Positions 1 to 47,271 of a stretch of DNA of 47,271 nucleotides are shown here, in pieces. The notes under the pieces are model-generated. The model had not been told where the DNA came from. It was given only the letters and a program-made list of their open reading frames with translations, and did no database searches. A program made the position numbers and the translations under genes. Source of the DNA: Candidatus Bathyarchaeota archaeon (lineage in GTDB: Archaea; Thermoproteota; Bathyarchaeia; 40CM-2-53-6); NCBI GenBank assembly GCA_963706285.1, contig CAVPLU010000017.1, positions 1 through 47,271 of the forward strand, read 5' to 3'. Numbering within the stretch: position 1 is the first letter of the stretch; every line of letters begins with the position of its first letter.

Positions 1-997
1 TATCTCGTCTTGTCGACCGGAAGTGTACCTCAATTCTTCAGGACACCCCGCGCAGAAAAGTATGCACTGTCTCTGAAAACACTTGAAGATGGCATCGCCA
101 TTAGGAGTCAGATACTTGCCTGTTTCGAGAAGGCGGTGCATGAATCCGACCGTAGACTGCGCGAGCGGATGCTGACCTTCACGATTGTCGGAGGCGGACC
201 AACTGGGGTGGAATTTGCGGGAGCACTTGTTGAACTAATTCACGGGGCGCTCGTGAAGGATTTCAGAACACTCGACTTCCAGGAAGTACGTGTAGTACTT
301 CTGGAGGCATTAGGCAACGTGCTTTCCGGATTTCCGGAACAACTTCAGAAGCATGCGTTGAAACGGCTGGCAAAGATGGGAGTCGACATCCGCCTGTCAT
401 CACCAGTGGCTGAGATCACGTCAGAGGCTATCCTCCTGAAAGACGGCACAAACATTCCAACTGAGACAGTCATTTGGACTGCAGGAGCGCGAGGTAACCC
501 CGAAACCAACATGGCCGGGCTTCCTATCGCCCGTAATGGCCAGATCCTAGTGCTCGCCTACGCTTCAAGTCGAGGGATATCCGGAGGATCTACGTGGCCG
601 GAGACCTAGCACGATCCGAAGTGGACACAGAATCCGTTTCCAATGATCGCTCCAGTTGCCACACAGCAGGGAACTCACGCGGCTCGAAACATTATCCGCC
701 AGATCAGCGGGTTGCCACCTAAGCCCTTCCACTATCGAGATCGTGGCAAGATGGTGACGATCGGTCGAAACTACGGGGCGGCTCATTTGTTGGGATGGAG
801 CTTCACTGGATTCCCAGCCTGGATAGTTTGGCTTGTTGTGCATCTCTACAATCTTGATCGGATTTCGCAACCGCATCTTCGTACTGATCGACTGGGCTTG
901 GGATTACTTCTTCATCGAACGCGCGATCAGACTTATCATTCCAAGCGGACCACGCCATCAAACGACGCGACCAGACGTAACGTCAATATGTACTTGA
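1..997 (+). CDS. ndh: Type II NADH:quinone oxidoreductase (NDH-2), 5'-partial, several frameshifts
   Basis: YLVLSTGS at base 1, [14 protein letters not shown] nucleotide-binding motif, [28 protein letters not shown], then [18 protein letters not shown] in a shifted frame ending TGA at 997. Frame changes occur at ~555-640 and ~855. Confidence 0.9.
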
Positions 998-1022
998 CTA
1001 GGTTCCAACTCTCAGTAGTTGG

Positions 1023-2461
1023 ATGGCGAAAGTGACCAAAATAGTCGAAAAAAGTAAGACAAAGATCGTTTGCACCATCGGTCCGTCCACATCTTCGGAA
1101 CAGATGCTGGTCCGACTGATAGATGCGGGAATGAATGTTGCCCGTTTGAATTTCGCGCATGGCGCCTTGGCGGAGAAAATCACTTGGCTACGGCGAATTC
1201 GGATGGCTGCGAGCAGGGCTAGAGTTCCAGTAGGCGTGTTGGTCGACTTGCCAGGCCCAAAGATAAGAGTAGGCGAAGTCTGGCCTGAGCCTACTATCCT
1301 ACGGGAGGGCTCTCAACTTACTCTAACGGGTCGCCGTGTAGTGGGAAACTCGAAGCTCCTCTCCATAAGTCATCCATCAATTCTGCGGGGGCTGTCCACG
1401 GGTGACTCGATTTCGCTCGAAGATGGAACGATCGAGCTGGCAGTGGAGCATGCAACCAGCGGTGAAGCTGTCTGCCGGGTTATTAGAGGAGGCGCCTTGT
1501 TCTCCGGCAAAGGCGTGAATCTGCCAGGAAAACAACTACGAGTCAAGGCACCAACAAAGAAAGATGTCGCTTCATGCGGTTTGCCCTGAAAAACGGCGCC
1601 GACTTCATCGGTTTATCATTCACGAAAAATGCGGACGATGTCCTTGCGGCCAAACGCGTCGCTATGCAGACAGGACGCAGGCATGGATTATCGCAAAGAT
1701 CGAAAACCGTCAGGCAGTTGAAAATTTCGACGAGATCCTACAGGAAGCTGACGGCGCAATGGTCGCCCGAGGAGATTTAGGTGTCGAGATGGGAATTGAC
1801 GACATTCCTCTCTTGCAGAAGACAATCATTCGGAAGGCAAACGCAGCTGGCAAACCTGTGATCACTGCAACTCAGATGCTAGAATCCATGGTGGAGAATC
1901 CCACACCAACACGGGCAGAGGCAAGCGATATCGCAAACGCCATATTTGACGGGACCGACGCGATCATGCTATCTGAAGAAACAGCAGTCGGAAAATATCC
2001 GGTCGAAGCGGTCAAAGTGATGAAGAAGGGTGGCGGCAGCTACGGAGAAGGCGCTTCCGTATAGCGCACTCTTGGACTTGAGACGAGCTCTTGTCGGAAG
2101 AATCGTGCAGGACGCAATCAGCTTCTCCGCTTGCGACGTTGCCCACGAGTTGGGCGCTAGCTGCATCGTGGCACATACGAGAACTGGCCTGACGGCACAT
2201 AGAGTATCCAAATTCAGATCTTCTGTACCGATCATCGCATTAACATACAGTACACCTGTCATGAATAGGCTCTCATTGCTCTGGGGGGTATACCCTCGAC
2301 AAGTGAAGAAGCTACGGACCACGGCAGAAATATTCTCTGCCGCCGAGCGCGCTGCACTTGCGAGTCGAATTGCTCGTAGAGGAAGCAGGATAGTTGTCGT
2401 CTGTGGAGACCCATCCACCCCAAGTGGAACAACAGATCTTCTTCGGGTGCAAACCATCTGA
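1023..2461 (+). CDS. pyk: Pyruvate kinase, split over several ORFs by frameshifts (~1575, ~1680, ~2030)
   Basis: [66 protein letters not shown] motifs and the C-terminal alpha/beta domain (SLLWGVYP). Confidence 0.95.
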
Positions 2462-2527
2462 CGATCTTGATCCGTCACGATGACTCCTATTGGCCTGCAA
2501 CCACTTCAATGACAAAGACGGACGAAG

Positions 2528-2935
2528 CTAGACATCAACCACGGAGAGTTTGAGTTGAGTTACTCCTCGTGTCTTCATGAGTCTCTTTGCAAGTTCTTGG
2601 ATTCTCGTTGTTTGGCCTCTGACCGAGACGATCTCTAGGCATCTTGATTCGTCAAGATGAATGTGAGTCGTGGAGTTCACTACATCTCGATAGTGGTGTT
2701 GAATATCGACTAGGGCTTCCTGCAGGCCATGGGGCCGATGACTGTAAGTGAACAAGATGGCTCCCACGCCAGCTTTTCCCTTCTCAATTGTCCATGTGTA
2801 TTCGGTGATGAAGTTCGTCATCGCAGTCTGCAGTGCACGTGATCTATCCGAGTAACCCATCTTACTGATGACTTCGTCAAAGCGGCTCAACAGCACGGGT
2901 GAGACTGAGAAGCTTGTCCTTTCGACCTTTGCCAT
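2528..2935 (-). CDS. nikR: Nickel-responsive ribbon-helix-helix regulator NikR
   Basis: N-terminal RHH (RTSFSV...LLSRFDEVISKMGYSDRSRALQ) and a metal-binding domain with QHH...THIHLDESRCLE, matching the NikR His/His/His/Cys ligands. GGTGAGG SD upstream. Confidence 0.9.
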   Translation of the reverse strand: MAKVERTSFSVSPVLLSRFDEVISKMGYSDRSRALQTAMTNFITEYTWTIEKGKAGVGAILFTYSHRPHGLQEALVDIQHHYRDVVNSTTHIHLDESRCLEIVSVRGQTTRIQELAKRLMKTRGVTQLKLSVVDV

Positions 2936-2998
2936 TAGTCATACCTCACCTTCTCGGCAATTCCGAGAGTTGCTATGCTTATCGCCGACCACTCGCCA

Positions 2999-3026
2999 GT
3001 ATTAACGTACCGAGTTCTTTTAATAC
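2999..3026. promoter_or_regulatory. Putative NikR operator GTATTA-N16-TAATAC overlapping a TATA-like box (TTTTAATA, 3018-3025)
   Basis: Perfect 6-bp inverted repeat with a 16-bp spacer, the same geometry as the E. coli NikR site GTATGA-N16-TCATAC. It lies between nikR and the divergent transporter gene. Confidence 0.8.
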
Positions 3027-3060
3027 GCGTGGTATTACCAATTGGGCAGTTGGTATTACC

Positions 3061-3553
3061 GTGAAATATGCGAGCCGGTTCGTGGCCTTCACAGCGATCA
3101 TGACTGCCATTGCAGTAGTGCTCAGCGCCTTGTCGGTGCCTTTCGTGTTTGGGCTTCGGATTCACTTCTTCCAAGTCGCAATAATGCTTGCCGGCGTCAT
3201 AGGAGGACCCGTATCAGGGCTGATCGCGGGAAGCGTAGGCGGAGTCTACATGTCTGCGTTAAGGTCTGACCCCACGATCATTGTAGGAAACGCCTTCTTG
3301 GGCCTATTTACTGGGCTATTCGTGCGCAAGATGCGGCCGTGTGCTGGCTGGGATTCTAGCCTGGGTCTTGATTCAGGCACCTTGGCTCTACTTGACTGGA
3401 ACATACATCCTTAATGTCCCAGGATTCGTGATGCAGACAATCCTTGTCACCCTGACCGTTGAGGACGTCATCTGCGCGGTAGTCGCAGATGTTCTTCAGA
3501 GCCGTTTCCATCTCAGAGAGATGGTATTTCCCAAAGGCCACAAGTGCACAACC
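3061..3553 (+). CDS. ECF-type transporter S-component-like membrane protein (frameshift ~3340; 3' end uncertain, reads in frame into FmdE)
   Basis: MKYASRFVAFTAIMTAIAVVLS...IHFFQVAIMLAGVIGGPVSGLIAGSVGG is a typical S-component N-terminus, followed by ~5-6 hydrophobic segments. Confidence 0.7.
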
Positions 3554-4169
3554 ATGAAGAAGTCTACACATTTCAGCAGAAATCTCCTCAAGTCAGCCAC
3601 GGATTTTCACGGTCACTTGGGTCCATACCTCGTTCTCGGGCTCCGGATGGGCCTTTTTGCTAAGAGGACACTGAAGTCTCGCGGACTCCATGACATATCT
3701 GCCACGGTTTGGACAAAGCGGTCCCCACCAGAGTCATGCCTACTCGATGGTATCCAAGTCTCCAGCGGTTGCACTCTCGGCAACGGCTAACTTGCGAGTA
3801 AAGAACGCATCTCGGATACGAGCGAGATTCCGCAAGGGGAATCATTCACTACTTATGAAGCCAACTGAGGAGACTGCGAAAATGCTATGCTCGGTATCCG
3901 GACGAACAACTGAGAATGAGCTTGAGTCGCTGGCAATCCACCTGGGCTCAATGCCTGATAGCGACCTGTTTCGTCGTGAAACATGGCATACACACTATAG
4001 TTCGATCTACAAAGTAGTTGTATTCAACCTACAATCCGTGGCTCTTTTCTGGCGCCAAGCTCTTATTGAGACAAGAGTGACTGCTGAAGAGTACTTCGTT
4101 CGCTTCTATCCGCCGACCTTTGTGGAAAACACAAAACTTGCAGTGGAAGGCCTGGGGTTGATGTTCTAG
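3554..4169 (+). CDS. fmdE: FmdE-family protein (frameshift ~3788; the FmdE-like sequence ends near 3975, true stop uncertain)
   Basis: FHGHLGPYLVLGLRMG, SCLLDGIQVSSGCTLGNGNL and a C-terminal SMPDSDLF are FmdE family motifs. Confidence 0.85.
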
Positions 4170-4336
4170 AAAAGGCGACCTGTTGACATGCTGGGCGGAA
4201 TAACAAGGAACACACCCCTCTCCTGCCCACCAATCCGAAGGTAGAAACAAATCCGATTCGAGCAGCCCACTTGTTTGTGTGCAGCAAGGCACACGAATTA
4301 TCTGCAACGAAACCAAAGACGGAGATTATCGACGTT

Positions 4337-5020
4337 CTATTCGCCTTTCTTAGCCCACACAATCTCTATCGGGGTCAAATGGCCCCCTCGTATGTACTCT
4401 CTGTTCACGTCTCTGAATCCGAGATCCTGAAGATACGGGGCCAACAGGACGGGTCTGCATCCACCAAGCAAGGAAGGCGAACGCTTGTAAACCCACTCGT
4501 GCAGTTTCATGTTATCGTACCATTTGGAACCCTTGCTCAGCCCAACCAGAACTAGTAGACCGACGGACTTCAAAACCCTCTTGAACTCGAGAAGAACCGT
4601 AGGTATCGTAGGAGTATCGATCAAGTCAAGCATGTAGCTGCTGAATACCAAGTCGAAAGTAGCGTCAGAGAATGGCGTGTTTTCCGCGTCGCTGAGAATG
4701 AGATTAACCCTATCGGCCAAATTACGTCTATGTAGGAGTTCGTGAGTTCTTTCCATCATGTTTTGAGAAATGTCGAGCGCGTAGACCGCTCCATTGTTCC
4801 CTACCTTCTTTGCTAGTTCTACAAGAGTTTTTCCGGTTCCGAATCCAGCCTCTAATACAACGGAATTCTCTCTTGGGTTTGCAACCTCTAGTGCTTTCTT
4901 CAACGAGCCTCTCTCGTAGCGAGTGAAAATGTCGTAGATGGAACTCATGGAGTCGTAAAGAGCGCGGATCCTCCTGCGTGAAAGAGGAACCCGGACATCT
5001 CCGCTTGTCACGGAAATCAT
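4337..5020 (-). CDS. Class I SAM-dependent methyltransferase (UbiE-like)
   Basis: VLEAGFGTG motif I, ALDIS, DAENTPFSDATFDLV, EFKRVLK. Confidence 0.85.
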   Translation of the reverse strand: MISVTSGDVRVPLSRRRIRALYDSMSSIYDIFTRYERGSLKKALEVANPRENSVVLEAGFGTGKTLVELAKKVGNNGAVYALDISQNMMERTHELLHRRNLADRVNLILSDAENTPFSDATFDLVFSSYMLDLIDTPTIPTVLLEFKRVLKSVGLLVLVGLSKGSKWYDNMKLHEWVYKRSPSLLGGCRPVLLAPYLQDLGFRDVNREYIRGGHLTPIEIVWAKKGE

Positions 5021-5058
5021 TTCCAGAGGGCGTTTTCTCCGCTATGCTCCAACGAATC

Positions 5059-5271
5059 TCAGTCCTCGCGGAGTGACTGCGACTTGTCGTAGCGTTCGTT
5101 GACGAGGTTGCAGCCGCGATAGTCAGGCGTTCGGCTGACGCACATCTTTGAGAAGTCTCCTTTAGAGAACTTGACGCAGCCCCAGCACTGACTGAACCAT
5201 TTGTGCTCTTTCTCTCGTCGAATCTCGTCGCACAATTGCTTGGAAATTTCACGCGGGATGGCGTCACTCAA
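5059..5271 (-). CDS. Small cysteine-rich hypothetical protein
   Basis: 70-aa ORF with C-x14-CWGC-x11-C-x9-C; it fills the gap between co-oriented genes. Confidence 0.65.
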   Translation of the reverse strand: MSDAIPREISKQLCDEIRREKEHKWFSQCWGCVKFSKGDFSKMCVSRTPDYRGCNLVNERYDKSQSLRED

Positions 5272-5377
5272 GCTTATTCACAACCACTACCAGCGTTCGT
5301 GCGCAAATATGCGATACGAGGAAACAGACGGACGAACTCATCGAAAGGGAACCAGCAGAGGACTCCGTTCGATTTTG

Positions 5378-6343
5378 TTAGATCGCCTCTATTGTTGAGG
5401 GCGGTTTACTCGTCACGTTGTAGGTCACACTCACAACTTCAGGTATTTCTCTCGTAATTCTCTGCGCCAGATCGGTCAGGATCTCGTGGGGGATTCGCGT
5501 CGGGGAGGCCACTCTGGCATCTGTGCTGTCCCAGCATCTTACTTCGATTTGTTCTGCAAAACGTCTTTTGCCGTCAATCATGCCGGTGACTTTATCTTGA
5601 TGTAGGATTGCCAAGTATTGAAATGCCGTTGTCGTGGATAGTTTCTCTTCGACTATCCTAGTTGCCTTCCTTACGGTCGCAACTCTTTCGGGGGTGACTT
5701 CGCCGATGACTCTGGCCGCCAAGGCGGGGCCGGGGAAAGGTTGCCGATTCCATATCTCATCTGGCAATCCAAGATGATTCGCTAGAATCCTAATCGATGG
5801 CTTCCTGAGTTGGACAAGTGGCTCCACGACCTTGTAGCCATATCTCTCCTCCGTGTTGATTCCAAGCTGTTCGAGGACGTTGTGTTGTCTTTTGATTCCA
5901 GCAACTGTCTCTTCTACGTCCGTGATGTTCGTTCCCTGCAGGAGATACTTCACACCGCTTTCTCGCACAATTCTGCCGAAAACGTCCTTGTAGAACGTTC
6001 GAGTGATGGCTTCCCTCTTCTGTTCCGGATCGGTTAGCCCTCTTAGGGCATCGAAGAATTGAGTCTCAGCTTTAACCACCTCGACCTTGACCCCGAGGTT
6101 CTTGAATATCGAAACGACTCTTTCTGATTCTCCCTCTCTCATCAAACCATTTTCCACGAAACAGGTTCTGAGCCTGCTCCCAAGCGCCTTGTGACCAAGC
6201 ATCGTAACCGTCGAAGAATCTACGCCGCCCGATAGTGCATTGATAGCAGTGTCCTTGCCGACGGTGGCCGAGATCTCCTTCACCATCCGATCCGTAAACT
6301 CTGCAGGATCGAGATCCTCTACCTTTAGTTCCTTGATGCCCAT
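5378..6343 (-). CDS. guaAB: GMP synthase ATP-pyrophosphatase subunit (archaeal split GuaA, subunit B)
   Basis: ALSGGVDSS PP-loop, DPEQKR, LLQGT, RQPFPGPALAARVIGEVT and the C-terminal SKPPSTIE. There is no glutaminase domain. Likely start is MGIKEL at 6343. Confidence 0.92.
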   Translation of the reverse strand: MGIKELKVEDLDPAEFTDRMVKEISATVGKDTAINALSGGVDSSTVTMLGHKALGSRLRTCFVENGLMREGESERVVSIFKNLGVKVEVVKAETQFFDALRGLTDPEQKREAITRTFYKDVFGRIVRESGVKYLLQGTNITDVEETVAGIKRQHNVLEQLGINTEERYGYKVVEPLVQLRKPSIRILANHLGLPDEIWNRQPFPGPALAARVIGEVTPERVATVRKATRIVEEKLSTTTAFQYLAILHQDKVTGMIDGKRRFAEQIEVRCWDSTDARVASPTRIPHEILTDLAQRITREIPEVVSVTYNVTSKPPSTIEAI

Positions 6344-6401
6344 GTGCGAAACCATCAGAAATGTGAACAGTCCGTAGACATAAACGACTTTCTGCCACAA
6401 C

Positions 6402-6520
6402 GCAACAGTCCCAGTTGCAGGAGCTCAGTGAGATCAACCGACCATCAGGTCTCTACTGAGTTGAAAGGGCAAACTCTCCCGTGACTGGGATTGTATGCTC
6501 TCACGCTTGTTCCGGCTGCT
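6402..6520 (+). ncRNA. Structured non-coding element resembling an IS110-family left-end/bridge-RNA region; no transposase follows
   Basis: Outer stem ACAGTCCCAGT(6405-6415)/ACTGGGATTGT(6484-6494), inner stem AGCTCAGTGAGATC/GGTCTCTACTGAGTT and a small GGGCAAACTC hairpin. The G.U pairs favour the + strand. The IS110 resemblance is from recalled motif pattern, not a search. Confidence 0.5.
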
Positions 6521-6531
6521 AGATGGAGTTA

Positions 6532-8360
6532 TCAGGTGACCGTGACGCTCTTCGCTAGGTTTCGGGGTTTGTCAGGATCTAATCCTCTTTCAACGGCCAT
6601 GTGGTAAGCGAACAGTTGAAGCGGGACAACATAGGTAAGGGGTGAAAGAAGTGGATGTAGATCTTTTGGCATTTCTATGAAGTCGTCTGAGAGTTCCTTG
6701 ATCTCTCTATCTCCCTCTTCAAGAACCGATAGAATCGAAGCGCCTCTGGCCTTCATCTCCATGATGTTTCCAATAATTGCTTTCCTGCTCGTATCGTTCG
6801 GGGCAATGAAGACGACTGGCACTCCAGGCTCGATGAGGCTGATGGGTCCGTGCTTGCTTTCGCCCGCAGGGTACGCTAGTGAAGGAACGCAGGCGATCTC
6901 AAGCAGCTTCAGCCTAGCTTCCAGGGCTGTGGCTGAATTGATTCCTCTTCCAAGAAAGATCATCAAGCGTGTTCCGGAGTACTTCTTGGCTAGTTCTCTA
7001 ATCTTCGGATCCTGCTTTGTGATGACTTGCTCAACAACATCCGGTACCCGATGCAACGCGCGTAGGAACTCCTCCGATTCCGTATGCCCCATCTTGCCTC
7101 GTTTCTCGCCCAGGGTACACGCTAACTGTGCAAGAACCGCCAGCTGACTCGTGAAGGTCTTCGTCGCGGCCACGCCTATCTCCGGTCCACTTTGCTGCAT
7201 CACGAAGGCTCTGGAAACGCGTGTCAGGGTGGAACCCAGCATGTTGGCGACTGCGAGAACTGTTGCTGCTCTCATCCTTGCATGCTCAACGCATTGTAGA
7301 ACATCCATGGTCTCACCCGACTGGCTTACCGCGAGTACGCAGGAGTCGACGCCGATGCAGTCTCCGTACTGTGGGACGAACTCGCTCGCGACTGATGGCA
7401 CCGTGTCTCTTCTCGCCGCGTTCGTGAACATGTATGATGCGGCGAGACAAGCGTGGTAGGATGTTCCAGCGGCGATCATGTACACTTCTCTTGCTCGGTC
7501 CATCAACGCTGCCATGACATCAACGTACGGTTGCTGTAGCCGGAGTACCTGCCTGAGGCTCTTGGGTTGCTCGTGGATTTCTTTGAGCATGAAATGGTCG
7601 TAGCCGCCTTTCTCCGCCATCTCCGGACTCCAATCCACGGTGAAGGGCGGTCTCTCAACTGTCGCTCCATCATTGATCCTCCTAAGATGCACTTGTCGCG
7701 GTTCGAGGATCGCTATCTCCCCGTTCTTCAGTTCGATGAATGTGTGCGTCCTGGAAAGAAGCGCTGTGACATCGGAGGCGCAGTAGACGCATTCTCCCTC
7801 GATTCCTACAACGAGCGGGCTCTCGTTCCGCGCTAGGACTATTCTGTTCGGTTCGTTCGAGCAGATTACCGCTAATCCGTATGAACCTTCTAGCTCGTCT
7901 TGTCGCCGCAAGCACTGCCTCTTCGAGCTTGCCCCGATTTCTTGTACTCTTCCTCGACTAGGTGTGCGATGACTTCGGTGTCTGTCTTGCTTTCGAATGT
8001 GTGTCCCTGTTCGATGAGTTCTTGCTTCAACTCGAGGAAGTTCTCAATGATGCCGTTGTGTACAAGGGCTATGGATCTCGTGCAGTCCAGTTGAGGATGC
8101 GCGTTCTCCTTGCTGGGATTGCCATGCGTAGCCCATCTCGTATGACCGATCCCTACTGATCCTGGGAGGTCATCGAGGTTCAGTCGAGCGTGAACTTCCG
8201 CTATCTTCCCAGCGTCCTTCTTGAACTCAATATGACCATCAAATATAGTCGCGATCCCAACGGAATCATAGCCTCGGTATTCGAGGCATCTCAGACTTTC
8301 ATGAAGCATGGGTGCTACAGACATACCTGATTTGAGAACTGCCCCAGCTATCCCGCACAA
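6532..8360 (-). CDS. glmS: Glutamine--fructose-6-phosphate aminotransferase (frameshift ~7900-7920)
   Basis: N-terminal MCGIAG (Cys1 nucleophile), [42 protein letters not shown] and a C-terminal [11 protein letters not shown]. Confidence 0.96.
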
Positions 8361-8478
8361 GGTCTGCCAAACCTCACCGTGACTGTTGTAGTCCTAATCG
8401 TGCGCGAGAGGCGTAATAAACTGGCCTGAATCTCTTTCTAGAACCGAGTTGTCTCGATACGAGGCGGAATGACCGCAT

Positions 8479-9203
8479 ATGACTACGACTGTCTGGCGCG
8501 AAGTAATCTCTTCAATAGAAGAGACAGGTTCACTTTATGACGAGGTCAATGAGGCCATCAGCCTCAGAAGCGCCAGCAAGGCCAGAGCGTACGCCGCGCA
8601 GAGACTCCTAGAGAATAGTCCGAGACTAGTGCTTGATTCCGGTGCGGGCCCGGCAGCATGAGCGTTATCCTTCTACGGAGTGATCCACAGATGGAGATTG
8701 TAGGCCTCGATTATTCAAGCCAGCTTCAAAGAACCTGCAGGGAGAGACTGAAAGACTATCGAAACAGAGTTCACTTCGTTCGCGCCTGTTTTGAGCAACA
8801 ACCATTCAAGCCAGGCTCATTCGATTCAGCCGTAACAGCATACGCGCTACGTGACTCAACCAACTTCAACCAAGCCATCAACGAATACGCTACATCAATC
8901 AAAGCTGGAGGACGCTTAGCGATTGTTGAGTTGGGAAAGCCAGACAACATTGTCAAACGATTCTTCGCCGCAACTTATGTTAGATTCATTATGCCTCTGA
9001 TTGCGAAAATATTGATCTTAGGAAGACTTGAAGGCAACCCGTTTCGAATAATAGTACCTACCTACCAGAAACTGCCAACAACAAGTAGACTCTTGGAAAT
9101 GCTTGAGGCAAGGTTCGACTTGCTGGAGAAGAAATCGTTTCTCGCAGGAGGCATGTTAGTCATACTCTTGCAAGCCCGCAGCTCATCAGCACGGCGAAAC
9201 TAG
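8479..9203 (+). CDS. UbiE/MenG-family SAM-dependent methyltransferase (frameshift ~8655)
   Basis: YDEVNEAIS, VLDSGAGP, GLDYS, PFKPGSFD, AYALRD, GGRLAIVELGKP. Confidence 0.8.
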
Positions 9204-9685
9204 AGATACTTCCAGCCCATCAATGGAGGTTCGATTTCCATCTGCCATAGTAACGCGATCAATTCTCCTCGATGATGTACTTCCTCTTCGAAGACATGAA
9301 TGAGGACATCCTCAGCAGTGACCTCGACAGTCTCACCTAGATCATTCTTAACCTCGTATTTCCTCGCGAGTCCCTCTGGAGTCAACGAGCTGGTATATCC
9401 CCGCATTCGCGCCTCAACATGTGCCATGTAAGCTCGGATGTCTTCGATCGCCTTGTATTCATCGAATCCTCGCCTTCGTTGGGGTTTCTCTTTCAATAGT
9501 AGGTCGAGCCAGTGATCTGTCGCCCCGAGAGTGTGAACGAGTATGTTTCGAATGGAGCTGAAACTGGCTTCCCGATTCTTGATCAGTTCATCCCATGGAA
9601 GTTTCGCGAGCGCGTCTAGATATCGGTGCCTAATCTCTTCGTTATAGTTGAGGAGTTCTCTCACGTCAACCATAGAATTCACCAC
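9200..9685 (-). CDS. DinB/YfiT-family protein
   Basis: SIRNILVH...W and HVFEEEVHHRGEL motifs. Confidence 0.85.
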   Translation of the reverse strand: MVNSMVDVRELLNYNEEIRHRYLDALAKLPWDELIKNREASFSSIRNILVHTLGATDHWLDLLLKEKPQRRRGFDEYKAIEDIRAYMAHVEARMRGYTSSLTPEGLARKYEVKNDLGETVEVTAEDVLIHVFEEEVHHRGELIALLWQMEIEPPLMGWKYL

Positions 9686-9758
9686 AATGAGCTTCGTGGT
9701 AAGCCATCCGAAGTCCCGCTTTCCAACGTTTCTCTTCGCGGTTCCCTAGAATTCTTTC

Positions 9759-10238
9759 TTAGGATTCGGTTGTCTCCGTCCATTTCGAGGCCAGCTCATC
9801 TCTTCGCGGTCTATAGACTTCCTCGAAGAAACCACTTTGCGACAGAAGAGTCTCTTTTGGATATTGCCGTACGATTTGTAGTGATTCTTTCCACGCCTTT
9901 GGGAAGGTTTCCCCGAATCTCTTTTCGATCTGCCGTTTGAAGTCGCTCCCGGTTTGGAGCTTTCCTCCGATCGTGAAATAGGATCGACGTCCCTTCTTCG
10001 AGGTATACGCCATCTCATCGCCCAGAAAGTATGCGTCTCGCGTCTTGTGAAGGGGCCTCTTCTCAACTTCGTTCAAGCTGCGGCGTGAAGCTCTCTTCTC
10101 CTTGAATCCGCGCTTGGCGGCGGCATAGTATATTGCCCTGTTGAGTCCCCAGCTTTTCGCAGCGGTGACTGAAAGACCAAGTTCCCTTGCTCTCGCTGCT
10201 TGGAGCATTGCCATTACTTGGAAACGACCCACCTTCAT
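9759..10238 (-). CDS. Conserved archaeal hypothetical protein
   Basis: 159-aa basic ORF starting MKVGRFQVMAMLQAARA with an upstream GGAG SD. It reads like a real protein; function is unknown. Confidence 0.7.
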   Translation of the reverse strand: MKVGRFQVMAMLQAARARELGLSVTAAKSWGLNRAIYYAAAKRGFKEKRASRRSLNEVEKRPLHKTRDAYFLGDEMAYTSKKGRRSYFTIGGKLQTGSDFKRQIEKRFGETFPKAWKESLQIVRQYPKETLLSQSGFFEEVYRPRRDELASKWTETTES

Positions 10239-10352
10239 AGGCTATCTCCACCGTGGATCGTATCACTAGATTGTCCTATAGGCGTGTCTTGCTTGTCTGA
10301 AAATTCTCCGTTCCGTCCAGGTTCCAAATGGGAGCAAGGCTGACTGCCTAGA

Positions 10353-10949
10353 CTACGACTGAAACTTGAGCGTGTTATACGAGAGCAATACGACATAGAT
10401 CAGTGCGCTGAAAACGGTAAACCACTCCAGTAGCGGCGTGTTACTGACGGCGACAAATAGCATGTTAATCAAAGCGGCAATGAGGCCGTAGTAGCCGATC
10501 GGTTTTCGGAATCTCGGATGTGTCATCAGCGAGATGTTAGCGAGGATCAGAACAATCAGGTTAAAGACGAAGAAGACATCGGACCAGAATACGTGTTGTG
10601 TCATGTAATCTTCTGAGAATACGCCGATCATGATCAACGCGAACGCGGAGATGAATCCGACAATTTGGGTGGCCACGATCATGATTTTTCTACGCTTTTC
10701 GTTCGTGTACCATTTGTACACTCCGGCAAAGAATGGAAACAACGCTAGGCCCGTAAGGACGCACCCAACGTTGTAGAACACGGCACCACTAGGATTGAAA
10801 CTGGAGTTTCCTAGGTCACTCAGCCAGTTGGTAACAGGACTGAACGGGCTTGGAAACAAAGCTATTGAAGTGAAGGTAAACGCGCAATAGAAAACTACGA
10901 CCAAGATTCCTGCGAGGGTAAGTATGGGCCACTTCAGATACTTTGACAA
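10353..10949 (-). CDS. DUF998-like multi-pass membrane protein
   Basis: FSPVTNWLSDLG, GVFSED...H and EW motifs with ~6 TM segments. Likely TTG start at 10949. Confidence 0.75.
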   Translation of the reverse strand: MSKYLKWPILTLAGILVVVFYCAFTFTSIALFPSPFSPVTNWLSDLGNSSFNPSGAVFYNVGCVLTGLALFPFFAGVYKWYTNEKRRKIMIVATQIVGFISAFALIMIGVFSEDYMTQHVFWSDVFFVFNLIVLILANISLMTHPRFRKPIGYYGLIAALINMLFVAVSNTPLLEWFTVFSALIYVVLLSYNTLKFQS

Positions 10950-11101
10950 TACCTGACCCCAATCAACCGATGCACACCCGCGACAAGATATGCCTTGCCC
11001 AATAACAAGAAATGAAGATGCCTCGCTAAGGAATCTCCGTCCAGGAATGGGGATTAGTGTTTCCACAACAGGGATTCCACAAACATTGGAACAGGAGACT
11101 A

Positions 11102-11545
11102 CTACACAAGAGCAATGCCGCATTTTAGGCAGAACTTGGAGCCCTCGTAGAGTGCTCCGCATTTGGGACATGCCATGCCGTATTTCTCGATTATGTGCCA
11201 GCATTGGTCGGGAAGCTTTGACTGCTTCCAAGCCCCGTATGCTGCTGTAACTAGCAGAGGAGCGAATATTATGGCGCCTACAGCGCCAACTGCGGCTTTG
11301 TCCACCCATTTCTGGGCGCCAAGCGTCACCATGATTCCACCCTTGTTCCTGCTGAACTGTGTCGTCATCGCGTTCGCTGTGCCGGTGATGGTTCTCAGGG
11401 TGCCGCGTTTTCTCATTTGAACGAGCACATCGGGCGCGGTTCCTATGATCTGAGTTTCATAGCCTTGTGCCGAGAAGTATTCCTGCAGTTCCTTGACGCA
11501 TGCTGCAACATCCATGTTTTGGGAATACACGCGCTGATCTACCAT
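11102..11545 (-). CDS. Hypothetical protein with C-terminal zinc ribbon
   Basis: Central hydrophobic segment and C-terminal CPKCG...FCLKCG. Confidence 0.75.
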   Translation of the reverse strand: MVDQRVYSQNMDVAACVKELQEYFSAQGYETQIIGTAPDVLVQMRKRGTLRTITGTANAMTTQFSRNKGGIMVTLGAQKWVDKAAVGAVGAIIFAPLLVTAAYGAWKQSKLPDQCWHIIEKYGMACPKCGALYEGSKFCLKCGIALV

Positions 11546-11720
11546 TATGGCACGGGCTGGGGGAGATCGTTCGCCGAATGTATATTATTTCTACTCCTCC
11601 ACTCTGACGAACGCGGTTGGAGGAGTGATTTTGTGTGTGCAAATACTTGCGACACACTTGGCGAGTGAAGATTAGAAGAAAAAGGGGTTGTTAACATGTG
11701 AGTTTGCGCTTGGGTCGAGT

Positions 11721-11876
11721 CTAAGCTCGTTTTTGTCGGTAGTTGCTGAACAGGCTCTTGCTGTTGTCGACGATGGATTTTCTGGTTTTGTCGTTGGCAA
11801 ATACAGCACCCAAGGCAACTCCGACGCCGAGCGCAATCGCGCTGAGCGCGATGCCCTTCTTCGCGTCACCATTCAT
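11721..11876 (-). CDS. Small single-TM protein (YtxH-like architecture)
   Basis: MNGDAKKGIALSAIALGVGVALGAVFANDKTRKSI...; AGGAGG SD upstream and a T-rich tract downstream. Confidence 0.55.
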   Translation of the reverse strand: MNGDAKKGIALSAIALGVGVALGAVFANDKTRKSIVDNSKSLFSNYRQKRA

Positions 11877-12128
11877 TGTTTTTCTTTCCCTCCTTGCGAA
11901 TCTTGTTACGCGATACACGGACGTTCCGTGATAAGAACATTATTGTGCACCCCGACTGGATCGTGTTGAAAAAAGTGGTCTTAGCAGGTAGCAAATCACA
12001 CGGAAAATAGTGTAAGCGCAGAATCGCGGTTAGGAATAGCCGCAAGTTCGGCACAAGAAAAGATGCGTTATCTAGAGTGCCACGACGGCGTAGACACATT
12101 CTAGCACATCGTCAGACTCGGTACATGG

Positions 12129-12884
12129 CTATCCGACTGTGATTCCTGCCATTCGGAGAAGGATCGGCATCAGGGTTCCCAATGCATACCCTGCTAGGCC
12201 GGAGAACGCGCCAATGCCCATGACCTCCAGTCCTCCTTTGAGCAGCTTTCCATGCGCAATTCTGGATTTGTAGACTCCCAGTCCAAATAGCGCAGCCAAA
12301 GTCAAACCAACAGAGACAACGAGTGCGTTGTGCAGAGGCAACACGACATACGGGACAACTGGGAAGAGGGATCCGCCGAGATACGAGACGCCCATGACCA
12401 GAGCGTCTCTCGGGCCAGTGTGAATTGGATCCATCGATAACCCAAGCTCCTTCTCCACCATGGTTCGAATCCAAGACTTCTTTGAGGTGGTTATCAGGTC
12501 AGCTACCTTGGATGCGTCAGCAGCTGAAAGGCCCTCACTCTTGAAGAGCGTCTCGATCTCCCTCTTCTCAATCTCCGGGACTGTCTCCACTTCGCTCCTT
12601 TCCCTAGAAATCGCCCACTGCTGGACTTCACGCTCGGCCTTCGATGACAAGTATGCGCCGGCACCCATCGATATGGATCCAGCAAAAGCTTCAGCGAGAC
12701 CTGCTATCAGCACATAGAAGTTGTTGGTGGTAGCACCAGCCACCCCAGAGACCACACCAAGTGGCACAAGAAGTCCATCTTCTGTGCCGAAAACAATTTC
12801 TCTAATCTGTGAAAGCCTCGCAACTTTCTTTCTTTCCTCGAAGAGTTTCTCGGCTTCCGAATCGCTCATCTTAGATCCTACCAC
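12129..12884 (-). CDS. VIT1/CCC1-family Fe/Mn transporter
   Basis: IVFGTEDGL, AGSISMGAGAYLS, ERSEVETVPEIEKREI, MVEKELG motifs. Confidence 0.9.
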   Translation of the reverse strand: MVGSKMSDSEAEKLFEERKKVARLSQIREIVFGTEDGLLVPLGVVSGVAGATTNNFYVLIAGLAEAFAGSISMGAGAYLSSKAEREVQQWAISRERSEVETVPEIEKREIETLFKSEGLSAADASKVADLITTSKKSWIRTMVEKELGLSMDPIHTGPRDALVMGVSYLGGSLFPVVPYVVLPLHNALVVSVGLTLAALFGLGVYKSRIAHGKLLKGGLEVMGIGAFSGLAGYALGTLMPILLRMAGITVG

Positions 12885-13037
12885 TTCTCGTTTAGTGAGT
12901 CTGCAAACAATGATTTATGCACGAGGTTCTGAACAAAGGAACACGATGCGTCAAGTCATCGCAGAGGACAAACTACCCCAAACCGGCTGGTAGTGTGGGC
13001 AGAAACTCGGCGACAGAACTGGGCATCGTGGAAATAG

Positions 13038-13965
13038 TTACGTTATGAAGACGCGGCGGGGCATGATCTTCTCTTCCATAGATAGTTTGCATACGAAGGA
13101 TCCGAGAATCACGATGAGGCACCCAGCCCACAGATACAATCCGGTTCCGACTCCAAGGTACATGGAGCCAATGATGATGGAGAGGAGAGGGGTAAGATAT
13201 GACAGAGAGGTTACGAGAATCATGTTTCCCCTCCTCATGGCCGTATCCCAGAATACGTAGGCAAGGATGGTGGGAAATACTGCCATGTACGCAAGTTCTA
13301 CTATGGATTGGCTATTCCATTGAGTTCTTTCTGGGAAGACAAGCCGCAACCCCGCGAGTACCAATCCGGTTGCCAGAAGGAACAATGGCACCGCCCCTAT
13401 CTCTGCCCCTCTCGCCCAGCGGCGGGTCAAGTTCGAGTACAATGCCCAACAAACGGCCGCCACGAAGGCAAGCACGTACGGAGAGCCAGTTGGTAATTAG
13501 ATTCCCGACAAATTGATTCCAGGACTCACCGATCTGAGCCGCAGCGAGAAGTGCGCCTCCGAATCCTAGTAGGCAGCCAGGGATCAATGTGGCACGAGCT
13601 TTCTTCTTGAGAATGGGAGCTGCCATTACGAGCGTTAGACTCGGCCAGAGATAGTTGACGAGACCTACCTCAAGGGTTTGTAGACGATTCGTTGCACTCC
13701 CGATCGCTAGATAGAGACTCGCCATGTAGACGATGAATAGAGTTCCGCACCCGAAGAGATACGCCTTAGGAAGATGAACGAGTTTTCCAAATTCTCGTGA
13801 TATGATCAGATACGTGCATGAGAGTCCGCCTGCAAGCAGGAAGATGTAGGAAGCTGCTGTGAGCGTTCCAAGCTTTTCCGCGAGGCTTCGTGAAAAGGCG
13901 ATCGTGGAACCCCAGAAGATCAGAGCCATGACCCCGTAGGCTGTGCTCCGAGTATTCGCGTTCAT
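13038..13965 (-). CDS. EamA/DMT-family transporter (YddG-like), frameshift ~13478
   Basis: EVGLVNYLWPSLT, WALYSNLTRR and LSYLTPLLS motifs resemble the aromatic amino acid exporter YddG. Confidence 0.85.
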
Positions 13966-13982
13966 GAAAGAGCCTGCTAAGA

Positions 13983-14576
13983 CTAGGGCTGTTTTCCGAA
14001 TATTATTGAATCGTTTCCATAGGCGATTGTTTGAATTATTGAGAATCCGGCTCGTTCCAGATCCTGAACGACTTTCATTTGGTCGACTATCGGTGGGCCA
14101 ACTCTCCCTGACAATAGTCCGCCACGAGTCCTTTCAACGATCGCCAATCTTCCGGATCGTTTCAGGATTCTCAGAAACTCGCCTAGAACCTTCCGCTTGT
14201 CAACGACCTCATGGAAAACATGATTCAGGAAGATCAGGTCCACACTCTGATCTTCGAGCTTGATCTCGGCTCCATCAGTCACCAGAAGCTCGACCGTTAC
14301 GCCGTTCTTTCTTGCGTTTGAGTCCGTCTTCTCGAGCATTCGTGGAGAGATGTCCACAGCGATTGTCCTTGCGACAGTCTTTGCTATCGGAATCGTGTAG
14401 AACCCGGGGCCACATCCGAAATCAACAACAACATCAGTTGCCCTCAGGTCAAGCTTCAAGATCAGCTTGTCAGGCGGCTCAAGGAACCTCCTGATTCGAT
14501 TGTTCAGGATGAAAGCTAGCCTCTCAGGGAAGCGCTTGTGCGAATGATGATCTTGAGCATCCAATCCGACATACAC
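13983..14576 (-). CDS. Class I SAM-dependent methyltransferase
   Basis: VVDFGCGPGFYT, AVDIS, HVFHEV, RILKRSGRLAIVE. Confidence 0.85.
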   Translation of the reverse strand: MYVGLDAQDHHSHKRFPERLAFILNNRIRRFLEPPDKLILKLDLRATDVVVDFGCGPGFYTIPIAKTVARTIAVDISPRMLEKTDSNARKNGVTVELLVTDGAEIKLEDQSVDLIFLNHVFHEVVDKRKVLGEFLRILKRSGRLAIVERTRGGLLSGRVGPPIVDQMKVVQDLERAGFSIIQTIAYGNDSIIFGKQP

Positions 14577-14724
14577 TCCGCAAATCGACAGCGCTGAGTC
14601 GTGAGAGCGAGATTCCGCTAGTTAGATGGCACGTCTGATGTTTACGTCTTACGAGGAACGAAACAAACTTACATAAGGCAGGCAGAGGGAACGGGCCTCC
14701 CAGCAGTGACGCTGAGAATCAGTC

Positions 14725-15912
14725 GTGACCGAAACAAGAACCGGAAAGTCAAAGACGGGCTTTTCGCCCCTCCTAGTTCTCGGGCACGCGGTCAACGACA
14801 CCTCCGCTAACCTGTATACTGGCCTGTTGCCCGCGTTCGCGAGCCTCTTCGGTCTCTCCTATCTGCTCGCCGGGCTCGTCGCGATGGTCTTCAACATAAC
14901 CTCATGTATTATACAGCCGCTGCTCGGCCGCTGGTTTGATCGAACTCAAGCATTTTGGCTCATCGAAGTTGGCATCGCTTTGAACTGCATAGCGATGAGC
15001 CTCACAGGCATCGCTCCGAACTACACAATCCTGCTGCTCCTCGTTGGGATCGCAGGCCTAGGCTCCGCGGCTTTCCATCCACCATCGTTCTCCACAGTCG
15101 TAAGATCCGGTGGGCCTTCAAGAGGTCGCGCAATGGGAATATTCCTCTCTGGAGGAAATACCGGCTATTTCCTAGGTCCGCTTGTTGCAGGCCTCATGAT
15201 CTCCGCGCTCGGATTACCCGGGTCCTTGTTATTATTGCCAGTTGGTGTAGCCACAGCAGCGCTTCTCTTCAGAATTCGTGTTGGAGATCATCACGAGACG
15301 CCCTCAACGACGGATAAAACCCAACCGGCCAACAAGCGCCTCCTCACCCTACTAGCGACGATCACAGCTTTCCGATCCATCGCCACACAAAGCATCGTAA
15401 CCTTCCTGCCTTTGTATTTCGTCGCAAAAGGCAACTCGATTCTGGTTGCCACATCTATCGCGTCCTTATGGATGGGCATCGGAGTCCTAGGTCAATTGGT
15501 AGGCGGTTATCTCTCGGACCGCATTGGAAGACGCCCCGTCATAGTAGTCTCGCTTCTTGCAGGCGGGCTGTCGTTCTACGGGTTTCTGTATTCATCCGAA
15601 CCCATCTCCATACTACTGCTGGCTCTCTCGGGCTGTCTTCTCTACGCAAGCTGGTCCGTGATCGTGGTAATGTCTTCTGAAGCGGCCCCAGCAAATGTCG
15701 GAGCAGTAACTGGCTTCATGCTAGGATTCTCCGTCGGCGTAGGCGGCTTTGGAGCCCTAGGCTTTGGCGGAGTAGCAGACAACATAGGCTTGAACTTCGC
15801 TTTCGTTATCATCATAGCATCTGCCCTGGTCGGAGGAATACTTGCTCTCCTTCTACCACGAGCCAGGAACCTAGCAAGAAATGCTACTCATGTTCCGTTG
15901 ATAGATTCCTAG
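14725..15912 (+). CDS. MFS transporter (Fsr-like)
   Basis: GHAVND, QPLLGRWFDR, GSAAFHP and GYLSDRIGRR motifs; ~12 TM segments. Confidence 0.9.
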   Translation: MTETRTGKSKTGFSPLLVLGHAVNDTSANLYTGLLPAFASLFGLSYLLAGLVAMVFNITSCIIQPLLGRWFDRTQAFWLIEVGIALNCIAMSLTGIAPNYTILLLLVGIAGLGSAAFHPPSFSTVVRSGGPSRGRAMGIFLSGGNTGYFLGPLVAGLMISALGLPGSLLLLPVGVATAALLFRIRVGDHHETPSTTDKTQPANKRLLTLLATITAFRSIATQSIVTFLPLYFVAKGNSILVATSIASLWMGIGVLGQLVGGYLSDRIGRRPVIVVSLLAGGLSFYGFLYSSEPISILLLALSGCLLYASWSVIVVMSSEAAPANVGAVTGFMLGFSVGVGGFGALGFGGVADNIGLNFAFVIIIASALVGGILALLLPRARNLARNATHVPLIDS

Positions 15913-16045
15913 TGGAGACTTGGTCAACGTCTCTGTTTGAACGTGGTTGTCGCTCGCTCTGGAGACCTAGTTCTGCTGAGAACAAACGATCATGCCGTAA
16001 GTCTTAAGTCGCCACACCAAGAGACGATCGTCCACGTGAGATGTT

Positions 16046-16231
16046 ATGGCAGACCCACATTTTGAAGTCTTCAAAGACGCTTCGGGGCAATTCAGATTCA
16101 GACTGAGAGCTCCCAACGGCGAACCAATAGCATCCAGTGAAGCATACACAACAAAGGAAGCCTGCATGGACGGAATCAAATCAGTCCAGAAGAACGCTCC
16201 AAAAGCAAAAGTAAAGGACATGACAACCTAA
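16046..16231 (+). CDS. YegP/DUF1508 (UPF0339) family protein
   Basis: FEVFKDASGQFRFRLRAPNGEPIASSEAYTTKEACMDGIKSVQKNAP. Confidence 0.9.
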   Translation: MADPHFEVFKDASGQFRFRLRAPNGEPIASSEAYTTKEACMDGIKSVQKNAPKAKVKDMTT

Positions 16232-16308
16232 GCTTCGAGCCGCGGGAACACCGCGTATCTATCCCGACTTTTTCTCTATCTTGTCTCACGAGAGACCATG
16301 CTGTGAGT

Positions 16309-16338
16309 CACGAGTCTCCGTCATACAGGAGTCTCGTG
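16309..16338. terminator. Hairpin between convergent genes
   Basis: CACGAGTCTCC / GGAGTCTCGTG, an 11-bp stem with one mismatch and an 8-nt loop. Confidence 0.35.
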
Positions 16339-16373
16339 GCATGCAGACTGATTGTTGGATGGATGGGTTGTCT

Positions 16374-18894
16374 TCAGTACGCTTTCGAGAGCTCGGTGCG
16401 CACATTGCCTTGCCGGTCGCGATACGTGATTTGCCAGTTCGGCGCCCAAGCTAGCGCTATCATATCGACCGCGATGTCGCTTCTGTTCGGTCTCACAGGC
16501 ACTTCTTGAAACGCCTTCGTAGCGTCGTCCCAGCGTGCTGTAATAGCCGTCGTCTCTTGCTGTAACTCACTTTGTATCTGATCGATGTCTTTCTGCAACG
16601 CTTCTGCGCTCTCCGTGGCTTCTTGGGCACGCATCTCAGCCGCGGACTTCTGGCGATACTTGCTCAGAGTGGTGGAAGCGGAGCGTATTGATCGTCGGCC
16701 TAGGAAAAGACCTAGCACTGACTCTCCAGCAGACACCACGACCTCTCGTTTTCTTGCTTCAGCATCTGCCTGCTTCATCGCGACTGTTGATTGGGTTCGC
16801 CGTAGTCGATCCTGGAGTGTCCGTAGGCGTGTCTCGTAGCGCTGATTGAGATTGTCCACCTCTTCGTCCCGTTTCTCTCGTGCGGCTTGGCTCAGTCGCA
16901 GACGGAAATCGCGTTCGTTCTCATTGGGTTGAGAATACGCCTTGAGCGCTGAACTGTACAGCAGCTTCAGACTACTGTTACGGTAGATGTGATCGATCAG
17001 ATCGTCCTTGAGCGTGTTGAATTCTCGTGCCTCGTTGATAGACTCGGGCAATTGCCCAAAGCGAGCATCCGGCTCTGAGCGGTTCAGCAAGTCGCGTGAT
17101 GTCAGATCTAGCGACTGTGCTTCTTCCCAACGTAAGATTCCTCCTCCGCTTGGCGGCTGCGCGAGCAAAGCGAAATCCTGTGCAGTGTCCACATTCAGGC
17201 GCCGGTCAGCAAAGTGGACGCGGCCCATTCCCAAAGCGGCCGGCACGTAGAGGAGGATGCGGTTTTGCACTTCAACTGATCCTCCTGCTTGCTTCTCGAT
17301 GTCTTGCTGGGCTTCTCCTGAGCCTCTGCGCGTCGGAAGGTAGGTCTGTTGAATCTCAGCTGGGAGAACTGGAGGTGCAGCTAAGGGTTCACGACCAAAT
17401 GGCGCCGGTCGGGTTGCGGCTTGAGTAGGGGTATCTGGCGCTAATCCGACTTTCGTTAGCGGTATGGGGGCCGCCGTGTCAGGCTGCCGGCTATTCATCA
17501 ACACACGGATCTGTTCCTTGGTCAGCGGGCCACGAAGGTAACTCATCGCCCACCGAGACTGAAAAGTAACGGGTGCATCTGCGTGCACATTATGCAACAA
17601 GAAGACGCGGTTGGTCAGCGAGGAGATTATGTGATCGACCGTGCTTCGACTCATTGCCTTGCCAGCTACCGAGGATGCGCTCTCCAATCCCTCCAGCAAT
17701 CGCATCTTGTCACGCTCGGTTTGTAGTCGACCGATGAACCAGGTGCCAGCGTTCGTGAGCCCTTTGTAGTCCAAGTCTACAGGGTTCTGGGTAGTCAATA
17801 CGACGCCGAGGCCGAAGGCTCTCGCCTGCTTCAGCAACGTGAGCATAGGTTGCTTGCTAGGCGGATTGGCCACGGGCGGAAAGTAGCCGAAGATCTCATC
17901 CATGTATAGAAGGGCACGCAGGCTGGTGGTGCCGGGCTGAGTACGGATCCAAGTGATCACCTGATTCAGCAGCATGGTCACGAAGAACATTCGTTCGCGA
18001 TCGCTCAAGTGTGCGATGTAGAAGACCGAGTGGCGAGTCTTGCCGCTCTGGCGTACTGAGAAAGCCCGCCACGTCCAGCGGCTGTCCCTTAAGCCAATTC
18101 TGGAAAGAGGGTGCGGCGATGATATTGTTCAGGCTTATTGCGAGTTCAAACCGGTCTTTCTGAGGGAAGAAGGTGTCGACAGGGAGGACGCCGAGCTGGC
18201 TGATGGGAGGATTCTGGATCGCCAATATGAGTTTCGCGAGATCTAGATCTTCGCCTTGACGCCAGAAGTATTGAAACAGGTTCGACAATAGTATGTGTTC
18301 TCGGGACCGCACTGGATCCGCATCGATGCCAACCAGTCCAAGCAGTGCGCTGACCGTTCCCTGAATTCGTTCAAGAAGATATTCGGAGTCGGTGTCCCAG
18401 CTTAGGGTTGGTGCGGCGAAAGACTGCAAAATCGAGACAGGGATGCCTGCGTCGCTGCCGGGCGTGTAGATCACGAAGTCCGTTGAGTCGCGCAGCATCT
18501 TGATGCGGGCTTTGTCTTCTCCCCAGTCGGCGAGTCCTTTGGTCCACATCTCTGCTTGTTGGGTGGCGAATTGGTCCTCGGTCAAACCTTTGCGTCGTGC
18601 GTCGTCAATGTTGATCCAAGGCTGGAAATCCTGTGCACGTAACTCAGGGAAGGTGAGTAGGAGATTGGTCATGTCGCCTTTCGGATCAATTATGATGGCT
18701 GGGACGTGGTCAATCGCCGCTTCTTCGAGGAGGCAGAGGCACAAACCTGTCTTGCCGCTACCGGTCATGCCAACACAGACAGCATGGGTCGTCAGGTCGC
18801 GAGCATCGTACATCACAAGCTGATCCAGTAGCTTGGCTTTCTTCAGATCGTACTCTTTGCCTAAGTAGAATGCGCCTAGCTTCTCGAAGTCCAT
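16374..18894 (-). CDS. HerA/FtsK-superfamily P-loop ATPase (DUF87/DUF853-like) with C-terminal coiled coil; frameshift ~18045
   Basis: THAVCVGMTGSGKT (Walker A), IIIDPKGD, LLYMDE (Walker B), LLKQARAFGLGVVLTTQNP, and a long heptad-rich C-terminus. Confidence 0.88.
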
Positions 18895-18972
18895 GTTTCT
18901 CTTCCAACAATAGTAGCAGTCTGAGCTTTTGAAGTATGATTCTCAAGCCCTAGCGCATGCTCTTATCCGCAA

Positions 18973-19104
18973 GCTGGCTCCGGAACAGTCGAAAATTGTA
19001 GAAAGAAAGTCGAGGAGTACAAAAGAAGCGGGTGCACTTGCCCGATTCTATATCCGCTTGGAGAAGACGTTCAAGCAATGATCTCCGCATTCTCACAAGC
19101 ATGA
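18973..19104 (+). pseudogene. 3'-terminal remnant of an LLM-class (luciferase-like/Mer-like) oxidoreductase gene
   Basis: Hand translation AGSGTVENCRKKVEEYKRSGCTCPILYPLGEDVQAMISAFSQA* resembles the C-terminus of LLM-class enzymes. There is no room for the rest of the gene upstream. Confidence 0.6.
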
Positions 19105-19140
19105 ACTGAATCAACAAGACGTTCCTGAGCGCACTGAGCC

Positions 19141-19398
19141 TTACGCATATGTATTCACCGTTTCTGTGATCTTGTCACTATCGGCTCCGACAGCAGGCTC
19201 CAGCCAACGTTGGCTCTGACCTGACCCAACACTAAGCGGGACAGCACCGGTTCCAGCCCTCAGCACATCTAACACAAGGTCACCCGCATTAGCCGCCACA
19301 GTAACACTTGCAGGACGATGTGACCCACTATTGGACGCCGACCATTGGACGAACAGAACTAAGTGAAATCGGATCCAATTTCGAATGGAATCGACCAC
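19141..19398 (-). pseudogene. Possible fragment of an extracellular beta-rich domain
   Basis: ASVTVAANAGDLVLDVL...LSVGSGQSQRW reads like a surface-protein domain. No convincing start or signal peptide. Confidence 0.3.
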
Positions 19399-19470
19399 GA
19401 CAAGCTAGAAACGACAATCGCAACCGGAGTGACTGCAATGAGTTTCGAGACTGGGCCTCTCGAGAAGATT

Positions 19471-20327
19471 CTACTTCTTTCTTCTGCGGAGGAAGAATAC
19501 TCCAACCAGCGCGACGGCTGCAACCGCGACGACTATCATGATAATGCTTTCAGTTGTGAGCATCCCGCCAGACTCCTGTGATGTCGTTGTAGAATGCTTC
19601 GACAACTCGAACTGGAATGCATTAAGGTGAATGGTGGAACCCTTCGAAAGGTTATCGTAGACGGCATTGAGATCTTCGTGATTGGAATTAGCGATCCCTT
19701 GCTTCAAGTCGGCTATGTCCTTCTGTTCAACAAGCACGCCCACCTTGAGCGCTTCAACCAGAGAAACGCTTCCTTGTGGAATCAGTTCATTGTAGAGCTT
19801 CTGTAGATCCGAGTTGGCAAACACACCTTGTCCCTTACCTGCCGCAGGATCCGGGATCCCGTGGTTGTCCAGCAGGGGTTTTAGGCTGTCCATGTGCTTC
19901 TGCTCACTCCCGGATGTGTCCTTGAGGAGTTGGTTATCCCACTTGTCACCTAGGACGGAGTAAACATCTCTCGCCAGCTTTTCTTCTTCACGCATAAAAG
20001 TCAGCCAATATTTCTCTTGTTCAGTCAATGCAGAAGTGTCAATTTGCTTACCGATGTCATTGTGGCGGTTGTATATGTCATCGATGCTGGTTCGCAGCGG
20101 TCTGTCATACTTTCGCTTATCACCTCTTCTGGCGTCATCGGTCGATCGTGCTGTATAGTTCCAATTATGGGTCATCATCGTAGCCAGTTCGCGCTGGTCC
20201 CACCCATGCAGTAACAACCTTGATCATACTCTGGATGTTCAACTGTCTTTGGAACGAAGTTGCCGAGAATGATCACTGCAACGAGCAATGTGATCATGCC
20301 AATCATGGGCCAGAAGAAACGCTTCAA
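19471..20327 (-). CDS. Secreted, C-terminally anchored DUF2202 ferritin-like protein (frameshift ~20208)
   Basis: TTG start at 20327 with GAGGG SD and a hydrophobic leader MKRFFWPMIGMITLLVAVIILG. DUF2202 motifs MREEEKLARDVY, SEQKHMD, EQKDIADL, GSTIHLNAF. C-terminal T/S linker, TM helix and RRRKK. Confidence 0.8.
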
Positions 20328-20360
20328 CGGATGCCCTCTCTGAAATCTGGCTGCACATAC

Positions 20361-20372
20361 GTTATATTAAAG
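20361..20372. promoter_or_regulatory. TATA-like element between the divergent DUF2202 and ccmF genes
   Basis: GTTATATTAAAG reads as an archaeal TATA box on either strand, 35-55 bp from both starts. Confidence 0.45.
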
Positions 20373-20425
20373 CGCTATTGGTCCGTCTGATGGATTGAGA
20401 TTGGAGCGCGATACTCAGCCGGGGG

Positions 20426-22036
20426 GTGGATCTTGTGGCGGCTAGTGAGTTGTCAAATGCATTGTTCGGAGGCACGGTGCTTGCACTGGCGTTGCTGTTC
20501 TACGCTACAGATTTGCTATGTCTTCTTAGGGCCAGACTTCGCGCCGGGTATTATCTATCGACTGCGGCCGGATCGCTGACCATCTTTGCGTCCTTGTTGT
20601 CCACTTACTTCTTCATGTCCGACAACTTCGCACTAAAGGCCGTGTATGAGCACAGCTCCACATCGCTTCCGCCGCTCCTTAAGTTGTCAGCCTCTTGGAC
20701 AGGGCCCGGGGGATCTCTTCTCATATGGCTCACGATTATGACTATTGCCACGCTCGCTTTTCGGTTCCCGAAGAGGCACTCAACGAACAATGAGCGAGTC
20801 TCTAGCATCATAATGAGCTTCTTCACAATAGTTGTCCTTGTCTTCACGTTACTGGCGGATCCGTTCAGGCAGCTTGGTGTCTCTGTTCCAGATGGGTTGG
20901 GGCAGAGCCCGTCGCTTCGGACGTTCTGGAGCGTGCTGCATCCTCCTTTGGTCTTCGCGGCGTATACTGCAATACTACTCTCTTATGCAATCATCTTGGG
21001 CAGAAGGTGGAGACCGAAAACAGAAGCAGAATCATACTCTGCGGATGATAGAATGCTTTGGGCTTCATGGATTCTACTATCGCTGGCCATCTCTTTGGGA
21101 GGGGTTTGGGCCTACGAGACTTTGGGATGGGGGGGTTACTGGGCTTGGGATCCCATAGAGACGGCCGCCCTGATCCCTTGGCTCTCCTTGACGGCTCTCT
21201 TGTTCGCAAAACATCTAGGTCTAGGAGGAGACTACGATTTGTTTTCCATCACCTTCTCAGCCTCAGCCGTATTCTTCACCATCTACGTTGCCAGAGCCGC
21301 AGCGTCTCCCAGTCTACATGGATATGGCTCCTTCACTGGAGGGATCTTCATTCTCGTCATGGCGATTTTGCCAATGCTCATATCACTTGTGACTGCAAGA
21401 AAGATCCCATTCCATCATTACAACCATGCAAGGAAAAACGATCTCTTCACAGAGTTGGCATTCTGGTCGCTGATCTTCATAGGGTGGGCAAATCTGCTTC
21501 TCCTCTCTTACGAGTCCTTCGCCTCGCTGTTCGGCGTGGTTGTCCAGCCCAGTCCTCTATTACACAACTATGTTAGTTTCCCAATGTTGATTGTTTTTCT
21601 CACCGTGGTGATCGCCAAATCCATCAAGAAGCACCCGAGCACCGCAGTTGCGGTCTTCTACTTCGCGCTTCTTCTAATGGTAGGTGTAGCGATCTATTCG
21701 CTTAGGGTCCTAACGGGAAACCTTCTGGCCGATGTTGGAATGCTGTTCGTCTTTGTACTGCTTGCAGCCGCGGCATATCGTCTGATTGACTACGCGTTCA
21801 GACGCCCAAGGTCCTTGCATCGATACTTGAGCTTCAGATTCCTCATCTTCTTCGGGCTTGCTCTTCTTCTATTTGGCGTGTTTGTTAGCTCGTCAATGCA
21901 ATCCTCTGCGACAGCGACCGTTTCCGCAGGCGAAGACTTCAACGCATCAGGATTGAAGCTAGAATCGCGGCCAATCCGAAAGTTGAGCAGGGAATCACTT
22001 ACATCTAGCGTCGGAGATGGTAAGGTACCTCTATGA
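20426..22036 (+). CDS. ccmF: Cytochrome c maturation heme lyase CcmF (System I), possibly C-terminally truncated
   Basis: SASWTGPGGSLLIW, DGLGQSPSL...HPP and the WWD motif WAYETLGWGGYWAWDPIETAALIPWL, SLH. Confidence 0.9.
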   Translation: MDLVAASELSNALFGGTVLALALLFYATDLLCLLRARLRAGYYLSTAAGSLTIFASLLSTYFFMSDNFALKAVYEHSSTSLPPLLKLSASWTGPGGSLLIWLTIMTIATLAFRFPKRHSTNNERVSSIIMSFFTIVVLVFTLLADPFRQLGVSVPDGLGQSPSLRTFWSVLHPPLVFAAYTAILLSYAIILGRRWRPKTEAESYSADDRMLWASWILLSLAISLGGVWAYETLGWGGYWAWDPIETAALIPWLSLTALLFAKHLGLGGDYDLFSITFSASAVFFTIYVARAAASPSLHGYGSFTGGIFILVMAILPMLISLVTARKIPFHHYNHARKNDLFTELAFWSLIFIGWANLLLLSYESFASLFGVVVQPSPLLHNYVSFPMLIVFLTVVIAKSIKKHPSTAVAVFYFALLLMVGVAIYSLRVLTGNLLADVGMLFVFVLLAAAAYRLIDYAFRRPRSLHRYLSFRFLIFFGLALLLFGVFVSSSMQSSATATVSAGEDFNASGLKLESRPIRKLSRESLTSSVGDGKVPL

Positions 22037-23843
22037 TGACTCGTTGAAAGCCGAGCTCCCTTCGGCGATATAGAAGAGCGCTTCTGATCAGTCGAGCACG
22101 CTGATTGTGAAGTAAGCTTTGCCACCACTTTGCTGGAATCCATTCCGGTAGCACGACTGCAGCTAACTGTCCATCATTGTATTGTTCATCGATCTTGTCC
22201 AGAAATTCCATGAAGGGCGCAACGATCGAGCGGTAAGGTGAGGGCAAGATTACCAGCGGTACATCGGGCCACCGGCGCTCCCAATCCCTGCGAACATGTT
22301 CCCCGGCGCCTGGCTCTAACTCCACGTAGACCGCTGTGACGTTCTTGGAGATTGCCCTGGCATAATTGATAGCATCCACCATACCACGATTAACTCCAGC
22401 TACTGGAACGACTACCCTAGTCGGAAACGGTTCCGTCAATTGCCCGGGTAGTTCGCTCAGCGAGAGTTGTTTGTCAACTTCCTGATAGTGGTTGTAGACC
22501 TTGCAGAAACCAAACAGCAATATCGGAATCAAGAATACAATGATCCAAGCTCCTTCAACGAATTTGTTAACACCAACCACAATAAGGGTCACTCCTGTTG
22601 CCAAGGCTCCCACGCCATTTGTAGTGGCCTTTAATCGCCAACCCTTTCCCCGATTACGCAGCCAGTGAACAACCATGCCAATCTGCGACAATGTGAATGC
22701 TAGGAATACACCCACGGCGAAGAGTGGGATTAGCGCGTGTGTGTCACCGCTAAACGAGACGATCAAAACCCCCGTCCCAGCGGCTAGAAGTAAGATACCA
22801 TTAGCGAACACCAATCGATCTCCTAGATTCTTCAGTTGACGGGGTAGATATCCATCGGCTGCAAGAATCGCAGCCAGACGAGGAAAACCAGCGAAACTCG
22901 TGTTAGCAGCAACAGCGAGAATCAACATCGTACTTGCTTGAATAATCAGATAACCAGCACCGTTTCCAAGCAGTCGACGCGCTAGGGCTGACAAAATTGT
23001 CTCCTGCGGATTGGGGATCACCGCAAGAAGCTGCGTAAGTCCAATACTGCCAAGAAACAGGACGCCCATCAATACGGCCATGACAACAAGAGTCTGCCCA
23101 GCATTCTTGGATCTGGGGGGTCGAAATACAGGTACTCCATTGCTGATAGTTTCGATTCCCGTCAATGCTGTACAGCCAGTCGCGAACGTATGCAACATCA
23201 AGAAAAGCGTCAGAGGCTGGGTTGCTGGTAAGGCGGTGGCGGAGAACGATTCGGGGCCATTAATCAGGACTATTGAGGCGCCGTATGCAAGCATCGACAA
23301 GAATGCGAATAGGAACAGGTATACAGGAATCGCCATTGCGCTGCCGGTTTCACGGAGACCACGTAGATTGAGCAGAGTAATTGCAGCCAGAATCAAGAGA
23401 GATAGACCAACGCGGTGAGGCCACAACTGCGGAAAAGCGGAGATGATCGCTGCTAGGCCAGCTGTTAAGCTGACCGCTGCTGTTAGTAGGTAATCGATCA
23501 ACAAAGCGGCCGCTGACAACAATCCTGGAAATGGTCCTAGATTTTCTTTGGTGACTGAATACGAACCGCCGCCGGAAGGGTAAGCATGAACGGTTTGATA
23601 GTAGGATATGGCAACAATAGCCATCAGCATCGTGATTACGAATGCTATCGGTACAGATTGAACTAACCCAACGCTGCCAGCAGCGACCAACCCAAGATAG
23701 ATTTCCTGATTGGCGTAGCCGATGGAAGAGAGTGCATCTGGCGAAAATGCGGCGAGAGCCCGTATCTTGTTCAATTGCTTGTGCGCAATTTGCCTGGTGG
23801 GCAGAGGAGGCCCGGTGATCAGATGTTTCAGCCAATCCCACAT
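22005..23843 (-). CDS. APC-superfamily transporter, KimA/YdaO (K+ uptake)-like
   Basis: FSPDALSSIGYA, YPSGGGSY, GCTALTGIETISNGVP, AANTSFAGFPRL, LIPLFAVGVF and a cytoplasmic tail with SPYRSIV and WWQSLLHNQ. Confidence 0.88.
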   Translation of the reverse strand: MWDWLKHLITGPPLPTRQIAHKQLNKIRALAAFSPDALSSIGYANQEIYLGLVAAGSVGLVQSVPIAFVITMLMAIVAISYYQTVHAYPSGGGSYSVTKENLGPFPGLLSAAALLIDYLLTAAVSLTAGLAAIISAFPQLWPHRVGLSLLILAAITLLNLRGLRETGSAMAIPVYLFLFAFLSMLAYGASIVLINGPESFSATALPATQPLTLFLMLHTFATGCTALTGIETISNGVPVFRPPRSKNAGQTLVVMAVLMGVLFLGSIGLTQLLAVIPNPQETILSALARRLLGNGAGYLIIQASTMLILAVAANTSFAGFPRLAAILAADGYLPRQLKNLGDRLVFANGILLLAAGTGVLIVSFSGDTHALIPLFAVGVFLAFTLSQIGMVVHWLRNRGKGWRLKATTNGVGALATGVTLIVVGVNKFVEGAWIIVFLIPILLFGFCKVYNHYQEVDKQLSLSELPGQLTEPFPTRVVVPVAGVNRGMVDAINYARAISKNVTAVYVELEPGAGEHVRRDWERRWPDVPLVILPSPYRSIVAPFMEFLDKIDEQYNDGQLAAVVLPEWIPAKWWQSLLHNQRARLIRSALLYRRRELGFQRVIIEVPYHLRR

Positions 23844-24113
23844 TTGCGGGTTCGCTCATCCCTTGTAGGAATATTGGACACCTATTAGGCTGCTATCGTT
23901 GCTGGTCTCCGGCGCCGCAAGAAGAAGACGTAAACAAATTCTCCACGACTTTCCATCCTTTTTTCAGGCGTTTTGTGGGTGTGGGTTGGCTGGTGCTGGA
24001 ATCCCGACTTGAATCGTCATCGTTCCTCGTTTGATTGGTGTGTGGGCTCGAGGTGCGGGCATGTAGAATTCGACCGTCGTTTGAAAGTTCGTGTGCGGCC
24101 AAAGCCCTCTGAG

Positions 24114-24629
24114 CTATTGGTGCATCCCGTCGTGGAACCACTTCACAAGTGAGACCTCGTTCGTGTTTTCCCGCTTCTCAACGTGGACGATACCTCGCTC
24201 CGAAAGCGCAGCGACGACCCTGTGCGTCTTCAATCTTGATAGATCGGCCTCTTTCGTGATGAACTTCTGCAGGTAGGTGCCTCCGTGAGCGTCGAGCACG
24301 CTGACTACCTTCCTCTCCTCGGGCTTGAGAGTTCTCAGGACTACCGAGATGGTGTCTCTCCCATTGCCTGATACGTAGTTCTTCATCTCGGGGAGCACGA
24401 GGAAGTAGATGACCCCCACCATGCTGGCGAGGACAGTGCTGAGAAAAAGGATGGATGAAAGCGGTATGAAGAAGGCGAAGTCCGGTGAGAAGCCGTGTGT
24501 TAGAATCCGCGCAAGCACGCTCAGAGGCGACTCCGTGGGAGCGAGGCTCAGGGCAAGGATGTACATGGAGACTGCAAGCCCAGAGGTCGCTGCCAGGAGC
24601 ATTATCAGCAGAACCTTGAGCTTCTCCAT
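24114..24629 (-). CDS. Membrane-anchored winged-HTH protein (archaeal membrane-bound regulator type)
   Basis: Two N-terminal TM segments followed by LKPEERKVVSVL...GGTYLQKFITKEADLSRLKTHRVVAALSERGIV. Confidence 0.8.
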   Translation of the reverse strand: MEKLKVLLIMLLAATSGLAVSMYILALSLAPTESPLSVLARILTHGFSPDFAFFIPLSSILFLSTVLASMVGVIYFLVLPEMKNYVSGNGRDTISVVLRTLKPEERKVVSVLDAHGGTYLQKFITKEADLSRLKTHRVVAALSERGIVHVEKRENTNEVSLVKWFHDGMHQ

Positions 24630-24710
24630 CTCGTCTGCTTCCTCATCTAGAGTTGGTTCCTCTCCCTCATTCGAGTCCGCCGGATCGATGTGGTTCTCTC
24701 GAAGCTGACC

Positions 24711-25124
24711 CTACTGGGTCGGTGGTTTCCACCTTAGGGTCAATATGCCCCCTGCTATCCCCAGAATCGCCCCTGCGATGAAACCTCCCAGGCCTAAGAA
24801 GCTCATAATTGAGAAGACGAGTATGAGTACGCCCCAAGTCCTCCGCTGACTCGAATTCGTTAGAAGCATCACCGCGGATACTAGCACTATGACTCCCGAC
24901 ACAAGCCCAAACAATCCCATCACTCCAACCATGCCGGACACGAGACCTGGCATACTGGCGCTAGTGAGGCGTGGTGGCGTGGTGAGGTTGGAGTAGTCGA
25001 GGTTCGGGAGGATGAAAGCGGAGACGGCCATAAACAAAATCCCGCCCAGCATTATCAGGATACCGCCCACGAGAGCGAGTATCGAAGCAGTTTTCGGATA
25101 ACTTGATGTTGTCTTTTGTGTCAT
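24711..25124 (-). CDS. Small multi-pass membrane protein (DUF6114-like)
   Basis: Four Gly-rich TM segments ending LGGFIAGAILGIAGGIL. Confidence 0.7.
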   Translation of the reverse strand: MTQKTTSSYPKTASILALVGGILIMLGGILFMAVSAFILPNLDYSNLTTPPRLTSASMPGLVSGMVGVMGLFGLVSGVIVLVSAVMLLTNSSQRRTWGVLILVFSIMSFLGLGGFIAGAILGIAGGILTLRWKPPTQ

Positions 25125-25371
25125 TTCTCTTCAACCACGGAGGCAGTATGGGATTGATGGGAGAAATAGGTTCGGTGAAACGATCTTGATACAGTCTTCC
25201 ACGTCGCTGAAACGATAATGAACATGAGTCATTTCAAGTCCTAAGCTAAACCGATATGTTGCAGTGGATAACGCGTATTTCATCTGCTAAAAAGAAGATA
25301 CAAGTCTGCGCATAAATTCGACAATTGATATTCTGATTATCCCTCTAGATGTTTTGCAGTATTGTGCTCCT

Positions 25372-25932
25372 TCACGCAGCCGACTCGTAGCACAGCAAGA
25401 CATTCCCATTGCCGAAGGTCCGCGTCTTTGTCAACTTCAGGGTCAGCTTCTCTTTGATGCCGTCGAACATCGTCCTCCCCTTGCCAAGAACGATGGGATT
25501 CACCACCATCTGGTATTCATCGATTAAACCCTCCTGCGCCAATTGCGAAACAATCTGGCCGCTTCCAAAAATCACCATGTCCTTTCCAGGCTCCTTCTTC
25601 ATCCTTCGTATTTCCGCCGCCATGTCGTCCTTCACCAGCTTCGTATTGTTCCACGATGCCTTGTCCAGTGTTCTCGAAAAGACGACCTTCGGCAGACTAT
25701 TCATCCGTTCGGCAACAACAGGATCATCCTTGATCGCATGCGGTGTCGGCCAATAGCTTACCATGAGCTCATACGTGATCCTGCCGAACAATAGCTCGCC
25801 TCCGGCACTTGCATTCTCTTCAACAAATGCAAGCCACTCCGGATCCTGCTTGTGAACCCAGCTCATATCGCCGTTCACGTCGGTAAAGTAACCATCCAGC
25901 GATACATGATTGAAAACGATCAGTCTCCGCAT
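25372..25932 (-). CDS. Dihydrofolate reductase/RibD C-terminal family protein
   Basis: MRRLIVFNHVSLDGY, LLFGRITY, KVVFSRTL, GLIDEY...PIVLGKG. Confidence 0.9.
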   Translation of the reverse strand: MRRLIVFNHVSLDGYFTDVNGDMSWVHKQDPEWLAFVEENASAGGELLFGRITYELMVSYWPTPHAIKDDPVVAERMNSLPKVVFSRTLDKASWNNTKLVKDDMAAEIRRMKKEPGKDMVIFGSGQIVSQLAQEGLIDEYQMVVNPIVLGKGRTMFDGIKEKLTLKLTKTRTFGNGNVLLCYESAA

Positions 25933-26063
25933 ATTTCTTCCACTCTTCACTGCATAATCTTGGTAATCTTTAGGCTAAGCACATTTCGGTGTTGAATGCA
26001 AAGAGCGCTATGCCTTCTCTTTTCCATCGGCCGTCATCTCAGCAGAGTCGGGCAGCCTCGTCC

Positions 26064-26095
26064 TTTAATATGAGAGTCGCAGAAATAGCGGAGGT
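26064..26095 (+). promoter_or_regulatory. guaB TATA-like box and Shine-Dalgarno
   Basis: TTTAATAT at 26064-26071 and GGAGGT at 26090-26095, upstream of the ATG at 26104. Confidence 0.5.
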
Positions 26096-26103
26096 AATAA
26101 CAG

Positions 26104-27543
26104 ATGCCTGTCCCAATTAGGGATGCGCTGACTTTTGACGACGTGCTACTAGTTCCCAAACGCAGCTCAGTTCATTCAAGAAAAGACGTGGATCTTTCAA
26201 CGAGGCTCAGCAGGAATATCAAACTCAATATTCCGATCGTGAGCGCGAACATGGATACCGTCACCGAGTCATCCATGGCCATATCGATGGCGCACAACGG
26301 CGGAATCGGCATCATTCACCGTTTCATGTCCATGGAACACCAAGTCGAAGAAGTACTGAAGGTTAAGCGATCAGAGAGCGTGATCATCGAAGAGCCATAC
26401 ACAATTTGGCCAAGCGCCACAATGGCTGACGCAAAGAGGCTGATGCAAGAGAAAGGCGTAAGCGGACTACTCGTGGTTGACGCCAACAAGAAACTGGTCG
26501 GCATTATCACTGCCCGCGATCTGCTGTTCGAAGAGAACGACTTGAGCAGAGTCTCCGAACTGATGACGCCGATGAAGAGTCTTCACACGGCTCGAGCGAA
26601 TACGTCGATTGATGAGGCGAGGCAATTACTGCGCAAATACAAAGTTGAGAAGCTTCCACTAGTTGACGACGAAGGCCATCTTCATGGTTTAATCACAAGC
26701 AAGGATATGGTGACGATTGCGGAGTCGCCGCAAGCTTGCAAGGATTCCAAGGGTCAGCTCCTTGTTGGAGCAGCGGTCGGCATAAAGGAAGGCTACCTTG
26801 AGAGAGCACGAGCCCTCGTCGACGCAGGCGCTGACGCGCTAGTAGTCGATGTCGCACACGGCCATTCTGACAGAGTCCTCAACGTGATTCAGAAACTGAA
26901 GAAGGAGCTCAGTCAAGTTGACGTGATCGCTGGGAACGTGGCAACGCCTGAAGGAACAAAGGATCTAATCGCAGCAGGCGCCGACGCTGTGAAGGTTGGG
27001 ATTGGCTCAGGATCCATATGCATAACAAGGATCGTTACCGGGGCGGGAGTGCCACAATTGACAGCTGTTCTCGAATGCGCTGAAGCCGCGGAAGCGTCAA
27101 GGATTCCAATAATCGCAGACGGTGGAATCAGAAACTCAGGAGACATCACCAAAGCACTCGCGGTAGGCGCTTCAAGCGTAATGATAGGAAGCATGCTAGC
27201 GGGAACCGAGGAAAGCCCCGGCGTCACGGTCATGCGCAACGGTAGAAAATACAAACTCCACAGAGGAATGGCTTCTGTTGGAGCTTCAATGAAACGTGGA
27301 ACACAGGAAGCAGAAGACGAAGCAGCGCTCCTAGAGTATGTGGCAGAAGGTATCGAAGCATTCGTACCATACAGAGGCGCCTCTCACGAGATAATCGCTC
27401 AGCTGACAGGCGGCATCCGCTCCGGGCTGAGTTACAGCGGCGCGAGAACACTTGCCGAATTGCGTCAGAATGCGTCGTTCGTGCGTTTGACTTCTGCAGC
27501 GCTCAAGGAAAGCTATCCACACGACGTCGAAAGCATCGACTAG
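26104..27543 (+). CDS. guaB: IMP dehydrogenase with CBS pair
   Basis: [23 protein letters not shown] domains, DVAHGH, the active-site [19 protein letters not shown] and RGMAS. Confidence 0.97.
26969..27543 (+). repeat. Direct repeat copy 1 (3' 575 bp of guaB)
   Basis: Aligns by eye with 40677-41254 from TCGCAGCAGG to the stop codon. Confidence 0.95.
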
Positions 27544-27574
27544 TCGACGGACAATCCAGACGAACATAAAAGAA

Positions 27575-28004
27575 CTAAGACAAGTCCTCGTTGGTCAATA
27601 TTCGAGCGCCGATTTCGTGCAAGCGTCTCCTCAGTCTTCTTCTGATCATCCGTCCTAAGTATCAAGCCCAAGCTGCCACTGATGAAAGAGGATGTTGAGT
27701 AAGCGTAATCGATATTTAATCCGATTTCACCCAGCTTCTCTGCAATACTCGACAGTTTGACTTCGTTCGTGATTAGAACGCCTGTGACCTCGACATTCTT
27801 CTTCGATTTGGCAAGACTAAGACCGCAGCTCTCAAGATGTTTAGCCACTTTTTCAGGTTCAGATACAATGAGTCGAATGAGCCCAAATTCTCCAGCCTCC
27901 GCAATAGAGAGAGCAAACACCTTGAAGTCTTCAAGATCCGCAAGCACCTGCGCCATCTTTCCCGGCTTGTTTTCCATGAATACACTTAGTTGATGAAGAG
28001 TCAT
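27575..28004 (-). CDS. ACT-domain protein (type commonly linked to paaK/ior); frameshift near the 3' end
   Basis: MTLHQLSVFMENKPG...ALSIAEAGEFGLIRLIV...NIDYAY. The corrected tail GARILTNEDLS* ends at 27575. Confidence 0.85.
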
Positions 28005-28097
28005 ACCGCGCCACACCGAGTTGTAGAAACTCAACCTATCTTATATTTGATTGCCACTAGCTAAGTCAGCCAACTCGAAATGAACTGAACGACGAGA

Positions 28098-28871
28098 GTG
28101 CGAGCCTTGCTAAGATGTGTCGATGTTGCCAAGAGCTTCGGCGGTCTCCAAGCTTTGAAGTCTGTGACCCTGACGGCAGATGATCAGAAGATCACCGGAA
28201 TCGTAGGACCAAACGGGTCCGGTAAGTCAACTCTCATGAAGCTGATCAGCGGATTCTATCGCCTCGACAGCGGGGACATCATCTTTGACGGACGCAAAAT
28301 AACGAACCTTCATTCACATGACATCTGCAGGTTGGGGATATCAAGAACTTCACAGATTGTTCAAGCCTTCTACGGAATGACCGTACTAGAGAACGTTCTA
28401 GTAGGTTCGACTTTCGGAGCAGCAAACAGAGTTCCCGCATCCGACCGTAGGCAAGCGGCCGAAGAGACGCTAAGCATGGTCAACTTCCCACCTGAAAAGA
28501 TCAACAGCCTTGGAAGTGATCTCACAATAGCTGAACTCAAGCGGGTTCAACTCGCAAAAGCTCTCGCCAGCAAACCGAAGCTTCTGCTCCTCGACGAGCT
28601 CCTAACCGGCCTCAACCCCACAGAATCTGATAAAGAGATCCAGCTCATCAGGAAGATCAGTACCCTCGGAACCTCAATCATAATCGTCGAACATGTAATG
28701 CGAATCATCATGGGATTGTGCGACAAGGTGATCGTACTTCAGCACGGAGAAAAAATAGCAGAGGGGACTCCCCAGGAAATCTCCAAGAAAGATTCTGTTG
28801 TAAAGGCGTACCTAGGAAGAAAGTATGCGCTCCACGAAGACAACAACGTCGCCCAAGGAGTCACAAAGTAA
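28098..28871 (+). CDS. livG: Liv-type ABC transporter ATP-binding protein (LivG-like)
   Basis: GPNGSGKST, LLLLDE, IVEHVM, AEGTP...AYLG. Confidence 0.9.
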   Translation: MRALLRCVDVAKSFGGLQALKSVTLTADDQKITGIVGPNGSGKSTLMKLISGFYRLDSGDIIFDGRKITNLHSHDICRLGISRTSQIVQAFYGMTVLENVLVGSTFGAANRVPASDRRQAAEETLSMVNFPPEKINSLGSDLTIAELKRVQLAKALASKPKLLLLDELLTGLNPTESDKEIQLIRKISTLGTSIIIVEHVMRIIMGLCDKVIVLQHGEKIAEGTPQEISKKDSVVKAYLGRKYALHEDNNVAQGVTK

Positions 28872-29572
28872 TGTTACAGGTACAAGGAATCTCCGCACAC
28901 TACGGTTCGGTGCAAGCACTGTGGGACGTTTCGTTCAATATCGCTGAAAAAGAAATCGTGACCATAATTGGACCAAACGGAGCTGGAAAATCCACCCTAG
29001 TGAAGACTATAGCCGGTCTGATCTCAGCATCGAGCGGAGAAATCCAATTCATGCAAGACAGAATAGACAGGCTCCGACCATACGCAATAGCCAGAAGAGG
29101 CATATCGCTGATACCAGAAGACAGAGACATTTTTCCGAAAATGACAGTCCTGGACAATCTCCTTCTCGGCGCCTACAGAAGAGGCCAGCGCGACGCAAAA
29201 GACTCATGCGAATGGGTATTCCAACTCTTCCCTGTACTCAAAACCAAGTCGAAGAAGAAGGCCCAAACACTCAGCGGGGGAGAACAACAGATGCTGGCAA
29301 TAGCCCGCAGCCTCATGTCAAAACCGAAACTACTCATGCTTGATGAGCCATCACTCGGTCTCGCGCCAATTCTCGTCGATGAGATTATTGATACGATAGC
29401 TGAAATCAACGAAGAGGGCATGACTATACTCCTCGTAGAGCAAAACGTGCAGGAAGCCATGGAAATCGCTCATCGAGCGTATGTCCTTGAAGAGGGAAGA
29501 ATCACGCAGACGGGCACCCCCCACGATCTAATTAATGATGAGCGAATCAAGAGCGCATATCTTGGAATGTGA
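28871..29572 (+). CDS. livF: Liv-type ABC transporter ATP-binding protein (LivF-like)
   Basis: GPNGAGKST, LSGGEQQMLAIAR, LDEPSLGLAP, LLVEQN. Confidence 0.92.
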   Translation: MLQVQGISAHYGSVQALWDVSFNIAEKEIVTIIGPNGAGKSTLVKTIAGLISASSGEIQFMQDRIDRLRPYAIARRGISLIPEDRDIFPKMTVLDNLLLGAYRRGQRDAKDSCEWVFQLFPVLKTKSKKKAQTLSGGEQQMLAIARSLMSKPKLLMLDEPSLGLAPILVDEIIDTIAEINEEGMTILLVEQNVQEAMEIAHRAYVLEEGRITQTGTPHDLINDERIKSAYLGM

Positions 29573-29718
29573 AAGATGCGACAGACGATAAGTCTTAAGT
29601 AGACACTTGAATGGAACCGCTCGGAACGCTGAACAATGAGTTGAACTTGTTTGACAGTTGACCTCCGAACTCGCAAGAGTCAGAGCAACGCGCTTTCGTA
29701 CTCAGTAGAAAATGGATT

Positions 29719-30615
29719 TTGGTTTGCATCCTATGGCACTTAGTAATTGATTTCGTATTGGTCTCTCAGGTACTTTTTTGGGGTACGATACTAGGATGCA
29801 TATACATTCTCATAGCCTCAGGACTGAATCTGATTTTCGGCGTGATGAAACTTGTCAACTTCGCCCACGGTGAATTCGTTATCATGGGCGGCTATGCTAG
29901 CTACTGGGCTGTGACTCTGCTAAACATCAACCCCTACGCAGCCATCTTCATTTCGATGGCAATAACTGGACTCTTTGGGGTTGTTGTCGAAAGAACATGT
30001 TTCAGAAGAGTTCTTGGATCAACAAAAGTGAATGAAGTCCTCCTAAGTGTTGGCTTGATTTACATACTGCAGAATTTCATGGCTCTCGCGTGGACCGATT
30101 ATCCGCGAGGAATTCACAGCCCGTATGAGAAGACCGTCATTTCGCTGGGCGTTATGAATCTGAATCTTGACTGGGTGATGGCTATCTCAATAACAATTGC
30201 CATCATGGTTGGCCTTCACGTTGTGCTCAACTTCACCGAGACGGGAAGGGCGATGAGAGCAACGAGCCAGAACAGACGAGCCGCCACACTGATGGGCATA
30301 GATGTGGAGCGAATAGACATGCTGAGCTTCGGAGTCGGAATATCGCTTGCGGCAGCTGCAGGAACATTACTGGCAATAATTACCTCGATTACGCCCACTG
30401 CTGGGTCGCTCCCGGCTTTGAAGGCGTTTGCCATCATAGTACTTGGAGGGTTAGGCAGCTCAGCAGGAGCCGTGATTGGTGGCATAGCATACGGTGTGGT
30501 CGAAGGGATGGCGGTCTTCACTCTCGGAGGAACATGGAGGAACGCCATAGGATTCGTTGTTCTGATACTCGTCTTGATCTTCAGGCCGACCGGCCTCTTT
30601 GGCGAAGGTGAATAG
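29719..30615 (+). CDS. livH: Liv-type ABC transporter permease (LivH-like)
   Basis: GLNLIFGVMKLVNFAHGEF, GRAMRA, AIIVLGGLGS, RPTGLFG. Confidence 0.9.
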   Translation: MVCILWHLVIDFVLVSQVLFWGTILGCIYILIASGLNLIFGVMKLVNFAHGEFVIMGGYASYWAVTLLNINPYAAIFISMAITGLFGVVVERTCFRRVLGSTKVNEVLLSVGLIYILQNFMALAWTDYPRGIHSPYEKTVISLGVMNLNLDWVMAISITIAIMVGLHVVLNFTETGRAMRATSQNRRAATLMGIDVERIDMLSFGVGISLAAAAGTLLAIITSITPTAGSLPALKAFAIIVLGGLGSSAGAVIGGIAYGVVEGMAVFTLGGTWRNAIGFVVLILVLIFRPTGLFGEGE

Positions 30616-31577
30616 TGCATTTGGAAATTCTCCCTTCTCAGACACGCCAATCCCGAGGACTCGTCGTGCCCGCGATTCTGCTGGCAATCGCCTCGATAGC
30701 GCCGTTCCTTGTTCCAAGTCCGTACATTCTGCACGTCATGGTGCTCATACTCTTCTACGTCGGATACGCCTCAAGCTGGAATATCCTAGCATACTCAGGT
30801 CAAGTCTCATTTGGGCACGCTGCCTTTCTAGGGTTAGGCGGTTACATCAGCACCCTGATCGCTCTCAAGATGGGCGTGCTGTGGATTGGGATCGTGGTTG
30901 GAGGAGTGGGTGCCGCCGGTGTGGGCCTTCTGATAGGGCTAACGTGTGTGCGCCTAAGAGAATGGTTCCTTGCACTTGTAACGTTCGGTTTCACCATGAT
31001 CCTGGAAGCGATCGTAATAGAATTCGATTGGATTACTGCCGGAACATTTGGAATGGCGGTTCCTGCTCTATTGCCGTCAGTTCAAGCATACTACTATCTG
31101 ATGTTGCTTCTTGCACTGTGCCCTGTGATAGTTATGATCTTGTTGAAACGCTCGACGATGGGACTGGCGTTTCAAAGCATTCGGGAAAATGAGGCGGAGG
31201 CGAACGCCAGCGGCGTGAATCCGACAAAATACAAGATAATCGCTTTCACGATTAGTACGTTTCTTACTGGTATCCTGGGGGCATCCTACGCGCATTATGT
31301 GGGCTTCATCAATCCTCAGATCTTCAGCCTAGACTTCTCGTTCTGGCCGGTCATAATGGCTGTAATCGGCGGGATGGCTACCGTTGAGGGACCGATAGTT
31401 GGAGCTGTCCTTCTCATGTTCGTATGGGAGTTTCTGAGAATGATAGATCCTAGAGTTAGGCTATTGTTGATAGGAGTGACAATGGTTCTTGTGATGATTC
31501 TGATGCCTCGAGGTATCGTACCACTCGCAAAGTCACGCATCAAGAAAGCCAGCGAAGAAGTCTCTGATTCAAGGTGA
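30615..31577 (+). CDS. livM: Liv-type ABC transporter permease (LivM-like)
   Basis: GQVSFGHAAFLGLGGY, IRENE...GVN, GPIVGA, PRGI. Confidence 0.9.
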   Translation: MHLEILPSQTRQSRGLVVPAILLAIASIAPFLVPSPYILHVMVLILFYVGYASSWNILAYSGQVSFGHAAFLGLGGYISTLIALKMGVLWIGIVVGGVGAAGVGLLIGLTCVRLREWFLALVTFGFTMILEAIVIEFDWITAGTFGMAVPALLPSVQAYYYLMLLLALCPVIVMILLKRSTMGLAFQSIRENEAEANASGVNPTKYKIIAFTISTFLTGILGASYAHYVGFINPQIFSLDFSFWPVIMAVIGGMATVEGPIVGAVLLMFVWEFLRMIDPRVRLLLIGVTMVLVMILMPRGIVPLAKSRIKKASEEVSDSR

Positions 31578-32878
31578 ATGTGATGGAGTACTGGGATCCA
31601 AGTGTGGAAAGAACGCCGCCTAACGAACTCAAGAGTCTGCAGGAAAAGAGCCTGAGAGCCCTCCTTTCGTACGTGTACGCGCACTCCGATTTTCACAGGA
31701 AGCGATTCAAAGAAGCCGGAATAGACCCTCGCGACATAAAATCACTGGAGGATCTGCGAAAACTTCCATTCATGGTGAAGAGAGACTTCAGAGACACATA
31801 CCCCACCGGAATGTTCTGTGTTCCGAGAAATCAGGTTGTTCGTTATCACGCCTCAAGCGGCACAACCGGGAAACCCACTCTGGTCGGATACACGAGAAAC
31901 GACATCACAGAATGGAGCACATCGCTTGCCAGAGGTTTGACCTCTCTTGGAATCGGTAGAGGAGACGTGATGCAGAATGCATACGGATACGGGCTTTTCA
32001 CGGGAGGACTCGGGTTTCACTACGCAGGAGAAATGGTTGGTGCAGTCGTTCTGCCGACTGGAGCTGGGACAACAGAACGCCAAATCGAGTTGATGCAGGA
32101 CCTGGGCACAACCGCAATCAGTTGCACGCCATCATACTTCCTCTACCTCTGCGAGACCGCAAGAGCGTTAGGTGTCAATCTGAGAGAGACGAAACTGAAG
32201 GCCGGCCTTTTTGGAGCCGAACCCTGGTCAGAAGATATGAGGAAGAGAATTGAGGACAATGGAATCAAAGCATATGACGTGTACGGGACATCGGAGCTCA
32301 GCGGCCCACTCTTCACAGAATGCACCTACCAAAGAGGAATGCATGTTTGGGCCGACCAGTTCTTGGTCGAAGTGGTCGATCCCAAGACGGGAGAGAATGT
32401 GAGCGACGGAGAACGCGGAGAACTCGTCTTCACAACTCTCAAGAAAGAAGCGTTACCGCTTATCAGATACCGCACCGGCGATCTGACCTCGCTTGACAGC
32501 GAGGTCTGTGACTGTGGTCGCACTCACCCTAGGATAATGAAGATACTGGCCAGAGTGGATGACATGCTGGTCATTAGAGGAATCAACGTATTCCCCAGTC
32601 AGGTGGAATCGGCGCTTATGCGGATACCTGAACTTGGAGACAACTATGAACTCATCGTTGACAGAGTTCACGAACTGGACACTCTGATGGTGAGGGTCGA
32701 GGCTAGGAAGGAGATATTCGCCGATGGGGCTAGCGCCCTTCCCGCATTGGAGAGCAAAGTCAGCCATGTGTTGAGGAATATTCTGAGCCTTGACGTGAAA
32801 GTGGAGATCTTGGAGCCTCAGAAGATCGCACGCTCCATAGGCAAGGCGAAGAGGGTCACTGACAAAAGGAAGATATAG
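31574..32878 (+). CDS. paaK: Phenylacetate--CoA ligase family protein
   Basis: HASSGTTGKPT, YGYGLFTGGLG, GAEPWS, YGTSE, IRYRTGD, RGINVFPSQVE, GKAKRV. Confidence 0.92.
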   Translation: MNVMEYWDPSVERTPPNELKSLQEKSLRALLSYVYAHSDFHRKRFKEAGIDPRDIKSLEDLRKLPFMVKRDFRDTYPTGMFCVPRNQVVRYHASSGTTGKPTLVGYTRNDITEWSTSLARGLTSLGIGRGDVMQNAYGYGLFTGGLGFHYAGEMVGAVVLPTGAGTTERQIELMQDLGTTAISCTPSYFLYLCETARALGVNLRETKLKAGLFGAEPWSEDMRKRIEDNGIKAYDVYGTSELSGPLFTECTYQRGMHVWADQFLVEVVDPKTGENVSDGERGELVFTTLKKEALPLIRYRTGDLTSLDSEVCDCGRTHPRIMKILARVDDMLVIRGINVFPSQVESALMRIPELGDNYELIVDRVHELDTLMVRVEARKEIFADGASALPALESKVSHVLRNILSLDVKVEILEPQKIARSIGKAKRVTDKRKI

Positions 32879-32923
32879 TAGCTGAAGGCCAGTGTGGCGG
32901 AACCTTAGGCGCGTAGATCGAAA

Positions 32924-34229
32924 TTGGTTAATCAAGGAAGAAGGAATTTTATCAAGTACGTAGCGGCTGGAGCTATCGTTGTCGGTGCTGCTGGAGGCGC
33001 ATACTACTACTTTACCCGCCCTCCCCCAACTGATCGAACCATCAAAATCGGCCTTGTTGCCTCACTCACTGGCGTAGCCTCCGACGTTGGAACGGACATG
33101 CAACGAGCCTCCGTTCTGGCGATCGAGGAAATCAACCGTGCTGGCGGCGTGTATGTGCAGGAATATGGCCAGAAGCTAATGATGGAACTCGTTACCGGCG
33201 ATGACAAATCCAGCCCGCAGGAAGGTGTCACTGCCGTCAAGCGTCTTATTCTGGAGGACATGACGGATCTTCTGGTGGGAGGCTTCTCTAGCCCGGTGAC
33301 GGCCGCGTCACAGGTGCCCGCGATCGAGAACAAAGTGCCTTTCATCATTACCGGTGCCTCAAGCTCCATCGTAACCAGAAGAACAGACATGGACACAAGC
33401 TACATGTTCCACTACTGCTCAATCACGGACGATTACTCGGAGGTCATTGTGCAATTCTTCGCTGACGTGATGAAGCCCAAGGTTGCACCATCAAGGAACT
33501 TCAAACTCGCGATACTGTACCAGGACTCCGCATACGGTAAGGGCTGCTACGATTCCTCGGTTCAAACCATCAAGGATCTCAAGCTGCCCATCGAGATTGT
33601 GGCGGCAGAGAAATTCATAATGACTGACGTGGACTTCCACACGCAACTTGCAAAGATCCAAGCAGCAAAGCCTGATGGAGTGTATCATGCAGGCCTAGTC
33701 GCTGACACAGCAACAGCGCTCAAACAAGGACTGGGTGATGTCGGTTTGAAGACCGTGTATGTTTGTGTGGAGTGCTGCGATGACCCGAACTTCTTCAAAC
33801 TGATAGGAGAGTGGGCTGACTATCAGGTGCTTGAGTCAAAGTTCTCTTCCGCTGCAGACAGCTACATGCCGGCAGTGGACAAGTACGTCGCGGCATACAA
33901 GACACGGTGGAACATTCTGCCGGGCATGATGGGCGCCGACACTTATGACGCGATATACCTCACCAAGGCAGCCATAGAGAAAGCTGGCACTCTGGACAAG
34001 GCAAAACTGAGGGATACCATCGAGGGCATAGAGATCCCGCAGATGCTCATTCCAATGAAGAACGGCACAATCAAATTCGACAAGAATCACGAGATAGAGC
34101 CCATCTGCTTCATCGAGCAGATGCGCTACGACAAGACCACTAAGCTCTGTGAAACCATCCATCATCTATCCTGAGAAGATGAAGACGAAAAGCTTCGAGC
34201 TGCCACCATTCTACACTGTAGCACAGTGA
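32924..34229 (+). CDS. Liv-type ABC substrate-binding protein with twin-arginine-like leader (frameshift near 34160)
   Basis: GRRNFIK plus a hydrophobic segment, IKIGLVASLTG, AIEEINRAGGV, YDAIY. The shifted-frame tail IYPEKMKTKSFELPPF ends TGA at 34229. Confidence 0.85.
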
Positions 34230-34249
34230 CAATCACTAATACAAGAGAA

Positions 34250-34861
34250 CTAGTGACGATCAGTTCTCTTGTACTCTTCTCTTCCTAATTCGAAGGCTCG
34301 CAGATTCGCGTCCAGATATTTCGAAGGCGACCTGTCAGCAATAGCTTTCTTCACCGTCTCTGGTTTGACTGGGATATTCTTCAGTGCCGATATGAACCCC
34401 AGAATCGCCGAATTTTGAGTCGCCAAGTTCCCAGTTGTTTCGGCGATCTTCATCGCGTCGATGACCATTACGTTCTCTGAAGCTCTAGAAACCTCCTTCA
34501 GGATCGCGTCTTCTGCTGGATACCCTTTGCCCAGAAGATACGCGGAGGGAGGCACTATGGTTGTCTTGCTCAACAGTACCAGTGTCTCGCGGTTTGCGTA
34601 CTTCAGCATCCTCAGTACTTCTAGTTGTTCAAATCCAATTATGAGGTCTGCACTACCTTCCATGACGGTTGGTGAGTGAACTTCACCAATGCGGACGTGG
34701 CATGTGACCGAACCGCCCCTCTGTGCCATCCCATGAATCTCAGCTATCCTTGCGTCGAGCCCCTCGCGAAGGGCTGCCTCACCAAGAATTTCTGAAAGAA
34801 AGATGACACCCTGCCCCCCAACTCCCGCAACAACGATATTGTATTCGTTTGGCAGGTTCAC
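34250..34861 (-). CDS. iorB: Indolepyruvate:ferredoxin oxidoreductase beta subunit
   Basis: GVGGQG, EIHGMAQRGGSV, NLRAFELG. Confidence 0.92.
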   Translation of the reverse strand: MNLPNEYNIVVAGVGGQGVIFLSEILGEAALREGLDARIAEIHGMAQRGGSVTCHVRIGEVHSPTVMEGSADLIIGFEQLEVLRMLKYANRETLVLLSKTTIVPPSAYLLGKGYPAEDAILKEVSRASENVMVIDAMKIAETTGNLATQNSAILGFISALKNIPVKPETVKKAIADRSPSKYLDANLRAFELGREEYKRTDRH

Positions 34862-36708
34862 TCAACTCGCTTTACGGCGTCAAAGGGGCATACCACGACG
34901 CAGAACCCGCAGCCGTTGCACAACTCCTTGTCGATCTTGGCCTTCTCGTCCTCAATGTAGAAGGCTGGGCAGCCAAAGTAATCATTCCTGACACACAACT
35001 GGCACCCTCTACACTTGGAATCCACAACAAGGTAGGGCTGCTTTCTTCCATCTCTCTTGTTTTCGATGATGCTGCATTGATGACGCAGAACCACGACAGA
35101 TGGACCGGAGAAAGAGATTGCCTCTTTGAGGATTTGCTTGGTCTCAGCGGCGTTGTGGGGATCAGTCACCTTGACGAATTGCACGCCGCACCCTTTCGCC
35201 ACGTCTTCAATGGACACTTGTTTGCCGCGGACGTTTGGATCCCACGAGCCAGGATGAGGCTGAAAGCCAGTCATCGCGGTCGTCATGTTATCCAATACCA
35301 CCACAACTATCCGGTGATTGTTAGTGACGGCGTTGATCAGACCGGGGATTGCGGCGTGGAAGAATGTTGAGTCTCCGACTATGGATAGAACAGGTTCATC
35401 CTGAACTCTACTCACACCGGATGCAACACCGACACCGGCGCCCATGCAAATGAGAATGTCACCGATAACCTCCGGTGCCTGAATCCCCAACGCGTAACAT
35501 CCAATGTCCGTGCAGTAGACGGTCTTTGGTTTCAAAGTCGTTTTCATGAGGTAGAAGGAGGCACGGTGAGGACAGCCAGGGCAAAGCACAGGCGGCCGCG
35601 GAGGAATCGGAAACGCGAGTTTGAAACTCCTGCCCTCCGTCAGCTGCGTTGGAGGATTCTTGCCAAGACCCTTACAGAAAGCATCGCAAACGATTCCAGT
35701 AGAATGCTCATGGTTCCTAGGTAGATGCCCTGTCAACTTCCCTAGGATGGTTGGACTGTTAGGTGTTCCATATGCGATGCTTCTGACCGCGTTCTCTAGG
35801 ACTGGCTCAAGCTCCTCCACAACGAATACTTTCTTGAATCTCTTGACAAAATCCAGGATTAGCTTTGAGGGGAGAGGATAGGTTAACCCCAGTTTCAATA
35901 CTGACGCGTTGATGCCGAGTCTGCTCAACGCTTCAATGCTATAGTTGGTCGATACACCCGACGTGATGATTCCTAACTCTTCGCCTTCTCTGATGATCTT
36001 GTTGAAACCGGATGTTTCGCTAATCTCTGTTGCCTGATCAAGTCTCTTCAGGAGTACTTCGTGTCTTGTCAATGCGTTGCTGGGTATCATGACAAAGCGC
36101 TTCGCATCTTTCAGGAAATGGGGTTTGGACGGTTTCTCCACAATCTCTCCAAGTCTGACCGGGCTCAGCGTGTGATTTACGCGCGTTGTTGTTCTGAGAA
36201 GCACCGGAAGCTCCAGTTTTTCCGAGATTTCGAATGCCTCAACAGTCATGTCCTTGGCTTCTTGAGCGTCTGCCGGTTCCAGGCACGGGATCCCAGCGAG
36301 TTGTGCGTAGTACCTGTTGTCCTGCTCGTTCTGGGAACTCCAGCATCCAGGATCGTCAGCTGAAACAATCACGCACCCCGCCCTCACCCCGACATATGCG
36401 AGTGTCACCAAAACGTCAGAGGCAACATTCACGCCCACATGTTTCATGCTCGCGATCGATCGCACACCTGTGACTGCTGCTCCGGCTGCAACCTCAAGGG
36501 CGACCTTCTCGTTAGTTGAATACTCCACGTACATGCCGGTCTTTTCAGACGCCTCGTAGAGAGTGTCCGTGATCTCAGACGCAGGCGTTCCCGGGTAACA
36601 CGTCGAGACTTTGACGCCGGCTTCGAGACAGCCCCGGGCAATCGCCTCATTGCCCGACATGAGAACCCGATCCCCGGGCGCTCCTAACAGTTTCTTGAGA
36701 TTGGCCAC
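34858..36708 (-). CDS. iorA: Indolepyruvate:ferredoxin oxidoreductase alpha subunit
   Basis: GNEAIARG, YPGTPASE, NEKVALE, MKHVG, SSQNEQD, RPPVLCPGCPHR, GDSTFFH, TAMTGFQ and a C-terminal 2x[4Fe-4S] ferredoxin domain. Confidence 0.95.
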   Translation of the reverse strand: MANLKKLLGAPGDRVLMSGNEAIARGCLEAGVKVSTCYPGTPASEITDTLYEASEKTGMYVEYSTNEKVALEVAAGAAVTGVRSIASMKHVGVNVASDVLVTLAYVGVRAGCVIVSADDPGCWSSQNEQDNRYYAQLAGIPCLEPADAQEAKDMTVEAFEISEKLELPVLLRTTTRVNHTLSPVRLGEIVEKPSKPHFLKDAKRFVMIPSNALTRHEVLLKRLDQATEISETSGFNKIIREGEELGIITSGVSTNYSIEALSRLGINASVLKLGLTYPLPSKLILDFVKRFKKVFVVEELEPVLENAVRSIAYGTPNSPTILGKLTGHLPRNHEHSTGIVCDAFCKGLGKNPPTQLTEGRSFKLAFPIPPRPPVLCPGCPHRASFYLMKTTLKPKTVYCTDIGCYALGIQAPEVIGDILICMGAGVGVASGVSRVQDEPVLSIVGDSTFFHAAIPGLINAVTNNHRIVVVVLDNMTTAMTGFQPHPGSWDPNVRGKQVSIEDVAKGCGVQFVKVTDPHNAAETKQILKEAISFSGPSVVVLRHQCSIIENKRDGRKQPYLVVDSKCRGCQLCVRNDYFGCPAFYIEDEKAKIDKELCNGCGFCVVVCPFDAVKRVE

Positions 36709-36778
36709 TCTAACTTCTGCTCCGGTCGAAAAGAACCGAGGAACACATGCACTGGAGGGGCAGCATCATGTCAGGGAT

Positions 36779-37603
36779 TCACCTGTACGTTTTGAGCAGT
36801 TGCCCGAGATCCAGTTTCGGAGCTGAGACTCTAACTCGCTCTGCGATTGTGGGGCGGTCTTGCTTGAACAACGTGCCGATCATGATCTTCTCTTCTATTC
36901 GTGAGAGTCTGAGGGCCGCTTCATAGTTGGATGGATCATGTTCCGGGCCGATCTCGACAATCTTGTCAATGTGATCGCTCCAAGTGTCGTGGAAGGTGGG
37001 GCATGGGTTCAGTATGTGTATCAATGAGAAGCCTTTGTGCGCGATTCCTTCAGCGATCAAATGTGATAGATGGTTGGGTCTGCCGGGAAAGCCTCGGCCG
37101 AGGAATGAGATACCACACGACAAAGCATAGTGATCGATATCGAGTGGGTCCTCAGGATGTCCACTGGGAGTAGTATCTGTCTTGAATCCGAATGGTGTTG
37201 TGGGTGACGGTTGACCTTTCGTTTGCGCGTAGATTCCGTTATCGATGACAATGAAAGTTATGTCAGGATTTCTTCGGGCCGCGTGTAGGAAATGTCCTCC
37301 GCCGATAGCGAATGCGTCTCCGTCCCCTGCGATTCCAACAACGTGCAGTTCGGGTTTGGTGATGTTGATTCCTTGAGCGACAGGTAGCACTCTTCCATGG
37401 AGCGTGTGGAAGCCATAGGTCTTGAAGTTGTGTGGGAAACGGCCGTTGCATCCAATCCCAGCAACGATTACGATTTGTTCATGGCTGAGACCAAGCTCCT
37501 GAAACGCCATGTCAACAGCCTTGAGCACGCCGTAGTCGCCACAGCCTGGACACCATGTTGGAAGGTACTCCTTCTCCCTGTACTCGCGTGTATCGATGCT
37601 CAT
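36779..37603 (-). CDS. korB: 2-oxoacid:ferredoxin oxidoreductase beta subunit (KorB-type)
   Basis: WCPGCG, GIGC, HGR, the GDGD...DNGIY TPP motif, TKGQPSPTT. Confidence 0.9.
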   Translation of the reverse strand: MSIDTREYREKEYLPTWCPGCGDYGVLKAVDMAFQELGLSHEQIVIVAGIGCNGRFPHNFKTYGFHTLHGRVLPVAQGINITKPELHVVGIAGDGDAFAIGGGHFLHAARRNPDITFIVIDNGIYAQTKGQPSPTTPFGFKTDTTPSGHPEDPLDIDHYALSCGISFLGRGFPGRPNHLSHLIAEGIAHKGFSLIHILNPCPTFHDTWSDHIDKIVEIGPEHDPSNYEAALRLSRIEEKIMIGTLFKQDRPTIAERVRVSAPKLDLGQLLKTYR

Positions 37604-39315
37604 TTTGAAGCCAGACCTTCGATCTTGCGGAAAATCTCTCCAGCCGTGAAAGGCAGTCCTTCTGACTTGCCAAATGGAATTGGTTCAATGCGGAAGGCTG
37701 CGCGAAGTACGTTAGCAAACTGGGATGTGTAATTCAATTCCGGAACAAGCAGCACTCTGACTCCTTCCATGAACTTGGAGATCTGCTCTTTGGGCAGCGG
37801 ATTCATCAGTTTGCACTGCAGCCAGCTCACATGGATGGATTTCTCCTTGGCACGCAAAACAGCTTCATGGATTGCTCCCTGAGTGGAGCCCCAACCAATC
37901 ACACCAAGCTTGGCCTGCGGATCAGATAGTTCCATGACGTTCAACGGATCGTTGGCGAGTTCCGTTGCAGCCGTTTCGAGTTTTCGGAATCGTTTCGCAC
38001 TCATTTCCGAATGGACGTCCGGGTTGACGTTTGGTTGACCTTTCTCATCATGCTCTACGGTCTCAGCAACGTACTGTCCGTTGGGCTCACCCGGTATCGA
38101 GACAGGCGAGATGCCGTTGTTGGTGACAGTGTATCGGCGGTAATTGTTGCCAGCAATTTCCGCTCTTCCCCGATCCAGAATCTTCAGCTTCTCAAGGACA
38201 GGTAGGGGCATGGCTTCCGTTTGTGAGGCCATCGCCTGGTCTGTCAGAACGATAACGGGAAGTTGGTATCGTTCAGCTAGGTTGAATGCTCTTACAGTCT
38301 GGTAGAAGCAGTCTTCCACATTGCCTGGGGCGAGGACGATCCTTGGGGCGTCGCCATGTCCACCGTACAGTGCATGGTTGAGATCCGATTGCTCAGTCTT
38401 AGTTGGAAGACCCGTTGAAGGCCCGCCTCTTTGCGCATTAACAATAACCACTGGGATCTCGGCCATAGAGGCCATCCCAATCATCTCGGTCATCAGCGAA
38501 AGTCCTGGTCCTGAAGTTGCTGTCATTGACTTTGTGCCCGCGAAGGAGGCTCCTATCGCTGCGCCCAGCGAGGCTATCTCATCCTCTCCCTGAAACAGAC
38601 TTCCGCCGAAACCGGGGAGAACGGCCGCCATTTCTTCGATGATGTCTCCTGCAGGAGTTATTGGGTATCCAGCGTAGAAACGACATCCAGCGGCGATGGC
38701 ACCTAACACTACCGCCTCATGTCCGGAGAGAACAATCCTGTCAAGATTCTTTGGCCGCGTAGGAGTAACCGCTTTCGGCGCTAACTTGTATCCGATGCCT
38801 ATTGCGGAAAGATTCTTCTGCAGCAGATCCTTCCGCGATCCCAACTTCTCCGTCACCACGCCTGCCAGGACGGATTCTTCGACGCCAATGTGGGCTGCTA
38901 TGTATCCGGATATGATCATGTTCCTGACTTTGGGTGAACGCAGATCATCTTTCGCGATCTTGGTGAATGGAGCACCAATACAACGTCTTGGTAAAGGCGT
39001 GTAGTCTTTCGGGGTTCGGTCTTGATCGATGATGGCCTCGCCCTCTGGCTTAAGATCCTTGGAGTGCATCGAGAGGGCCTCGGTGTCGAACGCGACGAGA
39101 AGATCGAGTAGATCACCTTGAGAGTAGGCATGTGAGTCGCTTATTCGAAGCTGATACATGCATGGGCCACCTCGAACTGAGGGAGGAAAGGTTCTGAAAC
39201 TGAAGATACTCAGTCCCATGCGTGAGACGGCGTAGGTCAGGACATTGCCGGCCAGAACCACACCGTCACCCGCCTCCCCTGCCAGACGAATAGTTAGATC
39301 CAAATGGTGACCCAC
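37600..39315 (-). CDS. korA: 2-oxoacid:ferredoxin oxidoreductase alpha subunit (gamma-alpha fusion, KorA-type)
   Basis: GEAGDG...VRGG gamma domain, YPITPA, EDEIAS, TSGPG, QRGGPSTGLPTKTEQSD. Confidence 0.92.
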   Translation of the reverse strand: MGHHLDLTIRLAGEAGDGVVLAGNVLTYAVSRMGLSIFSFRTFPPSVRGGPCMYQLRISDSHAYSQGDLLDLLVAFDTEALSMHSKDLKPEGEAIIDQDRTPKDYTPLPRRCIGAPFTKIAKDDLRSPKVRNMIISGYIAAHIGVEESVLAGVVTEKLGSRKDLLQKNLSAIGIGYKLAPKAVTPTRPKNLDRIVLSGHEAVVLGAIAAGCRFYAGYPITPAGDIIEEMAAVLPGFGGSLFQGEDEIASLGAAIGASFAGTKSMTATSGPGLSLMTEMIGMASMAEIPVVIVNAQRGGPSTGLPTKTEQSDLNHALYGGHGDAPRIVLAPGNVEDCFYQTVRAFNLAERYQLPVIVLTDQAMASQTEAMPLPVLEKLKILDRGRAEIAGNNYRRYTVTNNGISPVSIPGEPNGQYVAETVEHDEKGQPNVNPDVHSEMSAKRFRKLETAATELANDPLNVMELSDPQAKLGVIGWGSTQGAIHEAVLRAKEKSIHVSWLQCKLMNPLPKEQISKFMEGVRVLLVPELNYTSQFANVLRAAFRIEPIPFGKSEGLPFTAGEIFRKIEGLASK

Positions 39316-39898
39316 TAAGTTGGTTTGCCCCCGATGGTTTGGCGGGCTCTCTTATGGGTTTCTTTGGCGGAGCTATCACTCGCACCAATGAAGATTCTTG
39401 CTCTGATCCTCTTTCTTGGGCTATACTGGAGAGATTATTCCGTGCTGCAATGTTGAAGTCTTCATCCAGTCGGCAGCTTAGCCAATCTGAAACATACATG
39501 CATTCATGGTCGAGCGTATCTGATTGACCAAGCTATCATTTCTTTCTGTCGGACGCTGTCAAATCCTGTATCTCTTACTTCATCCCAAGAAGACTGTCAA
39601 TGACAATTTCCTCGTCCCGCCTAGATCCAAGTGGCAGACTGTTTCCTCGACTCTGAACTCTCGCCCCGCGCCTTCCGTTTCCAAAAGATCAGGAAACCAA
39701 ACAACTCATTCTGCGATTCCTGGACGACGGGATGCCGAGTAGCAAGGATAGTGACAGGAGGTTGAGACGTGTTTTGGACCGAGAATAGCCTGGTTTCTGT
39801 GGCCGCCTGTGTATAATTGTGTATCGTCAGTATCGAAACGCATATATGTATGCACGTCTATTAGTGTGGATATACGTCTCGACAAGAGGATACACAAA

Positions 39899-40153
39899 AT
39901 GAGTGTTAGAAAACTCGTCCTGCAACATCTACTCGGCAATAGCACGCACAAGATAGACCGACAGAGCTTGAAGAAGGTGATCACATTCACGGTCGGCTGG
40001 CAACTGTTCGGCATTGCCTTCTGGTTCTTCGTGGACACACAGATCCTTGGAATCAGTGTCGCACAGTTTCTCGGCTCCGGAGCCTTCGGTACAACGTGGG
40101 CGTTCATCGACAAGGTCGTAATGACGGGCATAGTACTGAAGATAGTCCGGTGA
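39899..40153 (+). CDS. Small hypothetical membrane protein
   Basis: 84-aa ORF from ATG 39899 with a GAGG SD and hydrophobic segments (ITFTVGWQLFGIAFWFF; ILGISVAQFLGSGAFG). Confidence 0.55.
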   Translation: MSVRKLVLQHLLGNSTHKIDRQSLKKVITFTVGWQLFGIAFWFFVDTQILGISVAQFLGSGAFGTTWAFIDKVVMTGIVLKIVR

Positions 40154-40167
40154 TAGTGGACTTGGTG

Positions 40168-40605
40168 CTAGAGATCAGCCTGAACGCGTTCGCTTGTTCC
40201 GTAAGAGGTACCACGGAAGTGAGCAATTGCCACACCCTGTTGATTAGTGACTGTGACATCGTAGATTCCTATTCTTCCAGTGAGTAATCTCTCTTCTGCC
40301 GTTGCAGTGAGTGTATCCCCCTTCACCGCGCTAGCTGAATAATTGATGTTGCAGGTGAGGGCTAGCGTTTTTCTGTTACGCGAATTGCAAGCATACGAGA
40401 ATGCTACGTCTGCCAAAGTGAAAGTGATACCGCCATGACAAATGCCGAAACCATTCAACATGTCTTCCCGCACTTTCATTAGCACTTTCGCAAAGCCAGG
40501 TCTTATGATCTCAAGTGTTATGCCGAGAGCTTGAGCTACATTATCCGATTTGTTCATGGCAATTCCGATACACTCTGCAATGCGCTGCGCTTCATCGCTT
40601 TCCAT
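40168..40605 (-). CDS. paaI: PaaI-type hot-dog acyl-CoA thioesterase
   Basis: MLNGFGICHGGITFTLADVAFSYACNS and GIYDVTVTNQ...AHFRG. Confidence 0.92.
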   Translation of the reverse strand: MESDEAQRIAECIGIAMNKSDNVAQALGITLEIIRPGFAKVLMKVREDMLNGFGICHGGITFTLADVAFSYACNSRNRKTLALTCNINYSASAVKGDTLTATAEERLLTGRIGIYDVTVTNQQGVAIAHFRGTSYGTSERVQADL

Positions 40606-40669
40606 TGGTTATCTCAAGGCTCAGGAAGAGCTACTGTTCTATGAAGCGTACGGTCACCAGTTCAACTGA

Positions 40670-41254
<585 letters not shown>

Positions 41255-41960
41255 CCGATACGAGCCATAGACGAGCAGCATTTTCAGACTGAATTGGAAT
41301 GAACTGGAACGACGAGGAATCAAATTGACCGAGAATACACGCTGGCCCAGAAGCTAGTCGCATCCTGTCCGGAGCCTATGGCGTGGCCCTCCATCTATGT
41401 CGTCATCTATCATGCATGAATGTAGGGACGAATAGGAGATTAGGAGGCGGGGATCTGTGGAGCTTTGATGGCTTAAAGGATTCAAGTCCTGTTGAATTGC
41501 TCATAGGCGAGCATCATTATTCTACGCGAGAAACAGTAACGTGCGGGAGCGCTTTGCTGAGCTGCTCTAGTAGGAGCCATGGAATCGTAATGTGGGTCTT
41601 TGGATATAGCGCGATGTGTGTTCAGACACAACGTACGCGGAATAGCAAGACGCTGCTTCTGTAACGATTGCCAAAGGAAGTTCTCTATCCCCATGTTGAG
41701 AACACAGGTTCGGCAAAACCGGCGGAATTAACGTGGCTCCTTAACGAGATAGGGATGCTGATCTAGAAATTGACCGATCTTCTGCTTGAAATAGACAGCA
41801 GAATCATGACATTCAACTATCCTTCCGAAACAGCCAGAGGCTCATCCTGAGGCAGAGTCATGGACTTGACCTTCGGCTCCGAAAGCCCTATACTGAGAGG
41901 GAATCCACAAATCCTCTTGGCTGGTCTTGTAGGTCCCGGAGGCGAGAGAGGCGCGTCTTG

Positions 41961-43537
41961 ATGACGCCATCGACGATACAGGAACAGAAGAAAAGGACAT
42001 TGATTTTGAGAGCACGCTCTGGAAGGCAGCCGACAAGCTGAGAAAGAAGGTTGAGGTTCACGAATACAAGTACGTCGTTCTCGGGCTGATCTTCTTACGT
42101 TATCTCTCGTTTGCATTTGACGAACGGAGAAAGGTGCTCGAAAAGGAATTCTCTGATGCCAAAAGTGACAAGCATATCTCATCTGAGGAATTCAGAAAGC
42201 GAGCACTTGAGGACAAGGACTACTATTTGGCACAAGGCGTACTGTATGGTCCCCGGAAAAGGCACAATGGAGCTACTTGGTCAAGAATGCGACCCAGCCG
42301 AAGATTGGAGAACTACTCGACCAAGCCATTGAAGCCTTCAAGCATGAGTACTCGGGGCAGCTGAAGGATGTCGTACCCAAAATCTACACGAGCATCAATC
42401 TCGACGCGCTTGATCATGCGTACCTGATCGACCTGTTCTCTAAGATTGAGTTCGCAGACGACCACAAGCGGAAGGATATCTTCGGACGAATCTACGAATA
42501 TTTCCTCGGCAAATTCGCAGTGGCCGAGGGCGAGAGGGAGGTGAGTTCTCACACCCAGATCAGTAACAAAGTTGATGATCGAGATCCTCGACGTGAAATC
42601 GGGAAGGATTTTCGACCCGGCCTGCGGTAGTGGCGGTTTTTTTGTTTCTGCTCTTGAGAAATTCGCGTATGAAGAGATGGACAAGAACACGCTCACAATT
42701 TGTGGACAAGAGTCCAAGCCCATGCCTTGGAAAATATGCAAGATGAACTTGGCCTTGAGAGGAGCCGAGGGCGACATCAGGATTGGCGATTCATACCACG
42801 ATGACAAGTTCCCCGATCTAGGTGCAGATTATTTAGTTTCCAATCCACCTTTCAACGACAGCGGATGGGGAGCGGACCGGGTTACTTATGATGATCCGCG
42901 ATTCAAGAAATACGGAGTACCGCCTGATAACAATGGCAACTTTGCTTGGATTCAACATTTCATCCATCACACTTCATCGAACCGGCAAGGCCGCTTTCGT
43001 AATGTCAAACAGTGCGCTGTCCGGCGGCAATGCGGAGGCAGCGATTAGGAAGAAGATAGTTGAGGATGATCTCGTCTATGCGATAGTAGCATGTCCCCCT
43101 AAGCTCTTCTCAATGTGCCGCAACCCGTTTCTCTATGGTTCATCCGCAGGTCAAAACCAGTTCATGCCAAGCGCAAGGTTCTGTTTATCTACGCGAAGAA
43201 GATGTTCAAACCAATTTCGAGAAAACAGGTCGTCCTTACCGAGGATCACATAGCAACTATTGTCAACAAGTTCAGGATTTTCGAACGAGGCGACTCTGAC
43301 ACGCAGATCAACGAAACCGGATTTTTGCGAAAGTCGGAACAATCGATGAAATTGCCAAGAGAAACTATGTTCTCATCCCGGGACTTTACGTCGGAATCAA
43401 GTTGGACGAGGACAAACACCGTTCGAAGATCGGATGAAGGTCTACTCACATGAACTATCAGAACTGTTCACTCACGAGCAGAGTGTAACGGAGAAGATCC
43501 GAGAGACATTCAAGGCACTGGGATTTCCGGTGGGTGA
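41961..43537 (+). CDS. hsdM: Type I R-M N6-adenine methyltransferase subunit (several frameshifts)
   Basis: FESTLWKAADKLR...EYKYVVLGLIFLRY, DIFGRIYEYFLGKFA, FDPACGSGG (motif I), NPPFN (motif IV). Confidence 0.92.
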
Positions 43538-43540
43538 GCT

Positions 43541-44807
43541 ATGCCCAAGTTTCGACGCGAGACGGACCTCAACGAAACCGAAGTTGGGAGACATCCCCAG
43601 AGATTGGAAGACTTCTAAAATCGACGACTTGGCAGCTGTCACGAGCGGCGGGACGCCGTCAAGGAAGATAGACAAGTATTGGAAAGGCGAAGTAAACTGG
43701 CTGAAAAGCCAAGAAGTGAGAGATAGATTCGTCTATTCGACGGAGGAGAAGATCTCCAAGGAAGCGATGGAGAACAGCAGTGCTGACAAGCTCTACGATC
43801 CTGGAACAGTCGTCATCGCGCTCTACGGAGCTACCGCCGCCGAGGTGGCGACGCTAAAGACAACTTCAACAATGAACCAAGCTTTAGCTGCGCTGCAAGG
43901 ACACAAAGGACAGTGTGATAATCCCTTCTTGTTCTATACTCTTCTGGCAAGCAAAGAACGACTCCTGCTGAGCACAGCGGGAGCAGCTCAACAGAATCTC
44001 TACCTAGGAACAATCCGACAGTTCGTGGTACCGGCACCGAGGTACGACGAACAGCTGCGCATTGGGTCGATTCTTTCTCAGTTTGATGAGCTAATTGAGA
44101 ATAAGAAAAGGCAAAATGAGGTCCTAGAAGAAGCAGCAATTGCACTTTTCAGAAGCTGGTTTTTGAACTTCGATCATTTCAAAGATGGAGATTTCTTGGA
44201 CACCGAGCTGGGGAAGACTCCTGAAGGATGGAAGATAGATCGTACCACAAGAATCGTTGAGTTTGACCCCAGAGTGAGTCTTACAGAAGGACAAGAGTAT
44301 CCTTTTGTTGCGATGGAATCGGTTTCAACGAAATCGATGGCTTGTGAATACTCATTCAAGCGTTTCGAGGGCTCTGGTGTTAAGTTCCAAGGCGGTGATA
44401 CTTTGCTGGCAAGAATTACACCATCATTGGAAAATGGGAAGACCGCATTCGCTTGGTTCCTCGATAACGATCAGATCGGCTTTGGAACTACCGAATTCAT
44501 CGTGATGAGACCGAGTGACAGGGATTTCGAGGAATTCGTGTATTTGCTGGCAAGAACCAGCTCTTTCAGAGAGCATGCGATCAGCAGCATGAGCGGATCA
44601 ACCGGAAGACAAAGGGTTGAGAAAGAGGCGTTGGAGGCCTTCAAGATCGCTATTCCGCCACAACCTGTCAATCAAGAATTCCATTTATTTTGTTAAGCCG
44701 ATCCAGGATGCACTCTGAATGAGAAACAGATCTTGGTTCTGGAGAAAGTGGCAGAGGCACTGTTGCCTTTGCTTGTTTTCGGAAAGCTCAGAGTGGAGGA
44801 GATCTAG
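43541..44807 (+). CDS. hsdS: Type I R-M specificity subunit (frameshifts near both ends)
   Basis: MPKFRRETDLNETE/LGDIPRDW, SGGTPS...GAAQQNL (TRD1), coiled spacer, ELGKTPEGW, ARITPSLENGK...GSTGRQRV (TRD2), tail GKLRVEEI*. Confidence 0.9.
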
Positions 44808-44808
44808 C

Positions 44809-47271
44809 ATCGCACAGCTCAACGAAGACTATCTTGTAGAACAACCAGCGATAACGTGGCTGAACGAACTCAACTATTCGTACATCCATGGCTCGGAGCT
44901 TTCTCCAGAGAGCGGAGAGAGAGATCCTATCGAGATGTGGTGCTCAAGAAACGATTCATCACCGCTGTTAAGAACCTGAACCCTCAGACTTACCGAGGCA
45001 CAGCTACAGGAAGTCTACAAAAAGGTCACTGAAATTGACCACCCAGACTTTCTTATGAAAAGCAAATTGTTCTACGAGATGCTGACAAACGGCGTGAAGA
45101 TCACGGTAAAAGAAGCGCCCGCAGAGCGAAAGAGACTCGTGCGACTCGTTGACTTTGAAGATCCAGAAAACAACGAGTGCCTTGCCTCAAACCAGATAGT
45201 GGTAGAGCACCAGTACCACCACGGCTTTCACCGAAGACCCGACATGATCATTTTCATAAACGGTCTACCGTTGGTGATTATTGAATTCAAAAGCTTCAAC
45301 GCAGATGAAACTGCGAAGGATGCCTTTGATGACCATGTAAAGAAGAAGGAGGACATTCCACAGCTCTACGTCTACGCTCAGGTCTTAGTTGCAAGTGACG
45401 GGATCGAGACAAAATACGGTTCCAAGACGAGCGGATGGGACAGATTTTTCGTCTGGGAAGGCATTCTTGATGATGATGATATAGACGCAAGGAAAGTAGG
45501 AGAGAACCAATACGAGTACTTCTTCACACAAACAGGCCAAAGAATGGCTTCGCTAGAGATTCTTCTTCGAGGCCTGTTCAGGAAAGATCACCTGCTAGAG
45601 TATTTGGAGGACTTTGTGTTCTATGCTAAGAGCGGAGAGACATACGAAATCAAGATCGCGATGTATCACCAGTTCTATGTTGTGAGGAAATCCATAGAAA
45701 GAACGAAACAATCAGTTTTGCTCGGCAACACCCCTGAAGAGCGAAGAATCGGCGTCGTCTGGCACACTCAAGGCACAGGCAAGTCGCTTACAATGCTCTT
45801 TTACGCAAAGAAAGTCATGAAGAGAAGGAGCTTCCGAGTATCCCTCTTGCTCTTCATCACTGACAGAAACAATCTTGACGAGCAACTTTCCGATGAATTC
45901 GCTTCTTTGCCAATTGCGCACCAAGTAGAGAGCATCAAGGAACTCCAAGAAACAATTCGAACTAAGGCTGGGGGAATTGTGTTCGCAACTATTCAGAAGT
46001 TCGGAAAGAGGAAGGCGGACGAATACCCATTCCTAACAGACAAAGAACATTGTCATAATTGCGGATGAAGCGCACCGAAGCCAATACAAAGACCTCGCTC
46101 AGAACCTGAGGATTGCCATTCCCAATGCATCATTCATGGGCTTCACCGCGACGCCCATACAGTACGAAGACCGCTCAACGACACTAGTCTTCGGCGACCA
46201 TATCAGCATCTATTCCATGGACAAGGCCAGGAGGCAGGGCGTAGTTGTTCCGATTTTCTACGATGCAAGACTCTCCGAACTTCATCTGACAAATGAGTTC
46301 ATCGACGAGGAGTACGAAGACATTTCAGAGTCTGTTGCAATGGACCCAGCGACGAAGGAAGCAATCAAGAAGAAATTCGTCAACCTTGAAAAACTGATAA
46401 TGGTTGACAAGAGACTCGACGCGATTGCAGAAGATATCGTGGATCATTTCAACAAGAGAGTCGCTGAATTCAAAGGGAAGGCGATCATCGTTACAATCAG
46501 TCGAAAGGTTGCGGTCAAACTCTATGAGAAGATTTTGAAACAGGCGAATGTGCCTTCTGTCGCTGTCGTGATGTCCGGGAGCAGGCATGACGATCCAGAA
46601 GAATACTGGCCACACATTCGCGACAAGAAGGAGCTTGAGACGCTCGCTGATGATTTCACGAACCCGGAAGCTGACCCGCAAATAGCAATAGTCGTCGACA
46701 TGTGGCTCACTGGGTTCGATGCACCCTGTCTTCATACAATGTATTTTGACAAGCCGATGAAGGATCACTCACTGGTTCAGGCTATCGCGAGGGTAAACAG
46801 GGTCTTCAAGGACAAACCAGGCGGATTGATTGTCGACTACATAGGGATTGCAGATAATTTGAGAAAATCTCTTGCAATGTATACGATGCAGACTATTCGA
46901 GAGACACTCGTCGACATACAGGAAGTTCTCACGCAAATGAAGGAAAAGCACAACGCTGTGACTTCTCTCTTTCATGGCATAGAATATCAGGCGTGGAAGA
47001 AGATGAAGCCAGACCAACTGTCAACTCTGACCGCGCTATCGTACGACAGAATGAGCAAGGACCCGCAAGGCAAGAAGAAATTCGTCAGAAACTTTGTCGC
47101 GCTCAAGAAACTTTACGCTTTGGCGAGCCCTCACCCTGTAACTCTCTCAATTAAGGATGATGTCATCTTTTTCGAAATGATCAAGAAGATGATCGTGAAG
47201 TATTCCACTGCAAGGGTTCGGGATATTTCTCGAGAGCTGGAGTATGAGATTAACCAGCTGAGCAAATGGTG
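44809..47271 (+). CDS. hsdR: Type I R-M restriction subunit, 3'-partial, with frameshifts
   Basis: LNEDYLVEQPAITWL, RRPDMIIFINGLPLVIIEFK nuclease motif, WHTQGTGKS, ADEAHRSQY, GFTATP, DMWLTGFD, QAIARVNR. Confidence 0.93.

What the first reader, a model, noticed from the sequence alone, without database searches (positions are those of the whole stretch)
2528..3975. NikR operator in front of a non-NikM ECF S-component and FmdE: candidate new nickel-regulated uptake/handling unit
Seen: nikR is divergent from an S-component-like gene and fmdE, and a perfect GTATTA-N16-TAATAC site (2999-3026) overlaps the TATA box of the transporter gene. Established: NikR binds 6-bp half-sites spaced by 16 bp, and Ni/Co ECF systems use NikM/CbiM, which begin with an MH(I/L) metal-binding N-terminus. 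This protein starts MKYASRF and looks more like a vitamin-type S-component, and no T or A components are nearby. Inference: a NikR-repressed S-component that may bind Ni, a Ni chelate or a metal cofactor, with FmdE as a cytoplasmic metal-handling partner.
Basis: partly seen in the sequence, partly recalled or inferred. Interest (0 to 1): 0.7.

Follow-up and report, generated by a model that had tools for sequence, protein, structure and literature searches.

The report
Nickel-regulated S-component and FmdE operon
An archaeon places a small transporter-like membrane protein and a metal-binding FmdE protein under its nickel sensor NikR, where relatives keep known nickel importers, so this pair is probably an undescribed nickel uptake unit.

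Summary
nikR (2528-2935, minus strand) is divergent from a two-gene operon: an ECF S-component-like gene (3061-3557) and fmdE (3554 to about 4017). The perfect GTATTA-N16-TAATAC site is at 2999-3026.

The site conserved across lineages is a second box, GTATTAC-N14-GTATTAC (3032-3059). It lies between a TATA-like box and the start codon. It is the only such site in the 2.13 Mb genome.

The same box precedes 16 of 29 loci of this protein family in Bathyarchaeia. It also precedes 6 of 6 nikM and 2 of 2 NiCoT loci in relatives. This genome has [NiFe] hydrogenases, but no NikM, NiCoT or second NikR was found.

The membrane protein folds as an ECF S-component (pLDDT 95.6) and is not NikM-like. A solitary EcfAA'T module lies on another contig. 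FmdE keeps three of the four published Zn/Ni ligands.

The genes carry four +1 frame breaks. Other runs' contigs lack the extra base at the three covered breaks, so assembly error is likely.

A second S-component-fold family ("X"), found in 111 of 401 genomes, shows the same NikR-box and FmdE linkage.

NikR control is well supported. Nickel import is inferred, not shown.

The parts
2528..2935 (-). nikR, 135 aa: ribbon-helix-helix N-terminus plus nickel-binding C-domain. It is the only NikR_C hit in the genome.
   Evidence: Pfam NikR_C 1.3e-26. A single genome hit. The G009 orthologue passes NCBIfam PRK01002 (126.8 bits, cut-off 111) and PRK04460 (106, cut-off 105). The sequence shows H-x11-HIH-x5-C (QHHY...THIHLDESRC). 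I recall this as the pattern of the E. coli high-affinity Ni site.
2999..3026 (.). NikR box 1: perfect dyad GTATTAA-N14-TTAATAC. Its right arm lies in the TATA-like box of the S-component gene. Its left arm reads TTAATAC on the nikR strand, 64 nt before the nikR ATG.
   Evidence: Identical arms with changed spacers in G001, G008 and G009. Absent in the sister-genus loci L005 and L006.
3018..3025 (+). TATA-like box TTTTAATA (inferred archaeal promoter element).
   Evidence: In one search an A/T-rich TTTAATA/TTTAAATA/TTTATATA-type stretch sits 3-6 nt before the left arm of box 2 in the box-bearing loci. Promoter function is inferred, not tested.
3032..3059 (.). NikR box 2: GTATTAC-N14-GTATTAC. 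This is one central base away from the dyad GTATTAC-N14-GTAATAC. It ends 1 nt before the start codon and is the lineage-wide conserved operator.
   Evidence: It is the only hit in 2,134,064 nt at 1 or fewer mismatches. A box lies upstream in 16 of 29 family loci and nowhere else in 85,369 nt of those loci. The same box precedes 6 of 6 nikM loci and 2 of 2 NiCoT loci.
3061..3557 (+). ECF S-component-like membrane protein gene, about 164 aa once corrected. GTG start (ATG in relatives). Extra base near 3339. A second +1 break is inferred at 3536-3539. The TGA stop overlaps the fmdE ATG (ATGA).
   Evidence: AF2 model of the G008 orthologue: pLDDT 95.6. The top 31 Foldseek rows are all ECF S-components. 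A contig of run X2 leaves out 1 base at 3339.
3554..4017 (+). fmdE-like gene, core domain only with no zinc ribbon, about 150 aa once corrected. Extra bases near 3784-3787 and 3972. The end is uncertain.
   Evidence: Pfam PF02663: 60.3 bits for the window piece and 75.6 bits for the orthologue. PDB 2gvi 1.1e-7 and 2glz 9.9e-5. tblastn pieces 3554-3829 and 3780-3971. Bases left out at 3784/3787 and 3972 in other runs' contigs.

Best explanation
This is a NikR-controlled nickel-acquisition operon of a Bathyarchaeia archaeon.

When nickel is plentiful, Ni-NikR binds box 2 (3032-3059), which lies between the TATA-like box and the start codon. In this genus it also binds box 1 (2999-3026), which lies over the TATA-like box. 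Binding shuts off a two-gene, translationally coupled operon, and possibly the divergent nikR gene as well.

When nickel is scarce the operon is expressed. Its first product is a 6-helix membrane protein with the ECF S-component fold. It captures Ni(II), or a small Ni complex, at the outer face. It most likely delivers the metal with the help of the shared EcfA-A'-T module encoded on contig C13.

Its second product is a core-domain FmdE protein with a His-x-His plus Cys site. It takes over or buffers the metal in the cytoplasm for the [NiFe] hydrogenases.

Shown here: gene identities, fold, the conserved operator and its equivalence to the boxes before nikM and NiCoT in relatives, linkage across lineages, and the lack of hits to other known nickel importers in this genome.

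Inferred: repression by NikR, nickel as substrate, use of the ECF module, and metal hand-over to FmdE.
For: OPERATOR
- Box 2 is unique in the genome: 1 hit in 2.13 Mb.
- At 2 or fewer mismatches to the dyad with N14, 2 of 3 genome hits are this locus.
- A box lies within 200 nt upstream of 16 of 29 family loci, with 0 hits elsewhere in 85,369 nt of those loci. These loci come from at least 9 families of Bathyarchaeia.
- Arms are conserved while spacers vary.
- The motif is a variant of the published NikR signal GTGTTAC-[N13/14]-GTAACAC. That paper also reports reversed half-sites and tandem sites (PMC545781, passages read).

POSITIVE CONTROL
- The same box precedes 6 of 6 nikM loci (their proteins start MHIPDG) and 2 of 2 NiCoT loci beside nikR in relatives.

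LINKAGE
- NikR lies inside 11 of 29 family loci, FmdE inside 12 of 29, and TM1506 inside 6 of 29.
- One locus (G039) has nikR, S-component, fmdE and TM1506 together.
- An ATGA stop/start overlap couples the S-component and fmdE genes in orthologues.

NEED FOR AN IMPORTER
- [NiFe] hydrogenase large-subunit hits lie at three places.
- CbiM/NikM, NicO and family X gave no hit in this 89% complete genome.
- 0 of the 7 relatives' genomes with the NikR-linked S-component have a CbiM hit, against 14 of all 61.

FOLD
- AF2 pLDDT 95.6 and pTM 0.90.
- The first 31 Foldseek rows are all S-components, including RibU, ThiT, FolT, BioY, NikM and CbiM.
- A solitary EcfA-A'-T module lies at C13:42298-44755.

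FMDE
- The solved homologue 2glz binds a Zn/Ni mixture through His15, His17, Cys19 and Cys55. Most PF02663 genes lie beside metal transporters (PMC2954224, passages read).
- In the linked FmdEs, His, His and the Cys55 equivalent are invariant: 14 of 14 and 13 of 13.
Against: - No experiment of any kind supports this. Regulation and substrate rest on comparative genomics alone.
- The protein lacks the N-terminal Met-His metal site of NikM/CbiM. It resembles vitamin-type S-components more: Foldseek TM-scores are 0.67-0.72 against 0.52-0.57 for NikM/CbiM.
- It passes Pfam's PF07155 model, which is named for RibU.
- 13 of 29 family loci show no box. Ten of these have neither NikR nor FmdE, and several pair or fuse with TM1506. 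[quoted passage not shown] The family's general substrate could therefore be organic.
- No residue pattern separates box-bearing members from box-less ones. His35, Gln38 and Glu134 are shared.
- The box label changes at least 3-4 times on the tree.
- Box 2 is not a true dyad. Its centre base is asymmetric.
- The fourth FmdE ligand (Cys19) is Gly in 12 of 14 linked FmdEs.
- Peptide/nickel-type ABC importers were not searched for, so another nickel route may exist.
- The mutual exclusion with CbiM is not statistically strong. About 1.6 overlaps would be expected by chance, and related genomes are not independent.
- Both genes are frame-broken in this assembly.
Confidence: 0.6

Rival explanations
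1. The unit imports a nickel chelate or another nickel-linked organic molecule (a metallophore-Ni complex or a Ni cofactor), not free Ni(II). FmdE, and TM1506 where present, process or release the cargo in the cytoplasm.
For: The fold and sequence are closer to vitamin-type S-components than to NikM/CbiM. There is no N-terminal His. The family fuses with TM1506 (P0003, P0009), a domain predicted to bind a nucleotide-like ligand (PMC3239186). An unknown ligand sits 1.8 A from the conserved Cys in the solved FmdE structure 2gvi (PMC2954224).
Against: No chelator-synthesis genes were seen beside the locus. NikR boxes elsewhere in these lineages precede importers of the free ion, nikM and NiCoT. 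The invariant His, Gln and Glu could equally bind the bare ion.
Confidence: 0.2
2. NikR controls the operon, but the cargo is not nickel. It could be another metal (Co, Zn) or a vitamin whose need rises when nickel enzymes fail, making this a nickel-sparing response.
For: The PF07155 model is passed. Box-less family members exist in genomes without any NikR hit (G055, G058). The solved FmdE structures held mainly Zn. NikR regulons are known to include non-transport genes: hydAB2 was predicted in PMC545781.
Against: This operon is the only box-bearing target in the genome. That is the usual position of the nickel importer. It sits exactly where nikM or NiCoT sit in relatives. No FMN, THI or B12 riboswitch is present.
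Confidence: 0.1
3. In this organism the operon is a decaying pseudogene pair. The four frame breaks are real, and only the relatives have a working system.
For: There are four +1 breaks within about 950 bp. One of them (3536-3539) was not covered by any laid contig.
Against: Pyruvate kinase and glmS in the same window are also split. The window shows single-base indels against G001 inside pyk as well. Contigs from other runs lack the extra base at 3339, 3784/3787 and 3972. All breaks are of one kind, an extra base, as a systematic sequencing error would produce.
Confidence: 0.07
4. The palindromes are chance or serve only as A/T-rich promoter elements. NikR adjacency is coincidental.
For: Box 1 overlaps a TATA-like stretch. 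GTATTAC is A/T-rich, and the spacers in many relatives are A/T-rich too.
Against: There is 1 hit in 2.13 Mb and 0 hits in 85 kb of flanks, against 16 of 29 upstream regions. The 14-nt spacing is fixed. The same box precedes nikM, NiCoT and family X. Box-less loci lie in genomes without a NikR hit, or in one (G048) where nikR sits beside nikM.
Confidence: 0.03

Closest known systems
NikMNQO / CbiMNQO (ECF-type Ni/Co importers under NikR)
   Same: It lies next to nikR behind the same GTRTTAC-N13/14-GTAAYAC box. The membrane protein has the S-component fold: NikM 4m58 and CbiM 5x3x appear among the Foldseek rows. EcfA/T genes are present in the genome.
   Different: There is no PF01891 hit and no Met-His N-terminus. 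No NikN/K/L partner was noted among the ORFs of the locus. There are no adjacent Q/O genes. A cytoplasmic FmdE is co-translated instead.
Group II ECF vitamin S-components (RibU, ThiT, FolT, BioY)
   Same: Size (164 aa), six helices and best structural matches at TM 0.6-0.72. PF07155 is passed. The gene is solitary, with a shared EcfAA'T elsewhere. An A-x3-A pattern lies in helix 1 of the family consensus. That this motif contacts EcfT is recalled, not tested.
   Different: It falls below every curated NCBIfam S-component cut-off. It is controlled by a NikR box and not a riboswitch. It is paired with FmdE or TM1506.
FmdE / PF02663 core-domain proteins (PDB 2glz, 2gvi)
   Same: The Pfam model is passed. 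The His-x-His and the Cys55-equivalent ligands are conserved. It is adjacent to a metal transporter, as noted for most family members (PMC2954224).
   Different: Cys19 is replaced by Gly (HGHLGP) in 12 of 14 linked members. There is no C-terminal zinc ribbon. It is not linked to formylmethanofuran dehydrogenase genes. The link to NikR was not found in print in my searches.
NiCoT (HoxN/NixA-type) permeases under NikR
   Same: They occupy the same divergent position from nikR, with the same box, in sister genomes G016 and G033.
   Different: NiCoT is an unrelated 8-helix secondary carrier with no FmdE partner.
TM1506 (DUF1893) with a '5TM protein predicted to form a channel' (Iyer et al. 2011)
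   Same: This is probably the same membrane family. S-component-TM1506 fusions (P0003, P0009) and neighbours were found here.
   Different: That paper describes bacterial loci and proposes NAD/ADP-ribose sensing. In the passages I read it mentions neither NikR, nor FmdE, nor nickel. Its supplementary data could not be seen.

Membership tests
NikR regulator | C-terminal nickel-binding domain (PF08753) behind a ribbon-helix-helix N-terminus, at full-length NikR model scores | tested here: met
   NikR_C 1.3e-26 for the window protein. The G009 orthologue passes PRK01002 (126.8 against 111) and PRK04460 (106 against 105).
NikR regulator | High-affinity Ni ligands H-x11-H-x-H-x5-C (E. coli H76, H87, H89, C95; recalled) | tested here: met
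   The translation reads ...IQHHYRDVVNSTTHIHLDESRC... The pattern itself is recalled and comes from no call.
NikR operator | 27-28 bp inverted repeat of 7-bp arms with an N13/14 spacer, related to GTGTTAC-N13/14-GTAACAC (PMC545781) | tested here: met
   Box 1 is a perfect dyad, GTATTAA-N14-TTAATAC. Box 2, GTATTAC-N14-GTATTAC, is one base off the dyad. The literature consensus was read.
NikR operator | Conserved before nickel genes in related genomes | tested here: met
   16 of 29 family loci, 6 of 6 nikM loci and 2 of 2 NiCoT loci, and 27 of 30 family-X loci.
NikR operator | Ni-dependent binding by NikR | not testable with these tools
   This needs EMSA or footprinting.
ECF transporter S-component | Small six-helix membrane protein with the S-component fold | tested here: met
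   AF2 pLDDT 95.6. Foldseek rows 1-31 are all S-components, TM up to 0.72. PF07155 at 40.3 bits against a cut-off of 26.7.
ECF transporter S-component | An EcfA-A'-T energising module present in the genome | tested here: met
   A solitary A-A'-T module lies at C13:42298-44755. EcfT is found in 60 of 61 relatives, so this does not discriminate.
ECF transporter S-component | Physical and functional dependence on the ECF module | not testable with these tools
   An A-x3-A pattern in helix 1 is seen in the family consensus. Its role is recalled.
NikM/CbiM | PF01891 match and an N-terminal Met-His metal-binding end | tested here: not met
   No PF01891 hit in the genome. The N-terminus is M-K-Y-A-S-R-F. 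The relatives' true NikM starts MHIPDG.
RibU (riboflavin S-component) | Curated RibU-level model and an FMN riboswitch or riboflavin gene context | tested here: not met
   Only the broad Pfam model is passed. NCBIfam gives only the FolT family at 24.8 bits against 60. There is no Rfam hit. The context is nikR and fmdE.
FmdE (PF02663) | Pfam core-domain match | tested here: met
   60.3 bits for the window piece and 75.6 bits for the orthologue, cut-off 22.9. PDB 2gvi at 1.1e-7.
FmdE (PF02663) | Four metal ligands His, His, Cys, Cys of the solved core domains | tested here: not met
   His, His and the Cys55 equivalent are kept in 14 of 14. The Cys19 equivalent is Gly in 12 of 14 linked members, including the window's HGHLGP.

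The most novel reading that the evidence does not exclude
S-component-fold membrane proteins paired with FmdE, and sometimes TM1506, form an undescribed and widespread archaeal nickel-acquisition system under NikR. It exists in two sequence-unrelated versions. The PF07155-like family seen here was found in 47 of 401 Bathyarchaeia genomes. A Pfam-less family X was found in 111 of 401. If true, FmdE and DUF1893, both long without a known function, would get their first concrete role as cytoplasmic partners of metal import.
Probability: 0.45. Interest if true: 0.8.

Novelty: new variant of a known kind. Interest (0 to 1): 0.68.

Why it matters
[quoted passage not shown] That survey noted organisms with nickel enzymes but no known importer.

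Bathyarchaeia are abundant sediment archaea. Here, many of their genomes carry NikR boxes in front of S-component-fold proteins with FmdE rather than in front of known importers.

If these are nickel importers, three things follow:
- A gap in archaeal metal homeostasis is filled.
- The substrate range of non-NikM ECF S-components is widened to a metal.
- The function of FmdE becomes directly testable. [quoted passage not shown]

The case also gives a clean archaeal operator for studying NikR repression at a TATA-proximal site.

Tried and rejected
- Complex prediction of the S-component alignment (A2) with the FmdE alignment (A3) gave no verdict (score 0.00, mark 0.32). It counts neither for nor against binding.
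- Other genome sites at 2 or fewer mismatches to the dyad (C9:9285, C9:16080, C14:94262, C16:17741, C4:276650, C12:4350). The two C9 sites lie beside cNMP-binding and adenylate-cyclase-like genes and were dropped as chance. The other four regions were fetched but not examined further.
- TM1506 in the own genome (C4:11014) lies beside deoC with no S-component, so it is not part of this locus.
- hhalign of family X against the S-component family gave probability 2.3%. No sequence homology is claimed. Only the predicted folds agree.
- Phyletic complementarity with CbiM (0 of 7 against 14 of 61) is too weak for a test and the genomes are related. It is used only as a pointer.
- EcfT presence (60 of 61) does not discriminate.
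- ESM Atlas gave only leads: PF07155 clusters, a 'BioX family' cluster and ThiW. They were not followed.
- Sequencing runs: no run held half of the sampled words, and the best held 0.30. Contigs from an RNA library (X20) lie on 3040-3224, 3720-3861 and 3896-4047. DNA can be present in such libraries and contigs show no transcript ends, so this is no proof of expression. The break at 3536-3539 was not covered. It could instead be a real in-frame S-component-FmdE fusion in this strain.
- A contig of run X2 also leaves out one base at 4006, in the fmdE tail. This is why the end of fmdE is given as uncertain.
- The sigma-70 promoter scanner was not used because the organism is an archaeon.
- HupE/UreJ and peptide/nickel ABC importers were not searched.

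LITERATURE. NikR+FmdE gave 1 paper, unrelated to this link by its search listing. FmdE+nickel+transporter gave 6 papers; I read passages of two of them and saw the rest only as search listings, and none of this linked NikR to FmdE. TM1506/DUF1893/PF08973 gave 7 papers. Rodionov et al. 2006 (J Bacteriol 188:317) could not be read and may hold archaeal NikR regulon predictions.
Full report
WHAT IS THERE

The window is contig C17 of a 2.13 Mb, 21-contig genome that is 89% complete. Record titles of close relatives name them as Candidatus Bathyarchaeia MAGs.

nikR (2528-2935, minus strand, 135 aa) matches NikR_C at 1.3e-26. It is the only NikR_C hit in the genome.

Divergent from it, after a 125-bp spacer, a gene starts with GTG at 3061. 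Its first 93 codons match ECF S-component models: PF07155 at 32.2 bits against a cut-off of 26.7, plus 5TMR-LYT and ECF_trnsprt. The frame then shifts by +1 near 3339 and continues.

Orthologues end ...FPKPTSAQP with a TGA that overlaps the ATG of fmdE (ATGA). The window reaches that reading only with a second +1 shift at 3536-3539.

fmdE starts at 3554 and matches PF02663 at 60.3 bits. It is broken near 3784-3787 and 3972.

THE FRAME BREAKS ARE PROBABLY ASSEMBLY ERRORS

- Pyruvate kinase and glmS in the same window are also split.
- Against the 93%-identical G001 contig, the window has an extra base at 3340 and indels inside pyk.
- Contigs of three other metagenome runs leave out exactly one base at 3339, 3784/3787 and 3972.
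- The break at 3536-3539 was not covered. It could be a genuine in-frame fusion.
- I therefore used intact orthologues from G008 and G009, by reference, for searches and folds.

THE OPERATOR

As 7-bp arms it is GTATTAA-N14-TTAATAC.

Five bases further on lies GTATTAC-N14-GTATTAC (3032-3059). It ends one base before the start codon. Because GTATTAC and its complement GTAATAC differ only at the centre base, this is one change from a dyad.

Alignment of orthologous spacers shows:
- Box 1 has perfect arms and changed spacers in the four loci of the window's genus. It is missing in the sister genus.
- Box 2 is kept in all loci checked, including a distant one (G039: GTGTTAC-N14-GTATTAC).
- An A/T-rich TTTAATA-type stretch precedes it in the box-bearing loci. 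I read this as the archaeal TATA box (inference).

A scan for two 7-mers from {GTATTAC, GTGTTAC, GTAATAC, GTAACAC} spaced by 14, with at most one mismatch, gave these results:
- One hit in the whole genome, and it is box 2.
- A hit within 200 nt upstream of 16 of 29 family loci.
- No hit in the other 85,369 nt of those loci.

The published NikR signal of delta-proteobacteria is GTGTTAC-[N13/14]-GTAACAC. Reversed half-sites and tandem sites were also reported (PMC545781, passages).

POSITIVE CONTROL AND DISPLACEMENT

NikR occurs in 49 of 61 relatives. In seven of them it sits beside a CbiM-family gene whose product starts MHIPDG, a true NikM. In G016 and G033 it sits beside NiCoT (PF03824, 325 bits for the G016 copy).

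All 6 nikM loci fetched and both NiCoT loci carry the same box. So the box marks nickel importers in this lineage, and the S-component/fmdE pair occupies the same slot.

The own genome has [NiFe] hydrogenase hits at three places. It has no CbiM, NicO or CdhC hit, and no tblastn match to NikM, NiCoT or family X of relatives.

None of the 7 relatives' genomes with the NikR-linked S-component has a CbiM hit, against 14 of all 61. This is suggestive, not significant.

THE MEMBRANE PROTEIN

- The full-length orthologue scores 40.3 bits on PF07155.
- It scores only 24.8 bits on NCBIfam's FolT-family model, whose cut-off is 60.
- A profile search of 1.84 billion representatives found a small family: 307 at E 1e-3 or better and 68 at 1e-10 or better.
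- Two members are fused to TM1506/DUF1893.
- AlphaFold2 on a 50-row alignment gave pLDDT 95.6.
- The first 31 Foldseek rows are all ECF S-components. RibU, ThiT, FolT, BioY and the 4hzu S subunit score TM 0.6-0.72. NikM and CbiM score 0.52-0.57.
- His35 is invariant family-wide and Gln38 nearly so. Glu134 stands in the consensus and was invariant in the six-row alignment. From the model's helix order they lie at the outer face or in helix 6 (inference).
- No riboswitch is present.
- A solitary EcfA-A'-T module lies on C13, as in group II ECF systems.

LINKAGE ACROSS BATHYARCHAEIA

47 of 401 genomes have a family member. In 29 short loci, with about 1.5 kb of flank each, NikR is present in 11, FmdE in 12 and TM1506 in 6.

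Ten of the 13 box-less loci have neither NikR nor FmdE. One of these (L063) has only 19 nt of upstream sequence, so it could not be assessed. Two box-less relatives (G055, G058) have no NikR hit at all.

On a tree of 24 members, boxes occur in both deep halves. The window's clade (6 rows, support 100/98) is all box-bearing.

FMDE

The orthologue matches PDB 2gvi and 2glz. In those structures His, His, Cys and Cys bind Zn or a Zn/Ni mixture. The authors note that most PF02663 genes lie beside metal-transporter genes (PMC2954224, passages).

In 14 FmdEs linked to these membrane proteins, the two His and the Cys55 equivalent are invariant. Cys19 is Gly in 12 of them, giving HGHLGP. This would leave an open coordination position, as might suit metal transfer (inference).

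A SECOND FAMILY

Beside nikR in G003, G038 and G044 lies another 176-aa membrane protein, 'X'. It has no Pfam hit and no profile similarity to the first family.

- It occurs in 111 of 401 genomes.
- Of 30 loci, 27 have the box, 23 have FmdE, 17 have NikR and 2 have TM1506.
- Its model (pLDDT 94.0) aligns best to S-components. VIA Z is 15.6 to 5edl and 12-14 to ThiT, RibU and BioY. Foldseek E-values are weak, 0.055 at best.
- The pairing 'S-component fold + FmdE under a NikR box' is therefore general in this class. The window holds its rarer version.

VERDICT

NikR control of this operon is well supported (about 0.85). Nickel import is the best reading (about 0.6) but is untested. Use of the ECF module and metal hand-over to FmdE are plausible inferences.

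In my searches, the link between NikR and FmdE or this S-component family was not found in print. Rodionov 2006 and several supplements could not be read.

Noticed in passing
L111-L140 (e.g. L111:1501-2028, G038); also L087, L088, L090: Family 'X' is a 176-aa membrane protein with no Pfam hit, found in 111 of 401 Bathyarchaeia genomes. Of 30 loci, 27 have a NikR box directly upstream, 23 have FmdE and 17 have NikR. The predicted fold resembles ECF S-components (VIA Z 15.6 to 5edl). It was not found in the window's genome.
   Followed up: partly
P0003 (306 aa), P0009 (288 aa); loci L052, L055, L056, L067, L059, L061: The S-component family is fused to, or neighbours, TM1506/DUF1893. The TM1506-only loci carry no NikR box. 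This is probably the '5TM protein' that Iyer et al. 2011 noted beside TM1506.
   Followed up: partly
window 1023-2461 and 6532-8360: Pyruvate kinase is split over three frames and glmS over two. Together with the four breaks in the operon, this points to single-base insertion errors throughout the assembly.
   Followed up: partly
G000 contigs C6:22500-29000 and C7:3500-9500: Two near-identical copies of an ECF locus (S-like gene, fused A-A', T, then a sugar kinase) lie on separate contigs. This suggests strain duplication or contamination; the genome's contamination estimate is 7.5%.
   Followed up: no
L132 and L135: Some family-X loci carry two FmdE genes flanking X. One is longer, with an open frame of about 230-245 aa. 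L132 has three NikR-like boxes.
   Followed up: no
window 3040-3224, 3720-3861, 3896-4047: Contigs from one metatranscriptome library (run X20) of a related strain lie on the S-component and fmdE genes. The start codon there reads ATG (G to A at 3061). This is not proof of transcription.
   Followed up: no
L107 (G011), 1787-2761: nikR there is divergent from a 325-aa His-rich membrane protein (HSYDADH..., HEHVHRH...) with no Pfam hit, and a NikR-like box lies in between. It may be another nickel-linked membrane protein.
   Followed up: no
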